This document shows positions 1 through 64,000 of a stretch of 64,000 bases of DNA, one piece after another. The notes under the pieces are model-generated. The model saw only the letters and a program-made list of their open reading frames with translations. It did not search any database and was not told where the DNA came from. This DNA comes from Candidatus Binatia bacterium (GTDB lineage Bacteria; Desulfobacterota; Binatia; UBA9968; CAXXLF01), in the NCBI GenBank assembly GCA_963664015.2, contig CAXXLF010000001.1, forward strand, positions 256,001 to 320,000, in the 5' to 3' direction. Within the stretch, counting starts at the first letter, position 1. Every line of letters starts with the position of its first letter. Both the position numbers and the translations under genes were made by a program.

Positions 1-1044
1 GCCACTCCACGCCTCGTCCTCGCTCCTTTTCTGGGTGTACTCGTAGACCGTTATGACCGGTTGCGATTATTGATAGTCGTTCATTTCCTCTCCGCGATTC
101 CGATCTTGGGCCTGGTGACTATCTATTTCACAGGCGTAATGGAATTGTGGCACATTCTTGGCCTCGAGATCCTTTATTCAATCATTAAAGGCATTAATCC
201 ATCCGCATCCCAGTCGCTGATTCGAGAGCTCGTCCCCAAGGGGGAGATCATGAATGCGGTGGCTCTCTTCTCGGTTGCGTTTAATATCGCTCGTGTAGTG
301 GGCCCCTCCATCGGCGGTGTATTGATCATCTGGATAGGGCCCGGGGGATGTTTTCTCGTTAACGCAGCGGTTCTTTTAATTTCGGGATGGGGGCTGTTAT
401 TAATCCGTCTTACCAAAAGAGATCCGGGAAGCGGAGGAAAACATTTCCTGCGTGAAGTCAAAGAAGGGATCCGTTATATCTGGCATGAGCCGGTTATCTT
501 TTCCGGTATTGGAGCCGCATATATTCTTGCTATTTTCGTGACTACCTACCAGAGATTTCTCCCCATATTTGCGAAGGAGATCCTAAAGGTTGGACCCGCG
601 GGATTTGGAGTCCTGATGTCCGCCCCCGGGATCGGGGCCATCCTCTCGTTGACCTTCATTGCTAGCATGTCGGAAGATCGAAGGAAGGAAGTTATCCTCT
701 GGATCCTGGTAACGGTGCCACCAACATTTCTCATCCTCTTTTGTATGTCGGGAAGCTTCCCCCTTTCCGTAGCCTTGCTGGCCTGCATCGGTGCAGGCCA
801 GGCCGGCTATCGTACCATGACCCGAATCGTGATCCAAACACGGGTACCTTATGGCTTTTTGGGGAGAGTGATCAGCGTCTTTCAAATGGATCAAGGAATG
901 CGTTCCGTAGGATCCATGCTCATGGGAACCCTTGCCGCTTACCTGGGAGTCTCCCTCGGACTCACCGTGTCAGCCGTTGTCGGTCTCGCACTTAACTCAA
1001 CCCTGTACTATCGCCTTTTCAAGTCCGGGTTGAAAAGGTCTTAG
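1..1044 (+). CDS. MFS transporter (5'-partial, runs off window start)
   Basis: Frame is open from base 1 (ATPRLVLAPFLGVLVDRYDRLRLL, MFS motif A-like); many hydrophobic helices; RVVGPSIGG and GRVIS motifs. Confidence 0.9.
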   Translation, partial: ATPRLVLAPFLGVLVDRYDRLRLLIVVHFLSAIPILGLVTIYFTGVMELWHILGLEILYSIIKGINPSASQSLIRELVPKGEIMNAVALFSVAFNIARVVGPSIGGVLIIWIGPGGCFLVNAAVLLISGWGLLLIRLTKRDPGSGGKHFLREVKEGIRYIWHEPVIFSGIGAAYILAIFVTTYQRFLPIFAKEILKVGPAGFGVLMSAPGIGAILSLTFIASMSEDRRKEVILWILVTVPPTFLILFCMSGSFPLSVALLACIGAGQAGYRTMTRIVIQTRVPYGFLGRVISVFQMDQGMRSVGSMLMGTLAAYLGVSLGLTVSAVVGLALNSTLYYRLFKSGLKRS

Positions 1045-1176
1045 CTTCTCGATTCATGCGCCGTTAACCTTGATGGGTCCTCGATCCACCCACTCCTACC
1101 GCCAACGGATTGGATCTTCTGATTCATGGGAGAGAAGTGAGGCAAGTTAGAAAAGTCAGAAAAGTTAGGTGAAAGG

Positions 1177-2598
1177 TCAGAAAAGGTCGGACCACTTCTC
1201 TAAAACCTTTTTCCTCAGTTCGGGACTCGCGATGTTGGTCTTGGGAAAGTCTTTGATCCAGTGGTACGGTTTGCAGGCGATGATAATCGCCCGTGAACTG
1301 GTGAAGTCTCCGTGCGCCTTCCGGTCAGGAGCAATGCGCGGATCCAAGGCACTTGACGTGCAGCCCTTGAGAACCGTAAGCGTAGTCTCAGGGTCGCAAC
1401 GGGTTCCGATGGCCCAGAGGACGTCCTCTGGATCGCGGGGGTTGATATCTTCATCCACAACCACAACAAAACGCCCCATGTAATTTCCTGACGCGGCCAG
1501 CGCCACCCTCATGGCATGTCCGGGATAGCGCTGACGGATCTGCACCACAGTGAAGCCGGGGATGGCAAGATGCCAGGCGTCAAGAATATCTTCCAACCCC
1601 TCCTTCTGCAGGCTCTCTTTGACATTCTTTGCTTTCATGGGCAGCCCAAAATGCAGTGTCGGCCTACGGTATTTCTTAGGGGGCATCCCGAGAATAATCG
1701 GGTCATTACGATGATAGAGAGCCTTCACCCTGATCACGGGTTCCGGTCTGGAGCCCGATGCAAAGTACCCGGTCCATTCCCCAAAGGGCCCCTCATTTCG
1801 AGTCTCGACATCTGGTGGCGGCACCTCCCCTGCAATAACGATCTCGGCTGTGGCGGGGATGGGGAGGCCCGTGGTCGATTCGTGGATGATCTCCACGGGT
1901 TCTCCGCGCACGTGGCCGATTAGGTCATACTTGTTAGGGCCACGGTTCTCTCCAAAAAAATAGGCCGCGCCCAGGAACAAGGTCGGATCCTGCCCCATGG
2001 ATACCGCCACGGGACAGCTTTGACCCCGCGCCCAGTATTTCTTTTCAATAATGGCTCCCTTATGGGAAGGGGTAATATAAAGTCCCGCTAGATTTTTTCC
2101 ACTGACCATTACCCGGTAGCAGCTGAAATTGATGAGGCCGCTCTCGGGATCCTTCATAATGACCATGCAACCGGTACCGATATATCGCCCTCCGTCCCCC
2201 TCGTGCCACTTGGGAGTGGGAAACTTCCACAGATCGATTTCGTCACCCTGGAACGAGTTCTCAAGAACCGGCCCGGTCTTCACCTCTACCGGTGGTACCG
2301 GGCGATAGGAAGAAAAGACCTTTTTATAGTACTCCTCCATTGCCGTATCCACGTCCAAATCCAGTGGAAGATCAACCGCCAGAAGCGCGCGGCGTAGCGG
2401 GTCCATGGCATTGGTCAAGACCCGATACCCCTCCGGATAATCTTTAATTTGATCGAACAGGAGGGCCGGGCCCAACCGTTCATAGTTGAGCTCATCAAGG
2501 GTACCGATCTCTAGATCCCAGTCTGCACCACAGACCGTTTCCAGCTCATTGTTCCGCTCTAAAGCCGCGATAAACTCTCTAAGATCTCTAAACGGCAC
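1177..2598 (-). CDS. UbiD family (prFMN-dependent) decarboxylase
   Basis: DLREFIAALE start, HEGDGGRYIGT, EGPFGEWTGY, VVVVDEDI, WAIGTRCDP motifs. Confidence 0.93.
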   Translation of the reverse strand: MPFRDLREFIAALERNNELETVCGADWDLEIGTLDELNYERLGPALLFDQIKDYPEGYRVLTNAMDPLRRALLAVDLPLDLDVDTAMEEYYKKVFSSYRPVPPVEVKTGPVLENSFQGDEIDLWKFPTPKWHEGDGGRYIGTGCMVIMKDPESGLINFSCYRVMVSGKNLAGLYITPSHKGAIIEKKYWARGQSCPVAVSMGQDPTLFLGAAYFFGENRGPNKYDLIGHVRGEPVEIIHESTTGLPIPATAEIVIAGEVPPPDVETRNEGPFGEWTGYFASGSRPEPVIRVKALYHRNDPIILGMPPKKYRRPTLHFGLPMKAKNVKESLQKEGLEDILDAWHLAIPGFTVVQIRQRYPGHAMRVALAASGNYMGRFVVVVDEDINPRDPEDVLWAIGTRCDPETTLTVLKGCTSSALDPRIAPDRKAHGDFTSSRAIIIACKPYHWIKDFPKTNIASPELRKKVLEKWSDLF

Positions 2599-3000
2599 GA
2601 TCCTCTCATTCCGACGAGTGATTACTCAACACAACTCCTCTGAATCACACAAATAGTCAAGAGCAAGCCATAAACTTCGAGAATAGCGAAAAAAGAGAAC
2701 CGGGAAGAGGGCAACAAATGGAATCCACCGTGCGAGCTTCAGAGCAAGGGTCATGTGGATATAATAGTCCAGTATCCAATACCCGGGCAAGGCGATTCAT
2801 GAACCACGTTCTCGCACCATGTTGGCAGACAACCGACCCGGAACTATATGCCATCGAGATCGGAACGAGTGCGAACAGCGAAATACATCGATGCTTCGAT
2901 ACGTCACTCGAAGATTAACTGCCAAAGACAATCTCAGTTGACCTAAACATTTTCCTATCTCTTAGTCGAAGCCGAGGTGAACAGGTTAAAGTTAAAGCAT

Positions 3001-3224
3001 GAAGCCTCCACGGGCTTACGCCCGTGGAATCCTCCCTTTCTTCGGCGGAATCCGCCGAAGCACCCTCCTTGCCTACTCCGCCAAAGCCGCCGCTTCGGCT
3101 GCGAAGGCCGGGCGCTCTTCGAGATTCGGCCCGTCGTCCGAAGGCTTTGGGCCGCAGGGCGGACGGTCTGTCCATCGCATTCATCCATGGGCTTACGCCC
3201 ATGGTCTTCTGAGAAGACGGATAA
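3001..3224. mobile_element. Small non-coding hairpin-ended element, IS200/IS605-derived (PATE/MITE-like)
   Basis: Terminal hairpins CCACGGGC-TTAC-GCCCGTGG (3008-3027) and CCATGGGC-TTAC-GCCCATGG (3185-3204); internal perfect 10-bp inverted repeat 3040-3060; left end recurs at 37390-37428 (35/39 nt). Confidence 0.6.
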
Positions 3225-3387
3225 GTTACTACAACACGGAAACACCGGGAAACAGTTAGAAACACTCAAGTCCTATCGTAATATCATTGACGAAACACAA
3301 AGGCAAGATGGCCACGCCCACGAATCGCTGCTGCTTACAGCGAAAGTAAATCCGCCAACGACCTGTGAATTCATCAAGAATATTATT

Positions 3388-3867
3388 TCAGCCGCGGCAG
3401 ACCACCCCAAGAGTGGAGTCGATTACTCGCTGTCCCTGGGTTGATGTGATCTTTTTGCGCTGGATCATAAGGTCGGCCTTTATGATGAACTCCTCCAGCT
3501 GGTTGGATACTTCGAGAGCATTCACTGCGTCGCCCTGAAACCGGACTGATTGTAGTTTGAAAATAAAAGCGTCCCCTTGGTCATGAATGAGCACTCCATC
3601 GATGGCTAGGGCCTCAAGGGTAGCAATAACGAATCCAATCTGTTCTGGTGTCTGAGCCAGACAAAACACGTGGGGCTCCCAACCGGGCTGGCTACGATAA
3701 GCATAGGATCCGATGAGTGCAGGTTCCTCGGAAATGGTTGCAGGGAGCGCGGATCGGTCACTCCCGACCTTGTCCGGAGCTATGAGATTTTTGGGGCCCG
3801 CAGCGTAGAGAGATACTGCGAAGGCCATAGGACAGATGATTGAGGAGACTAACGCGAAAGACTTCAT
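3388..3867 (-). CDS. Secreted hypothetical protein, C-terminal FIMAH-like helical domain
   Basis: N-terminal signal-like stretch; C-terminal SNQLEEFIIKADLMIQRKKITSTQGQRVID pattern resembles FIMAH (by eye). Confidence 0.5.
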   Translation of the reverse strand: MKSFALVSSIICPMAFAVSLYAAGPKNLIAPDKVGSDRSALPATISEEPALIGSYAYRSQPGWEPHVFCLAQTPEQIGFVIATLEALAIDGVLIHDQGDAFIFKLQSVRFQGDAVNALEVSNQLEEFIIKADLMIQRKKITSTQGQRVIDSTLGVVCRG

Positions 3868-4161
3868 GAATGTTCCTTTGGTCCGAACTTCTAGTAAAGA
3901 GCAGGATGGCTGTCAATAGGATTGCACAGGCATAGTTATCTCCTGTGTCACAATTAGGAACAGCAGGGATCAATTGGGAGGATTAAGGCTTACCAGGGTT
4001 GAGATTGGGTAAAATCTTGTTTGAAACAATCTCAAGAGAGCCTGGACAAATTGGCAGACGGGGATATTTTCGGATTCCCATGAGCACCCTCAATTTCGAA
4101 TCGCACGAGGATTAGGATATGACTGATTTGTTGTTGAGCCTTAGAAGCTTAATGGCAGCGC

Positions 4162-4833
4162 TTATTTCTTCCATAAGGTCTCATACTGATACCACTTGCG
4201 GCATTGGAAGCGATGTTCGCATTGGCGCAGCTGTTTACCATAATCCTTCGCCCGTCGATTCACTTCGCTCGCGGCGCGAACCACTTTCGGCTTCTTATGA
4301 TAACTGCCTCGCCGGTAGCCGCCGTAGCCTTCGTGGTAAGCGAGGTAAAGAGGTTGAGTATCCTCCCTGGAGACACCCAACCGTTTGTTGCTTCCGTGAT
4401 TAAACCAGCCAATGAAATCCAAGGTATCTTCGATATCATTTCGGCTCTTGAATGGGGCACCGGTTTCAGCGGTGTAATCCTCCCAGGTGGAATCCTGAAT
4501 TTGGGCGTACCCCTTAGCGGAGGACTTTCGTCCAACGGGAAGAAACCACAACCACTGGGAAGGAGGCATAGCATCATGCCTGAACGAGGATTCCCTCTGG
4601 ATAAACGCCATGAGGATATAGGCTGGGGTCCCCCATTTGGCTTCGGAGGCCTGGGCGTAATCATACCAGGAAGGGTTTTGATCAAAGACGGCACAGATAT
4701 TTTCTTGAATTTTGGGCGGAGACACGCCACAACCGGCCAGCAAACAGGCCAACAAGACGATGCTGATGAACTGCTTTGTGCCGACGGCAATAAGAACTCG
4801 CCTTATATCCACCACACACAATCTTGCGCTCAA
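4162..4833 (-). CDS. Lytic transglycosylase SLT-domain lipoprotein
   Basis: Lipobox LLAGC; MAFIQRESSF catalytic Glu motif; SSAKGYAQ; YLAYHEG; start codon uncertain. Confidence 0.85.
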   Translation of the reverse strand: MSARLCVVDIRRVLIAVGTKQFISIVLLACLLAGCGVSPPKIQENICAVFDQNPSWYDYAQASEAKWGTPAYILMAFIQRESSFRHDAMPPSQWLWFLPVGRKSSAKGYAQIQDSTWEDYTAETGAPFKSRNDIEDTLDFIGWFNHGSNKRLGVSREDTQPLYLAYHEGYGGYRRGSYHKKPKVVRAASEVNRRAKDYGKQLRQCEHRFQCRKWYQYETLWKK

Positions 4834-4900
4834 GAAGATGTCAAGTGCAATAGAGGCTGAAGCTTGTTAACTCTAGATTCGGGCGATGGATTAAAAAGAA

Positions 4901-4992
4901 TGGCGGAGAGGGAGGGATTCGAACCCCCGTTACCCTTACGGGTAAACCTGATTTCGAGTCAGGCGCCTTCAACCGGGCTCGGCCACCTCTCC
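4901..4992 (-). tRNA. tRNA-Ser(CGA)
   Basis: Minus strand GGAGAGG...CCTGA-CTCGAAA-TCAGG anticodon arm, long variable arm, GTTCGAATCC, CCA end. Confidence 0.97.
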
Positions 4993-5016
4993 CCGGGGGA
5001 TACGGACGGTCTCAAA

Positions 5017-5511
5017 CTAAGCGAGAATTTCGTTTCGGCTCCTAAGACTGTTAAAAAAACCACTCAGAAGCTCGGAGCATTCTTTTCTTAAGACACCTTG
5101 GGTGATGTCCAGACGATGGTTGAGGCGAGGGTCATTGCAAATTTGATAAAGGGATTCCACCCCTCCCCCCTTGGAATCCAGGCATCCAAATACCAGACGG
5201 GAAACCCGCGCTTGAACCAAGGCGCCCGCGCACATAATGCAGGGCTCTAGGGTAACGTACAAAGTGCACTCCTCAAGACGCCAGCACTTGAGTGCTTGAG
5301 AGGCCTCCCTCAACGCCAGGATCTCTGCATGGGCAGTCGGTTCTTGCCGTTCTTCGCGCCGATTGTATCCTTTACCGATGATCGTGTCCTCATAGACCAC
5401 CAAGGCCCCGACCGGAACTTCGTTCTTGACCAGGCCCTTGCAGGCCTCTCGCAAAGCAAGCTGCATATAGGATCGGTCTTGTTCGTCCTGCTTGGCCGCG
5501 CTGTCGTCCAT
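5017..5511 (-). CDS. tadA: tRNA adenosine(34) deaminase
   Basis: EVPVGA, PTAHAEILALREA, LYVTLEPCIMCAGA, LNHR motifs. Confidence 0.95.
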   Translation of the reverse strand: MDDSAAKQDEQDRSYMQLALREACKGLVKNEVPVGALVVYEDTIIGKGYNRREERQEPTAHAEILALREASQALKCWRLEECTLYVTLEPCIMCAGALVQARVSRLVFGCLDSKGGGVESLYQICNDPRLNHRLDITQGVLRKECSELLSGFFNSLRSRNEILA

Positions 5512-5604
5512 GTCCTCTACGGTATCACAAAAACCCTGGAATCCTAAATCTGCGAAATACAGGGGGAACCTTCTCCCCTCCTGCGGTGAATCCTACGCTA
5601 TCGA

Positions 5605-6483
5605 TCAACCCGGTTTTCCGCCGCTTAAAAATTTCAAAACTACTTCGTCGTGCTCTGCCGGGTGCTCCCATTGGGGCCAATGGGCCGCATCGGCCATACA
5701 ATAAAACTCGCTCCCTGGAATAAGAGAATGAACGTATTCACCAACATTACGACCGGAACCGGGATTTTTATCGCTCCAGAAAACCAGGGTCTGGGCCTTG
5801 ATCTCCCTGAGACGCTCTTCGGGAATAAAAAAACCTGCTGAATCCCCATCACCAAAAGAGTTACTAAACACATCCGTTAGGGCACGTTGGGTCTCCGGGT
5901 GACTATAAATTTTGTGGCGCACCTCTACCAGCTCGTCGGTAACCCGGTCAGGGGCGGCCATGAGCCACTCGAGCCTTTTACGAATGGTTTCCTTATTGGG
6001 ATCCTTGATAGCAGATAAGGAACGTTCCCTAAGCAGGAGTCGTCCCTCTGCCGGTACCTCCTTGACGACGCCCGGCTTGAAGCGCACACCCGCTGTCGTA
6101 TTCAAAATCAGTTTGTTCAATCGATCGGGATAATGCAGGGCAAACCAGAGGGCAGTCCAACCACCGAGGGATTCGCCTTCAACGTGGGCCTTATCAATAC
6201 CCAAAGAGTCCAGAAGGTCAACGATTTGCTGGGCGTAAGTAGGAACCGATTGACTATTATAGGGGATTTTTGAGGAAAAGCCGTGCCAAACCAGATCCAT
6301 AGCCATCACATGGTATTTTTGCCCCAATCGAACAATGTTCCGACTGTATGCTTCCGCATGGCCTCCGACACCATGAATCAATACCAAAGGCTCACCATCG
6401 CCGGCCTCGATAACCCGCGTCTTGAATTCTTTGCCATAATACCGAACCTGACTCCCCAGCAGATCAACCCACATTGTCGACAT
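5605..6483 (-). CDS. Alpha/beta-fold hydrolase, meta-cleavage-product hydrolase-like
   Basis: LIHGVGG oxyanion motif, GESLGG nucleophile, AAHWPQWEHP His motif. Confidence 0.88.
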   Translation of the reverse strand: MSTMWVDLLGSQVRYYGKEFKTRVIEAGDGEPLVLIHGVGGHAEAYSRNIVRLGQKYHVMAMDLVWHGFSSKIPYNSQSVPTYAQQIVDLLDSLGIDKAHVEGESLGGWTALWFALHYPDRLNKLILNTTAGVRFKPGVVKEVPAEGRLLLRERSLSAIKDPNKETIRKRLEWLMAAPDRVTDELVEVRHKIYSHPETQRALTDVFSNSFGDGDSAGFFIPEERLREIKAQTLVFWSDKNPGSGRNVGEYVHSLIPGSEFYCMADAAHWPQWEHPAEHDEVVLKFLSGGKPG

Positions 6484-6792
6484 AATTCATCCTTCCCAGC
6501 GATCTCTCACTCAACACATCCGTGTTACACATCTCAGCTTTACATGATGAAGCTACCACGGGATAACGCCCATGGTATTCTTCCTTATCTTCGGCGGAAT
6601 TCGCGATCGCACCCGCCTTCCCAGTTGCCCATGATCTATTCCACTTTTGATATTCACCTGTCAAACTGAGAGACAAGCATAATTTTGTTCCAATCCACAA
6701 GTCAAACGAGCTCCCCCTACACTAAACATATAACGCGGAACACATTGAAAAGCATTTGAAAAAAACGTAGGCGGGACAAACCGATTGGGGCT

Positions 6793-7554
6793 CTATAATG
6801 ATCCTGCGAGGCGGGCCCTTCCTGCGGTGACACCTCCATCCAGGACAAAGGTGGCTCCCGTAATCTGTTCCGCATGAACCGATGCCAAATAGTGTACCAA
6901 CTCGGCAACTTCTTGTGGTAGACCGACCCTGCCAAGGGGAATTTGACTGGCAACCCGCTTCCGAATCCTGGGCGGAACCATCGGCGTATTGACAGCACCC
7001 GGACAGACACAATTGGCTCGAATCCTCGAAGGGGCCAGTTCCAGGGCAAGGACCTTTGTCAGCATAACGAGGGCCGCTTTCGACACGCAGTAGGCTGATC
7101 CACCGGCATAACCCACCAGGCCCCCCGTAGAGGCTACGTTAACAATACAGCCCTTGGCCTTTTTTAGGTACGGCAAAGCCATACGGGTAAGAACAAACGC
7201 GCCTCGGGCATTAACCGACATGACCTCATCCCAGTCCGCCAGGGTAAGCTCCTCTATGGTGCCAATCTTTTGAATCCCGGCATTATTGCAGAGAACGTCC
7301 AGTCGGCCCAGGCATCCTGGCCCCTGCACCATAACCTGCCGCAAGCCCTCTTCCTTACCAACGTCGGCGCAAACGAAAATAGGACGCAACCCATATTTTT
7401 TTAATATTTCGGCAGCTGCCTTTTCTCCTCTGCGCTGGTTACGGCCGCAGAAGACCAGGTCATAGCCCTCCCGGGCAAAACGATGCAAAATCGCCAGGCC
7501 AATTCCAGAGGTGCCCCCAGTTACGAGGGCAACGGGTCTTTTTTTCTTAGCCAA
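6793..7554 (-). CDS. SDR family oxidoreductase
   Basis: TGGTSGIG, NNAGI, YCVSK, CPGAVNTPM. Confidence 0.93.
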   Translation of the reverse strand: MAKKKRPVALVTGGTSGIGLAILHRFAREGYDLVFCGRNQRRGEKAAAEILKKYGLRPIFVCADVGKEEGLRQVMVQGPGCLGRLDVLCNNAGIQKIGTIEELTLADWDEVMSVNARGAFVLTRMALPYLKKAKGCIVNVASTGGLVGYAGGSAYCVSKAALVMLTKVLALELAPSRIRANCVCPGAVNTPMVPPRIRKRVASQIPLGRVGLPQEVAELVHYLASVHAEQITGATFVLDGGVTAGRARLAGSL

Positions 7555-7624
7555 ATTCCTTGACGCCTTAAAGCAGCTGCCTGTTAACCGTCGACTGTAT
7601 TAAGCTCTTATGCCGCCCGCACCT

Positions 7625-8692
7625 TTATTGGATTGCCAGGGCGTAAATAATAGGGAACTGAAGGGGGATCTTTTCCCAATGGTCCCCACGATCGCGGCTG
7701 TTAAAGATCTCTCCCTCATTTAACTTGATAAACCGGGCCCCTTCACCGCCGGTCCCGATATACACATGGTCCATATGATCCGGGTCGAAATCGATGCATT
7801 CCACCATACTCAAAAACGGCTGGGGAAGACCCGACTGTAGCAGCTGCCAACTCTGGCCCCCATCGGAACTCCGCATCAGTGCCCCGTTGGCCTTATTGGC
7901 ACGGTTTAACCAAACCGGAGGAGGCTCCTCTGCCACGCCAACGTAAAGGGTTTGCGAATCATCAGGGTGAACCCGTACCGGCACCGAATAGGTCCGGGTA
8001 AAATCTTTTGTAATGCACTGCCATGACTTCCCGCCGTCGCCGGAGCGGTACAGGGGCCGACCCTTAGGAAAGGGTGTCGGATCGGGAAAGTTCTCCCCTC
8101 CTCCCGTTGCGGCGTAAAGGACGTCTCGGACTCCAGCATCAGAAATGATACTATGAACGTCCATATCAATGGTTTCTCTGAAATCGCTCCAGGACGAACC
8201 TCCATCGTCACTCATGGCAATGCCCCCCACCTGGGCGGCCACCCAGATTCGCTTGGGGTTGTTCTTGTCCAGGGTAATGCAGCGCACGTGAGGTTCTATA
8301 TTGGGCACGGGATACGTCCAGCCCCTCCCGGTAGCCAACGTTCTTAGCCCGACCACTTCAGACCAGCTCTGGCCCCGATCCTCACTCTTCCAAAGAGCCG
8401 GTGGCTCGGTCCCGACATAGACGATATCCGGGTTTGAGGGGTCCAACGTCAGGGCACGTACCTTATCGGAAAAGACACCACCACCCAGCCTTTTCCAGGT
8501 TTGCCCCCCGTCATCACTTCGGTTGAGGCCTCCGCCCCGAATACCGGTGTAAATCACATCGCGGTCGCGAGGATCAATGACAATGGCGTTGACCTCTGCC
8601 CCGGCGAGCTCTTTTCCCTCAAGGGCCCATTTTCCACTGGTATGAGTAACCTTGAAGATCCCGTCCAGTGTCCCGACGAAGAGAGCCTTCAT
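7625..8692 (-). CDS. BNR/Asp-box beta-propeller protein
   Basis: Repeated SxDGGxxW Asp-boxes (SDDGGQTW, SEDRGQSW, SDDGGSSW, SGDGGKSW, SSDGGQSW, SRDRGDHW); ATG at 8692 with RBS. Confidence 0.85.
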   Translation of the reverse strand: MKALFVGTLDGIFKVTHTSGKWALEGKELAGAEVNAIVIDPRDRDVIYTGIRGGGLNRSDDGGQTWKRLGGGVFSDKVRALTLDPSNPDIVYVGTEPPALWKSEDRGQSWSEVVGLRTLATGRGWTYPVPNIEPHVRCITLDKNNPKRIWVAAQVGGIAMSDDGGSSWSDFRETIDMDVHSIISDAGVRDVLYAATGGGENFPDPTPFPKGRPLYRSGDGGKSWQCITKDFTRTYSVPVRVHPDDSQTLYVGVAEEPPPVWLNRANKANGALMRSSDGGQSWQLLQSGLPQPFLSMVECIDFDPDHMDHVYIGTGGEGARFIKLNEGEIFNSRDRGDHWEKIPLQFPIIYALAIQ

Positions 8693-8874
8693 GACTCTAT
8701 TTCCTTTCAATACGGTAATGATCAGAAACGAATGGCAACACCCGGCAACGAGCGACTAGTCGTCATTTATCACGCACACTGGGCTAATCGTTATTACCCA
8801 TTACGACTCTATTGCCAATCGTTACTTTTTTGATCGTTTCTATCCCCCAACCCTTTCCCTCTCCGCCTCTGTCT

Positions 8875-9591
8875 CTATTTCTTTCCCGCCGCAATCGCCA
8901 TGTCGCCGAGATAGTCATAAATATAACGAAAGATATCGATGCTCTCTCTCACCGCGGCCAGCGCGGCATCGGCTTCTTGCTTACTGTGAGCATTTTCCAC
9001 GATGATCCGGATGGTCTCCTCCGCATGGCCCCCTTCATCAGGGTCCGCCGCGTCAGCCGCCTCCCAATGGGTCAGCGACTTCCTGTCCAGACTGAGTCCC
9101 TCCCAGTTTTTACGCGAGTTCAACGGCTTCTTCCCGTAACGAGCCGCCAACTCACCGTGGTTGGTCAGCTCCAGGGCCCCCACTGCGGCAAAGCCTTCGA
9201 GCCAGGGCCGCGTGCGGCTGACATTGTCCCAGTAATGGATTCCCATCTTCATGGGGATGCATGGCACGTAGTTCAGGATCTCCTCGCGGGAAAGTCCCAG
9301 CCCCTGTCCGAACTTCACCATGCTGCCGTAATGGGTATCGTCAATGGTTGGATCATGGACCTCTTCCACGTAGATATTACCGATGATGTACTGGCGCACA
9401 TTGAGATGGGGGCAGTTGCCAATTACGTTTCCAAACCAGCGAGGAAAATGGGCGGCAAAGAAAGTATGCTCCGGTGCGAAGATTTTGGCACCATCTCGAT
9501 TTAAGTGGTGGCTGACAAACTCGATCATGCGAGGTGACTTTTCCCACCACGATTCAGCTACCGCGTCTAGGATATCCTTTCGTTGCACCAT
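8875..9591 (-). CDS. Heme-oxygenase-like (PqqC/CADD/TenA-fold) iron-containing redox enzyme
   Basis: NIYVEEVHDPTIDDTHY, FGQGLGLSREEI, GALE, DEGGHAE pattern typical of the fold. Confidence 0.8.
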   Translation of the reverse strand: MVQRKDILDAVAESWWEKSPRMIEFVSHHLNRDGAKIFAPEHTFFAAHFPRWFGNVIGNCPHLNVRQYIIGNIYVEEVHDPTIDDTHYGSMVKFGQGLGLSREEILNYVPCIPMKMGIHYWDNVSRTRPWLEGFAAVGALELTNHGELAARYGKKPLNSRKNWEGLSLDRKSLTHWEAADAADPDEGGHAEETIRIIVENAHSKQEADAALAAVRESIDIFRYIYDYLGDMAIAAGKK

Positions 9592-9621
9592 AAAAAGCCT
9601 CTCCCTATGCTCCTATGATTC

Positions 9622-10695
9622 TCAAACGGCAAGACGATAAAGCCGTTTTGCATTCCCTCCCAGAACCGCCTCCTTGTCCTCCATGGAGAGGTCCTCCCGA
9701 GCCAGAAGCTCATCGATCTCGTGACGACACTTCACGGCATCGAAGACTTCATGGGGGAAATCGCTCCCGAAAAGGAAACCTTCATTACCGGCCTTCTGAA
9801 CGGCGAAACCGAGCCCATCGTCATCCACGTCGAAGCCAACAAAGATTCTGCCGTCACGCATCTGTTTCTTGAAAAAGGCGCTGGCCTTTTCTCCCGGCTT
9901 CGGCCCACCCAGAACTTGACCATTCAAATCCACTTGCATATGACCTTCATGATACGAACGGTCAAGACGGTCCATGAAGAACGGCACCCAGGTTGCACCA
10001 CCCTCGAGAAAACCAACGCTCAGATTGGGAAACCGCTCAAAGACCCCGTGGGAAAGCATGGCCGCAGCCTGGATCATGATACCCACCGGATGTCCCACTG
10101 CATGGACGGGGTAATAGGTGCTGAAAGTGTCCATTCCCAGGTGATGGAGGGCCCCTACGTGCACGGCTACGGCACAATTCAGCTTTTCGGCCTCCTCATA
10201 GATAGGCCAGTACATCTTGTCCCCTAAATGGCTCTTCAATCCCTCGCCGTTGGACGGCAGCATGGCTCCGATCATCCCCTGCTGCGTAACGGCCCGGTGC
10301 AACTCTTCCACGGCAAGGTCTACATCCTGAATCGGTATCAGCGCCATGCCCTTTAGATTCGGACTGTGGCTCAGAAACGTGTCGTACAGCCAGTTGTTGT
10401 AGGCGCGACAGGCTGCAACCGCCCACTCGACCGAGACAAACCGGCCCATGGCCAACCCCCAGGTCGGGTATAGCACGGACCAATCGATCCCCGTTTTCTC
10501 CAAGAACTCAAGCCATTCCTTTGGGCCCGGGTTACCGAACTCGCCCTGGCCAAAGCTGGGTTTCAGGTAATGGAAGTGAAGGTGGTCGAGGATAGGGAAA
10601 ACCTGCGAGGCCCGGCACCCTTTGGGCATGTATTTAACGAGTTCCTCGGACCGTGCCCCGTCGTTGACATGACCGTCTGCGTCGATAACCTGCAT
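9622..10695 (-). CDS. Amidohydrolase family protein (amidohydro_2)
   Basis: VIDADGHV, CRAYNNWL, AVHVG, FLEGG, FGSDFPHE; ATG at 10695 after AAGGAGG. Confidence 0.92.
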   Translation of the reverse strand: MQVIDADGHVNDGARSEELVKYMPKGCRASQVFPILDHLHFHYLKPSFGQGEFGNPGPKEWLEFLEKTGIDWSVLYPTWGLAMGRFVSVEWAVAACRAYNNWLYDTFLSHSPNLKGMALIPIQDVDLAVEELHRAVTQQGMIGAMLPSNGEGLKSHLGDKMYWPIYEEAEKLNCAVAVHVGALHHLGMDTFSTYYPVHAVGHPVGIMIQAAAMLSHGVFERFPNLSVGFLEGGATWVPFFMDRLDRSYHEGHMQVDLNGQVLGGPKPGEKASAFFKKQMRDGRIFVGFDVDDDGLGFAVQKAGNEGFLFGSDFPHEVFDAVKCRHEIDELLAREDLSMEDKEAVLGGNAKRLYRLAV

Positions 10696-10765
10696 ACGCG
10701 CACCTCCTTGCAATAATTGAAATCAAACCCTGTCGCACAGTCAGCCCGGGATTCCTAAAGCAGCT

Positions 10766-12268
10766 TCATCGCCGACCGGAGCCCAGGCCCTCCAGGTGCG
10801 ACCACTTTTTCAAGACTTCTTTCTTGTACTCAGGGCTTACCGCAGTAACCTTGGGGAATTGCTTCATCCAGTTATAGGGTCTGCAGGCATCGATGACAAT
10901 ACAGGAGCTCACCCATTGCTTTCGCTCTCTCTGCTCCGGTGAAATCCTTGGATTGAGGGAACTAGCCGCCACGTCGACAATTTCCGACGCTGTCTTGGGA
11001 TCCCAGCGCGAGGAGACCGCCCAGAGTACTTCGTTCAAATTGGTGATGTCGATGTCGTCGTCCACCACGATAACCATTCGTACATCCCGTCCCCCATCCC
11101 GTGTGGCCAAGACCCCGTAGCCTAACTGCTTGGCGTGGCCCGGATAACGCTGCTTGATAGCCACGACCACAACAAATCGTCCCTGATGAGGGAACCACAC
11201 ACCCTGGATATCCGGCAAACCCGCCCGCTCCAGTGCGGACCAGATATTCGCCGACCGGATATACATGTAGATCTGGCTGTTCAAATAAGTCTTGAGAGGC
11301 GGATCACCCGTCAGGATGGGATCCGTGCGATGATACAGAGCGTCAACCCGAACTACGGGTGCACGATGGGCATCGGAGGCATAATATCCGGGCCACTCCC
11401 CGAAGGGACCTTCCTCCCGGGCCTCGCGATCCGGCGGCGGCACGTGCCCTTCGATGACGATCTCGGCAAATGCGGGGATCGGGAGGCCCGTGACCGGCCC
11501 TTTGTGAACCGGAACTGGCATGCTCAAAAGCCCGCCAAGGAAATCGTATTCGCTAACCTTCCAGGGTATGCCCACAGCACTGGCAAGAATCATTGACGGA
11601 GGAAGACCACAAACGATCGCTACGGGGCAATCCTCCCCTTTGGCCCAGTATTTTTGAGCAATGATATCCCCGTGCTTACCGGGAACGATGAACAGGCCCA
11701 CATGCTTGTCGTCGTGGAGCTGTATCCGGTAAGTCCCTACGTTCACATAGCCGGAATCCGGGTCGCGACAGATAACCGAATCGAAGGTCCCAATGTACCG
11801 GCCCCCATCGTCTTCGTGCCATTGGGGAACCGGGAACTGGAGCAGATTGACATCAGCGCCGCTAGCCGAATTCTCCAACCACGCCGCCTTGCCGACTTCC
11901 CCCGGCGGAATCGGCTTTAAGCTACCCAAGCGATCCTTAACGGCCTGTACGAGTCCGATACCCGTGACCTCCGGTGGCATGCCCAGCGCTATGGCCTCCC
12001 GGATCGGCGACATTAAAATATTACTGAGGACTCGATACCCCTTTGGATAATCAGGGATTGCATCGAAGAGCAGAGCCGGAGGGTTCGGCGCCCCCGCATA
12101 AATCTCGGTCAAGGCACCGATTTCCTTGTCCCAGTGAGCACCCTGGATTTCCAGGAGCTCTCCAGCCGCCTTTGCTTGTTTTAAAAACGACCGTAAATCG
12201 AACGCTGCCTCCGGTTCGGTTTTTTTACTCCCCACGAAAAATCCTCCGATCTCGGATCCCTTTCCCAA
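10766..12268 (-). CDS. UbiD family (prFMN-dependent) decarboxylase
   Basis: HEDDGGRYIGT, NVGTYR, EEGPFGEWPGYY, IVVDDDIDI; start uncertain. Confidence 0.93.
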   Translation of the reverse strand: MGKGSEIGGFFVGSKKTEPEAAFDLRSFLKQAKAAGELLEIQGAHWDKEIGALTEIYAGAPNPPALLFDAIPDYPKGYRVLSNILMSPIREAIALGMPPEVTGIGLVQAVKDRLGSLKPIPPGEVGKAAWLENSASGADVNLLQFPVPQWHEDDGGRYIGTFDSVICRDPDSGYVNVGTYRIQLHDDKHVGLFIVPGKHGDIIAQKYWAKGEDCPVAIVCGLPPSMILASAVGIPWKVSEYDFLGGLLSMPVPVHKGPVTGLPIPAFAEIVIEGHVPPPDREAREEGPFGEWPGYYASDAHRAPVVRVDALYHRTDPILTGDPPLKTYLNSQIYMYIRSANIWSALERAGLPDIQGVWFPHQGRFVVVVAIKQRYPGHAKQLGYGVLATRDGGRDVRMVIVVDDDIDITNLNEVLWAVSSRWDPKTASEIVDVAASSLNPRISPEQRERKQWVSSCIVIDACRPYNWMKQFPKVTAVSPEYKKEVLKKWSHLEGLGSGRR

Positions 12269-12288
12269 TTATTCTTGTCGCGCCCACG

Positions 12289-12804
12289 CTACTTCTGCGC
12301 CTCGGGCTTGAGGTAGGGCATTACGGAGGCCATGACGGCCAAAAGATTCATGAGCAAAGGGGATGGAATAATCCGGAGATACTTGACCGGCGTATCCGAG
12401 TTCACGAAATGCTGGTGAAAGGTATCCGGTGGAACGTACATGGCGTCTCCTGCCGACCATTCAACCCGTTGTTCTCCTACGATGCTGGTACCGCTTCCCT
12501 CCAACCAGTAGATATAGGCCTCGCCATGAGTGTGCCCCTCACTCGCCTGCGCACCGCACGGAATCTCAGAGATGGCTAAGTTGCACAGCGAATTTTCAAA
12601 CCCCAGGCGAAAGTCGATCAGGTTACCGTGTTTTTCACCATTGGCACCGTCGCGCCACTGGATTTCGTCCGCACGAATCATGATCCGGGATTTTTTCTTA
12701 GCCTCTAGGATCTGCTGATACAGATCGGCGGCCTCCGGAACCCTTGCGGTGACCTCCCGCTCCTGCAGCGACTTAAATTGCTCCCCGTGTTTGGGAATCC
12801 ACAT
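12289..12804 (-). CDS. Cupin domain protein
   Basis: GHTHGEA...GDAMYVPPDTFHQH cupin motifs. Confidence 0.9.
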   Translation of the reverse strand: MWIPKHGEQFKSLQEREVTARVPEAADLYQQILEAKKKSRIMIRADEIQWRDGANGEKHGNLIDFRLGFENSLCNLAISEIPCGAQASEGHTHGEAYIYWLEGSGTSIVGEQRVEWSAGDAMYVPPDTFHQHFVNSDTPVKYLRIIPSPLLMNLLAVMASVMPYLKPEAQK

Positions 12805-12882
12805 GGCAACAGCTCCTTCAATCGGTCAAAGAAATTTCACCCGTCTCTCATTTTCTCTCGTGCCCATCGGGAGGGCGCCTTC

Positions 12883-13929
12883 TCAGGCCGACACAATATC
12901 CTTTCCCGCAACATAATCGGGATGCAGTTGCATCTGGACGAAATCGGATGCTACCTGCTCCCACCAGGGCCAGTAAAACAAGACAATCCAACGGCAGCCG
13001 GAACCGGCCTTTGTGTTGAAATGCTGATGTTCTATCCCTCCGGGTTTCACTGGAAACAGGATAAGGTCATTGGTTTGCCAGTCGTATCTCTTGCCGTCAC
13101 AGACCGTATACCCCTCTCCTTCAGTCACATAGATGATCAACCCCCCCTGGTGTTTGTGCTTACCCGAATGGATCCGGATGTCCTGGGCAAAAACGGTCCA
13201 ATCCAGTAAGGCGTTACGCTTGAATTCGGGGTTGAGGTAATAGCAGACCTTTCCCATCCGATTCTGCTCCCAACTCATGTCCGCGCCGCGGACCAAAATA
13301 TTCCCTGTCTCGTACCTTTCTCGAATCTTCATCCAACTCTCGAAATCACGGTCGTATTGGCTCGTCAAGCTGGTGGGAGCGTCGGTGCGTTGGACCGGGT
13401 CCGGAACCCTCTTCCCGTTACCCTGAGCCAGGTCATTCTCGGTAATCTTTCCACCGGGCTCCAGCTCCTCAAACCCGGATCCCTTATCGACACCCAGGGA
13501 ATGGGCCGTATTGAGCTCGCACGCGAGGAACGACGCATTGGAGCCTTTGTCGACATTGAGGTGCTGGTACTCGACCCCCTCCCTCAAGATGGGTAAGGTC
13601 AGTAGATCGCCGGCGCCCCATTCGTAGATCTCACCGTTGACACGTGTGCGCATCCTGCCCTCGAGTCCGTAAAACAAGACGCCGCCCTGGCACCTCTGTA
13701 AACCGCTTTTCCAGCCAGGATTCAACTGCTGGGTATAGAGCACATAGGCATTCCAGGCGCTCTCGAAGCAAGGATGCATAAACCATTTCATCTTACCGTG
13801 CTGGTTTTTTTCCCACGGTAGTTCCATGTCCTTAATTATAATAGCCTGTTTTTGCGCCACTTGACGCTGTTTGTCTCGAAGCTCGAGGAGTTCATCAAAA
13901 AGACTCATGTAAAGGTTCCTCCGTTCCAA
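12883..13929 (-). CDS. Bicupin protein (gentisate 1,2-dioxygenase-like fold)
   Basis: Two cupin repeats; C-terminal repeat has SGKHKHQGG and EHQHFN, N-terminal repeat lacks the first His pair (SGLQRCQGG). Confidence 0.8.
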   Translation of the reverse strand: MERRNLYMSLFDELLELRDKQRQVAQKQAIIIKDMELPWEKNQHGKMKWFMHPCFESAWNAYVLYTQQLNPGWKSGLQRCQGGVLFYGLEGRMRTRVNGEIYEWGAGDLLTLPILREGVEYQHLNVDKGSNASFLACELNTAHSLGVDKGSGFEELEPGGKITENDLAQGNGKRVPDPVQRTDAPTSLTSQYDRDFESWMKIRERYETGNILVRGADMSWEQNRMGKVCYYLNPEFKRNALLDWTVFAQDIRIHSGKHKHQGGLIIYVTEGEGYTVCDGKRYDWQTNDLILFPVKPGGIEHQHFNTKAGSGCRWIVLFYWPWWEQVASDFVQMQLHPDYVAGKDIVSA

Positions 13930-13933
13930 TCAT

Positions 13934-16051
13934 CTAAGAGTGTTTACCGGGACGAGGATAGCACTTGACCCGCTCCAGATGGAGGCACTGGTCGCAGAAC
14001 CACCCCGCCAGTTCGAATAAACCATCGGCGGCCAACGAGCGACAATAAGGCGCCACCGATGTCCACGGAATAATAAAGAAGCTGTTGTTTGACAGGTGGG
14101 CGCCGCAACCGCGGCATTGGCCCATATCCTCGCTCCAAAGATTCTCTTCTATATCAGAAACCGATCCAACAAAGGCAGGATACGAGGCCGATGCCTGACT
14201 TGACACCCGCTGGCCACGGGCACTTGCCCGACCCTGACGGATTGAATCCCTCGTCCGACGGGTTGCTTCAGTATCCAAGGTCCAGGAAGAATCGCAGGCG
14301 ACCCCATAGACTTCCGTCGCCCACTGCACTGACACCAGTCCTTCTTTGACGTCCCGCGCCACTGCCACGGGGTCTCGTTGCAGCGGGTCTCCCCAACCAC
14401 CGCCACCAGAGGCACTGCAGTGAAATAGATCGTCCTGGTCAAGCCAGTTACGTCCAAACGCCTGTGGCATCTCCTGCTTCCCACCGACGAGTGCCAAATC
14501 CTGAGGCACAACCCCTTGCTGAAACAGTTCGGCGGCGTTGGAGTCCCGCAGGATGACCATCTCGTTGCAAGCACCCGGGTACCCCCCGTCCAGTCCCAGG
14601 GAACTGGGACAGGCGATTCCATGGGAATGCAGGATCAGATTCGGGATCGTGGAGACACCGTGGGGCTTGAACGCTACCGATATGCCAGCCCCACCCCTGT
14701 ACCTTCCGGCACCAGCCGAATCGACGGCCTGGCGGCGGTAGAGGTAAAGGATCGGGTAGCGGAGCTCGTTTGTTTCGACATTCGGAATACCCACCTCAGG
14801 CTCGCTGCCGCTACCTGTATCGATACCGTCCTGGGTCCCCCGCGCACCTCCACCTGCACCCAATCCGCAGTCGGTAAACACACCTGCGAAATCTTGGCCA
14901 TATTGATCCGAACCCGAAAAGTCCAGCAGCGCCATGTGACCACGTAGCCCGGTGGTGGCCCGCTTTTCCAACTCTCCACCTCGCATCATCTGCCCCAAAC
15001 AGCTAGTCACCGCCTGGAAGACCGCATAGGTTCCGGAAGTGGTCCCCTTGCAGACACCCGCTGGCCAGTTACAGTTGACGAACGTCCCCGGGTCCGCATG
15101 AATCCGGCAGACACGAAAGACACCCCCCGGGCAGGGGGATATGGCAAAGCCAAAAACCGCCATAACGGCCCGAATCACGTAGCCTTCCAAGGCCGGCAGG
15201 GTGACGTTGATAACACCCGGTGCTTGCTCGGAAGAGCCGGAAAAATCAAACGTAAGCCGGTCCCCTTCCTTGGTCAAGGTCACCCGGCACACGTAGATCT
15301 GGAGCCTCTCACGGTCGAAATAGTCCAGATAGGAAACATCGGACCAGGAGCCGTCGGGAATCTCCCTCAGGAGGGTCCTGAGCTTGGTTTCCGTTGTATC
15401 GATGATGTGTTGCATGGTCTCTCTGACCGTGTCCAAACCATAGCGCTCGACAGCTTCGAAAAATCTGCGCTGCATGATGGTATTCGCCGAGATTTTTGCC
15501 CTAAGGTCGATAGCGTTCTGAGCTGGAGTTCGCGAGCGCCTGAGATAGTCGTGCTCGATATCGCGCCGCACCGTGCCCCGTTCAACGATCTTCACCGGCG
15601 GTAGCGGTGGCGCCTCCTCCCATATGGACTGGGCGCCGAGAGAAACCTGCCCGGGAGTCGGCCCGCCGGCATCGGCTACATGGATACCTGCACCGGTCCA
15701 CCCCACTCGCTGTCCCTCCCAGTAAACAGGTCCGACAACCACTGCACAGGTTTGATGCGGTGTACAGATGTAGGGATCGTTGGTCAGAAAGAGGTCTCCC
15801 TGAGCAAGGCCCGGGTTGTCGGCATAAGTATTATGGATGTACTTGGAGGCATAGATGCAACTGAGAGCATGGGTCACGATAGTCGGCCCCACGATTACCG
15901 CCTCGCCATTCTCGTCCAGCAGGGCAACGTTGCAATCATTGGATAGAGCCACCGTGGGGGATCCGGACACATTGCGCAGTGCGATGGCCCCCTCCCTGAC
16001 GATAGTCATAAAGCGGTGCCGAAGGATTTCGAATGTGATGGCATCTAACAT
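13934..16051 (-). CDS. Hydantoinase B/oxoprolinase family protein with C-terminal Cys4 Zn-ribbon-like extension
   Basis: DAITFEILRH, NDPY, HVADAGG, DSAGAGRYRGG, GGGGWGDPLQRDP; C-terminal CRGC...CDQC. Confidence 0.92.
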   Translation of the reverse strand: MLDAITFEILRHRFMTIVREGAIALRNVSGSPTVALSNDCNVALLDENGEAVIVGPTIVTHALSCIYASKYIHNTYADNPGLAQGDLFLTNDPYICTPHQTCAVVVGPVYWEGQRVGWTGAGIHVADAGGPTPGQVSLGAQSIWEEAPPLPPVKIVERGTVRRDIEHDYLRRSRTPAQNAIDLRAKISANTIMQRRFFEAVERYGLDTVRETMQHIIDTTETKLRTLLREIPDGSWSDVSYLDYFDRERLQIYVCRVTLTKEGDRLTFDFSGSSEQAPGVINVTLPALEGYVIRAVMAVFGFAISPCPGGVFRVCRIHADPGTFVNCNWPAGVCKGTTSGTYAVFQAVTSCLGQMMRGGELEKRATTGLRGHMALLDFSGSDQYGQDFAGVFTDCGLGAGGGARGTQDGIDTGSGSEPEVGIPNVETNELRYPILYLYRRQAVDSAGAGRYRGGAGISVAFKPHGVSTIPNLILHSHGIACPSSLGLDGGYPGACNEMVILRDSNAAELFQQGVVPQDLALVGGKQEMPQAFGRNWLDQDDLFHCSASGGGGWGDPLQRDPVAVARDVKEGLVSVQWATEVYGVACDSSWTLDTEATRRTRDSIRQGRASARGQRVSSQASASYPAFVGSVSDIEENLWSEDMGQCRGCGAHLSNNSFFIIPWTSVAPYCRSLAADGLFELAGWFCDQCLHLERVKCYPRPGKHS

Positions 16052-16099
16052 CGTTGTTCCGTATTAAACCAGATGGAAATTTCGATCCCTGATCGATCC

Positions 16100-18178
16100 T
16101 TACGGGTTCAGGATGATGTTCCTGTATTCATCGAGTTCGACACTTTGATCCGGATGGATCACGATCGTGGTATTCGAAGCCTCAACTATCGCCGGGCCTT
16201 TGAACGTATGGCCCGCCAATAGGTCTCTAATCTCATAGACCGGTGTCTCTTCAAAAGAATCCGTAAAGTAGACCTGGCGGGTGGTGGAGGCCCTGGGAGC
16301 GCCGACGACGGCCTTGGACTCCGTCTTATGGAGCGCTATCTTGGTGGCCGGAGCCACAGAGACAACGTGAAAAGTCAGGATTTCCGTGCCGGCCTGCCGG
16401 ATAGCACTACCCGTCCCAAAGGTCTCCTCATAGAGATCGACGAAGCGCTGGATCAAACTCTCACCCATTTCCCCGCCTGGGTCCCTTATAACCGGAACCC
16501 TAATCTCGTGGACCTGGTAGCGAAACCGCATATCGACGAACCAGTAGTAGGATACATCCTGCTCCCGGAAATCCGACTTGGCCCAATCGAGACGGCTGCC
16601 CGCTGCAAGCTCCTCCAGGGCGGAACTGATTTTACGGTTATCAAACGGTTCGCGCATGGGGAGTGCTCGCGAGTAGTGACGCCTCAAATCCGAGGCCGCA
16701 ATTCCAAAAGCAGACAGGACGGAGGCAAACAGGGGGATGACCACCTTCTTGACCCCAATGTCGCGGACGTAAGCCCCCATATGGGTCGGGCCCGCACCCC
16801 CATAGGCAAACAAGACAAAGTTACGCGGATCATAGCCTCTCTCAACGGTGAGAGTCCGCACCAGATCGGCCATCCGGGCATCGACGATGTCCACGATCCC
16901 CTTGGCAGCCTCAATGGGATCCATCCCCAGTGGACGCGCGATTTTTTCCTGCACCGCCGCCAATGCACCCTCTTTATCCAGGAGAGCCCTGCCGCCAAAG
17001 AAGCTCCTGGGATCAATCCGACCCAGGATGACGTCGGCATCGGTAACTGTAGGTTCCGCGCCTCCGCGCCGGTAACACACGGGACCTGGTGTCGAACCCG
17101 CACTTTCCGGTCCCACCCGCAGCTCGGAGGTCGCCCCATCAACATAGGCAATACTGCCCCCTCCCGCTCCCACAGATGTGACCTCCACCGTGGGCACACG
17201 GATCCGGTGCCTCTCAACCTCCACCTCATTGGCAAATCTCGGCTGGGAGTCGATGACCAGCCCGACGTCGAAGCTCGTCCCACCCATGTCCGTACAGATC
17301 ACATTAGAGTCGCCAGCAAGTGAGGCCAAGCGGGCCGAACCCATAACCCCCCCGACCGGCCCTGCTGCCAGAGCCCGTATTGGCTGTCGTTCGACCTCTT
17401 CCCGCCAGCCAAGACCACCGTGAGACTGCATGGCCAGGATTCTGCCCGGTAAACCCCGCTCCCTCAGACGGTTCTCTAGCAACTCCAGGTCATGGCGGGC
17501 ACCCGGCGCCAGATACGCGTTCAAGACTGTCGTATTGGCCCGCTCGAACTCGCCCAGGGTTGGTGAGACGTCGGAAGAAAGGCATACGGGCAAGTGGGGC
17601 GCTTTTTCCCCGATAATCTCTTTCACCTCTTGTTCGTGCCGGGAGTTGAGAAAGGACCACAAAAAAATTACTGCAACGGCTTCCACGCCAAGCCTATCCA
17701 GCTCCACAAGGGATTTTTCTACTTCGGCTCGATTGAGGGGGACGACGACCTCTCCCTTGCAATCCATCCGTTCTGAAATTCCCCGGATGGCGGCACCCTC
17801 GGCCAGAGGCTCGGGCTTGTTCCAGGCGGAAAGGTCATAGCGCTGCTCCTCTCTTAGCCCCTCCGTACGTGCCATAATCCTACCGATGCGCATGACATCC
17901 TCATGCCCCTTGGAGAGGAGAACCCCCACGCGGGCACCCTTACGGGCCACTATGCGATTGGTCATGCTCGTTGTCCCTAGGGCGAATACTTGGGACCCTC
18001 CAAGCAAATCTTCGATTTTATTGGATAGAGACCCGGACAGGTTCTGTAGTGCTGCCAGGATACCCTGGCTTAGGTCTTCAGGCGTGGTAAAAGCCTTGTC
18101 GATGCTCACATGGCCGGTGTCATCTATGGCGACACAGTCCGTAAATGTCCCCCCCACATCAATACCAATGACAAACAT
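16100..18178 (-). CDS. Hydantoinase A/oxoprolinase family protein (ATP-binding subunit)
   Basis: IGIDVGGTFTD, DMGGTSFD, GAGGGSIA, GPESAGSTPGPVCY; ATG at 18178. Confidence 0.94.
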   Translation of the reverse strand: MFVIGIDVGGTFTDCVAIDDTGHVSIDKAFTTPEDLSQGILAALQNLSGSLSNKIEDLLGGSQVFALGTTSMTNRIVARKGARVGVLLSKGHEDVMRIGRIMARTEGLREEQRYDLSAWNKPEPLAEGAAIRGISERMDCKGEVVVPLNRAEVEKSLVELDRLGVEAVAVIFLWSFLNSRHEQEVKEIIGEKAPHLPVCLSSDVSPTLGEFERANTTVLNAYLAPGARHDLELLENRLRERGLPGRILAMQSHGGLGWREEVERQPIRALAAGPVGGVMGSARLASLAGDSNVICTDMGGTSFDVGLVIDSQPRFANEVEVERHRIRVPTVEVTSVGAGGGSIAYVDGATSELRVGPESAGSTPGPVCYRRGGAEPTVTDADVILGRIDPRSFFGGRALLDKEGALAAVQEKIARPLGMDPIEAAKGIVDIVDARMADLVRTLTVERGYDPRNFVLFAYGGAGPTHMGAYVRDIGVKKVVIPLFASVLSAFGIAASDLRRHYSRALPMREPFDNRKISSALEELAAGSRLDWAKSDFREQDVSYYWFVDMRFRYQVHEIRVPVIRDPGGEMGESLIQRFVDLYEETFGTGSAIRQAGTEILTFHVVSVAPATKIALHKTESKAVVGAPRASTTRQVYFTDSFEETPVYEIRDLLAGHTFKGPAIVEASNTTIVIHPDQSVELDEYRNIILNP

Positions 18179-18188
18179 ACCAGCCCCT

Positions 18189-18839
18189 TCATCCTCCCCA
18201 TTGTCTGATAAGGTCATCCTTGCTGTATACATCGGGGGCGAGAAGATCAAGCGCCGCCTGATGCAGTCTGGGATCGGTTCCCGCCACACAGTCCCGAACC
18301 ACCGCTAGATAATAGTCCAGGGTGGTGCTAACTCGGGCTGTAGTGAGGACTCCCGAGTGACTGGCCACTCCAACCAGGACCAGGGTCTTGATTTCACGCG
18401 ACCGCAGCATCTTTTCCAATGGGGTACCCTGAAAACAGCTAAAGGAAAACTTGTCGAAGACCAGCTCCGCTGGTAGAGGGGTAAGCTCGTCCACGATCTC
18501 GTGCCCCCACGTGTTCAGCACCACGTTAGGCTCCGCTCCCCTCTGACCCCGCTTGAGTAAATGGTGTAAGTGGACCGGTGATTCGTCTGCTCCCCCCGGA
18601 AAATGACTGGCCCTTGAGAAGGCGACCATCACATTGGAATGTCTCGCGGATTTTAGGATCTCGGCGGTCTGGGTAACCGCTTTACGAACCGATTCCTTAG
18701 CCTCTCGGATCCGATCGAACAACTTGCCACCCGGCGCGCAGAAATCGTTTTGCATATCGTGGACCAGAAGGGCCGTATGACGCGGGCGAACAATCTCCTC
18801 TAAGCTCTCAAAAATTTCCTTTCCATTAAGGCGCTCCAT
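18189..18839 (-). CDS. Isochorismatase-family hydrolase
   Basis: TALLVHDMQNDF, FDKFSFSCF, LVGVASHSGVLTTAR. Confidence 0.9.
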   Translation of the reverse strand: MERLNGKEIFESLEEIVRPRHTALLVHDMQNDFCAPGGKLFDRIREAKESVRKAVTQTAEILKSARHSNVMVAFSRASHFPGGADESPVHLHHLLKRGQRGAEPNVVLNTWGHEIVDELTPLPAELVFDKFSFSCFQGTPLEKMLRSREIKTLVLVGVASHSGVLTTARVSTTLDYYLAVVRDCVAGTDPRLHQAALDLLAPDVYSKDDLIRQWGG

Positions 18840-18860
18840 CGATCGCTACCTATGCTCCAT

Positions 18861-20564
18861 TTACTTTTCTAGGCCGATCATAAATTTCCGGCCAAAGACC
18901 CTGCAACTAATGGCCAGGGTCACGAAAGCAAAGATCATAATCACGGCGAGAGCCGACACCGCCGGGAAACTTCCACTAATCCATAATTGGAGCATGTAAA
19001 TGGGAAGGATCAGAGAATCCGGGGCCCAAAGCACAGCCGCCTGGGAAGCAACTTTCGAAGAGAGCACGAACACATACAAACCACCCGCTAGCAGCGATGG
19101 CAAGACCAACGGGATCACTATTCTTTTTAACACCGAGATGAATCCAGAGCCGCTTACCGTAGCGGCCTCTTCCAGTTCCTTATGGAGCTGTCTCAACCCC
19201 GCATTGGTGAAGCGAGTCGCGATGGGAAGAAAGCTCACCAGGTAGATCAGAATTAAAATCCAAATGGTCCCGTAGATAGGATTCGGGAACGCGAGAAACA
19301 CGACCAGAAAGCTGAGACCCATGGCGATTCCCGGGATAGCATAGGGAATGAAGGCAACCGCATCGAGGATCCGGCTCCCCCTGCTCTTTCGTCGAACAGT
19401 CAGCCACGAGATAATCGTGGCCAATAAGATGCACCCTACGCTCACCGTAATACCCAGGATTAAGGTATTCTTTATGGAAAGAATAAATGCCGGATCCCTG
19501 AGGATAAGGCGATAGTTATCCAGGCTCAAACGAGACAGCGCTCTTATGGAAGGAACTTGATGGTAAGGTAATAAGGATTCCCAGCACAGGACCAAAAAGG
19601 GAAGGCCGATCGTGACAAGGAGGTAAAAAACAATAAACGCAGCAGCCAGGATGCGCCATTTACCCAGTGGGATCACCTTTGGCTTGAATCCCTTCCCAGT
19701 GATCGTCGCATACTGCTCCGCTTCAGACATTAGCTTTTGGTAAATAAGCAAGCCGACTACCCCGATAACGATCAGCACAATACTCAAGGCAAAGGCATGC
19801 CCATAGGCAGGAGGTTGAACCTCCCGAGCGGCAATATAGATATTGGTCGCAAAGACCTGGACACCGGAAGAGAGACCCATGATCAAAGGAACTTCAAAGG
19901 CCTCCATTCCCCGGATGAACTGGAGCAACCCCACTCCTGCCAGGGCAGGCATCATCAATCTGAGAGTGATCCCTTTTATGGTCTGCAATTTTCCCGCCCC
20001 ACATACAGTCGATGCCTCTTCCAAAGAGGGATCCATAGAACGCAGACTGGCACCCAGCATCAAAAAAGTGAGGGGGGTCATGGACAGCCCTTGGACCCAA
20101 AACATAGATGTCACTGTGTAGGCATTGAAGATCTTACCCATACCCATCCCTTGGGTAATGTTATTCAGGATTCCGTTGTTTGGTTCCAGTAGGAATACCC
20201 AACCGATGGCCTTTACCATACTCGGGAGGATCAATGGGACGAACATCAGGCCGTAGGTTTGGTTGCGCAGTGGAGCATCGGTGCGTTCCACAAGGAAGGC
20301 GATGATGCCGCCAAAAAAAAACGCCACAACCATAGAGCCGATAGCGAGGAACAGGCTGTCAAAGAGCATGCTCAGGGAGCTAGGGTCCCCCAAGGACTCC
20401 CTGAAATTTTCGAGGGTGAGGTTGTCCAAACGCCAATCGGAAAGAACACTTGCGCCTTCTGGCTTCAAGCTGCTCAAGAGCAAGAAAAAGGGTGGGATCA
20501 GAGACAAGGCCGCTACAAGAGCGACCATACACCCAAGGAATATACTTTCACTCTTGATCTTCAT
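18861..20564 (-). CDS. ABC transporter permease (FbpB/ThiP-like, two TM modules)
   Basis: Two EAA loops (SLEEASTVCGA, ELEEAATVSGS); highly hydrophobic. Confidence 0.92.
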   Translation of the reverse strand: MKIKSESIFLGCMVALVAALSLIPPFFLLLSSLKPEGASVLSDWRLDNLTLENFRESLGDPSSLSMLFDSLFLAIGSMVVAFFFGGIIAFLVERTDAPLRNQTYGLMFVPLILPSMVKAIGWVFLLEPNNGILNNITQGMGMGKIFNAYTVTSMFWVQGLSMTPLTFLMLGASLRSMDPSLEEASTVCGAGKLQTIKGITLRLMMPALAGVGLLQFIRGMEAFEVPLIMGLSSGVQVFATNIYIAAREVQPPAYGHAFALSIVLIVIGVVGLLIYQKLMSEAEQYATITGKGFKPKVIPLGKWRILAAAFIVFYLLVTIGLPFLVLCWESLLPYHQVPSIRALSRLSLDNYRLILRDPAFILSIKNTLILGITVSVGCILLATIISWLTVRRKSRGSRILDAVAFIPYAIPGIAMGLSFLVVFLAFPNPIYGTIWILILIYLVSFLPIATRFTNAGLRQLHKELEEAATVSGSGFISVLKRIVIPLVLPSLLAGGLYVFVLSSKVASQAAVLWAPDSLILPIYMLQLWISGSFPAVSALAVIMIFAFVTLAISCRVFGRKFMIGLEK

Positions 20565-20681
20565 CCCGGTAGACCATTAGTAACCTGGAACTCAATCTGT
20601 GCAGTACGCAACTCTGGGACTGAGGGGGATCGTCTCCATGAACCGACAGGACTCGTGACTAGCCGCTAGGCGATCCCCCCG

Positions 20682-20709
20682 AAATGACCAGTGGGCTCAC
20701 TGGTCATTT
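20682..20709. terminator. Intergenic stem-loop between binding-protein and permease genes (terminator or mRNA stabiliser)
   Basis: Perfect 12-bp inverted repeat AAATGACCAGTG-GGCT-CACTGGTCATTT; a second stem pairs 20624-20635 with 20668-20679. Confidence 0.6.
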
Positions 20710-20729
20710 ATGCAGAACGCTATGGGTTA

Positions 20730-21800
20730 TTATTTCTTTTTCCCTCTTCGGACCCCAAGAGTGGTAGACCACCAATTAGTGGCTTTCTTGGCGTTCGCTT
20801 TAGTCGCCAATGCAAGAGGGAGGATCTCATACTCGAGTCCGATCTCTTTCATTTTCCGACCCGCTATGGTTTTCCCTTGAAGCTGAGGGTCCACGGGCGG
20901 AACCGCGTGGGCATCGGAGTAATCAACCATCCCCTGTTCCGACGTGAGATACTCGATCAGAAGCCTGGAGGCGTTGGGATGGCTTACCATGCGTGGCTGG
21001 GTGATGCATCGAGTGGAGCCGACCGTCTTTCCGACTCGAACGAAATCTATGGGGGCGCCTTTTGCCTGGTACTGTATCCCCTCGTTGAAAACATTGAGCA
21101 AAAGGATCGCGTAGGACCCTCCCACCAGGAGCTCATTGGGCCCTTTGAAGCCACGGCTTACACGCGGCTTACTGTTTCGGATCACCTCACCCCAGTAGTC
21201 AAAGGAGGCCTCCCAGTTCAACGTATTCTCCTGTGTCCGGAGCTGATAGGCGGTCATGAGCGGAAAGCTGGCCCCCGAAGAAGAAATCAAGGCCTGACCT
21301 GGTCCCCATGTAGGCTTTCTCATATCATCCCATGACTTGGGCGCTTTGTCCCTCGGTAAAAGTTCCGGATTATAGGTCGGGAGATAGAGCTGGACAGTAA
21401 TGTTTCTCCAATAGTTATGCTTGGGCTGATGAGGCCAGCGGTTAACACGATCTGGCCAATCAAACTTACCCAAAGCATTGGCAGCCTTCAGGCGAGGCAA
21501 TTGCCGGAGGCTTGTGATTACCACATCGGCGGACTTTTTATTGACCTTGGACTCTTCAATAACCTTGTTTGCCAATGGCGTGCTAAAAGAGGACCAAACC
21601 TTTACTTTGATTTCGGGATAGAGCTTCCGGAACCCTCGAAGAACTTTTTCCTCATTGCGCAAGGCGGTGATCCATAACACCACCTCCCCTTCCTTTTTTG
21701 CCTTCTCGATGGTTTTCTGATCGGCGCCCTGGACCGCGAAGGGAATCAAAAACAAACTCAGTAGCGTAGCAGTCAGGAATAATCCAAATTGTTTTTTCAT
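20730..21800 (-). CDS. ABC transporter substrate-binding protein (Fe3+/thiamine/polyamine-like class)
   Basis: Signal peptide, AKKEGEVVLW, APKSWDD, HPNASRLLIEYLTSEQG. Confidence 0.9.
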   Translation of the reverse strand: MKKQFGLFLTATLLSLFLIPFAVQGADQKTIEKAKKEGEVVLWITALRNEEKVLRGFRKLYPEIKVKVWSSFSTPLANKVIEESKVNKKSADVVITSLRQLPRLKAANALGKFDWPDRVNRWPHQPKHNYWRNITVQLYLPTYNPELLPRDKAPKSWDDMRKPTWGPGQALISSSGASFPLMTAYQLRTQENTLNWEASFDYWGEVIRNSKPRVSRGFKGPNELLVGGSYAILLLNVFNEGIQYQAKGAPIDFVRVGKTVGSTRCITQPRMVSHPNASRLLIEYLTSEQGMVDYSDAHAVPPVDPQLQGKTIAGRKMKEIGLEYEILPLALATKANAKKATNWWSTTLGVRRGKKK

Positions 21801-21859
21801 AATGCCCCCTAAAATATTTTTTACTTCTCAAGGTTCCACAACCTTTGTAAGACCCTCGC

Positions 21860-21923
21860 ATTGTTATTATAGATCCGATTCAGTGTCAAGCAATAACATG
21901 ATCCCGTGAGAATCATATTATTG
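21860..21923 (-). promoter_or_regulatory. Putative promoter (-35 TTGACA) with adjacent palindromic operator
   Basis: Minus-strand TTGACA at 21889-21884; inverted repeat CAATAACATGAT-N9-ATCATATTATTG (21891-21923, 11/12 match); -10 spacing not ideal. Confidence 0.45.
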
Positions 21924-21978
21924 TTTCTTTTCAATATCTTAAAAGGCAATGGAGCTTAAATACCGGCGGCCGCGGCGT

Positions 21979-22665
21979 TTAGTTGTTACCACTCTCTAAC
22001 TTATGGGTGAACCCGATTTGATCAAACGGGTTCACTACGCTGGTAGCGACATTACGAAGATGAGCATTGATGCGTTTTAGATAGCGGTAATACAATGCCA
22101 ACGAAGCTGCATCATTGCTTGGGATTTCTTTATCCGTACCTTTAATGTAATCAATAACACGTTGATCGCAAAGCCGACTCACCCACTGGTAATCGCCAAG
22201 GAGCTTCTCCGCGCCCTTGGCGTCCGACGCCTCAAAAATATTCCGCACCTGTCTAAAGCTATCTTCAACCGCAACTTCGATCTTTCTTAGATCCTCTTCA
22301 AACATTCCTCCATGCAACCGGGCCGGGTGGTTCATGGCCAATTCCACGATATTCTTTGTGTAGTCTCCAACCCGCTCAATATCGATAATAATGCTCACCA
22401 AGAGTAACCCCGAGTTGATATCCGCCGCCCCCGCCACGGTTAGATGGCTCAACACATTCCGGCGCACCTCCCGCTCGTATTTATTGACCTCAATATCCCG
22501 TTCGTAAATGTCGATATCGAGTTGACTGATATCCATTTCCCGCAAGGATATTTTGGCTTTGACAAACATCTCATGGGTAATGTCCACCATCTGGTATGAG
22601 CGCTTGTAAGCCCTATCGAGAAGCGTGTCTTTGCTAAAAATTGCGAATAATTCTTTAAGTATCAT
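21979..22665 (-). CDS. PhoU-domain phosphate transport regulator
   Basis: DIEVNKYEREVRR, DIERVGDY, YLKRINAHLRNVATSVVNPF; directly downstream of Na/Pi transporter. Confidence 0.88.
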   Translation of the reverse strand: MILKELFAIFSKDTLLDRAYKRSYQMVDITHEMFVKAKISLREMDISQLDIDIYERDIEVNKYEREVRRNVLSHLTVAGAADINSGLLLVSIIIDIERVGDYTKNIVELAMNHPARLHGGMFEEDLRKIEVAVEDSFRQVRNIFEASDAKGAEKLLGDYQWVSRLCDQRVIDYIKGTDKEIPSNDAASLALYYRYLKRINAHLRNVATSVVNPFDQIGFTHKLESGNN

Positions 22666-22673
22666 AGATCACC

Positions 22674-23762
22674 TCACTGAAAAAAGATGATTACGGCTAT
22701 GGGTAAAAGGAAAAAGACCGTAATAATGTAGAGAAATGGGACAATTCGGTTGATTACTGCCCACTCGGAAACTCTCCTGGACAAGGACAGAGGCAAACTT
22801 CTAAGCGGCCACCATATCACGATTCCTGTAATATTGAAGAGCAGGTGCACAAATGCGACGACCACGGCCTTAGGGTTCTCGGTAGCCAGGGCGGCCAATA
22901 TGGCGGTAAACGTGGTCCCGACATTGGCCCCAAGCGTATAAGGGAAGATCTGTTCAAGGCTCAAGATGCCGGCACCGGCCATAGGGATAATTAAACTCGT
23001 AGTGATGGAACTGCTCTGGGCTAAAATCGTGAGAAGCAGGCCAACAATAAAACCTCTCATCGCAGTCTTGAATAGAACCTGGTCAAACCACACCTCTGCC
23101 CTTTTAACCGCGAGCACTCTAAGAACGCTCACTAAACGATTGAGAGATAAAAAGAGTAAAACTAGAGACAAGGCAAGAAGAACCCAGGGGTAGGCTTCGA
23201 ACCAGTGGACCAGGAGATTGACTAAGGGCTTCGTAGCAGACCTGACGGGATTGAAGAGCTTCATACCGCCGGAATGTTGAAATTTATCCGCCATGTGCGT
23301 CGCGGCAATGCCAAGAAAATTGGTCATGGATTGCAGCGGAAAAATGACCAATACGGAGAGCAGGTTAAAAAAATCGTGGACGGTAGAAGCGGCAAAGCAA
23401 CGACGAAACTCTTGAGATCGATTAATATGCGCCAAGGAGACCAACGTATTCGTCACCGAAGTACCGATATTGGCTCCCATGATGATCGGTATAGCGTTGG
23501 GAACGCTAAGGACATTACTACCGACCATCGCAACAACGATGGAAGTAGTCGAGGACGAACTCTGAATCAAAGAGGTAGCCAGAATACCAATGAACAGTCC
23601 CACCAATGGCACAGATGTTGTGGCAATCATGGTTTCGGCAAAGCCCTTGCCAAACATCTTCAAGGCCACACCCATCAGAGCCACACTGGTCAGAAACAAA
23701 TAGAGGAAGAGAAACAGCAACAGGAGAGGAATAATAGTGGTTTTGACTGTCTTGCGATCCAT
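22674..23762 (-). CDS. Na+/Pi cotransporter (NptA/SLC34-like)
   Basis: Two QSSS motifs and two GANxGT motifs (GANIGT, GANVGT). Confidence 0.93.
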   Translation of the reverse strand: MDRKTVKTTIIPLLLLFLFLYLFLTSVALMGVALKMFGKGFAETMIATTSVPLVGLFIGILATSLIQSSSSTTSIVVAMVGSNVLSVPNAIPIIMGANIGTSVTNTLVSLAHINRSQEFRRCFAASTVHDFFNLLSVLVIFPLQSMTNFLGIAATHMADKFQHSGGMKLFNPVRSATKPLVNLLVHWFEAYPWVLLALSLVLLFLSLNRLVSVLRVLAVKRAEVWFDQVLFKTAMRGFIVGLLLTILAQSSSITTSLIIPMAGAGILSLEQIFPYTLGANVGTTFTAILAALATENPKAVVVAFVHLLFNITGIVIWWPLRSLPLSLSRRVSEWAVINRIVPFLYIITVFFLLPIAVIIFFQ

Positions 23763-23837
23763 TCTTATTTACGGCTTCTTTCCTGAAGACTCGCTTCTCA
23801 ACTCATGGACCATCCAACCATGGGTCAACTATGACTC

Positions 23838-23882
23838 TGGTGCGCCCGGAGGGATTCGAACCCCCAGCCTACAGATCCGTAG
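23838..23882 (-). repeat. att site: duplicated 3' part of tRNA-Arg(ACG)
   Basis: 45-bp exact direct repeat of 32606-32650, from the anticodon loop to CCA. Confidence 0.96.
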
Positions 23883-23978
23883 ATTGCTGGAACCAGTAAT
23901 GGGATGCACTGAGGGGGAATAGAAGTCTTGATTTGCAATGACTCGTTCCCTGTCAGTCCATGTGCTTTTATCACAGTC

Positions 23979-24162
23979 TGGTAGCAAAGTGGTAGCAAGA
24001 ATATTTCACAAACGACTTCCCCAAAATTCTGAAACGAATACCGGGGAGCCGTGTAAATGGACGAATGGGTGACTCGATGGCCTACAGATACCTTCTTTGT
24101 GGATGCTTAAAATCACTTGCAAACTCAGTGGGTTATTCTCACCTGCTACCAGTCTGCTACCA
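23979..24162. repeat. Candidate integrase arm-type sites, left end
   Basis: TGGTAGCAA at 23979 and 23990; inverted CTGCTACCA at 24143 and 24154; same motif three times at 32528-32557. Confidence 0.7.
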
Positions 24163-24610
24163 TCATGTAGGGAAGGCGCATGAGCAATAATCCCAAGCGT
24201 GGCAGAAGCGTTCCCCCAGGAAACAGAACCGCTCTCCAGCATGGGCTTCATACCTATAGAGTGAGACTGAACGGCGATAGGTTGGACCGAAGATCTGGGC
24301 TGTCACGGTCTGGATGAAGTCGGATGGCCACAGCATCCACCACAACGGACAAAGTACCCCAGGCGGGGGAGGGTCGATGTCGAGTGAGGTGAATGAGAGA
24401 TCCTGGATGAGTCCCGCCAAGAAAATTTTACTATATTTTCACACGAAGCGATGGGCGTCCCTGGAGTTGAAGCGGGCCTTGTCACACGATATCCCCGACT
24501 TTGCCTTACGGTCCTTCTAAGCCCCCTCAGAAGCCAACTCATTAAATGTCACTTTTGGATAGGCTCAGACCCGCTCTGGGCTTGGGTTTACTCGGTGTTA
24601 GACAGCCAGG

Positions 24611-24690
24611 ACGCAATTAATGAGCTAATTAAATGCGTCTTGCCGGTCATTGGGTAAGGAAACAGCGGCCCAATGTGGACCGCCGCCTTC
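24611..24690. repeat. 80-bp unit 1: 28-bp palindromic site plus hairpin
   Basis: ACGCAATTAAT-GAGCTA-ATTAAATGCGT then GGTCATTGGG..AACAGCGGCCC..GGACCGCCGCCTTC; homologous to 31144-31223. Confidence 0.8.
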
Positions 24691-24718
24691 GTTAGCTGCG
24701 CGCAAATTGGAGGTCTAT

Positions 24719-26380
24719 CTATTTCTTGTGGATTACAATGCTGCCGCCGCCCAATCCAGTCGCATCATCCCCGGTGTCAGGAGCCTCCAGCTTGTTGTCA
24801 TAGACTATTATGTCAGTTGCTGTGTTCTAAATCTTGATACGAAATCTATCAACTCCACCACCGCCAGCGATGGCTCCGTCAATTGCCGTTAGCATAAAAC
24901 CGTAGTTATCACCTCCATTGATGGTACCGACACCCTTGAATTGAGCACGAGCACCGGCCACGACCAACCACTCGTAGGTGTTCGAGTGGAAGTTCAGGTC
25001 TGCAACTTTGAACTGAAACTCGGTCACGCCAGTCGGGGTGTGGGCGCCCTTCTTGTACTTTGATACAAACCCGAAGTTCGCCTTGCCTGTGAGCGATGGA
25101 TTAGGGGTGTAGCCTCCCCAGGGAGAGTTGATCCAACCACCGCCGGTGATAAAACCAGCGATCGGATCGTAAACGGCGAGCAATACACACGTTTCATTGC
25201 CAGTGTTACCTGATGCATCAGTTCCAGATACACAGATTGTGTGAACGCCAGTGGATGTAAACCCGGATAGAATTGATGTCACTGCCTCGACAACGTCATC
25301 GAAGCTACCATCCCGCGCGGTCATTGGAACTGAAGCTGCACCGTCAATTATGTAGCTGGCAGCGGCGATGGTCGAGCCTCCCGTGCCCCAATCGTCGACA
25401 TCGGCGATCAGTCTGACATCGGTATTCACAACAGCTGGGTTTGCGGTAGCCAAGACGGCAGCGGTCTCCGGACCTTCATCGTCTGCCACCAACGAGAAGA
25501 CATATGCTGCTCCGGTTATCCGGGTGGGTGAACTAGCGTGGTCATGGGTGTGCGCACCAATTAGGGCCGTATTGCCGCTCATCGCTACGCCGATTCCGAA
25601 GCGGCTACCCTCGTGCGAATCGCTTGCGGTGAATTTGGCTTCCCTGGCCCAAGTACTGCCGCTAGGGACAAAGGAATAGACAGCGCCGGTATAGTTGTCT
25701 TCTCCTTCGCCGGCAGCCCCAATCAAAGCCCGGTCGCCATATAGCGCGAGCCCAAAGAAACTCAACGATCCGAACTGAGCTGGATCGCCTAAGAACTTCT
25801 GTGGTTCCACCCATTCCGTGCCATCGAACTCGAACACGTAGGCAGAGCCACTGGAATCGCCATTGCCGTCGCCGTTATCGTTTATGCTACCAATGATCGC
25901 CGTGCCGCCGTTGAGGCCGACACACTCGCCGAGCCTGTCGTTGGCTGCGGCGTCACTAGGAGTGAGCTTTTGCACTTCACTCCACGTCGCCCCGTCGAAA
26001 GTGAATACGTAGGCGGCTTCACCGCCGAATCCGGTACCGATGATCGCTGTGTTGCCATCGAGAGCTACGAAGAATCCAAACCGATCGAACGCAGCACCGT
26101 CGCTGGCAGTGAGTTTCTGCACTTGAGTCCAATTCGTTCCATCGAACGTAAACACGTAAGCGGAGCCGGTTGCCTCTCCGTTGTCAGTATCTCCACTAGC
26201 GCCAATCACAACCCCCTCGCCGTCGAGCGCGACTGAACGACCAAAAACATCAAAGGTCTCACCATCGTTGCCCAACATTTCTGCCAGCTCCGTTGGGGGC
26301 TCGGCCTTCGCAGTATTCACATAGAAACCGTTCAGGACAAGCATGATTGCGGCTATCGGGATAAGAGCCTTGATAGTCAT
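24719..26380 (-). pseudogene. Secreted FG-GAP (integrin-alpha-like) repeat protein with C-terminal beta domain, one in-frame TAG near the 3' end
   Basis: AAGGAGG RBS and signal peptide; five FG..VA..G...IIGA repeats; TAG at 24827-24829 followed in frame by 35 codons (NTATDIIVYDN...LGGGSIVIHKK). Confidence 0.8.
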
Positions 26381-26529
26381 GGACACCTCCTTGAGGAACA
26401 TCTCTGTCACTCTGCTGGGCCTCACATCGAGCAAGCTGGTTGTTTAGAGCAAAGGGGGAGGTCTTATTGGCGGATAGCGCCCCAATATCACCGTGAGAAA
26501 TAGTGTCAAGGGGCTAAAGTTTCGACACG

Positions 26530-26562
26530 ACGCAATTAAACGACGCTTTAATTGATTCCTAC
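26530..26562. repeat. Site 2: 28-bp palindromic site, 33-bp direct repeat with site 3
   Basis: ACGCAATTAAA-CGACGC-TTTAATTGATT-CCTAC; 31/33 identical to 31144-31176. Confidence 0.85.
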
Positions 26563-26568
26563 CTCAGA

Positions 26569-26598
26569 TTGACATAACAGCCCGTTATCGAGTATTGT
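26569..26598 (+). promoter_or_regulatory. Putative sigma70 promoter just inside site 2
   Basis: TTGACA-N18-TATTGT. Confidence 0.4.
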
Positions 26599-27279
26599 TC
26601 CCAAGGCTCGAAAAGCGAGTTTCTACCAGAGACACGGGAGCCTGGCTGCTTTGCTACGATGGTCGTCGCTGGCTATCTTCGAAAGCAGGCACCACGGAGC
26701 CGCGTGCGGCAATTTTTGATTTTCGCGCGGCCTCATTCGCAGGAGATGGCATTTGGAGGCCCCCACGCGCCCCGGCTCACAGTCCGATCGCTCGGGTATG
26801 CTTGCTCCCTGTTGAAAGCCGCCCTCATCCGATATAATCGGGGTAGCTTCTCGAACGAAGACCAACAACGAAGCCCCAGACAATACGATCCGGGCGCGTT
26901 TTTCACGTTCGACCCGATGGTGACGGGGGCAGCATCCGTCGTCTCTGGAGCTGTCGCGCTGCTTGGGAAGTGCTGGAGAACTCCAGCCAAATGTCAAGGC
27001 CGTGTTTCCGCGCCAGTTCGATATTCAAACGGCCTTCGAGTTTGCTTGTATCGACACGGCGGTCATAGACGTGCGCGTCCCGAGCCCCAGCAGTACGGAG
27101 GCCGGCCGTTGGCGAGTTGGACACGGAAACCAACGCGGCTTTTGGAAACCATCCAAGCAAGCCGCGTCAGGGATTGGAGTGGGACAAGCCAATGTGGTTC
27201 TTTCGTGTCAATGGGGCAAAATGGTGGAGGCCCGAAGTAGACCTCGCATTGTTTCCGTTCACTCAACCGAAAGCGAGAG

Positions 27280-28215
27280 GTGATGACCATATTTGACAGT
27301 AAGATCGATCGGGTATCGACGGCGGTATTACTTGCTGCTGGCACTGGAAGCCGACTTCAGCCGATAACGGATAACGCACCGAAGTGCCTGACCGAAATCA
27401 ACGGGGTGACCATACTTGAACGACAGCTCCATGGCTTGCGCCAGCAAGGCTTCAGGCGGCTGGTCGTAGTTTTAGGCTACATGGGTGATTGTATCCGTGA
27501 ATTCTTGGTAGATCATGCCGCCGGTCTGACGGTTGACTACGTTACCAATCCGCGGTATCGGACGACCAATAACCTTTACTCGCTGTGGCTCGCTCGAAAG
27601 GAAGTTCGTGAGCCTTTTCTGCTGGTTGAGTGTGATCTTGTTTTCGACGCGTCCTTGCTGGGAGACATGCTTCATCCCAACAAGATCGCCGTCTCGCAGA
27701 GGCGGGCCTGGATGAATGGCACGACGGTCACGGTGGACCCTTCCCAGCGGGTTACGACTGTGCAGGTCGGTGGCAGTGCGATTCCCAACAACTTCAGCTA
27801 CAAGACGGTTAATATTTGCAGCCTCTCGATGGCATCGTGGCAGCGTGTCCACGAACGATTGACCCGGCGCGTTTTAGCAGGCAGAGTGAACGAGTATTAT
27901 GAGGCCGTGTTCGCGGACATGGTCGCGGACGGCAGCCTTTCTTTTGATGCTGTTTTTTTTGATCCCGACCGTTGGCACGAGGTAGACACCCTCGGGGATC
28001 TGCACGAATGCGAACGGCTGTTCTCGATGCATCCTGATCAAATACCACATCGGGTGAGCATAGCCACCTCTGGAACCCGAACGTTCCGCCGAATTCCCCA
28101 AAGTCGGACAAGCCCGTTCGCCGCGGTTGGTGCAGTCCCGAATTCACAACGGGAGAAGTTAGACCCAGGAGACCAATCCGCCATTGCTAAAAAACATGAC
28201 CTATCTCGATCGTGA
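27280..28215 (+). CDS. Nucleotidyltransferase, phosphocholine cytidylyltransferase (LicC)-like
   Basis: AVLLAAGTGSRL..PKCL, NPRYRTTNNLYSL, WHEVDTLGDL. Confidence 0.88.
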   Translation: MMTIFDSKIDRVSTAVLLAAGTGSRLQPITDNAPKCLTEINGVTILERQLHGLRQQGFRRLVVVLGYMGDCIREFLVDHAAGLTVDYVTNPRYRTTNNLYSLWLARKEVREPFLLVECDLVFDASLLGDMLHPNKIAVSQRRAWMNGTTVTVDPSQRVTTVQVGGSAIPNNFSYKTVNICSLSMASWQRVHERLTRRVLAGRVNEYYEAVFADMVADGSLSFDAVFFDPDRWHEVDTLGDLHECERLFSMHPDQIPHRVSIATSGTRTFRRIPQSRTSPFAAVGAVPNSQREKLDPGDQSAIAKKHDLSRS

Positions 28216-29305
28216 ATCCCAGGAGCAAAAATACGAATTCATCACCGGCCAGCATGGCGGTTACTGGCGTCATGATTTCGTCGACCATGCCTATCTCTAC
28301 AATCTCTATTTCCCTCCGGATGCACTGCTGGCTTATTTTGGAAACCACCTGCGAGAACTGGTTCTAAATTATCCTGTTGCCCAGGACGTTCTTGCCGGTC
28401 TGGTCGGCACGTTGATCGGACAACCATCTGAACGGATTGTCGTTGGCAACGGTGCCTCGGAACTAATCAAGGTCATCTCGTGCAATCTCTCAGGTCAATT
28501 GATCGTCCCGGTACCCTCGTTTAACGAATACGTCAACGCAGCTCCAACGGATCGGGCTATCGAGTTTCCCCTTGGGCCGCCCAAATTTGAGTTGGAAGTC
28601 GACCAGTTTGCCGCCCAGGCCGCTCGCTGCAAGGCCGAGGTTGCCATCGTGGTAACGCCGAACAACCCGACATCGCTTGTCGTGCCAAGGACCGACCTAC
28701 TCCGCCTGGCAAAGAGCCTTGCCGGCCATGAATGCACACTGATCGTTGACGAATCCTTCATTGATTTTGCCCCCCATCGCGAACAGTTGACGCTGGAGCG
28801 AGACATCGAGCACCATCCTAACCTAGCTGTCATCAAGAGCATGAGCAAAGCCTACGGCATCTGCGGACTACGCATCGGCTATTTGCTCACCGCCAACAGC
28901 GAACTTGCCGAGACGATTCGCGGCCGGATTCCGATCTGGAACATCAACGGCTTTGCCGAGGCGTTTCTTCGTCACGTGCCGAAGTACCGCCTGGAGTTCA
29001 GTGAAAGCTGCCGGCAGGTTGCGGCCGATCGGGACGCTCTTTATCGGCAGTTGTGTACGGTTTCCGGGATGACCGCCTACCGGCCCACCGCAAACTTTAT
29101 TTTCTGTCGTCTTCCCAACGGGGCTGCCAGCAGTCCCGAGGTGACCCGCCGTCTGTTCGTCGAGCACAACATCTACGTAAAACACTGCCAGGGCAAAACG
29201 CTCCCCGACGGCGACCGCTATCTTCGAATTGCCAGCCGCACTCAGCCTGAGAATGTGAAACTGGTCGAAGCGTTGAAAGATATCATCGGCCCGAAAGATC
29301 ACTGA
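28196..29305 (+). CDS. PLP-dependent class I/II aminotransferase-fold enzyme (HisC/CobD-like)
   Basis: VVGNGASELI, PNNPTS, VDESFIDF, KSMSKAYGICGLRIGY (PLP Lys), ANFI. Confidence 0.9.
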   Translation: MTYLDRESQEQKYEFITGQHGGYWRHDFVDHAYLYNLYFPPDALLAYFGNHLRELVLNYPVAQDVLAGLVGTLIGQPSERIVVGNGASELIKVISCNLSGQLIVPVPSFNEYVNAAPTDRAIEFPLGPPKFELEVDQFAAQAARCKAEVAIVVTPNNPTSLVVPRTDLLRLAKSLAGHECTLIVDESFIDFAPHREQLTLERDIEHHPNLAVIKSMSKAYGICGLRIGYLLTANSELAETIRGRIPIWNINGFAEAFLRHVPKYRLEFSESCRQVAADRDALYRQLCTVSGMTAYRPTANFIFCRLPNGAASSPEVTRRLFVEHNIYVKHCQGKTLPDGDRYLRIASRTQPENVKLVEALKDIIGPKDH

Positions 29306-29958
29306 TGCAAACCTCCAACCCGCCGCAACCGATGAGACCGACCATCATTAGCTTTGCCCTGGATCTTCCCAATATCTGTTCTCTGGCGGGGCTTTTCTGC
29401 GCGCTGCTCGGCATTTATTACGCGATCCGCGGAGTTTTCCCTGCAGCTATGATCGGCATTCTCTGGGCCGTGGTCTTTGACTGGTTCGACGGAGTGATTG
29501 CCCGCCGGCTTTCCGGTCGAACCGCGTCGCAACGGGCCGTTGGAGCGCAACTGGATTCCCTGATTGACCTGGTGAGTTTTTCTGTTTGTCCAGCCATCGT
29601 GTTACTTAGCTACAGCCAATACAGTCTCTTGTTTATTCCCGGAGCGTTTGCGATTCTTTCGACAGGGGTGCTGCGACTGAGTTACTTCAACGTATTCGGC
29701 CTTGTGGACGGATCGACCTATATGGGGCTCGCACTCGATAATAACGTTCTCGTTCTTGCGTTTGTCTTCCTGTTCGATGGATTGGTCCTCCGAGACACTT
29801 TTGCAGTCATCCTTCACCTAACGCTACTGGCCCTAGCAGCCATGAACGTGGCGCCCGTTCGAACGCCGAAGTTGACAGGTGGATGGTATTACGGGCTGGC
29901 GGGTTATGCCTTGGTCATGACAAGTGTTTTCGGTTGGAGATGGGCTCAGTTGCCCTAG
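29305..29958 (+). CDS. CDP-alcohol phosphatidyltransferase family protein
   Basis: DWFDGVIARR...GAQLDSLID signature; hydrophobic; start overlaps upstream stop. Confidence 0.92.
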   Translation: MQTSNPPQPMRPTIISFALDLPNICSLAGLFCALLGIYYAIRGVFPAAMIGILWAVVFDWFDGVIARRLSGRTASQRAVGAQLDSLIDLVSFSVCPAIVLLSYSQYSLLFIPGAFAILSTGVLRLSYFNVFGLVDGSTYMGLALDNNVLVLAFVFLFDGLVLRDTFAVILHLTLLALAAMNVAPVRTPKLTGGWYYGLAGYALVMTSVFGWRWAQLP

Positions 29959-30019
29959 GAATCAAAGAAACACGTCTTGCAGGTCACACGATTCCTAATC
30001 GGATAGCGTGCAAGAATTC

Positions 30020-30868
30020 TTACTCCACAAGGCGTAGCTTGAAGAAGTGATTCTGTAATCTAGGCCAAGCGATGTTTAGTTGAGAGAGCACTCGCGGTAG
30101 AGCCCAGAAGCTAATCGGCGTGGTCCCTCTGAGCGCCCACCACATCAAGGAACCAAGCGTGGGAGAATCCTTGGGCAAGAAAGGTAGCCACTTGCGACGC
30201 AGATCAACCAACTCCTCTGCAGTCACCATGCTGGTGTAACCGTAGTTCCGCCGGACTTCCACGCGAAAGGGTCCCGCGTCCTCAAACAGTCGATGATACA
30301 GACTTACGCTTCGGTAGACTGCCTGATACTCGCCTCGTGCCAAGGATACCCCCTGCTGCACAGTCGACTCTCGGAGGATGATCGAACCCTCTTTGCTAAG
30401 GCGGTGTTTCAAAGAGTGGAGCAGCGCCAGGACGTCAGCGTTCTTCAGATACATACACAGGCCACCCAGGAAGATCATGTCAAATGATCCTTCCGGAAGG
30501 CTTTTCCGACCGTCGCCTTCGAAAATCTCAACATTGGATAGGCGAGCCACTCTTTCCCTAGCAGCCTTCACCATCAAGGGACTACGGTCGATCCCAATGA
30601 CAGCTTTGTAGCGCTTGGCGAAGATCTCGGTCCAGGCCCCCGCCCCACAGCCAACGTCAAGCACTCGCCCTGAGGCACACACAACGTCGAGCCAATCTCT
30701 AACAATGCGTATCTCTTTGCGTAGTCGATATCGGGCCGCACTGGCTGGCAGATTGTGCTCATGGGCCATCATGCTGACAGTGCTTGCTGTGCCTCCCCCT
30801 ACACCATTGAAATAACGTTTGACAGTTGCATCATTGATCTGTTGTTCGGTGGAGGAGTGGTCATTCAT
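30020..30868 (-). CDS. Class I SAM-dependent methyltransferase
   Basis: VLDVGCGAG motif I, FDMIFLGGLCMYL, GSIILRES; likely ATG at 30868. Confidence 0.9.
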   Translation of the reverse strand: MNDHSSTEQQINDATVKRYFNGVGGGTASTVSMMAHEHNLPASAARYRLRKEIRIVRDWLDVVCASGRVLDVGCGAGAWTEIFAKRYKAVIGIDRSPLMVKAARERVARLSNVEIFEGDGRKSLPEGSFDMIFLGGLCMYLKNADVLALLHSLKHRLSKEGSIILRESTVQQGVSLARGEYQAVYRSVSLYHRLFEDAGPFRVEVRRNYGYTSMVTAEELVDLRRKWLPFLPKDSPTLGSLMWWALRGTTPISFWALPRVLSQLNIAWPRLQNHFFKLRLVE

Positions 30869-31143
30869 CGGTATTACCTTTGAAAAAGTCAACGATCGGT
30901 CTTAGCATTGAGGCATGGCCACCGAGAACCCAAGAATTCTGCTAACGGCCACTTTGATACATAAGTAAGCCAGCTTCACCCTGGCGACACAAATCACAGA
31001 GCGACTGGCTCTAAAATGCTTATGTTCCCCCTCCTTGGCCTTACGTCACGCTAGAAGCCATTCAACGATTGACGAGGCTCACGCTTATGGTCTGAGACTA
31101 AGAGACCCATATCACAGAGGAGATAATTGTCAATCATCCTAGA

Positions 31144-31223
31144 ACGCTATTAAACGACGCTTTAATTGAGTCCTACGGCCATTGGGAACGACAACGGCGG
31201 CCCTTTTGGGGACCGCCGCCTTC
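31144..31223. repeat. 80-bp unit 3: 28-bp palindromic site plus hairpin
   Basis: ACGCTATTAAA-CGACGC-TTTAATTGAGT then GGCCATTGGG..AACGGCGGCCC..GGACCGCCGCCTTC. Confidence 0.82.
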
Positions 31224-31330
31224 AGTTTTCACAGTGCTATATGATTTTATTAGCAAGAACCGGTAGGACCTCTCAACTACTCCCGGTTTGGATGGTTGCA
31301 TCCGACATTCACGGTAATCCCTGGCAATAT

Positions 31331-31810
31331 CTACTGCTCGAAGCAATAGAGTAGTTTCATGTTGTTGCAGGAGGGGGAGATCAGGGGGGCCTCCTCCCTC
31401 CAGGTAGAGGTGTTAGAGTTCGTTTGACCCACGCTTGCATTATCGCCGGAACCGTTGAGCGTCCAGTTGCTACAGTTGCCGTTGAAGCTATCCCCGTTTT
31501 GGTCGGTGCTTGTCCATGCATCTGTCACGGGGGCAGCGCCCTGCACCTCCGTGAGATCAATGGAGATCGTAAGGACCCCGTCCGTGAGGTCGGCCCAATT
31601 TGCTGCGACCTAAGCGCCGTCTGTTCGTACATATGGTACGACCGACTGAATAAATCGGGTGCTGGGCGACATGATGGAATCCTATAACCAGGCCTAGTAG
31701 GTTCCAAACAATCCCGCTTCGTGGGAACGCTGGTTACAGATCAAATCTGCGCCCTGGAGTCCTCCCAAAATGCCGTCGTGTACGGAGCTGGTGACGAAGA
31801 CCGTCTTCGT
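31331..31810 (-). pseudogene. DUF1554-like domain protein, 5'-truncated, three in-frame TAG codons
   Basis: One frame reads KTVFVTSS..GILGGLQGADLIC..GTY*AWL*DS..DGA*VAANWADLTDG..CSNWT..LLYCFEQ. Confidence 0.78.
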
Positions 31811-31822
31811 ATTCCGTGAACC

Positions 31823-32544
31823 AAGGAAGCGGGTCTCAGCCGGTCCACCGTCAAAAACCTGATCGCACCACTCAGGGCAATGTTCAATCCGGCAGTAAAG
31901 CTCGGCAACCACCTCCCAGAGCAGGACACCACGAAGATCGAGCCAAACCCTCTTAATGAGGAAGAAGTCCGTCATCTGCTGGCCACGGTCCGGGAAAGGC
32001 TACCGGAACACTACCCGGTGACCCTTTGTGCTGTGAGGGCCGGTCTTCGGCTCGGGGAGCAGATCGACTTCCACAGCCGGTTCATCACGGTGAATTACAA
32101 TTTCAGCCGGGAGGAATTCACCTCCCCAAGAGTAAGAAGAGCCGCCAGGTGGACAGGAGTGAGCAGCTGGCCTATGTCCTGCCGTCCCTGCTACGGAAGA
32201 GAAAAGCCCATGCGCTCAAGAGCGGCACCGGGGAAGTCGGGGAGTTCGTATTCCACTCCCCTACCGGATCCCGGCTGGATGGGACCTCATTTGCCAAGAG
32301 GGTCTTCCACAAGGCTCTTTCACTGGCAGAATTGAGACGGGTGCAGTTCCATTCGTTGCGTCACTTGTTTACCAGCTTGCTGCTCTCACGAGGTGCGGAC
32401 TTGAACTACGTGAAGGGTCAGCTTAGGCATCATTCAATCACCCTCACGGTGGACACATACCGCCACAGGATGGATCAGAACGACAGGTCAGCCGTTGGCT
32501 CACTGGATGATCCGGGTTGGCAGAGCGTGGTAGCAGAAAGGTAG
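31823..32544 (+). pseudogene. Tyrosine recombinase/integrase, 5'-truncated and frameshifted
   Basis: GLSRSTVKN..LRAMFN, AGLRLGE, frameshift near 32128, FHSLRH, QLRHHSITLTVDTY; next to the tRNA att site. Confidence 0.92.
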
Positions 32545-32557
32545 CAAATGGTAGCAA
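32528..32557. repeat. Candidate integrase arm-type sites, right end
   Basis: TGGTAGCAG, AGGTAGCAA, TGGTAGCAA in tandem at 10-11 bp period. Confidence 0.7.
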
Positions 32558-32605
32558 TCGACGGGTCAGAGGAGCAGACTTTGGAATATAAGTTGCTGAT
32601 CTGTA

Positions 32606-32682
32606 TGGTGCGCCCGGAGGGATTCGAACCCCCAGCCTACAGATCCGTAGTCTGTCGCTCTATCCAATTGAGCTACGGGCGC
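32606..32682 (-). tRNA. tRNA-Arg(ACG)
   Basis: Minus strand GCGCCCG..ACAGA-CTACGGA-TCTGT..GTTCGAATCC..CGGGCGCACCA. Confidence 0.97.
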
Positions 32683-32959
32683 TTAAACGGTTGTCGTAAA
32701 AGGCGAGTCCAGGGCCAGCCAACCGAGAACCCAAAGTGATCCATTCTCACGAATGATGGTGGATTAATTACATTGACTCCCAGTCAACAAAAACACCGGA
32801 TACCATATCACAGAGAATTGGGCTTTTCCACAAATGCCCAAATTGTCGGACCGGAGGATGAAACTAAATTTACAATACCGTCAAGATCCTCATCCGCACA
32901 ATATAATCCCAGGGAGAAATCTCGAGTGTGGGGCGGCAGATACGGCCATGATGCGAATT

Positions 32960-34105
32960 TCAATCTCTCAGATTAGGCAGGGCCTCACGGGCAAATAGCT
33001 CCATGCTCTTTGTCGCCATATCCAACGGCATCGTAGCGAACGGAGCGTAAACCATCATAACCCCCGCACCCAATTGCTCTTGCTGGTAACGGATCTGACG
33101 GGTCACCGATTCCGGGTCACCGACGATGCACAATCCCTCCTTCAAAATATGGTCGAGGCTCATACTGCCGGCCTTAGCCAGGGTCTCTCCAAGAAACTGG
33201 GCGCCCGCCGACTTGCCTTTTTTGTAATCAAAGGATCGATCCGTTCGCGAGGCAGCCCGGTAGCGCTCGATCTGTTCGGGGTAGCTGCGGGCCACCGGGA
33301 TCTCTTCGAAAAACTGCCGTATATAAGGCTCAACCTCCTCCCGTGCCTGCTGGTCTTTGGGGGCCACGTAGAGCTGCCTGGAAAACATAATGTGTTCGGG
33401 GCCAGGGGTCCAACCGCATTCCTTCTGGGCATAACTTCGATAGTAGTCGAAGTTCTCCGCCATTGACGCGGTGGGGGCAAAGGAAGCGGCGACGGGAATG
33501 CGCTTTTTTGCGCACCATTCAATGCTTTCCGCCGTGGCGCCTGCCATGATGATCGGAGGGTGGGGCTGCTGCACCGGCCGCGGCATGATCGAGATGTTTT
33601 CGTACTGGAAGTGTTTTCCATTCCAGGCGAAGGGTTCGGGAGCGGTCCAGGCCTCAATAATCAATTCCCAGGCCTCCTCAAAGCGTTCTCGGGCCTGGCT
33701 GGCATCAATGTTGTAAGCGTACCACTCAAGAAAGCCCCCGCGGAGAAACCCGGAAACGATCCGCCCACGCGACAGCACGTCCAGCATGGCCAGCTCTTCG
33801 GCTAGCCGTACCGGGTGGGCGTGCAGTGGAACGCAGTTACCCAATAGAACTAGCTTGACGTTACTGGTCTGAACCGCAACCGCCGCCGCCATGACATTGG
33901 GCGAAGGGGTACCGTGGGTTGTATAGTGGTGCTCCGTGAGACACACGCCGTCGAAGCCGAGTTCGTCGGCCCGCTTTAGGTATTCCAGGTGGCCGTGGTA
34001 CTGCTGGATCCCGACCTCTGGGTCCCAAAGTCTTCCTGGATAGGGATAGAGCATACGGTTACCAGGTTTGGGCCAAAACACCTGATCAAACAGCCATACT
34101 TTCAT
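32960..34105 (-). CDS. LLM-class (luciferase-like) flavin-dependent oxidoreductase
   Basis: ADELGFD..LTEHH, HPVRLAEELAMLDVLSRGR, PRPVQQPHPPI. Confidence 0.93.
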   Translation of the reverse strand: MKVWLFDQVFWPKPGNRMLYPYPGRLWDPEVGIQQYHGHLEYLKRADELGFDGVCLTEHHYTTHGTPSPNVMAAAVAVQTSNVKLVLLGNCVPLHAHPVRLAEELAMLDVLSRGRIVSGFLRGGFLEWYAYNIDASQARERFEEAWELIIEAWTAPEPFAWNGKHFQYENISIMPRPVQQPHPPIIMAGATAESIEWCAKKRIPVAASFAPTASMAENFDYYRSYAQKECGWTPGPEHIMFSRQLYVAPKDQQAREEVEPYIRQFFEEIPVARSYPEQIERYRAASRTDRSFDYKKGKSAGAQFLGETLAKAGSMSLDHILKEGLCIVGDPESVTRQIRYQQEQLGAGVMMVYAPFATMPLDMATKSMELFAREALPNLRD

Positions 34106-34396
34106 ATATCTCCCCTTCAGAAACGTTTCTCAATGGCACCATTTTTGACAATCAAAAAGGACCCTTAACCAGTGTGGCCTACAATGCTCAAACACTACCC
34201 GACAACCCACAGTCAAGTCAAGATTACCTACCCGGTCCGACCGCACCACCGACGATTGACACGGTCTCCCTGTCTGGAATAGTCTTTCTAAAAGCCGAGA
34301 ATCGTTCCTTAGCAGGCCCCATGCTTCGAGTACTAGGGGTTGGTCTCCCATTAGGTAGGAGCGATCAGATATCAGGAGAATCCAGGAGAACCATAG

Positions 34397-35116
34397 ATGC
34401 CCGGTTGGAAGGCGCGTATAGAAATTCTTTCACCTTCGGTCTTTGAAATACCATCGGACTGGAGCCTGATCCTACCCCAAGGTTTTTCCCTTGTTGCTAC
34501 CGGACTCAACGTTCAGGCTCACACTTCTCAAGAATTCAATAAGGCCATCGAGGCCCTAGAATCCACACTCTCTGTATTCGTTGCTGAAGAAGTCGATGCC
34601 ATTGTCATAGGGGGGATTACGCTGGCGACCCAACGTGGCTATCGAACAGAGCAGGAGGTGATATCCGCCCTATCTAAACAACTCGGTCGCCCGGTCACCA
34701 CGGGAATGCAGGCGAGCGTTCAGGCCCTCCAGCACTTGAAGCTAGAGAAGATCGTCATTGCCACGGCCTACAAAGAATCCATCAATCAGGCCGTGAAGCA
34801 GTACTATCAGGACGGCGGCTTGGATGTCGTGGGAATCCGAGGCCATGACGTGTCCAAACCTGTGGAACAGGTCCAACTACCAGAGGGGGCCTCTGCTAGA
34901 GCAGGACAAAATCTTTTTGAGGAACATTCGGATGCGGACGCAGTTCTACTTCAGAGCAGATGGCCCTCGGCGGCATATGCAGAACGGCTCGAAAGAGAGC
35001 TCCGCAGACCGGTTGTGACAACGGTGACCGCGTCTCTCTGGTGGGTACTTCAAGCATTGGCAATTAAAGAACCCGTCCATACCTATGGGCTGCTTCTGCG
35101 CCAGGAAGAATCCTGA
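34397..35116 (+). CDS. Asp/Glu racemase superfamily protein (maleate isomerase / arylmalonate decarboxylase-like)
   Basis: GWKARI..LSPS, ALQHLKLEKIVIATAY, LERELRRPVVT..ASLW..L, YGLLL. Confidence 0.8.
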   Translation: MPGWKARIEILSPSVFEIPSDWSLILPQGFSLVATGLNVQAHTSQEFNKAIEALESTLSVFVAEEVDAIVIGGITLATQRGYRTEQEVISALSKQLGRPVTTGMQASVQALQHLKLEKIVIATAYKESINQAVKQYYQDGGLDVVGIRGHDVSKPVEQVQLPEGASARAGQNLFEEHSDADAVLLQSRWPSAAYAERLERELRRPVVTTVTASLWWVLQALAIKEPVHTYGLLLRQEES

Positions 35117-35152
35117 ATGATGCTTCTCTAGTATTCCCACCGCAGCGCCCAT

Positions 35153-36007
35153 TCAATCAAAAACAACCGCCTTGCTCCCGTAGGGTAATACGCGCCGTTC
35201 CAAGTTGAGACGAACGACCCTTGCCAAGACCATGCGTTCCAAGTCACGCCCCTTTCGAACCAAGTCCGCCACTGTATCGCGATGGGTCACGCGACTTACA
35301 TCCTGATCGATGATCGGAGCATCATCGACCATCGCAGTCACATAATGCCTCGTTGCCCCCACAAGCTTGACACCGCAATGGACTGCCTGGGCATACGGGT
35401 TCGCACCAGCAAATGCAGGGAGGAAAGAGTGAAGGATTTTAATAATTCGGTTGGGATAACGTTAAACAAAATCCTTTGATAGGATTTGCATATAGCGGGC
35501 TAGGATAACCAGATCCACTCGCAGGGAATCCAGCAATTCCAGTTCCCTTTTTTCTTGTCCACGCTTGCTCTTAGGCGTTACGGGGAACAGGTGGTACGGA
35601 ATTCCATCGCGCGTTGCGATTGGGCGCAACGACTCATGATTGCTCACGATCGCAACCAATTCGGCGCGAAGCTCCCCAATCCCGTTCCGGGACAAAAGAT
35701 CCGTAATGCAATGATCCAGGTTGGAAACAAAGATTGCGATTCGTGGCCGCTCATCAGAAAAACGCAATTCCAATTCCATCCCCACATCATTCGCCAAGGG
35801 CTGAGATGCACGTCTCAGCTCCGTATCATAAAGATCTGAAGATTCCAGATTCCACTCAACCCTTGAGAAAAATTGACCCGTTTGAGAATCAATGTGCTGG
35901 TCCGCATGGAGGATGTTCCCGTTGTGCCGATATACAAGCTCCGAAATTCGATAGACGAGCCCATTTTGCTCAAGGCAGGTCATGAGAAGAGTAACGGTTC
36001 TTCTCAT
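35153..36007 (-). pseudogene. purU: Formyltetrahydrofolate deformylase, interrupted
   Basis: ACT-like N-terminus, DLVILARYMQILS, in-frame TAA at 35462-35464, then eroded [11 protein letters not shown] and [20 protein letters not shown]. Confidence 0.9.
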
Positions 36008-36107
36008 ATGTCACCTCAGCATTGAAATTCCAAACCTTTATCTAGTCACGGTGCGAATGCCATGTATGGGGAAGCTGGATTTCCGGTCACTGGAGGCGAA
36101 AGAAAGT

Positions 36108-36199
36108 TGGCGGAGAGAGAGGGATTCGAACCCTCGGTACCCCGTAAAGGGTACACACGCTTAGCAGGCGCGCGCCTTCGACCACTCGGCCATCTCTCC
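36108..36199 (-). tRNA. tRNA-Ser(GCT)
   Basis: Minus strand GGAGAGA..CT-GCT-AA anticodon loop, long variable arm, GTTCGAATCC, CCA. Confidence 0.96.
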
Positions 36200-36375
36200 G
36201 TTGGGCGATGTTTTGAAAAATAATATTTCCTTAAACCTAGCATAGGGAGCCCTGAATTTCTACAAAAGCATTGTCCTTGTTCTGGCAGATAGCAAAAGGT
36301 GCTGCTAGCAACTCACTTTCCCACTTCTATCCCCAAATTTATCCCGACCCATCTCCACATGGGCTAGGTTAGATT

Positions 36376-37260
36376 CTATCTGCCCCGGTACCGTTCGACG
36401 GCTGGGTTGACCCCAATCTTTCGCCCCTTTTCCCAAAGGTAAAAACCTTTAAGGCTCTTCACTCCAAAGAATCCGGCTGCTACGAGCTTGCAGAGAAGGT
36501 CCGGGGCGTTATAGGAGGGACCCAATTCCCGCTCTAAAACCGCAGCAATAGCCAGGGCTGTGTCTAGGCCAACAAAGTCCAGGGTGGTGATCAGCCCCAT
36601 CTTGTGCCCCAGGCATCGGGTCGTCTTGTCGGCATCTTCGCAGCTCATAATCCCTTCTTCAACCACCTTGACCGCCTCCATTAGAAAGGGAACAAACATA
36701 CGGTTGATTCCAAAACCCGCCCGGTCCTCGGCCAGGATCGGCTCTTTACCTAACTCACGACAAAAAGCAGTGATCCTCTGAAAGGTTTCCTCGCAGGTCA
36801 ACAAGGCACGAATTAACTCGCACCCGGGTTGCACGGGAACCGGATTCATAAAATGCATTCCCATGAATTTCTCCGGCCATGGACTGGCGCTGGCCAGCCG
36901 AGTGATCGAGATGGATGATGTATTACTTGCAAACAGTCCTTGATAACCGATCTGTGGCAACCTGGAGATCGTCTCTTTTTCCGCTTCTTCGTTCTCAATC
37001 ATCGCCTCGATCACGATATCGCGCTCTAGCAGCATCCCCAATTCGGTAGTGCCGTGAACCCGTTTCATCACAGATTCCTTTTCTTTGAAGCGCCTCAAGC
37101 CATCTTCTATACGCCGGATTCCCTCCTTGAGCTGCTCCTGGGCGACTTCGAGAGCCACCACCTCAAACCCACTGGAATCGGCGATTTACGCGATACCGCT
37201 ACCCATAAGACCCAATCCGATTACACCGACTTTATGAATTCCCGAGTTTGCACTACTCAA
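36376..37260 (-). pseudogene. 3-hydroxyacyl(butyryl)-CoA dehydrogenase with premature stop
   Basis: KVGVIGLGLMGSGIA*IADSSGFEV (TAA at 37186-37188), then ASNTSSI, GMHFMNP, DFVGLD. Confidence 0.88.
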
Positions 37261-37389
37261 GATTTTCCCCTTTCAGTTCACCTGCCACCCCTACCCCACA
37301 GACTAGGCGGCCCCTCCATCCCTTAGGAAATCGAAGCCCGAAAAATGCACCTAGTAGAAAAGATTATACCGCACAGGAGAGAACAAATA

Positions 37390-37428
37390 GAAGCCTCCAC
37401 CGGCTTACGCCAGTGGTATCCTTCCTTT
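37390..37428. repeat. Isolated degenerate copy of the left end of the 3001-3224 element
   Basis: GAAGCCTCCACCGGCTTACGCCAGTGGTATCCTTCCTTT, 35/39 identical to 3001-3039. Confidence 0.7.
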
Positions 37429-37879
37429 ATGAGAGGTGGTTCCGTTCGGGTCGTATTTCAGGGATAAGAAGTCCCAAAGGGCAAGGCGGTGGCTTCCTTA
37501 CTATTTTTGGGTGGACAAGCTTTCCTGCACCTGACACCCGCTCTGCAGCCGTAGAGCCAGACGCTTCTCTTTTAGCCCAATTTGCCCAATCATGCAGGAG
37601 AAGGGTTATGCCAAGAACTGAGACTCAATCCGACAAAGGGGAGGCCCTATGACGATATTATATGTCAAAAGGGCGTGGATATGGCCAGTGTTCAACCAGG
37701 CCATCCACAGGACTATAGACCTTGGGGGGTAGGAAAGATTCAATTCGGGAGCCGTGTTAATCGACCCGAAAAAAGGTGATAACTTGCAGAGCCATCGTCT
37801 CCTTTATGGGAGCTACGAACCACATACCAGTCCTGACCATTGGTAACCTCGATATATTCAACCCTAGCAAAGTCCATAG

Positions 37880-38524
37880 GCGGGTTGTCCAGAAGGCATC
37901 CATCACCAATTAACGGACAAGGACGGCGATCCCTACGGCCCCCATCTGGGCTGGCTGGGGAGCTATCTTGCCGTGGAATCGAGCCAGAAAATAAACACGG
38001 GCATTACGGAAGAGGTATACGAGTCGCTCAAACAAACGGTTGCTCACATCGGCTTCAAAGCCAATAACTATGCCCAGTTCCAAAGAACCGGTTCCGTTGA
38101 GAACCTCATCCACTATGCGGTGCGCATATTGTTCTCTCAGAGCTTATGGATCAGCGGTTTTCTATACCTGGGACTGGGGAACTGGATCGTAGTCTGGTAT
38201 GCGAGCATCTTCGCGGCAAGCTTCTTGATTCGGAATTTCAACTGCCACGGACATGGCGGTTGGTTTCGTCGAAAGAAAAAGCCGGGATGGGAGTTCGATA
38301 CTGGCAGCCATGCCCTCAACCAGCGCTTATACGGTTATCTAGCTTCCGAATGGCACGATAACCACCACAGGTACCAGACTTCGGCCAATAACGGCTTCCT
38401 GCCCGGACAAATCGATGTCACATTCGAGCTTATCAAGCAATTGTGGAAGATTGGGATAATCGCCTCGTATATAGACGCTCTACCCATTTTCCAAAAGGAA
38501 ACCACTGCATCACTCCAACTCTAG
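37880..38524 (+). pseudogene. Fatty acid (delta-9-like) desaturase, 5'-truncated fragment
   Basis: In-frame IHHQLTDKDGDPYGP and EWHDNHH His boxes, GQIDVT; first His box and N-terminus absent (TAG at 37877). Confidence 0.75.
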
Positions 38525-38545
38525 TCTCCCCTCCCTACACCTCTT

Positions 38546-40261
38546 TCACCGTTGACTGCCTGCGCTCTGACCCTGCTGCTGTGCCTTTTCGATTTTAGCC
38601 CAGGTATCCCTTAACGCCACGATTCGGTTAAAAACCGAGACCCCTTCGAGGGAATCGACCGAATCCACACAGAAGTATCCAAGACGCTCGAATTGGAAGC
38701 GCTCACCGGATTTAGCATCCGCGAGAAACGGTTCTGCGGGGCAGGCGGTCAGCGATTCCAGGGAATTAGGGTTCAACTGTTCTTTCCAGTCAGTTCCTTC
38801 GGGCACGTTCTCCGGATTGGGTATTGAAAAGAGGTGATCATAAAGACGTAGCTCCACCCTTGCGGCATGGGGAGCCGAGACCCAGTGGATAGTGCCTTTA
38901 ACTTTACGCCCGCTGCTTTTCGACCCGCTTTTTGTCTCGGGATCGAAGGTGCAGTGCACAGCTATCACCTCACCGGTCTTGGGATCCTTATCCACATCAA
39001 CGCATTTGACGATATAGGCATAACGCAAACGCACTTCCCGCCCGGGTGAAAGCCGGAAGAACTGCCTGGGAGGGTCCTCGCGAAAATCATCCTGTTCAAT
39101 GAAGAGTTCACGGGAGAAGGGAACCTTGCGCACCCCCATGGAAGGGTCCTCCGGGTTGTTCACGGCCTCCAGTTCTTCGACCTGTCCTTCCGGATAGTTG
39201 TCAAGGATCACCCGAAGAGGACGTGCGACACCCATCACCCGCGGCGCCGTTTGATTCAATTCTTCGCGAACGCAGTGTTCGAGAAAGGAAATATCGACCG
39301 TGCTGTTCTTTTTGGCCACGCCGATGCGCTCGCAAAAACTTCGTATGGACCCGGGCGTGTAGCCACGACGCCTCAGACCTGCGAGACTAGGCATCCGCGG
39401 ATCGTCCCAACCCATCACATGTTTTTCTTCCACAAGCTGCAACAGCTTGCGTTTGCTCATGATCGTGTAGTTCAGGTTGAGACGTGCGAACTCGATCTGC
39501 TGTGGATGATGAATCTTCAGTTGTTCCAGGAACCAGTTGTACAGAGGTCGGTGATCCTCGAACTCGAGGGTACAGATCGAGTGCGTAATTCCTTCAATGG
39601 AATCCGACTGCCCATGGGCAAAATCATAGGTCGGGTAGATGCACCACTGATCGCCGGTCCGGTGATGGGTGGCACGAAGAATCCGGTACATGACGGGATC
39701 GCGCATATTGAGGTTTGGAGAGGCCATGTCGATCTTTGCCCGCAAGGTACGTGAAGCGTCGGTAAATTCCCCCTCTCGCATGCGTTTAAAAAGATCCAGG
39801 TTCTCCTCTATGGAGCGCCCCCGGTAGGGACTCTCTTTCCCAGGTTCGGTCAGCGTACCTCGGTACTCACGGGTTTCGTCGGGGCTCAAGTCGCAGACAA
39901 AGGCCATGTGCCCCTGAATCAACTTCACAGCAAACTGAGCCAGCTGCTCAAAGTAGTCCGATGCGTAATACTCCCTGTCGCCCCAATCGAAACCAAGCCA
40001 ACGAACGTCCTCCTTGATCGATTCCACATACTCAACGCCCTCTTTGCTGGGATTGGTGTCATCGAGACGAAGGTTACAGCGGCCCTTGAATTCGGCAGCA
40101 AGACCAAAGTTGAGACAGATGGCCTTTGCATGTCCAATATGCAGGTAGCCGTTGGGCTCCGGCGGGAATCGGGTATGGACACGACCCTCGTTGCTCTTGT
40201 TATTCAAGTCGTCAAGAATAATATTACGAATGAAGTGGGACGGGGTTTCGGGCTTGCTCAT
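38546..40261 (-). CDS. glnS: Glutamine--tRNA ligase
   Basis: [53 protein letters not shown]. Confidence 0.97.
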
Positions 40262-40412
40262 CTCTGGGTGGCCTTCCGACTACGGAATTTTTCGTATTTT
40301 AGCATAACTCGCGGCGATTTCTTAGCACCAGGGGGCACGCCCCCCAGGTGCTGGGCGAGGGCCCGAGTATCCGTCGTTGACTGTATCCCCAGGTTCCTGT
40401 TACTTTTTACTG

Positions 40413-41837
40413 ATGCCCCCAGTATGCACTCGATTCGCCCCCAGTCCCACGGGGTTCCTCCATATAGGGAACGCCAGGACTGCCCTGTTCGCCTATCTAT
40501 TCGCGCGCCAGCAGAACGGCCGTTTCCTTCTCCGCATCGATGACACCGACAGACAGCGATTCAGCCAGGAATTTCTCGACAACATCTTTACTTCACTGAA
40601 ATGGCTCCATCTGGAGTGGGACGGTGACCCGGCCTATCAGAGCGAGAAGCTTTCTATCTACCGGGACAAAATCGAAGGACTGCTCCAGGCTGGCAAGGCC
40701 TATCGATGCATCTGCACGCCTGAAGTGCTTGATGCCAAGCGCAAAGCAGCCATGACGGCAGGTAAGAAATTCATTTACGACTGGACCTGCCGAAACACCC
40801 CCCCGGATATCAAGGACGGAACGCCTTTTACGATCCGGTTCAAGGCACCCAGCGAAGGTGAAACCGCCATTGAGGATCTCATCAAAGGGCGGATCGTGTT
40901 TCAGAATCAAGAGCTCGACGACCTGATAATCCTGCGCTCAGACAGCATGCCCACCTATAATTTTTGCTCCGTAGTGGATGATGCCTCCATGGGGATCACC
41001 CATATCGTTCGCGGAGATGATCACCTCAGCAATACGCCCCGCCAGGTCCTCCTCTTTCAAGCGCTGGGCTCCTCGCTACCAGTCTTCGCCCACCTCCCGC
41101 TCATCTTCGGTTCCGACCGTACCCCTCTGAGCAAACGACACGGCGCTACGTCGGTTCGGAGCTACAGGGAGATGGGATATCTACCGGAAGCATTGGTCAA
41201 TTTTCTTGTACGCCTGGGTTGGTCTTCCGGAGACCGTGAGATATTTTCCATGCAGGAACTCATCTTCGAGTTCCGCCTCGAAGAGGTAGGGAAATCGCCT
41301 GGTGTCTTCAACGCCGAAAAACTTTTATGGCTCGACACCCACTACCTCAAGGAGCACTCGCCAGCTCAACTGGCGGAGGAGGTTCGACCCTTCATCGAGC
41401 AAAAGGGTTACCACTTGAATAACGACCCGCAATGGTTGGAGAAGATGGTTGTAACCCTGCAGCCACGTGCCAAGACTCTGGTGGAATTAGTTGAATCGGC
41501 TCACTTCTATTTGAGCGATGAGATCACCATCGACCCCAAGGCGAAAGCCAAGTTTCTCACACCCAAAGTTGAACCCATATTGAGTCAATTACAGCAACGC
41601 CTGGCGCATCTTGCCAATTGGAAACTGACGGATATCCAAGAGGCCTTTGAGACCGTTATGCGCGAACACCAGTTGGGTCTCGGCAAGATTGCCCAGCCTG
41701 TGCGGGTGGCGCTCACCGGGGGTACTGCAAGTCCTGGAATCTTTGAGGTTGTCGAGGTGCTGGGACGGGAACGGACTCTATCGCGGCTGGATCACGCTCT
41801 CACCCTCGCAGGTGAGGAACACCCCGGCAATTCTTGA
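40413..41837 (+). CDS. gltX: Glutamate--tRNA ligase
   Basis: TRFAPSPTGFLHIGNARTAL, RGDDHLSNTPRQ, LSKRHGA, PVRVALTG. Confidence 0.97.
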   Translation: MPPVCTRFAPSPTGFLHIGNARTALFAYLFARQQNGRFLLRIDDTDRQRFSQEFLDNIFTSLKWLHLEWDGDPAYQSEKLSIYRDKIEGLLQAGKAYRCICTPEVLDAKRKAAMTAGKKFIYDWTCRNTPPDIKDGTPFTIRFKAPSEGETAIEDLIKGRIVFQNQELDDLIILRSDSMPTYNFCSVVDDASMGITHIVRGDDHLSNTPRQVLLFQALGSSLPVFAHLPLIFGSDRTPLSKRHGATSVRSYREMGYLPEALVNFLVRLGWSSGDREIFSMQELIFEFRLEEVGKSPGVFNAEKLLWLDTHYLKEHSPAQLAEEVRPFIEQKGYHLNNDPQWLEKMVVTLQPRAKTLVELVESAHFYLSDEITIDPKAKAKFLTPKVEPILSQLQQRLAHLANWKLTDIQEAFETVMREHQLGLGKIAQPVRVALTGGTASPGIFEVVEVLGRERTLSRLDHALTLAGEEHPGNS

Positions 41838-41862
41838 CTTAGGGCCACCATTTCTTTAAGGT
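41834..41862 (+). promoter_or_regulatory. Sigma70 promoter for the tRNA-Gln/tRNA-Glu pair
   Basis: TTGACT-N17-TAAGGT ending 11 nt before tRNA-Gln; overlaps the gltX stop codon. Confidence 0.65.
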
Positions 41863-41873
41863 AAAAACTTCGA

Positions 41874-41949
41874 TGAGGAGTCGGCTAATTGGTAAGCCAC
41901 CTGACTCTGGATCAGGCGATTGTAGGTTCGAGTCCTACCTCCTCAGCCA
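41874..41949 (+). tRNA. tRNA-Gln(CTG)
   Basis: TGAGGAG..CCTGA-CTCTGGA-TCAGG..GTTCGAGTCC..CTCCTCAGCCA. Confidence 0.96.
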
Positions 41950-41950
41950 T

Positions 41951-42025
41951 GGTCCCATCGTCTAGCGGTTAGGACACCGGCCTCTCACGTCGGTAACACG
42001 GGTTCGATTCCCGTTGGGACCACCA
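41951..42025 (+). tRNA. tRNA-Glu(CTC)
   Basis: GGTCCCA..CCGGC-CTCTCAC-GTCGG..GTTCGATTCC..TGGGACCACCA. Confidence 0.96.
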
Positions 42026-42079
42026 TTCTGCCTTTTTCACCCTCAGCTATGAAAAGAATCTGAAGTCCGATTCAGCCAG

Positions 42080-43015
42080 TCAGAGGTTTAGCAAACGACA
42101 AGAGTTTTGTTCGGTCAGGGATTTGATCTTGACTGGATCGGGCTGCTCTTCGATCACCGGCATGGCTTTTTTCAGCGGGCCCAGCCCACCGCAATAATCC
42201 GACCCAAAAACGATTCGTTCCTGACCCAGGGTATCCATGAGGAATTGGAGAGTTCTCGCGTTCACACTGGCCGTATCGATCAAAAAATGCTCTAGCAAGA
42301 TCTCTGAATAAGGCTGCTCTCCCCGCGGGCCCTTATGCTTCCAGAAGAGTTTTTTCAACAAAAGAGGGATTCCTCCCCCACCGCTCCTGATCACGACACG
42401 CAAATTGGGATAGCGGTCAAAAACACCACTGGCAATCATGCGAACAACACACTCGGACACACTGGCGTCCGCCAGTGCGCTGGCGCTCACCCCAGCACCT
42501 TTGTCTTCCAAACTCTCGAGCGTTGGGTCTTTCCGGCCCCCTCCACCGTGAAGAAAAATTGGCAGGTTCAACTCGGCGATTTTGGCCAGTAGTGAGTCGG
42601 TTTCAGGACAATCCACCACCACGTCGCCGTCTACACTGGCGTACATCATGACCGCTCGAAACCCACGACGTGCCATCCGTTGAATCTCTTCCACGGATCC
42701 TTCGACATGCTTAAGGGTTACGGCCGTGGCTCCCATCAGCCGATTGGGATACGGAGCCAGGCGCTCGGCAATGAGATCATTGGACTGGCGTACCAACTCC
42801 ATTGCTTGGTCGGGCGGCAGGGAATCAGCGTTGATCCCAGCGCCCTGGCAGACGAGTTGGAGGTCCAATCCCGCCTCGTCCATCTCTGTTACTCTTTTTG
42901 AAAATTCAGGCGAGTCGTACGCATCGATACGAGGCGTACGACCCGTGAGGTGAAAAATTTTTTCTACGATTTCAACCGGGGTATGATGGGAATGCCAGTC
43001 AATCAGTAATGCCAC
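42080..43015 (-). CDS. Amidohydrolase family protein (ACMSD/LigJ/LigW-like)
   Basis: IDWHSHH, LPIFLHG, SGVFDRYPNL, IVFGSDY. Confidence 0.9.
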   Translation of the reverse strand: MALLIDWHSHHTPVEIVEKIFHLTGRTPRIDAYDSPEFSKRVTEMDEAGLDLQLVCQGAGINADSLPPDQAMELVRQSNDLIAERLAPYPNRLMGATAVTLKHVEGSVEEIQRMARRGFRAVMMYASVDGDVVVDCPETDSLLAKIAELNLPIFLHGGGGRKDPTLESLEDKGAGVSASALADASVSECVVRMIASGVFDRYPNLRVVIRSGGGGIPLLLKKLFWKHKGPRGEQPYSEILLEHFLIDTASVNARTLQFLMDTLGQERIVFGSDYCGGLGPLKKAMPVIEEQPDPVKIKSLTEQNSCRLLNL

Positions 43016-43167
43016 GATCCCCCCGAGGTCACCATAGTGCTGCCTGTTAGCCTCGGCAACAAAAAGGACTTCCCCTCCACCGAGTCCGACGCCTTATGTC
43101 ACCTGGGTGAATATTCCCCGACAACCCAAGGCGCGAAAATGGATTTTCCGACTGCTTGGATCTGGAC

Positions 43168-44268
43168 TTAACCGGCCTTAGCCACATCCCGCTGCGAACA
43201 CCAGTCAATCATAGTTCCCATCCCACAGTGCGCTCCTGCTTTCTCCAGTGCGGACTCAAAAATCTGGTGGATCTTCCGATTCTCATCCCCATACTCGATC
43301 TGTCCGCCGCCCTCCTTGACGCTTTTATCGATGCGCTTCTCATCTGAGACCGCCGCGAATCGGAAGCGCCAATTGTTCCACCGTAGGGCCAAGTAGCGGG
43401 CGGGTTCGTCGCCGGCGTTGAAGTGCTGATGGAACCATTTTGTCGGAGGGACGATAACGCTTCCCGGCTTCCAGTCCACTCGCCGAGGCTCTGCACCCTC
43501 CTCGGACCAGAGCAGAGAGTAACCCTTTCCGCTTAGGATGGTCACGTGGGCACCGGGCCCATGACGGTGGGCCTTCTTGTAAGTCCCCACCGGAAACTCA
43601 GAGATATGGGCCCCCATGACGTTACCGGCAAGATCGAAGTTGATGTTGGATCCACCGGCCCCCCGCTCTTTCCAATCATGGAGCGTAATATCCTTGGTGT
43701 TGGGGATGAAGTTCACAGATAGCTTGCGCTCCCCCCAGGCCTGCCCCTTGCCGCTGAAGTAGTCCTCTTCTTCCGAAGCAAAGCGGTCGGTAAAGGTAAA
43801 GTCATTGTCAAAGACAAAGTCCATATTGTGGAACAGATTGATAATAAAAGGGGCGTTGGTCACGGCAAAGTACCGCACCGGGGAGCTTCCCTGGCCGTTG
43901 AAGTGCTGATACCAGGCGTTCAACGGGATCGCGAATAAACTCCCAGGATGCCATTCGAATGTGTGCTTCTTACCGTCCTTTTGCCAAACGGAAGTAGCCC
44001 CATGGCCATCGACGATGTACACCATCTCCTCATAGAGGTGCCGAAGCTGCTTAGACTTCCCCCCCGGCGGTATCTCGCAGACATAGGCGTCGTTACTCCC
44101 GCCGGTCCCTTCCAGATTGATAAAGGCCCCAAGGGTGCCGGTGAGGTCCCAGGGAGCTACCTCAACATCCTTGAGATCTTCAATATAAAATTGTTTGTTG
44201 ACGGGAATTTTCTGGGATTTTTGCCAGTCATCGTAGGAATCGACTCTCTCATCATCCATATATTTCAT
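43168..44268 (-). CDS. Bicupin protein
   Basis: LRHLYEE..LNAWYQHFN and KAHRHGPG..WFHQHFN cupin motifs. Confidence 0.88.
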   Translation of the reverse strand: MKYMDDERVDSYDDWQKSQKIPVNKQFYIEDLKDVEVAPWDLTGTLGAFINLEGTGGSNDAYVCEIPPGGKSKQLRHLYEEMVYIVDGHGATSVWQKDGKKHTFEWHPGSLFAIPLNAWYQHFNGQGSSPVRYFAVTNAPFIINLFHNMDFVFDNDFTFTDRFASEEEDYFSGKGQAWGERKLSVNFIPNTKDITLHDWKERGAGGSNINFDLAGNVMGAHISEFPVGTYKKAHRHGPGAHVTILSGKGYSLLWSEEGAEPRRVDWKPGSVIVPPTKWFHQHFNAGDEPARYLALRWNNWRFRFAAVSDEKRIDKSVKEGGGQIEYGDENRKIHQIFESALEKAGAHCGMGTMIDWCSQRDVAKAG

Positions 44269-44411
44269 ATATCGCCCCCTCCTTGGGTTTTATCACCAGA
44301 TCACCCCCACACCGGCTGGCTATAGGCCAATCAGCGCAGGTCCACAGTAGACTTTTATTCTTTTATCAGGTCTCTTACGATTTGGAAAGTGCTGCCTAGT
44401 CCCTGGCTATC

Positions 44412-45579
44412 TTAATCCCGAATATCCTGTAAAAGCCACTCTGTCGGTACTTCTCTGCCCAATCTGGCCTGCTTCGCCAGGTCATAGACGAGCGACCCAA
44501 CGGTTACAAACTGCATGCACTGTTTCATCCCACCCCCTAACCGGCCACCACCAGAGGCGCTGATCTCGTTATCGCTCATCCTCCCCCCCCCCCTGACCTC
44601 CAATCAGGTCGACCAGCGGCACCCTCCTCGCCCGAAGGGCATCTTGAACTTCCGGTTTGGCCTGCACCTCACCTGCCAGTATCCGATCTCCATGGCCGAA
44701 CTCCCCCCGCCTTGATCCTCTGGAGGTCTTCAGCGCCTGCCGGATTCCCGCCAGATTAGGTGGTAAAGCCTGCCGAATCATCGAGCCCCGAACCCCGGAT
44801 CAACTGGCTCTTCGGATCACCTCCGATGCAAACGTCTACTTTCGGGTAGACATCATCCGCATACTCACCGGCGACTTGTGTCAGGGGCATCCCCGGTTCC
44901 AACGTCCCGGCAAACACCGTCGAGTCAATGGAGTTTGTGCAGGTGGAAAGGATATCCACCCTCTTGACGGCCTCATCCGGACTGTCACAGGGAGTCACCT
45001 CAATGGACAGTTGTTCCGCCATCTCTTCCGCATAGAGTTCTCTACTTACTTTCGTCGGACTGTAGACCTTCGGTTTCTTGATTTTCCTCACCCCGGCAAA
45101 GGCCATCAGATGACTTCGGGCCATTCCTTCAGCTCCCAACATCCCCACGATGGATGCGTCCTCCTTGGCAAGATATTTTGTCCCCAGTCCTACCAGTGCT
45201 CCCACCCTGATGTGTTGCGAGTATCCATCGTTGGTAATCGCCAAAGGTTCGCCGTTGCTCGTATCAAGAAGAAAGATCAGGGCGCAATAAAGCCCCGGAC
45301 GAACGCAGTACTTTTCCTCGATGATCTTCCCATCTCTTCGAGGCCAACTCATAATATCCGATTTCATCCGGATCGCGTGACGCTGGAGCCCCTTGCTCGA
45401 GCTTTCCATGGTACCCCACCGGTGAAAGCTCCCGACCGACGCCGTCTCTGTGTAGATATCCAATCGAGGCCTCACGACGAGTTCTGCCTTGCGAGTTCTC
45501 TGTGTCCCTCTTCAAGGACCCGCAAGGTATCCTTCATCGTCAGAACCCTCGCAACATCTTAATTATTTATGAACAGCAC
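44412..45579 (-). pseudogene. Ornithine cyclodeaminase/mu-crystallin family, multiply disrupted
   Basis: MLFINN*DVARVL, frameshift near 45490, IRVGA..LGTKYLAKEDAS, further breaks near 44756 and at the C11 run 44583-44593, ending QFVTVG..VYDLAKQARLGREVP. Confidence 0.85.
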
Positions 45580-45584
45580 TTTCC

Positions 45585-46568
45585 CTAATTCCAATAAGCG
45601 AATGCAATGCCGTGGCCAGTCCCCGCGGGAGAACGATAACAAGGTATATAGTCGATCAGCGTCATTGACGACTCTTCCATGGCCCCCGCGAGTGTCACCC
45701 AATTTAGAATTTCCGGCGTCCCCGGGGCCCCATTCAATCGTTCTCTTGATAGAGAACAGAGCAGCCGGGCGTCCTTTTCCTTTAAGCCCCGAATGACCTC
45801 GTGGTCCAGCTCTTGATCTATAATCTGGTGGCTGAGCCCGCCGGAAGCCATAATCGCGACCCTTTTGTCCGAATCCCAGGACTCGATACCCCGTTTCAGG
45901 GCCTGGCCGAGGGCGTAGCACCGACCGGGCATAGCCTGGCTCGGCAAATAACGGCTGAGGATAAACGGCACCATCGGAACGCTGCCGTCGGTTTGATAGA
46001 ACTCATAGAAGGTCCTGAACGCCTCGTCCAACTCGTGCTCTTGGCGAAACCGATTGAATGACGCGATGTCAAACCCGTCCCCAATTAGGCTGTCGATCAA
46101 GTGACTGGCCAGCTCAGGTTGAGCGGGATAGGTCCCTCGGCCCTCATGGGGTCTGGACCGAATGACCGGCGCGGGTCCCGAGAGATGGCCCGTACTTGGA
46201 TCCGACGCCCTGCGGGTGCTGGCCGCACTACGTTCCGGGGTCTCCTCGCCCCAATAGACAGCGAACACTGCATGGGTATCGTCGGGGAGGACCCCGTGGG
46301 GATTACTGACTACGATAACCACATCGGGTTTGGCTTGAGCTATGACATCGGTCAGTTTCTCCTTGCCTGACTGGCACCTGTCGTAGCGTTCCTGTTTTTT
46401 CTGCAGTGTGATTTCCTGAGCGATGGCGGGGTCCGCCTTCTTAAGCAGCTCTTGATAATTGTATCGCGGGTCCTTTTTGTCGCGTTCAGCGATACGGTCC
46501 CAATCTCCGGGTAAGGTTCGGATTGTTGGCCCATGGGAACTACCGAATCCCAAGACTAATTTTGCCAT
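45585..46568 (-). CDS. Extradiol ring-cleavage dioxygenase, LigB/class III family
   Basis: SSHGP, SNPH, ASGGLSH, GTPEILNW. Confidence 0.85.
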   Translation of the reverse strand: MAKLVLGFGSSHGPTIRTLPGDWDRIAERDKKDPRYNYQELLKKADPAIAQEITLQKKQERYDRCQSGKEKLTDVIAQAKPDVVIVVSNPHGVLPDDTHAVFAVYWGEETPERSAASTRRASDPSTGHLSGPAPVIRSRPHEGRGTYPAQPELASHLIDSLIGDGFDIASFNRFRQEHELDEAFRTFYEFYQTDGSVPMVPFILSRYLPSQAMPGRCYALGQALKRGIESWDSDKRVAIMASGGLSHQIIDQELDHEVIRGLKEKDARLLCSLSRERLNGAPGTPEILNWVTLAGAMEESSMTLIDYIPCYRSPAGTGHGIAFAYWN

Positions 46569-46666
46569 TGAATAACCCTCCTTTTCATACCTTCAAGGAA
46601 GCCCCATCCATCCTTGAAGCTGATCATGGACGTCGTTAACCGGGCAAAGGGGGAGTGAACGTTATT

Positions 46667-47641
46667 TCACTGGTACTGCCCAGGTAAACCTGCGGCAAAA
46701 AGCTCTTCAAGTTTCATTGGGCGACCAATCAACCCTTGTTCGTAGGCCGCCTGAATAAACGCCTCCAACGGCTTTCGGTTCAATCCAATGCCGTAGGGCC
46801 ACTGGTCCTCACCCATCAGTTCACCCATCTCCTCGATCCAGATTCCGGAGTTTTGCCTCTCCACTACCGATGACTGTGCTTTTGCATAGACCTGTTTCTT
46901 GGCTTCCTGATAAGCATCGCAGAGGTTACCCGGAAGCCCGGGATTTTCTGCAACGAGTTTCTCCTTGATCACCGTTACATGCATAATGGGAAAGATCCCC
47001 GTCTTTTTGAAATAATCCTTCTGAGCAGCGATATTATCAGGGTAAGCGGGCATCGCCACGTCCTTCAACTGTTCAGCCTGTGCCCCCGGTTGAGGATTAC
47101 CGGGGCTGATACAGGCATCGATCTCTCCCGCTGCCAGCAAGTCGAGTGGCGTGCGATCGCTGGTATCCTGCCTGATCTTTACCTTGGAAGGGAACGTCAA
47201 GCCTTCCATGCGCTCACTTCTGGTGGTTACCCAGGTAACATCTTCCGGCCGAATCCCGTGCATCTGGTTGAGGACGATCCGCTGCCAGACCGATGATGAC
47301 ATCCAATACTGGGAGACCCCCATCCGTTTTCCCTTCAGATCCGAGAGAGCACGCATCCGGGCTTTCTTCGCCATGAGAAATCCCCCCTGGAGGAAACGGC
47401 GCCCGGAGGTAAATAGCGGCAGGGCTACAAGGGGCACCCCCTGCTCCCGTCCCTTGACGAAGGTGGCGATGGACATCTCGGCAACGTCAAACTCGAGGTT
47501 AAGCATCCGCCGGGAGAGTTTGTCCATGCTATGGGCCTCTTCCGGTCTCAATTTAATCCCTTTGGGATCGATTGTACCTTCCAGCAGAGGGCGAGTCAGT
47601 GCCGACGAAGTGGCCGAATATAAGAGTTCCAGATCTGCCAT
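46667..47641 (-). CDS. 4,5-dihydroxyphthalate decarboxylase-like (binding-protein fold) protein
   Basis: FDVAEMS, DLKGKRMGV, TGIFPIMH, WPYGIGLNRKPLE..EQGLI. Confidence 0.8.
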   Translation of the reverse strand: MADLELLYSATSSALTRPLLEGTIDPKGIKLRPEEAHSMDKLSRRMLNLEFDVAEMSIATFVKGREQGVPLVALPLFTSGRRFLQGGFLMAKKARMRALSDLKGKRMGVSQYWMSSSVWQRIVLNQMHGIRPEDVTWVTTRSERMEGLTFPSKVKIRQDTSDRTPLDLLAAGEIDACISPGNPQPGAQAEQLKDVAMPAYPDNIAAQKDYFKKTGIFPIMHVTVIKEKLVAENPGLPGNLCDAYQEAKKQVYAKAQSSVVERQNSGIWIEEMGELMGEDQWPYGIGLNRKPLEAFIQAAYEQGLIGRPMKLEELFAAGLPGQYQ

Positions 47642-47700
47642 GATAATCCCTTGTTCAACTCTAGGATGAATCCCGCGCCCACTCCCCAGGCCCGTGGGCT

Positions 47701-48843
47701 TTATGCCTGTTGACCGTCAGCGGGAAAAAGGGCAACGCACTTGCACGAGTTGAAGATGTAGGTTTCCGAGTAAGCTAGGATCTGAGCCTTACGCCCCTCC
47801 ATAGCCCCAGCCAAACAGATCCAGTTGCGCATTTCGTGCTGGCCGGAGGCGCGGAGTTTTTCCGGATCCAACTCTCTCCACATGTGATGTTGTCCCGCCT
47901 TGAGCTGCTCATAATGCCGGCGGTCGGAATCGACGTCCCCCCACAGGAATCCGTGCATGTTGGTAAGGGAAGCATGGGACCAACTCGACGAACCGATGAT
48001 GACCGCCCGATACGGGCTCTCCTTGATAATTTGCGCTACGGTTTTTCCCAGATCATAGCAACGCCAGGGCGGCGGAGAACCGGGGGGCAGGCTCTCCCCA
48101 CTCTCAAGGCGCCGCGCCATTTCCTCAGGATCCGGTAGACGGCCGCGCCATTCACCTGATCCTAGGGAGGGCATGCGCATGTCTTCCCCGTAGCAGTTCA
48201 CATGAAAAGGGATAATGGGATGGGCAAACCCCTTGCGGTCCCAGTCCAGATAATCAAGGGTACCGCTGAAAGCGTGACCAATGGTAGTGGCATTGTTTAA
48301 TTTCGATGACCAGCCGACGTCGAAGCCACGATGGATCAATTCGGTAGCGATCATGGTCCCGATCTTCTTTGCCCCCTTAAACTGGGGTTGCATCCGCGGA
48401 CGCTCCATCGGCAGGCCAACGTTGGTGAGCCCAGTATCCAATATTCCTTTGGGTCCATGTTCGACCCGTATGCCCCCGCTCCGCTTACTCATCTCAAACT
48501 TATCGTGGGAAAAAATACTAAAGGGAGGAAAGATGTTTTCTTTGAAATTCTCGTACTGGTCGTCGCCGAAGATCAAGACAAAATCGGGCTTGAAATTGTC
48601 AATGGCTTCGCGGGCAGCCTTGTAACCGGCGAGAACTTCCTTGCGGTGCTTGGCCGCCGACTTGACCCCCTCGTCATCCCCCCACTCTTCCCTCATCTCC
48701 TCAGGCCAATTCTCGGGATCTTTCCAGTGTGCCGGGGTCTTCTTATTGCGAAGGTTGAGGCGAAAATAGTTATTCGCCATAGTTTCGTCGGTAAACTGAA
48801 GATGGGGGCCATGGGGACACCCAATGCCTAATATTTCGCCCAT
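47701..48843 (-). CDS. LigB/class III extradiol dioxygenase-like protein
   Basis: CPHGP, FGDDQYENF, GHAF, SSSWSHA, SGQHEMRNW. Confidence 0.82.
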   Translation of the reverse strand: MGEILGIGCPHGPHLQFTDETMANNYFRLNLRNKKTPAHWKDPENWPEEMREEWGDDEGVKSAAKHRKEVLAGYKAAREAIDNFKPDFVLIFGDDQYENFKENIFPPFSIFSHDKFEMSKRSGGIRVEHGPKGILDTGLTNVGLPMERPRMQPQFKGAKKIGTMIATELIHRGFDVGWSSKLNNATTIGHAFSGTLDYLDWDRKGFAHPIIPFHVNCYGEDMRMPSLGSGEWRGRLPDPEEMARRLESGESLPPGSPPPWRCYDLGKTVAQIIKESPYRAVIIGSSSWSHASLTNMHGFLWGDVDSDRRHYEQLKAGQHHMWRELDPEKLRASGQHEMRNWICLAGAMEGRKAQILAYSETYIFNSCKCVALFPADGQQA

Positions 48844-48864
48844 GGCCGTTCCCTCCTCAATTCA

Positions 48865-49854
48865 TTATCCCAGGTAGCCGCATTTGGCCCAGAAGCGCTC
48901 AGCCGCGGGATGTAGCGGGATATCCAGCGGGCCCTCGGGAGAGTCCTTGCACATGCGCTCCAGGGGGAAAGGCCCCTCGCCTTGCCATGGGATCCGGTCT
49001 TTTCTCGCCTCTAAGGCAGCGCAAATCGATGTCACCACTTCATCGGAAACGTTAGCGTGCGTGTAAATAGGCCAACCACTGAAATCCAGAGTAAGCACAT
49101 CACCAGGGAGTTTGGGCCATCTCTCCTTCTTCAGTAAGGATCGACGAAACCCCATGGACTCCAGCTTCTGGACCACCAGTTCCTGGAGAGCCAACGCACG
49201 AAAGCCAGCGTCGAGGGCCAATCCTATCCAGGCGTTGACCGCCTCATCGAAGATAGCGTCAATATCTCCCCGCTTGGCAAGGTCAATCCGCGTTGTCTCG
49301 TAATTCGACCCTGAAGTTGAAATGCCGTTGGGAAGTCCCGGATCGTAACGGACCTCCCCACCCCACTTGACGATGTCATCGAGAGAAAACCCAAGGGTTT
49401 CTAGTACGACCTTCTCCAAAAAATGGTTCGAATGATCACGCTGGCCGCGCAGGGAGACTCGGAGTGGGTATTTTTTATCGCGAATGTCCTCAAGAGAAGT
49501 AAGACCCGTCCGCTCGCTGACCGTAAAGGCATAAGAGTCCAGCGACGGGATCACGGCAATGGCGCGCAAGGGGATCGGTTCCTTAAAGGGTCCGGTCCCA
49601 CGTACCGCAAGGGTCAGCGGCTCCGCCGGGTTAATGATCGCCAGGTGGACCTCCCCGCGGGCTACCTTTTCAATAGCTTCGTGACTGTCGCTACCGAAGA
49701 GGCAAATTCCGGTCTGCTCGCCTCCCTGGGGCCGCATGGTTACACTGGCCTGTTGGAACGGCCAGTCATTGTTTACGGCCAAAGCGTCGGCAATTTCCAA
49801 TACGACCTTGGACCGGGTAACAACGGGTCGGACGTAACGTCGAGGTGCTTGCAT
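48865..49854 (-). CDS. TAXI-family solute-binding-fold protein (no evident signal peptide)
   Basis: LRAIAVIP, GLTSLEDI, GDIDAIFD, IPLHPAAERFW..GYL. Confidence 0.78.
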   Translation of the reverse strand: MQAPRRYVRPVVTRSKVVLEIADALAVNNDWPFQQASVTMRPQGGEQTGICLFGSDSHEAIEKVARGEVHLAIINPAEPLTLAVRGTGPFKEPIPLRAIAVIPSLDSYAFTVSERTGLTSLEDIRDKKYPLRVSLRGQRDHSNHFLEKVVLETLGFSLDDIVKWGGEVRYDPGLPNGISTSGSNYETTRIDLAKRGDIDAIFDEAVNAWIGLALDAGFRALALQELVVQKLESMGFRRSLLKKERWPKLPGDVLTLDFSGWPIYTHANVSDEVVTSICAALEARKDRIPWQGEGPFPLERMCKDSPEGPLDIPLHPAAERFWAKCGYLG

Positions 49855-49879
49855 GCAATGCTCCTTTCAAAACGAAGGG

Positions 49880-51541
49880 TTAATGTTGCGATGGGAATCC
49901 CTCTTTAGGATCAAGGACGACATCCACCAGGGTTGGTTTATTGGATTCGAGCCCTTTGCGAAGAGCACCGTTGATTTCATCAGGCCGTTCGACCCGAATC
50001 CCCTCGCATTTGAGATCTTTGGCGATATCCGCAAAGTTCAACCCGGGCACAAAGTTCATTTCATCTTTGAGGGCATACTCTTTCATGTGGTTTTTCTCAA
50101 GGAGATAAGACCCATTGTTAAAGACAACCACCGTGATAGGGATCTTGTATCGAGCGGCCACCTCCAACTCGGGAAGAATCCCGCACATGATTCCACCGTC
50201 GCCCTCGAGACAAATGACTTTCTTATCCGGCGCGGCGAGCTTGGCCCCCAAAGCCATGGGCAGGCCGGTTCCTATGGCACCGGTTCCTCTAGGCGTTATG
50301 AAGGTCGGACCTGCATCGACGAAGGTGTGACTGGTCGCCCACATAAAGGGACTGGAGCCGTCGGAAACGAGAATCGTATCGGGCCCGATCAAATTGCGTA
50401 CCTCCCGCATCAAACGGGCCGGATGGATCGGGGAAGCGTTTGAATCGGTGGTTGCCGCGTTATCCTGCACCCATTGATCCAGGTGTTTTTTTATTTCTTC
50501 GGTCCGTGAGGTCTTGGGCTTGAAACCCTTATCTCTCAGTGACTTCACCAGGGCCTCCAGGCCGAGCTTTGCGTCGGCAACAATACCCACCCGGGTTTGG
50601 TAGTTCCGTCCGATCTCTTTCGGATCGATATCCATATGAATGATCGTCGAGGTTGGATCAGGGACGGACCACCGGCTGGTGGCCATTTCGTTGGTACGGC
50701 TCCCCACGAGAAATACGACGTCCGAATCCTTAACGATCTGTCCGGCGACCCGTCCTCGACCCAGCCAACCACCGACGACAGCCCCTGTCGGCCCAGCGCT
50801 CAGCGGATGCCTCTCGGGGAAAGCGCCCTTACCGGAGATGGTCGTGGCCACCGGACACTGGGTCAGTTCGGCTAGCTCCCGAAGTGCCCCCCATGCCTGG
50901 GAAAGATTGACCCCACCCCCAGCGACAATGCAAGGCCGCTCTGCCTGGTGCAACAGGGAAACGGCCTCTTCAATGAGCTGAGGATCGGGAAGGATCCTTG
51001 TGGCCGGAAAAGTCGCGTACCGAGTCTCCGCATAGGGCTCCGTGTCAATATGATGCTGGACGGAAAAGGTTGCCCCCATACCCCGGATGTTCAATACCAC
51101 CGGACCGGGCCTACCGGTCGTCGCGATGCGAAAGGCCTTTCGCAGCATATCAGGTGCTTGAGACATATCGGTGATGTCGCCAATCCATTTGGAGACCGGC
51201 TTGACCATGCCGATCTGATCCTGTTCATAAAGACCATTTTTGCCCTCGTTGGCTAACGCGAGACCTTCCATGAGAACAATGATCGGGACTGAGGAGTTCC
51301 ACGCTTCGGTCAGGGCCATAATCACGTTCATGGTCCCCGGCCGATTCAGTGTGATGACTCCCGGTTTCCCGCTGATTCGGGCATACCCGTAAGCCATGAG
51401 TCCAGCTGAGGTCTCGTGATGAATGTTGATAGGCCTGATCTTGGAGAGGTCTATTTCCGGATAGATGCGCATCCCGATGATCTGCGGGATCCCGTATTGG
51501 ATCAGCATCTCGGTGAAGTGATTGTAGACATGTGCTTTCAT
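49880..51541 (-). CDS. ThDP-binding enzyme (acetolactate synthase large subunit-like)
   Basis: HHETSAGLMAYGYAR, ATTGRPGPVVL, EGDGG...VVFNN. Confidence 0.9.
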   Translation of the reverse strand: MKAHVYNHFTEMLIQYGIPQIIGMRIYPEIDLSKIRPINIHHETSAGLMAYGYARISGKPGVITLNRPGTMNVIMALTEAWNSSVPIIVLMEGLALANEGKNGLYEQDQIGMVKPVSKWIGDITDMSQAPDMLRKAFRIATTGRPGPVVLNIRGMGATFSVQHHIDTEPYAETRYATFPATRILPDPQLIEEAVSLLHQAERPCIVAGGGVNLSQAWGALRELAELTQCPVATTISGKGAFPERHPLSAGPTGAVVGGWLGRGRVAGQIVKDSDVVFLVGSRTNEMATSRWSVPDPTSTIIHMDIDPKEIGRNYQTRVGIVADAKLGLEALVKSLRDKGFKPKTSRTEEIKKHLDQWVQDNAATTDSNASPIHPARLMREVRNLIGPDTILVSDGSSPFMWATSHTFVDAGPTFITPRGTGAIGTGLPMALGAKLAAPDKKVICLEGDGGIMCGILPELEVAARYKIPITVVVFNNGSYLLEKNHMKEYALKDEMNFVPGLNFADIAKDLKCEGIRVERPDEINGALRKGLESNKPTLVDVVLDPKEGFPSQH

Positions 51542-51614
51542 TTGCTCTGTGTTGTCCTTTCTATTCCACCAGGGATCCGCGCAAGGTGAGCCAATTTTCC
51601 ATTGACCGAAAATT

Positions 51615-52823
51615 TCATGCGGCAGCGCCCGCCATTATTTGCAGTGCAGGCCTGAGGGGGGACGGGACCTGGTGCTTCATGAGGATTTCCTTGTGTTCGC
51701 GACCCGACTCGATCATCGCGATGCATGCCTCGAGAGTCGCCCTTCCCCAGCGGACGTCGGGGAAGGAGGGACGGCTCTCTCGCACCGCATCGACCAGCGC
51801 CTGTATTTCACCAGCGCGAAGTTCCCGTTCCGTCATCAGGACTTCTTCCCGTCCCTTCTCCGTATAGACATAAAGGCCGTCGGGGGATTGGCGGATATCT
51901 CCCCGCTCGCAGCTCACGACCAATAACCCGAAGAAATCCTGCTTTCTGACTCCCCCCGCGTTCAATGCCTCGATCGAGTACTGCGGGAGGTTATAAAACT
52001 CTTCAGCGGCAATGGGGCCGGTCGCCCTGGGCTTCGGTCCCAAAATAGTTTCCTCCGGCGCAATTCTCCCCCCCTCGCCGATCCCCCAGGTCAGCTCGCG
52101 GATATCAAAATTGGCATAGCCATTGAAACTGATCGCCGCAGTGGGTCCATCCTCGAAATCAATGAAGGCGTGGTAGTCCCCTTCGACATCGTAGTGGGGC
52201 TGCCACTTCCCTGCCGTACCGCGTACGCTACGGACCATGCCGCCTGCCAGATAACGCACCACATCCATCTGGTGAGGCCCCTGCCGAAAGACCGCACCAC
52301 CACCACATTTGGGATCGAGCGTATGGACTTCCCACGGACGTTGAATCCAATCGTTATACATCCACGAGTTGATGTGAATGATCCTGCCCAACCGGCCACT
52401 GGCGAGGACCTCTCCCATCTTACGAATATAAGGACGATGGATCCGGCTGTGTCCCTGGACATATTTGACACCGTTGCGCTCGATGGCCGCAACCATCCCG
52501 TCTGCCTCGTCAATCGATATGGCCATGGGCTTCTCGCAAATAACGTGTTTGCCGTGGTCCGCAGCAAGAACGGTATGCTGGGCGTGGAAGTTGTTCGGGG
52601 TCGCCACCCACACAGCATCCACTGGAGCGTTTTTGCACATCTCTTCAATCTTAGTAAAGCCTTCAACGCCGTAACGCTTTGTAAATCGTTCCACCTCGTC
52701 GGCCCGGAGATCGCATACCGCCGTAAGCTCTGCCCCCTCCGTCTGCTCGATGCTCCCGAGGACCTGGCGCGCTGCGATACCGATCCCTACGATTCCTACT
52801 CGGACAACAGTGTTCTCAGCCAT
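51615..52823 (-). CDS. Gfo/Idh/MocA oxidoreductase, phthalate cis-dihydrodiol dehydrogenase (OphB/Pht4)-like
   Basis: GKHVICEKPMA, GGGAVFRQGPHQMDVVR, VVSCERGDIR, WGRATLEACIAM. Confidence 0.85.
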   Translation of the reverse strand: MAENTVVRVGIVGIGIAARQVLGSIEQTEGAELTAVCDLRADEVERFTKRYGVEGFTKIEEMCKNAPVDAVWVATPNNFHAQHTVLAADHGKHVICEKPMAISIDEADGMVAAIERNGVKYVQGHSRIHRPYIRKMGEVLASGRLGRIIHINSWMYNDWIQRPWEVHTLDPKCGGGAVFRQGPHQMDVVRYLAGGMVRSVRGTAGKWQPHYDVEGDYHAFIDFEDGPTAAISFNGYANFDIRELTWGIGEGGRIAPEETILGPKPRATGPIAAEEFYNLPQYSIEALNAGGVRKQDFFGLLVVSCERGDIRQSPDGLYVYTEKGREEVLMTERELRAGEIQALVDAVRESRPSFPDVRWGRATLEACIAMIESGREHKEILMKHQVPSPLRPALQIMAGAAA

Positions 52824-52896
52824 GGCGCTCAACTCCTTTTTTACGGACTACTGAAGGGAAAATTATTATATAGGTGCCTACCCACCGGGTCGCAAC

Positions 52897-54150
52897 TCAT
52901 TCGGGACGCGGCCGGGCAGTGCCGAACGGGACTTCAAATACCTCATGCCTGTCATCAAAGACTTCATCCCTGCGTCTTACTCGGCTCAATTCTATGCCTT
53001 GATGACCTGCTCCCGCGCGGGTATCCCGCTCCGAGCACCATCCTTCTAAATCAATGATCGTATTCTGATCAGGGTTTCGAATGGTGTTCATAGGGTCCCC
53101 ACCTTTTTGCACCAACTCGATTTGTTCCTTTAGCATCATGCGATACATCAGAATTCCCCGATCGGACAACCCAGCGCTTTCCTCGGCCCGATTGAAGATC
53201 TCTCCCTGGGTTTCCCAAGCCATCTTGTCCTGGCTGTAAAAGGTATTCATCGTGTACTCGCCACTTGGATGGGTCTGTGGCGGTGGGTCTTCCAGCGGCG
53301 GCTCCTCTGGTTGGGTGACCGGCTTTCCGTCTTCGCTGGGTTTGAAATGGGCCACATAGATTTCCGTATGACTGTCGTCGGCAGGAACTCGCCAGTGCAT
53401 GGCGCTCCAGATATCCGACTGTCTAAACATCGTAGGAAACACGAGTGGATTTCCCCATCCGGACCCGGCGGTGTCGCCTTCGTACTCCCAGCTCTTTAGC
53501 AACCCCCACTGAAATGGCTGGAACCCATACCGAACAAACGGCCGACCGAGAAAATCCGTAGACATATTGTTCCGCCCCATTTTCTTAAATGAATAGGCGT
53601 GGAGGATCGAGGTGTGGACAAAATCCATGGAATTCTCGACTGCCTGAAGCCAGTTGCAGTTCAAGGTCTCCTGGCGCTCAATCCTCCGCTGACCCCGATC
53701 CCATACGAGGAGGTCCCAACGGGGCAGCAAGGGGGCCGGTTCGGGTCCCATGTATGCAAACAAGAGACCGGCCAGTTTCTGGACAGGATAGGCCCTATGC
53801 TTGATACTCTCCTTGAATTTAGGGTTCGGCTCGAATGGCTGTTCGACGCACTGACCCGACTTATCGTAGAGCCAGCCGTGATAGGGGCAACGCAGGCAAC
53901 CGTCTTCCAAAAAGCCATAGTACAAGGAGGTACCTCTGTGGGAGCAGTGTTCTTCCAAGAGACCGAACTCCCCTTTTTCGTCCCGAAAGAGTACCAGCTT
54001 TTCCCCCAATATCTTCACGCGTTTTTTCGGCCGGTTAGCGGTCAACTCACTTGCCGCGGCCACCGGGTACCAATAGCGGCGCAGCAACTCTCCGCACAGG
54101 GTTCCTGGACCTACGCGGGTTAACAGCTCGTTGTCTTCTTTGCTGAGCAT
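52897..54150 (-). CDS. Rieske non-heme iron oxygenase alpha subunit (phthalate 4,5-dioxygenase-like)
   Basis: CSHRG..CPYHGW Rieske motif; ENSMDFVHTSILH; QDKMAWETQG. Confidence 0.93.
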   Translation of the reverse strand: MLSKEDNELLTRVGPGTLCGELLRRYWYPVAAASELTANRPKKRVKILGEKLVLFRDEKGEFGLLEEHCSHRGTSLYYGFLEDGCLRCPYHGWLYDKSGQCVEQPFEPNPKFKESIKHRAYPVQKLAGLLFAYMGPEPAPLLPRWDLLVWDRGQRRIERQETLNCNWLQAVENSMDFVHTSILHAYSFKKMGRNNMSTDFLGRPFVRYGFQPFQWGLLKSWEYEGDTAGSGWGNPLVFPTMFRQSDIWSAMHWRVPADDSHTEIYVAHFKPSEDGKPVTQPEEPPLEDPPPQTHPSGEYTMNTFYSQDKMAWETQGEIFNRAEESAGLSDRGILMYRMMLKEQIELVQKGGDPMNTIRNPDQNTIIDLEGWCSERDTRAGAGHQGIELSRVRRRDEVFDDRHEVFEVPFGTARPRPE

Positions 54151-54206
54151 CGTCCTTCCTCCGAGTCAATACTGGGACCTAAAGATCCTGAAGTCTCTCC
54201 TTTTGT

Positions 54207-55523
54207 TCAACCCTCTGTCGGTTCGGGACGAGGTCTTGCCGCCCCAAATGGAACATCGACTTCCTCATGCCGTTCATCAAATACCTCATCTCTGGTCCTC
54301 TTCCGGGCAATACCGTCGGCCCAATACGAACCCGTCCTTAGGTCCTCTTCGTGCTGCCATCCTAAAAGTTCGATACAGGTGTTCTTTTCAGGATCGCGAA
54401 CGACCCCCCTGGGCTCTCCACCGTTCTGAACGATCTCGATCTGTTCCTTCAGCATCTTGCGAAGCAGAATAATTCCGCGGTCGGATTCACCCAAATGCTC
54501 CTTGGACCGGTCCACGATGGAGCCCTGGGTTTCCCAGGCCATCTTGTCGTGGCAGAAAAAGGTATCCATCGCATATTCGCCGTCGGGTAGTACCTGGGGT
54601 GCCATAAATTCGACTGGAGGGTCTTCAACCTCCTCGACGTCGCGGCCGTCCTCGGTCAGTTTAAAATGAACAATAATGATCTCCGTATGATGATCGTCGA
54701 TGGGAACACGCCAGTGCAGCTGGGCGCTGATGCGAAGCATGTTGGGAAAGACCATTGGATGTCCCCAGCCTTCGGCGGCGTTCTCCCCTCCATAGACCCA
54801 GGTTTTTACGATTCCCCATTCGAAGGGCTGGAAACCGTATTTCTTGAAGGGCCGACCAAATCCTACTTGATCGTTGTCTCCGGGACGCCATCCCAAAGGC
54901 GGGTCCCCGGTGCCCCCCCCGTTGTCGCGCTCCTTTTTCATGCGGGCCCGATGCCGCAGGGTCTGGACATGCAAGAAGTAGGTATGGACGATGTCGACGG
55001 CATTTTCCTGAGCCTGAAGCCAATTGCAGTTGAGCGGCTCCTGACGAATGACAGTGCGGTGACCGTTTTCCCACGCCAGCACATCCCACCTTGGCACCAT
55101 AGGTTTCAACTCGGGAGGCCCCAAGTAGGCAAATAAGAGCCCTCCAAGCTTCTCGACCGGATAAGCCGTGTGGCGAGTATGTTCTCGGAACTTCGGGTTG
55201 GGCTCAAAAGGCTGCTCGACACATTGACCGGTCTTGTCGTACAGCCATCCGTGGTAAGGGCAACGAATGCAACCATCCTCCAAAAACCCATAGTACAAGG
55301 AAGTCCCGCGATGGGAACAGCGCTCGGCCACAAGGCCATATCCACCCTTCTCATCCCTGTACAGCACGAGTTCCTCTCCCATGATTTTGATTCGTTTCTT
55401 TGGTTGCTCCGCGGTCAATTCCCGAGCCCCAGCAACGGGATGCCAGTAACGACGCAACAATTCACCGCCGGGAGTGCCACGGCCCACTTGGGTTACAAGG
55501 TCACTTTCTTCCTTGTTAAGCAT
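54207..55523 (-). CDS. Rieske non-heme iron oxygenase alpha subunit (paralog 2)
   Basis: CSHRG..CPYHGW; ENAVDIVHTYFLH; HDKMAWETQG. Confidence 0.93.
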   Translation of the reverse strand: MLNKEESDLVTQVGRGTPGGELLRRYWHPVAGARELTAEQPKKRIKIMGEELVLYRDEKGGYGLVAERCSHRGTSLYYGFLEDGCIRCPYHGWLYDKTGQCVEQPFEPNPKFREHTRHTAYPVEKLGGLLFAYLGPPELKPMVPRWDVLAWENGHRTVIRQEPLNCNWLQAQENAVDIVHTYFLHVQTLRHRARMKKERDNGGGTGDPPLGWRPGDNDQVGFGRPFKKYGFQPFEWGIVKTWVYGGENAAEGWGHPMVFPNMLRISAQLHWRVPIDDHHTEIIIVHFKLTEDGRDVEEVEDPPVEFMAPQVLPDGEYAMDTFFCHDKMAWETQGSIVDRSKEHLGESDRGIILLRKMLKEQIEIVQNGGEPRGVVRDPEKNTCIELLGWQHEEDLRTGSYWADGIARKRTRDEVFDERHEEVDVPFGAARPRPEPTEG

Positions 55524-55574
55524 GCTCGTTCCTCCTCTCACCTATATTGAGGACTTAACATTCGTTGCATCGAA

Positions 55575-56888
55575 CTATCGAATTCGGGGCCTTGCCGCTC
55601 CGTAAGGAACATTGACTATTTCATACCGATTGTCAAAAACCTCATCCCTTGATTTCCTGTGCGCTTTGCCATCGGCCCAATAAGGATCCGTATAAAGATC
55701 GCCTTCGTTCTGCCACCCTGCAAGCTCGATGCAGATGTTTTTTTCAGGATCACGCACAAGCCCCCTGGGCTCCCCGCCCTGGCGGACAATCTCGATTTGA
55801 TCCTTAAGCATTTTACGGAACATGATGATTCCCTGATCGGATTCACCCAGGTGCTCCCTGGAACGGTCGGCAACCGGTCCCTGTGTTTCCCAAGCCATTT
55901 TGTCATGACTAAAGAATGTATCCATGGCGTAATCGCCGTCTGGAAGCACCTGCGGTTCCATAAATTCGACAGGAGGTTCCTCAGCCCCTTCGACCTTCGG
56001 TCTACCCTCGCTCTGGCGAAAATGGACAATGATGATCTCTGTACGGTAATCATCAATTGGAACACGCCAATGCATCTGGGAAGTAATACGCAACATATTG
56101 GGGAAAACCAGTGGGTGCCCCCAGCCTTCACCGCCGTGCTTGCCTTCATAGACCCAGCTTTTTAACAGCCCCCACTCGAAAGGCTGGAACCCATAACTTG
56201 CGAAGGGACGTCCGTAACCCAATTCATCAGAGGGGGATCTGTTACCATCCGGCGCGTACCCTAAGGGAGGGTCACCACGACCCATGACCCGTTTCTCTGA
56301 ATGAGCTCGGGCCCGTTGCTTCAAAGTTTGGGAATGAAGGAAAAAGGTGTGGGTCACATCGACTGAATTCTCCTCGGCTTGGAGCCAGTTACAGTTGAGA
56401 ATCTCCTGGCGCATGATGGTGCGGCGACCCTTTTCCCACGCCAGGATATCCCAGCGGGGCAGTAGAGGCTTTTGTTCCTGCGGCCCCATGTAGGTAAACA
56501 AGAGTCCACTCAGTTTCTCAACAGGATATGCACGGTGATGCGTCTGCTCTCGAAACTTCGGATTAGGCTCAAATGGTTGCTCGACGCATTGACCTGTCTT
56601 ATCGTAAAGCCAGCCATGGTAAGGACACCGTATACATCCATCCTCAACAAAGCCGTAGTACAAGGAGCTCCCGCGGTGGGAACAGCGCTCGGTCACAAGG
56701 CCATAGCCGCCCTTCTCATCTCGGTATAGGACGAGTTCCTCACCAAGAATTGTAATCCGTTTCTTGGGCTGCGCCTCAGTCAGCTCCCGCGCACCAGCAA
56801 TGGGATGCCAATAACGGCGTAACAACTCGCCGCAGGGAGTCCCACGACTAACTCGGGTGAAGAGCTCATTTTCCTCTTTTGACAGCAT
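55575..56888 (-). CDS. Rieske non-heme iron oxygenase alpha subunit (paralog 3)
   Basis: CSHRG..CPYHGW; ENSVDVTHTFFLH; HDKMAWETQG. Confidence 0.93.
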   Translation of the reverse strand: MLSKEENELFTRVSRGTPCGELLRRYWHPIAGARELTEAQPKKRITILGEELVLYRDEKGGYGLVTERCSHRGSSLYYGFVEDGCIRCPYHGWLYDKTGQCVEQPFEPNPKFREQTHHRAYPVEKLSGLLFTYMGPQEQKPLLPRWDILAWEKGRRTIMRQEILNCNWLQAEENSVDVTHTFFLHSQTLKQRARAHSEKRVMGRGDPPLGYAPDGNRSPSDELGYGRPFASYGFQPFEWGLLKSWVYEGKHGGEGWGHPLVFPNMLRITSQMHWRVPIDDYRTEIIIVHFRQSEGRPKVEGAEEPPVEFMEPQVLPDGDYAMDTFFSHDKMAWETQGPVADRSREHLGESDQGIIMFRKMLKDQIEIVRQGGEPRGLVRDPEKNICIELAGWQNEGDLYTDPYWADGKAHRKSRDEVFDNRYEIVNVPYGAARPRIR

Positions 56889-57172
56889 GATGCCCCCCAA
56901 CCCACCTGATCGCCTGATCGTTGGAATTATTTGAGGCCTTCCGGTCGCGGCTCACGTGACCGCCACCCGCTCAACCATTGGATTCCCCCACCCTTTCGAA
57001 GCGCACTAAAGGTATATGAATTGGTGCAATTAGCAATCGAAGACATCCTGGATAAAAATGAATGAGCAATTTATTAGGCGATTTTGAGTTTCTAGGAGGT
57101 GGGCTTTACGACCCGTGACCACTCTGAAGTGCAATTCTAGTTGAATCCCTGAGTATTGCATCAGCGCAAATG

Positions 57173-58759
57173 CTAACCGACGCAGTCGTCCTGCGTCCAC
57201 CCCCCATCAATCAGGCGCCAGAGTTTCCCGCCGGGATTTTTATCCCTCAGTTCCGGTGGAAGCCGATGCTCCCGCACGTTGTCGTAGCATTCCATCATGG
57301 CGAACCGCCTGATAGAAGCCGGCAGTCCAACAGCAGTAAAACCGGGATGTCCAGTTGCAGGGTACGGCCCGCCATGGTTCATCGCTGGACTCACGGCAAC
57401 TCCAGTGGGCATCCTGTCGTTTAGGAGGCGGCCAACCTTTCGTCGGAGAATGGGTTCGACTTGACGGTACAAAGACTCATCTTCGCGGGCCCCACTGTAG
57501 ATCGTACCTGTCAAATTGCCCTCCAGACAGCGGAGTACCTCCAGCAGTTGTGAGTCATCCTCCACCATGACCAATAGAGATACGTTACCAAAGGCTTCTC
57601 TTTGAAGCCCTTCGGGATTTGCTAGGAATCGCTTACCGCTCACGCGAAGAAGCGTGTTGTCGTAACTGAACCCTTCCCCTCCTCCAAGCTTACCGCCGGA
57701 TACGATTTCCGCACCATCGTTTAAAAGGGCCGCCACGCCCTGCGTAAGATTATCCAGCACGCCGCTAGAGAGGAGGGTGCCGAGGGGAGCGGCGTCGAAC
57801 CTATTCTTTACCTCGGAAATAAACTCTTCGCTTTCAGAGCCGGCCATTACGACGACCAGCCCAGGATTGGTGCAGAACTGTCCGGTACCCATCAGGCAAG
57901 AGATTACAAATTCGTTAACAATCTCCCCGCGCCGCTCCTTAAGAGCACCAGGCAGCATGACCACTGGGTTGATACTGCTCAGCTCCAGGTAAATCGGCTT
58001 ACCAGCCTGATCCGCCGCCCTTTTTAGAGTCAAACCGGCCTGACGGGCGCCCGTGTACCCCGTAGCTGCGATCAGTTTGTGGGAAACCAGTTTTTCTCCG
58101 ACCTGGTGGTCGGTCCGGTATAGGAGTTGGACCGTGGCATCGGGCAAGCCTGTTTCTTTCACGGCGCCAATGGCCTCTTCGGCAAGCAGGCGTGTGGTGC
58201 CCGGGTGTCCCGTATTGGCCTTGGCAATCACCGGGTTTCCAGCTGCAATCGCGGCCGCAAAATCCCCGCCCGCTATACTGTTGAATGCAAAAGGAAAATT
58301 ATTGGGTCCAAAAACAACTACCCCACCACCGAGGGGGCCGAAACAGGAACGAATCCCATTGGTCGTGTCGATCGTGGGAAGCGTCCACGAGCGATCCCGT
58401 ACTGCCCTGGCCGCCTGCCTTAGCTGGCCCGTGGTCCTCGGAAGTTCCACGCTGCTCAGCCTTGGGTCCTTTGGCAATCCCGTCTCCTCAAATGCCGTTT
58501 GGACAATCTCGTCGCGCCGTTTTTCAACTCGCTCCGCATACCGCTTCAGGAACTCCCCGATTTTTTCCGACGCTGTAGCCGCCAGTAATTCCGCCGCCCT
58601 GGCCGCCTGCGAGATCGATTCATTCACGTCTTCAAGGGAACTCACTGGATAGACCCCGGGAAGCGGGGATCGGGTTTGGGGATTGATTGCCCGGAAGTCC
58701 CCGCTGGCTTTTGCCGCCTTCCACTGACCACCGATCAGGACTGGAACCAATTCAGCCAT
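57173..58759 (-). CDS. Aldehyde dehydrogenase (NADP+), alpha-ketoglutaric semialdehyde dehydrogenase-like
   Basis: FGPNNFPFAF, GGDFAAAIAAG, ELSSINP, GQFCTNPG, PTGVAVSPAMNHGGPYPAT. Confidence 0.92.
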   Translation of the reverse strand: MAELVPVLIGGQWKAAKASGDFRAINPQTRSPLPGVYPVSSLEDVNESISQAARAAELLAATASEKIGEFLKRYAERVEKRRDEIVQTAFEETGLPKDPRLSSVELPRTTGQLRQAARAVRDRSWTLPTIDTTNGIRSCFGPLGGGVVVFGPNNFPFAFNSIAGGDFAAAIAAGNPVIAKANTGHPGTTRLLAEEAIGAVKETGLPDATVQLLYRTDHQVGEKLVSHKLIAATGYTGARQAGLTLKRAADQAGKPIYLELSSINPVVMLPGALKERRGEIVNEFVISCLMGTGQFCTNPGLVVVMAGSESEEFISEVKNRFDAAPLGTLLSSGVLDNLTQGVAALLNDGAEIVSGGKLGGGEGFSYDNTLLRVSGKRFLANPEGLQREAFGNVSLLVMVEDDSQLLEVLRCLEGNLTGTIYSGAREDESLYRQVEPILRRKVGRLLNDRMPTGVAVSPAMNHGGPYPATGHPGFTAVGLPASIRRFAMMECYDNVREHRLPPELRDKNPGGKLWRLIDGGWTQDDCVG

Positions 58760-58782
58760 GGAATTCCTCCTAAACCTTAAAC

Positions 58783-60054
58783 CTATCCTTCTTCAACGGG
58801 ACGTTGTTCCAGAACGAACCGTTTGAGCCCCGGATACAGAAAGTTTGTGCACAGCATCGATCCACCGATAAGAATTCCAGCCAAAAAGACGGCAAACCGG
58901 CCGCCGAGGAAGGCTATAAACATTCCCGTGGGAGCCTGGCCCAGGTGGTTCAAGCCCCGGAAGGTCATTTGCGAGATGCTCATGACTCTACCACGCATGC
59001 TCTCCATACTGGAATACTGGAAAATTACATTTCGCGTCGTCCCCCACATGGTGTCGCTCATCCCCAGGACCACCAGCAGGAATAAGGATAAAGGCCATAT
59101 ATGCGAGTGAGCGAATAACAAGTAGGTCAGGACGTGAATAGTCCCAAGGATGTAGAGAGTCCTTCCCGGCCGACGAAAGTTTCCCATAAAGATGAGAAAG
59201 AGCGCCCCGGTGACGCTTCCAATCCCTCTTTCCGATTGCATGAGGCCGAATCCGCCTGCACCGACTTGCAGTATATCTTTTGCAAAAACCGTAAGGACGA
59301 CCTGATTAAGGGAAAAAAAAGACGCGAATGCCCCCAACAGCAGGGCTCCACAAATAACCGGTTGCCGGCGAACGTAATTGAGACCTTCTATGACGCTTCG
59401 GCCCAATTGGGTCTTTCGGCCGCCGCCCACGGAAGTAGTGCGAATAAATGGAAGGGTAAAGACAACTGCAAGATGGGCCACTGAGTTGACCGCATAGGCT
59501 CCCCCTATACCTACAGCGGCGATAATAATACCACCGATGGCAGGCCCGATCATGGCACTTCCGCGAAAGAGGATAGAGTTCATGGCTACCCCGTTGGCAA
59601 GGGCGCTCCTGGGAATAAGATTGGGGAGCAGTGCGCTCTGGGCCGGGCTCCCAACCGCCTGAGCCGTTGCATTGACAGCCGTAACCATATAAATGGCCCA
59701 GGCCGTGAGGTTATGGGTAAATGCCAACGTCGCAAGGATCGCTCCCAATAATACCTGGACCGAAGTTGTTACCATTACAATCCGCTTTCGCTCATAGCGA
59801 TCGGCAATGGCCCCGCCAAAAAAGCCAAATCCGAAGGAGGGTGCTGCCCGAAACAAACCGTTTAATCCGACGCCAATGGCAGAACCGGTAATTTGGTAGA
59901 GCGCCCAACTCTGAGCCATGATTTGCATCCACACACCACAGTGGGCAACGAACTGGCTGAACCAATAGAGCCTGAAATCACGATGGCGAAAGGCAGGGAA
60001 ATAGCCTTCGGAGGCTGAAGGTAAGGACCCCATGGAGGGACCAAGATAGGCCAC
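58783..60054 (-). CDS. MFS transporter
   Basis: GGAIADRYERKR motif A, IGPAIGG, MRGRVMS. Confidence 0.92.
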   Translation of the reverse strand: MAYLGPSMGSLPSASEGYFPAFRHRDFRLYWFSQFVAHCGVWMQIMAQSWALYQITGSAIGVGLNGLFRAAPSFGFGFFGGAIADRYERKRIVMVTTSVQVLLGAILATLAFTHNLTAWAIYMVTAVNATAQAVGSPAQSALLPNLIPRSALANGVAMNSILFRGSAMIGPAIGGIIIAAVGIGGAYAVNSVAHLAVVFTLPFIRTTSVGGGRKTQLGRSVIEGLNYVRRQPVICGALLLGAFASFFSLNQVVLTVFAKDILQVGAGGFGLMQSERGIGSVTGALFLIFMGNFRRPGRTLYILGTIHVLTYLLFAHSHIWPLSLFLLVVLGMSDTMWGTTRNVIFQYSSMESMRGRVMSISQMTFRGLNHLGQAPTGMFIAFLGGRFAVFLAGILIGGSMLCTNFLYPGLKRFVLEQRPVEEG

Positions 60055-60125
60055 CGCACCAGAAAAGACAACACGGGGACAGGCCGTGAGCTACTGTTTA
60101 AATCTCGAACAGGTCAATTCACAAC

Positions 60126-61886
60126 TCAGGCTTGTTGCTCCCGCCCTTTAAGCCTGACATCGACCAAGGCCAGCGTGCTTTCTTTCTTCATCACCTGGAA
60201 GGCCCGTTCAATAGCCGGCCTCAGCTCGGAAGGTTTCTCAATGGGTCCTTCCGCATAGGCGCCCTGGGAGCGCGCAAGGCCGGCAAAATCAACTCGTGGG
60301 TTCTGTATTTCCGTAGCGATATGCTGGTTAGCCGTGGATCTGTTCCGATACTCGGATGCCCAGGTAAGGTGTGCACCTTCACCGACGTAACCTCCGTTGT
60401 CCAGAAGAAAGACCAACAAAGGGATGTGGTGATGAACGGCAGTCCAAATCGAGCTGGGCACATAAAGGGACTCTCCGTCGCCGACAAATGCTACACAGAA
60501 ACCTCCCTCCTTCTTCACCGCGAGGGACGCACCGATGGACCGGGATAGGGCGGTGCCTAATCCCGCCGCCTTTTGCCCCCCCATAACACTGCCCGGTCGG
60601 TCCAGGTCCCAAAGCCCTCTGGTAAAACCGCCGATGTTCCCCGTTAAGATCCAATGCTCTCCCTTCACGCAATTCCAAACCTCTTGGGCGAGAGCGGCCA
60701 GCGAAATGTCCTCCCTATGGACATCCTTTTCCAATTGGTCTTTCCACTTCTTTCGAGTTGCATCGTGAAGGTCCTTGGTTCGCGTAAACCGTTCTGCCAG
60801 TATCTTTTTCTGAGCCGGCTCCTTGTCCAGGATTGCTTGCAACTCCTGAGTGAGCGAGGGAATTGCGAGACTCGTGTCAACGGCAATGGTGAATTCCACG
60901 GGCCATAAGCGATCAAAATCCAAGGTGGTGCTCTTAATCCACTGGTCAAAGAGACCGATATTGACGACCTTGGCGCCCGGTTGGAGGCGGCTGTTTTTCT
61001 CCCTCGTGTAGCGGTTCGATACGGTAAATGTCTGCTCCAACTTTTCAACATCCAAGAGAACGATCACGTCACTACGGGTAACGGCATCGGTCCCGGTAAC
61101 GTCCAGTGAATGAGAGTTGGGAAAATTCAGGTCCCCACCTGTATCGATCACAGGGATCGAGCCAGCCTCCGCCAACCGGACCAGCATCTGGACCGCATCG
61201 GGATTTCGGCCCAATCGATCGGCGATGATCAACGGCGCCTCGGCGTGGGCCAGCAGTTCAGCCGTTTTCCGGAGCGAATCGGGATCGCCCTGCGGCCCGG
61301 TAGGGGGAGCGTACTTACTAATATCCGGAATAAGGATTGGCTCCGTCAGCTTGGCCTCCTGCCAACCCGCGTCCAAGGCCATATAGACAGGTCCCTTCGG
61401 TTCAGTCATGGCCACACGGCGGCCGCGGATAAAAGATTCGGGAACGCTTTCCGGATCATGGGGTTGATCGTCCCATTTGACGAAATCTCTGACCAGATTG
61501 CCTTGGACGAGGGCCGTATGCACCCAGTCGATCCATGGCCGGCGCATCTTGAGACTCATGGGTCCTGTCCCGCTCATGACAATCATCGGGACCCGGTCCA
61601 CGTAGGCATTATAAATCGCCATGGCCGCATGCAGGGTACCCACAACATTGTGGACCAGGGCCACGGAAGGCTTTCCCGTAGCTCGCCCGTAACCCATAGC
61701 CACTCCAACCGCAATCTCCTCATGGAGACATTCAATGATTTCGGGGGTTTTATTATTACCGAAGTTTATTATCGAATCGAGCAATCCACGATAGGTGGCC
61801 CCCAGATTTGCCGGCGCATACTCAATCCCGTATCGCTGCATCATTTCGACCACGACATCAGAGCCCCACTCTGCCTTACCAGCCAT
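60126..61886 (-). CDS. ThDP-binding enzyme (benzoylformate decarboxylase-like family)
   Basis: CLHEEIAVGVAMGY, VRDFVKWDDQP, VGDGE..DNGGY; ATG at 61886 after AAGGAGG. Confidence 0.9.
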   Translation of the reverse strand: MAGKAEWGSDVVVEMMQRYGIEYAPANLGATYRGLLDSIINFGNNKTPEIIECLHEEIAVGVAMGYGRATGKPSVALVHNVVGTLHAAMAIYNAYVDRVPMIVMSGTGPMSLKMRRPWIDWVHTALVQGNLVRDFVKWDDQPHDPESVPESFIRGRRVAMTEPKGPVYMALDAGWQEAKLTEPILIPDISKYAPPTGPQGDPDSLRKTAELLAHAEAPLIIADRLGRNPDAVQMLVRLAEAGSIPVIDTGGDLNFPNSHSLDVTGTDAVTRSDVIVLLDVEKLEQTFTVSNRYTREKNSRLQPGAKVVNIGLFDQWIKSTTLDFDRLWPVEFTIAVDTSLAIPSLTQELQAILDKEPAQKKILAERFTRTKDLHDATRKKWKDQLEKDVHREDISLAALAQEVWNCVKGEHWILTGNIGGFTRGLWDLDRPGSVMGGQKAAGLGTALSRSIGASLAVKKEGGFCVAFVGDGESLYVPSSIWTAVHHHIPLLVFLLDNGGYVGEGAHLTWASEYRNRSTANQHIATEIQNPRVDFAGLARSQGAYAEGPIEKPSELRPAIERAFQVMKKESTLALVDVRLKGREQQA

Positions 61887-62139
61887 TTTAACCCTCCTTT
61901 GTTTCTGCCTGTCCCGTGACTGCGCCGATAGTGCGCCTAGACGGTCTCTCGATACAACCGCGAGGGACCATCTGTCAAACCACGGGACCTGAACTATCCC
62001 CAGGAGATAATAGCTGAACTTCAATTTCAATCAAAGCAGGCGGATTATTGCCCCCCCCCCTGGGGTATGATAAGTAAATCCTCATGGACGGAACGGCCAA
62101 AAGCGCCTAGATGCCCAATTAAACAAAAGAGGGTTGGCT

Positions 62140-63408
62140 ATGCTTCCAAAAAAGGAAAACGAGCTTCTTACGCAGACTGGTCCCGGAACTCCCATGGGGG
62201 AATTGATTCGGCGTTACTGGATTCCCGCCCTCTTGTCAGAAGAAATCCCCGAGGCCGACTGCCCTCCGGTCCAAGTCCGGATAGTCGGCGAGGAACTGGT
62301 TGCCTTTCGTGACAGCAAGGGAAAGATCGGACTCCTGGGTGAGCATTGCGCCCATCGGGGCACATCCCTCTTCTACGGGCGTAATGAGGAGTGCGGCCTG
62401 CGATGCATTTACCATGGCTGGAAGTACGATGTAGAGGGCAACGTGGTCGACACGCCGGCGGAACCAGCGGACAGCGATTTCAAGAACAAGATCCACCAGA
62501 CCGCTTATCCTACGGTTGAAGTGGCGGGAATTATCTTCGCCTACCTGGGGCCTAAGGAAAAGATGCCGCTATTTCCAAATTACGAGTGGGTTCATCTCCC
62601 GCAAGAACACACCTACGTCACCAAGGCACTCCAGAACTGCAACTACTTGCAGGGCCTAGAAGGCGAATGCGATTCCTCTCACCTCTCATTTTTACATCGG
62701 GAGTTTAGCAATGAGGGTCGAAGGGCCTGGTATGCGATCGACAACGCACCTAAATACGAAATAGAAGAAACCGACTTTGGGCTCAGGTTAATTGCTTCAC
62801 GGGACGCTGGCCCTGATCAGACTTATGTCCGAGTTTCCAGTTTCATCACACCGATCTCCTGCTGGGTGCCCGCCCGCAAGAGGGAAACGCATATTTACGT
62901 CCCGGCTGATGACACCCATAGTTGGCGATACGATCTTGGTTTTTTAAAGGATCGGCCGATACGGGACGATGAAGTCCACAGGCGTAAGCAGATTGGGCCT
63001 GATTACCGACGCTTCCGAAATGCGGGCAATCACTATCAACAGGACCGCCAGGTACAAAGATCGGTCAACTACACCGGAATAGAGGATTTCTTGAACCAGG
63101 ACTCATGCGCGACGGAAACCATGGGGACCATCTACGATCGAAGCCAGGAGCATCTCGCCGTCAGCGACACCGCCGTCATAACCATGCGGAAGTTTCTCCT
63201 CAATGCGGTCCGGGCCCTGCAAAAAGGAGAGGAACCACCGCATATAGTCAAAGATCCGGCAAAAAACAATTTTAGCCACGTCGATACCATTGCTCAGGCG
63301 ATTCCTTCAAACGTGCCGTGGCGCGAGTATTTCAAACACCTGACCAAGACGGCGCAGGTTCAAGGCCCCCACGACCACGCCCAAGACGAAGAGTCGCCCC
63401 GTAGTTGA
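62140..63408 (+). CDS. Rieske non-heme iron oxygenase alpha subunit (phthalate dioxygenase/LigX-like)
   Basis: CAHRG..CIYHGW; EGECDSSHLSFLH; NQDSCATETMG. Confidence 0.93.
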   Translation: MLPKKENELLTQTGPGTPMGELIRRYWIPALLSEEIPEADCPPVQVRIVGEELVAFRDSKGKIGLLGEHCAHRGTSLFYGRNEECGLRCIYHGWKYDVEGNVVDTPAEPADSDFKNKIHQTAYPTVEVAGIIFAYLGPKEKMPLFPNYEWVHLPQEHTYVTKALQNCNYLQGLEGECDSSHLSFLHREFSNEGRRAWYAIDNAPKYEIEETDFGLRLIASRDAGPDQTYVRVSSFITPISCWVPARKRETHIYVPADDTHSWRYDLGFLKDRPIRDDEVHRRKQIGPDYRRFRNAGNHYQQDRQVQRSVNYTGIEDFLNQDSCATETMGTIYDRSQEHLAVSDTAVITMRKFLLNAVRALQKGEEPPHIVKDPAKNNFSHVDTIAQAIPSNVPWREYFKHLTKTAQVQGPHDHAQDEESPRS

Positions 63409-63585
63409 ACCTATTCCGCCCACACACTAATACTCAGCGGGTGAGGTTTGAGCCACACCTCTTGTCCCTTTGGGAAGAGCTGATCACGTTGATCGTAGAC
63501 TAGAAGTGCCCCTCGTTATCTACGATTATCCCCTATCCCATGTCTCCGAATCCCAAATTTTAAAACGGCTCCCTTTCGGAGGCAC

Positions 63586-64000
63586 CTATACCCACCCGCG
63601 ATTCCACTTCTCTCCTTTTCTAACCTTTTCCGAGTAGTAGTTCCATTCGGCAGAATGCTTGTCTTGCGCTCGGCCCCTACCCAGTTCCCGCGCCCGGGCC
63701 ATGAGCTTCTCAGAGGTTGCCTCCATGGACTGTATGAACTCGTCCGTGGGCCCCACGTAGCCCAACAGGTGGGCCATGGCCTGCATCTTGGCGGTCCGCT
63801 CGACGTAGAGAGCGTTCATGCAGGCCTCATCAATATTATTCCCTACGGAAACGATTCCATGTCCCTTGGTAATAACCGCGGGGGCCTTGTCGAGGGTCTT
63901 GGCAAGATCGGCCCCCTCGCTCGGATCGATGATAAAGATGGGGTCCTTATAGATGGGAACTCCTTTACCGAATCGCTTGGATTGCTGGTGCATGTTATAG
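63586..64000 (-). CDS. Class II aldolase/adducin family protein (5'-partial)
   Basis: GADLAKTL..AVITKGHGIVSVG..IDEA..VERTAKMQ. Confidence 0.82.
   Translation of the reverse strand, partial: YNMHQQSKRFGKGVPIYKDPIFIIDPSEGADLAKTLDKAPAVITKGHGIVSVGNNIDEACMNALYVERTAKMQAMAHLLGYVGPTDEFIQSMEATSEKLMARARELGRGRAQDKHSAEWNYYSEKVRKGEKWNRGWV

Follow-up and report, generated by a model that had tools for sequence, protein, structure and literature searches.

Within the window, i.e., the 64,000-nt stretch of DNA analyzed here, three 28-bp palindromes partition the cargo of a genomic island, each built from two 11-bp arms around a 6-bp spacer. Are these palindromes the recombination sites of a gene-cassette system, as a preliminary description of the sequence had proposed, or do they serve regulation or their own spread? 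Overall, the observation is real and its interpretation partly supported. All three palindromes were recovered with the sequences originally reported (Table 1), all three are intergenic, and their pattern, with ≤2 mismatches allowed, occurs at these 3 places only in the 64-kb window (0.00 expected, 100 shuffles). Site 3 repeats site 2 in direct orientation (94% over 33 nt), while the units beginning at sites 1 and 3 show homology (70% over 97 nt) and end in the same hairpin, an 11–13-bp GC stem of −20 to −25 kcal/mol that includes GGACCGCCGCCTTC. TTGACA boxes had been described as pointing from sites 2 and 3 into the adjoining modules: a promoter scan called the box at site 2 but not the one at site 3, where a minus-strand TTGACA 10 nt to the left is visible in the sequence. 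Weaker is the claim that a surface-protein gene adjoins each of the two units: it is correct for the FG-GAP gene at site 1, but to the right of site 3 there is only the remnant of a broken gene, with a faint DUF1554 match, and a tblastn comparison with the FG-GAP gene gave no match, i.e., the two are not homologous.

Table 1 Features of the island and its array, in window coordinates.
Feature	Position	Strand	Basis or remark
Perfect 45-nt duplicate of the tRNA-Arg(acg) 3′ part, distal island end	23838..23882	−	100% identity with 32606–32650
M1, conserved block of ~105 nt preceding A-type sites at array heads	24500..24610	+	Alignments, nhmmer
Site 1	24611..24638	+	Class A palindrome, spacer GAGCTA
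GC hairpin followed by a T-rich run (read on the minus strand)	24652..24690	−	−19.9 kcal/mol; probably terminates the FG-GAP gene
Cassette 1, FG-GAP repeat protein, 535 aa	24827..26434	−	PF14312, E 1e-61
Site 2	26530..26557	+	Class B palindrome, spacer CGACGC, rare right-arm ending ATT
Promoter-like TTGACA-18-TATTGT	26569..26598	+	11 nt from site 2, toward the lipid module; 10/12 matches (promoter scan)
Cassette 2, plus-strand genes	26659..29958	+	193-aa ORF of unknown kind, MobA-like nucleotidyltransferase, class I/II aminotransferase, CDP-alcohol phosphatidyltransferase
Cassette 2, SAM methyltransferase	30020..30892	−	Homology with G004 stops at its start codon
M3, conserved leftward promoter and leader module	31027..31143	−	TTGACA 10 nt from the left arm of site 3
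Site 3	31144..31171	+	Class B palindrome
GC hairpin homologous to the hairpin after site 1	31190..31223	either	−24 kcal/mol
Broken secreted-protein gene remnant	31331..31975	−	Faint DUF1554 match, E 0.058
Frameshifted tyrosine integrase of the island	31880..32544	+	PF00589, E 9.5e-14, catalytic half only
tRNA-Arg(acg), integration target of the island	32606..32682	−	

The palindrome had been presented as a feature of the island; it is instead a repeat found across the family, in two site classes and with flanking modules that are themselves conserved. About 19–23 copies were found in the genome studied here (G000) and ~4 to >100 in each of four other genomes of the same bacterial family (about 4–7 in G002, >100 in both G003 and G004), with none in 400 other genomes sampled from the phylum, i.e., the repeat is seen restricted to one bacterial family. 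A search with the arms only, leaving the spacer free, yielded 58 sites with four spacers: CGACGC (46), CGACGT (2), GAGCTA (9), and GAGCGA (1). We refer to sites with spacer CGACGC as class B and to those with GAGCTA as class A. Conservation is highest in the asymmetric spacer, with five of six positions at 2.0 bits and the sixth at 1.8 in class B, vs 1.0–2.0 bits across the arms, and a genus-specific arm variant is dominant in G003. At the RNA level, B palindromes form only weak structures (−3 to −5 kcal/mol), which suggests recognition as DNA. Some A sites directly follow a B site across a 10-bp linker, forming B-10-A doublets, and flanks typical of A sites also occur beside B spacers (site 3; C2:760805). 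In fragmented assemblies, site copies are found at contig ends. Literature searches, with supplementary files outside their scope, returned one unrelated primer match for the site sequences as text and only integron and Acinetobacter papers by topic.

Conservation extends beyond the palindrome into M1, M3, and the hairpin flanks, and the repeat unit is therefore larger than the 28 bp. M1 is represented by 8 long and 3 partial copies in G000 (nhmmer) and is present in 4/4 same-family genomes and 0/36 others. The M3 copy left of site 3 is matched at C1:830757–830917 (80% over 162 nt) and at C2:2236574–2236703 (77%), and M3 recurs left of B sites in G004, while the hairpin and T-rich module after site 1 also follows A sites elsewhere. 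A structured RNA at M1 was considered and rejected: RNAalifold on 19 copies gave −2.6 kcal/mol for the plus strand and 0 for the minus strand, and M1 had no match in Rfam. Across 22000–34000, Rfam returned the tRNA and two sub-threshold matches, and nothing else.

Sites are arranged in arrays with a common direction. Adjacent sites ≤6 kb apart were co-oriented in 40/40 pairs across six G004 arrays and in 8/9 pairs in G000. This orientation is independent of replichore, C1 being a single skew arm with sites in both directions, and genes are laid out in every arrangement around the sites: among 49 G004 sites flanked by a called gene on either side, 15 were convergent, 8 divergent, and 26 tandem. 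The segments between sites are complete transcription units, with 0.6–4.6 kb between repeats, and many sites have a consensus −35 box at a stereotyped distance of 10–23 nt: TTGACA is 10 nt away from the left arm (in M3) or 11–23 nt away from the right arm. The proposed promoter-gene-terminator units bounded by sites are supported, with genes in both directions and promoter-like boxes of their own. Close paralogous cassettes kept their gene orientation relative to the site in 5/5, 4/4, and 2/2 cases. The array cargo is rich in signaling genes, and one Mutator and one IS3 were the only transposable elements seen at the six arrays, either inside or adjacent.

Comparison between genomes revealed a mosaicism that runs cassette by cassette. 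The preliminary description had expected variable cargo between sites, and this is what was seen, with homology breaking at sites. Starting from the outer edge of site 2, the 4364 bp at window positions 26529–30892 match G004 with 94.2% identity. G004 belongs to another genus, its flanking backbone genes are 73–75% identical, and it carries a near-identical site 2 with the same flank; this cargo has crossed between genera. However, the lipid module had been thought to be inserted at one site, duplicating it, and a clean event of this kind is unsupported because the shared stretch stops at the methyltransferase start codon (30892), short of site 3. A guanylate-cyclase cassette is present at five places in G004, with one pair matching from site to site (75%) and one 93% duplicate beginning at the first base of its site. 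Elsewhere, a strain pair formed by L149 and metagenome contig L243 is 99% identical up to the last base of a palindrome, beyond which the two sequences are unrelated. In 42 site pairs, one flank is common to both partners (≥90% identity) and the other is not (≤45%), and rare arm variants travel with their own flank. Across 140 loci, 23 of the 77 internal ends of high-identity matches fell at a site in both partners and 44 at no site, while sequence within 40 bp of a site makes up only 5.7% of the total.

Array genes are accessory. Across G004 arrays L153 and L154, a single array gene had a DNA match in the same-genus G002 (73%, at an unrelated place), and the backbone of the two genomes is 84% identical up to ~20 bp before the first site. 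A search for empty sites found L153 to be common to G002 in its left backbone only, and the M1-A units of G002 lie at loci other than the G004 array heads. The backbone beside a solo site at C1:478755 had no site in G002 or G004, and an AhpC/2OG gene with a decayed site is common to G004 (84%). In public reads, contigs of runs X19 and X20 equal the window without differences and a contig of run X1 is colinear across site 2, a type of evidence that cannot show absence of excision. No joints involved the sites other than three (31168→24605, 24641→32604, and 26554→31134), which were discarded, as their sides of 26–37 nt look like cross-matches to B-10-A doublets elsewhere.

The array in the window rides on a decayed island integrated at tRNA-Arg. 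This 8.7-kb island is delimited by a 45-bp tRNA-Arg direct repeat, contains a broken integrase, and is missing from two relatives: in G002 and G004, the Na/Pi cotransporter gene lies ~200 bp from tRNA-Arg, i.e., the site is empty. The island thus has the features expected of a tRNA island: a repeat of the tRNA 3′ end, an integrase, and relatives in which the site is empty. The preliminary description had suggested that the recombinase of the cassette system was lost in a deletion near 31815, but the broken integrase there (31815–32544) is the island's own because it goes with the 45-bp tRNA-Arg repeat, and nothing ties it to the 28-bp sites. Four integrase remnants located 1–4 kb from G000 site clusters were also considered as one family and rejected, the best pair being only 35% identical over 60 aa.

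No recombinase was found to co-occur with the arrays, an outcome that the preliminary description had named as speaking against its proposal. Tyrosine recombinases (PF00589) adjoin none of the six G004 arrays, and 0 of 437 ORFs on 120 metagenome contigs with B sites resembled any of six G000 tyrosine recombinases. None of the recombinases tested reached the integron-integrase cut-off. Serine recombinases were limited to one broken copy in G000, with none in G004 or G002; no Y1 transposase scored above cut-off in G000; and Cas1 was not found in four site-rich genomes (G000, G001, G003, and G004). Two candidates were set aside: the Y1/IS200 elements, since neither the 527-bp IS200 copies nor the 320-aa Y1 loci of relatives carry the palindrome, and a recombinase at C1:1086446–1087279, near the site at C1:1082952, which is sporadic (5/41 genomes, including site-less families) and which searches of G001 and G003 did not recover. 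XerD (366 bits, above cut-off) and an XerC-like gene are present. G000 also has a separate dif-like sequence at C2:36802, inside a GC-skew plateau, which was not found in G001–G004 and therefore neither excludes nor implicates XerCD.

We give an even chance to a lineage-specific chromosomal cassette system in which the 28-bp palindromes serve as recombination sites and the enzyme acts in trans. Under this model, two 11-bp inverted arms would surround an invariant asymmetric 6-bp core, with class B sites (CGACGC) separating cassettes, and class A sites (GAGCTA), usually after the ~105-nt M1, marking the array head or directly following a B site via the 10-bp linker. A cassette would be a complete transcription unit that has its own promoter, located at 10–23 nt from an arm, and in many cases a GC hairpin as terminator. 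Cassettes would be gained, lost, and moved through recombination inside the site, the left arm being kept by the left neighbor and the right arm by the right neighbor, so that all sites of an array end up in direct orientation. The exchange itself, we infer, is catalyzed by a site-specific recombinase whose gene lies elsewhere in the genome; this could be the host XerC/XerD pair or one that went unrecognized. This reading is weakened because homologous recombination between repeats alone could yield both breakpoints at sites and direct orientation, and because A-type flanks next to B spacers are not predicted by strict spacer-matched exchange. It is also weakened by the failure to find an enzyme, by the conservation of M1, M3, and the hairpin along with the palindrome, by the 44 of 77 match ends away from any site, by the second boundary of the lipid module at a start codon rather than at site 3, and by the position of sites 10–23 nt from −35 boxes, where an activator would bind.

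This last position is what an operator would predict. The palindrome, ~60–72 bp upstream of flanking sigma-70 promoters, would bind a lineage-specific transcription factor as a dimer, or as a tetramer on B-10-A doublets, whose four arms resemble tandem operators. Accessory substrate-binding proteins, adenylate cyclases, response regulators, and stress genes would then be co-regulated, and conserved operator-promoter modules would be shuffled by ordinary homologous recombination. The −35 TTGACA boxes at 10 nt or 11–23 nt, the signaling-rich cargo, and the arrays without a linked recombinase are all consistent with this alternative, which the preliminary description had already raised. We nonetheless consider it unlikely: the best-conserved part of the site is a non-palindromic spacer with two forms only, whereas an operator would conserve its half-sites and leave the spacer free; the neighboring genes converge on 15 of 49 sites; co-orientation (40/40) is independent of gene direction; and 0 of 39 site-flanking G000 proteins scanned against Pfam had a DNA-binding regulator domain.

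Less probable still is a selfish composite intergenic repeat of the MITE, REP, or Correia kind, i.e., a non-autonomous palindrome with promoter and terminator modules and a transposase elsewhere. The arms would then be terminal inverted repeats, the 6-bp core a fixed target or duplication, and the "cassettes" simply genes between insertions. Such an element would fit the wide range in copy number between G002 and G003 or G004, the copies at contig ends of fragmented assemblies, the promoters carried by conserved flanking modules, and the dominance of a genus-specific arm variant in G003. It fits poorly with a spacer that is invariant rather than target-dependent, with modules that combine freely without any length-defined element with constant ends having been found, and with accessory genes that move together with a site. 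No transposase family tracks the sites, whether Y1 elements, which lack the palindrome, or the lone Mutator and IS3 copies at the six arrays.

Returning to the cassette reading, we put forward more tentatively a broader possibility, namely that integrons and dif modules would be joined by a third type of bacterial gene array. In it, a trans-acting recombinase or re-targeted XerCD would use the 28-bp site to assemble, shuffle, and exchange self-expressed cassettes, in arrays extending from an M1-A anchor next to housekeeping or tRNA-Arg genes, and would drive the expansion of signaling and transport families in a marine bacterial family. If the palindromes are true recombination sites, cassette capture would follow rules unlike those of integrons, with a short double-stranded palindrome, self-contained cassettes, no linked integrase, and >100 sites possible per chromosome. 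This would explain the large arrays of paralogous transporters and cyclases in an uncultured lineage, as well as a 4.4-kb lipid head-group module crossing genera. The compact, defined site makes the proposal directly testable in a plasmid assay, and even if only homologous recombination at an operator were involved, a regulatory repeat would be acting as a seam of genome mosaicism.

Among known systems, CRISPR arrays combine partly palindromic co-oriented repeats, a leader at one array end, a Cas1 integrase, and short spacers. The 28-bp partly palindromic co-oriented repeat and the leader-like block at one array end are similar here, but the units are genes of 0.6–4.6 kb, and a search for Cas1 in the four site-rich genomes gave no match. 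REP/BIME elements, the repeats that flank Y1 (RAYT) transposase genes, are short extragenic palindromes in many copies at gene boundaries, with copy numbers varying between relatives, all of which applies to the present sites. In contrast to REP/BIME, the stems here are AT-rich, the loop is invariant, and co-oriented arrays bound mobile gene units; unlike in REP/RAYT systems, no Y1 transposase was above cut-off in G000, and the Y1 loci of relatives lack the palindrome.

For integrons, the attC is a structured site of roughly 57–141 bp. The claim that the present sites are not attC-like is supported: they are only 28 bp and conserved in sequence, whereas attC sites are longer and conserved in structure. 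Integrons and CALINs, the latter being attC clusters that lack an integrase (see PMC4889954 and PMC9024848), share with our arrays co-oriented sites dividing mostly single-gene accessory cassettes, a site sequence highly uniform within a lineage, and, for CALINs, many arrays without an adjacent integrase; the distinct first site (A), with M1 as its conserved adjoining block, recalls attI. Conversely, no IntI was found adjoining the arrays here, some cassettes are multi-gene (up to 4.6 kb), and cassettes have their own predicted promoters and terminators in either direction, whereas integron cassettes are promoterless and served by a common promoter.

The dif/pdif sites are closest in geometry, with 11-bp arms around a 6-bp spacer and accessory-gene modules bounded by sites. 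On Acinetobacter plasmids, according to PMC13141974, host-encoded XerC and XerD act in trans and exchange DNA between sites with identical or near-identical spacers, while the sites alternate in orientation (C and D modules) and spacers vary between sites. Sites here are instead all direct with an invariant spacer (46/58 identical, 48/58 class B), and arrays are chromosomal, with >100 sites in some genomes. The arms had been described as unlike the XerC/XerD consensus, and they indeed match the pdif arms printed in that paper at only 4/11 and 6/11 positions. Still, as in dif/pdif systems, both an XerD and an XerC-like gene exist in the genome studied here.

The three 28-bp palindromes of the window, sites 1 to 3, were confirmed in the sequence where the preliminary description had placed them, and the degenerate pattern it had proposed matched the window three times at ≤2 mismatches, always at these sites, against 0 matches expected from 100 dinucleotide-preserving shuffles of the window. 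The architecture it had described could be recovered as well: sites 2 and 3 form a direct repeat (94% across 33 nt), the stretches beginning at sites 1 and 3 show homology (70% across 97 nt) and are each closed by a GC hairpin (−20 to −25 kcal/mol), and a promoter scan called TTGACA-18-TATTGT at 11 nt to the right of site 2. A minus-strand TTGACA was read in the sequence 10 nt left of site 3.

Coordinates of features in the window
Feature	Position	Remark
tmRNA gene	4901-5168	ARAGORN call; a tRNA-Ser call overlaps its 3′ part
Perfect 45-nt direct repeat	23838-23882 and 32606-32650	3′ part of tRNA-Arg(acg)
24-codon ORF	24546-24620	hydrophobic peptide; inside M1
Site 1	24611-24638	class A
Site 2	26530-26557	class B
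Site 3	31144-31171	class B
Frameshifted tyrosine integrase	31880-32544	
tRNA-Arg(acg)	32606-32682	

Given the 45-nt tRNA-Arg repeat, the integrase, and a Na/Pi-cotransporter gene left of the island whose counterparts in two genomes of the same family (G002 and G004) lie ~200 bp from the orthologous tRNA-Arg, the interval 23883-32605 represents an integrated island of 8.7 kb. It carries, one after another, an FG-GAP protein, a lipid head-group module (nucleotidyltransferase, aminotransferase and CDP-alcohol phosphatidyltransferase genes), a methyltransferase and the remnant of a broken secreted-protein gene. Elsewhere in the genome (G000), a gene fusing a nucleotidyltransferase to a CDP-alcohol phosphatidyltransferase, together with a DUF4202/HD gene (C1:1083104-1084997), adjoins a solo site at C1:1082952 and is a paralogue in kind of this module. 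Two G000 copies of M1, a conserved block preceding A sites, are close to other tRNA-Arg genes (170–190 nt from the 3′ end), and one of them closes a second island with a 45-nt direct repeat (C2:328203-332705). This second island, at tRNA-Arg(cct) and also delimited as C2:328203-332780, carries integrase remnants at its far end and an MscS cassette bracketed by a B and an A site; its M1 and the tRNA are 170 nt apart.

Palindromes of this kind recur throughout the family. The two contigs of G000 (3.51 Mb in all) hold 19 sites with ≤3 arm mismatches and a recognisable spacer, or 23 once weaker copies are added by eye; when genes are called crudely as longest ORFs, 20 of these 23 are free of any ORF, and for the remaining three the only overlap is with unsupported ORFs (89–117 aa). 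Among the four relatives, mostly metagenome assemblies with similarly crude gene calls, matches on the two strands numbered 107+107 in G004 and 3+4 in G002 at ≤2 mismatches, and 28+25 in G001 and 74+68 in G003 at ≤1 mismatch. A sample of 400 other genomes from across the phylum yielded no match to the B-site pattern, and the M1-A unit was present in 4/4 same-family genomes and 0/36 genomes of two sister families. For species representatives, among the matches listed, only “uncultured Candidatus Binatia bacterium” and “Deltaproteobacteria bacterium” records had several, and the exact B pattern matches at least 120 short metagenome contigs, frequently close to contig ends. A separate ~146-bp repeat (L154:8144-8290 in G004; at least 16 copies in G002 at 88–91% identity) probably represents a distinct MITE-like family.

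Spacers from 58 sites recovered with an arms-only pattern were CGACGC (46) or CGACGT (2) and GAGCTA (9) or GAGCGA (1), CGACGC defining class B and GAGCTA class A. Information content in class B spacers is 2.0 bits at five of the six positions and 1.8 at the remaining one, compared with 1.0–2.0 at arm positions. The dominant B variant of G003 (genus g2) ends its left arm in T in place of A and keeps the spacer unchanged. Drift by lineage affects the arms and spares the core. Flanks are stereotyped in the frame set by spacer orientation: left of B sites there is often the conserved M3 module (leader and leftward promoter, its TTGACA separated by 10 nt from the arm), while to the right lies either a rightward TTGACA promoter 11–23 nt off, or an A site behind a 10-nt linker, followed by a GC hairpin reading as a terminator for the right-hand gene. 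A sites without a preceding B come after M1 (~105 nt). The ORF within M1 has its stop codon in the left arm of site 1; in the alignment its frame is by eye intact in many relatives’ copies, is interrupted or has no start in 3 of the 8 from G000, and shows substitutions that are not mainly synonymous. Arrays begin with M1-A followed by B sites in four of six G004 arrays and in the G000 clusters, and M1-A heads in G004 adjoin housekeeping genes (metH; purN with purM).

Neighbouring sites are co-oriented in 40/40 pairs across the six G004 arrays and 8/9 pairs in G000, independently of replichore, and genes flanking 49 G004 sites are tandem (26), convergent (15) or divergent (8). Close paralogous cassettes keep gene orientation relative to the site (5/5, 4/4 and 2/2), and one distant cassette family splits 3:1. 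The cargo is diverse, with recurrent PF04392 substrate-binding proteins, TPR-repeat adenylate cyclases, receiver domains and O-methyltransferases.

The preliminary description had asked whether copies in related genomes flank variable cargo near a tyrosine recombinase. Other copies and variable cargo were found in the family, but no tyrosine recombinase adjoins the six G004 arrays, none of the 13 matches in that genome lying next to them. Likewise, none was detected among 437 ORFs on 120 site-bearing metagenome contigs, and the distribution of serine recombinases, Y1 transposases and Cas1 does not track the sites. G000 has XerD and a XerC-like gene, and a search for an integron integrase in that genome found none. 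Tyrosine-recombinase remnants lie 1–4 kb from four G000 site clusters; comparison ruled out that these four form one family. The GC-skew plateau of G000 (30–190 kb) contains a dif-like 28-mer (C2:36802-36829) whose XerD-type arm is near-canonical; this 28-mer was not found in the four relatives, so that XerCD is neither implicated nor excluded. A 388-aa tyrosine integrase with no palindrome nearby is shared by G000 (C1:1223400-1224700) and L169 (the end of C5 in G004) at 99% protein identity across two genera, which, on this comparison, indicates a very recent transfer of another mobile element.

Homology repeatedly breaks at the sites. Window positions 26529-30892 match G004 at 94.2% identity over 4364 bp, from the outer edge of site 2, rare right-arm variant included, to the methyltransferase start codon (30892), compared with only 73–75% DNA and 62–66% protein identity for backbone genes. 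A guanylate-cyclase cassette has five copies in G004, of which one pair matches site to site (75%), and a 93% duplicate starts at the first base of its site. Across 140 loci (617 kb, 323 sites; matches ≥400 bp and ≥80% identity), 77 match ends were not limited by a contig end: both partners had a site at 23 of them, one partner at 10 and neither at 44, for a pool in which only 5.7% of sequence lies within 40 bp of a site. Locus L149 and contig L243 share 99% identity up to the end of a palindrome and become unrelated directly past its right arm. Among 285 oriented sites, 42 pairs had one 80-nt flank ≥90% identical and the opposite flank ≤45%, some left-flank matches being the common M3 module and not orthology. 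Arm variants co-segregate with their own flank, which places the putative crossover within or beside the spacer. Backbone left of the G004 array L153 is 84% identical to G002 until ~20 bp before the first site, and the genes of L153 and L154 gave one DNA match only to G002 (73%, at an unrelated place); judging from these alignments, the arrays are accessory DNA.

Taken together, the best-supported reading of these sequence patterns is a cassette system bounded by recombination sites, to which we would give about an even chance. Two live alternatives are to be set beside it: exchange by homologous recombination at a regulator’s operator, which we consider rather unlikely, and a selfish composite repeat, which seems improbable.

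Literature searches by text with the site sequences, and by topic for integron-like chromosomal arrays, returned nothing on this site system. Integrons resemble these arrays in their overall logic but differ in the site, the integrase and the promoterless cassettes. According to one account, pdif sites alternate in orientation, have differing spacers, and exchange between sites with identical or near-identical spacers (PMC13141974). The 11-6-11 geometry is common to pdif sites and the sites described here, but the latter are all direct, with an invariant spacer and different arms.
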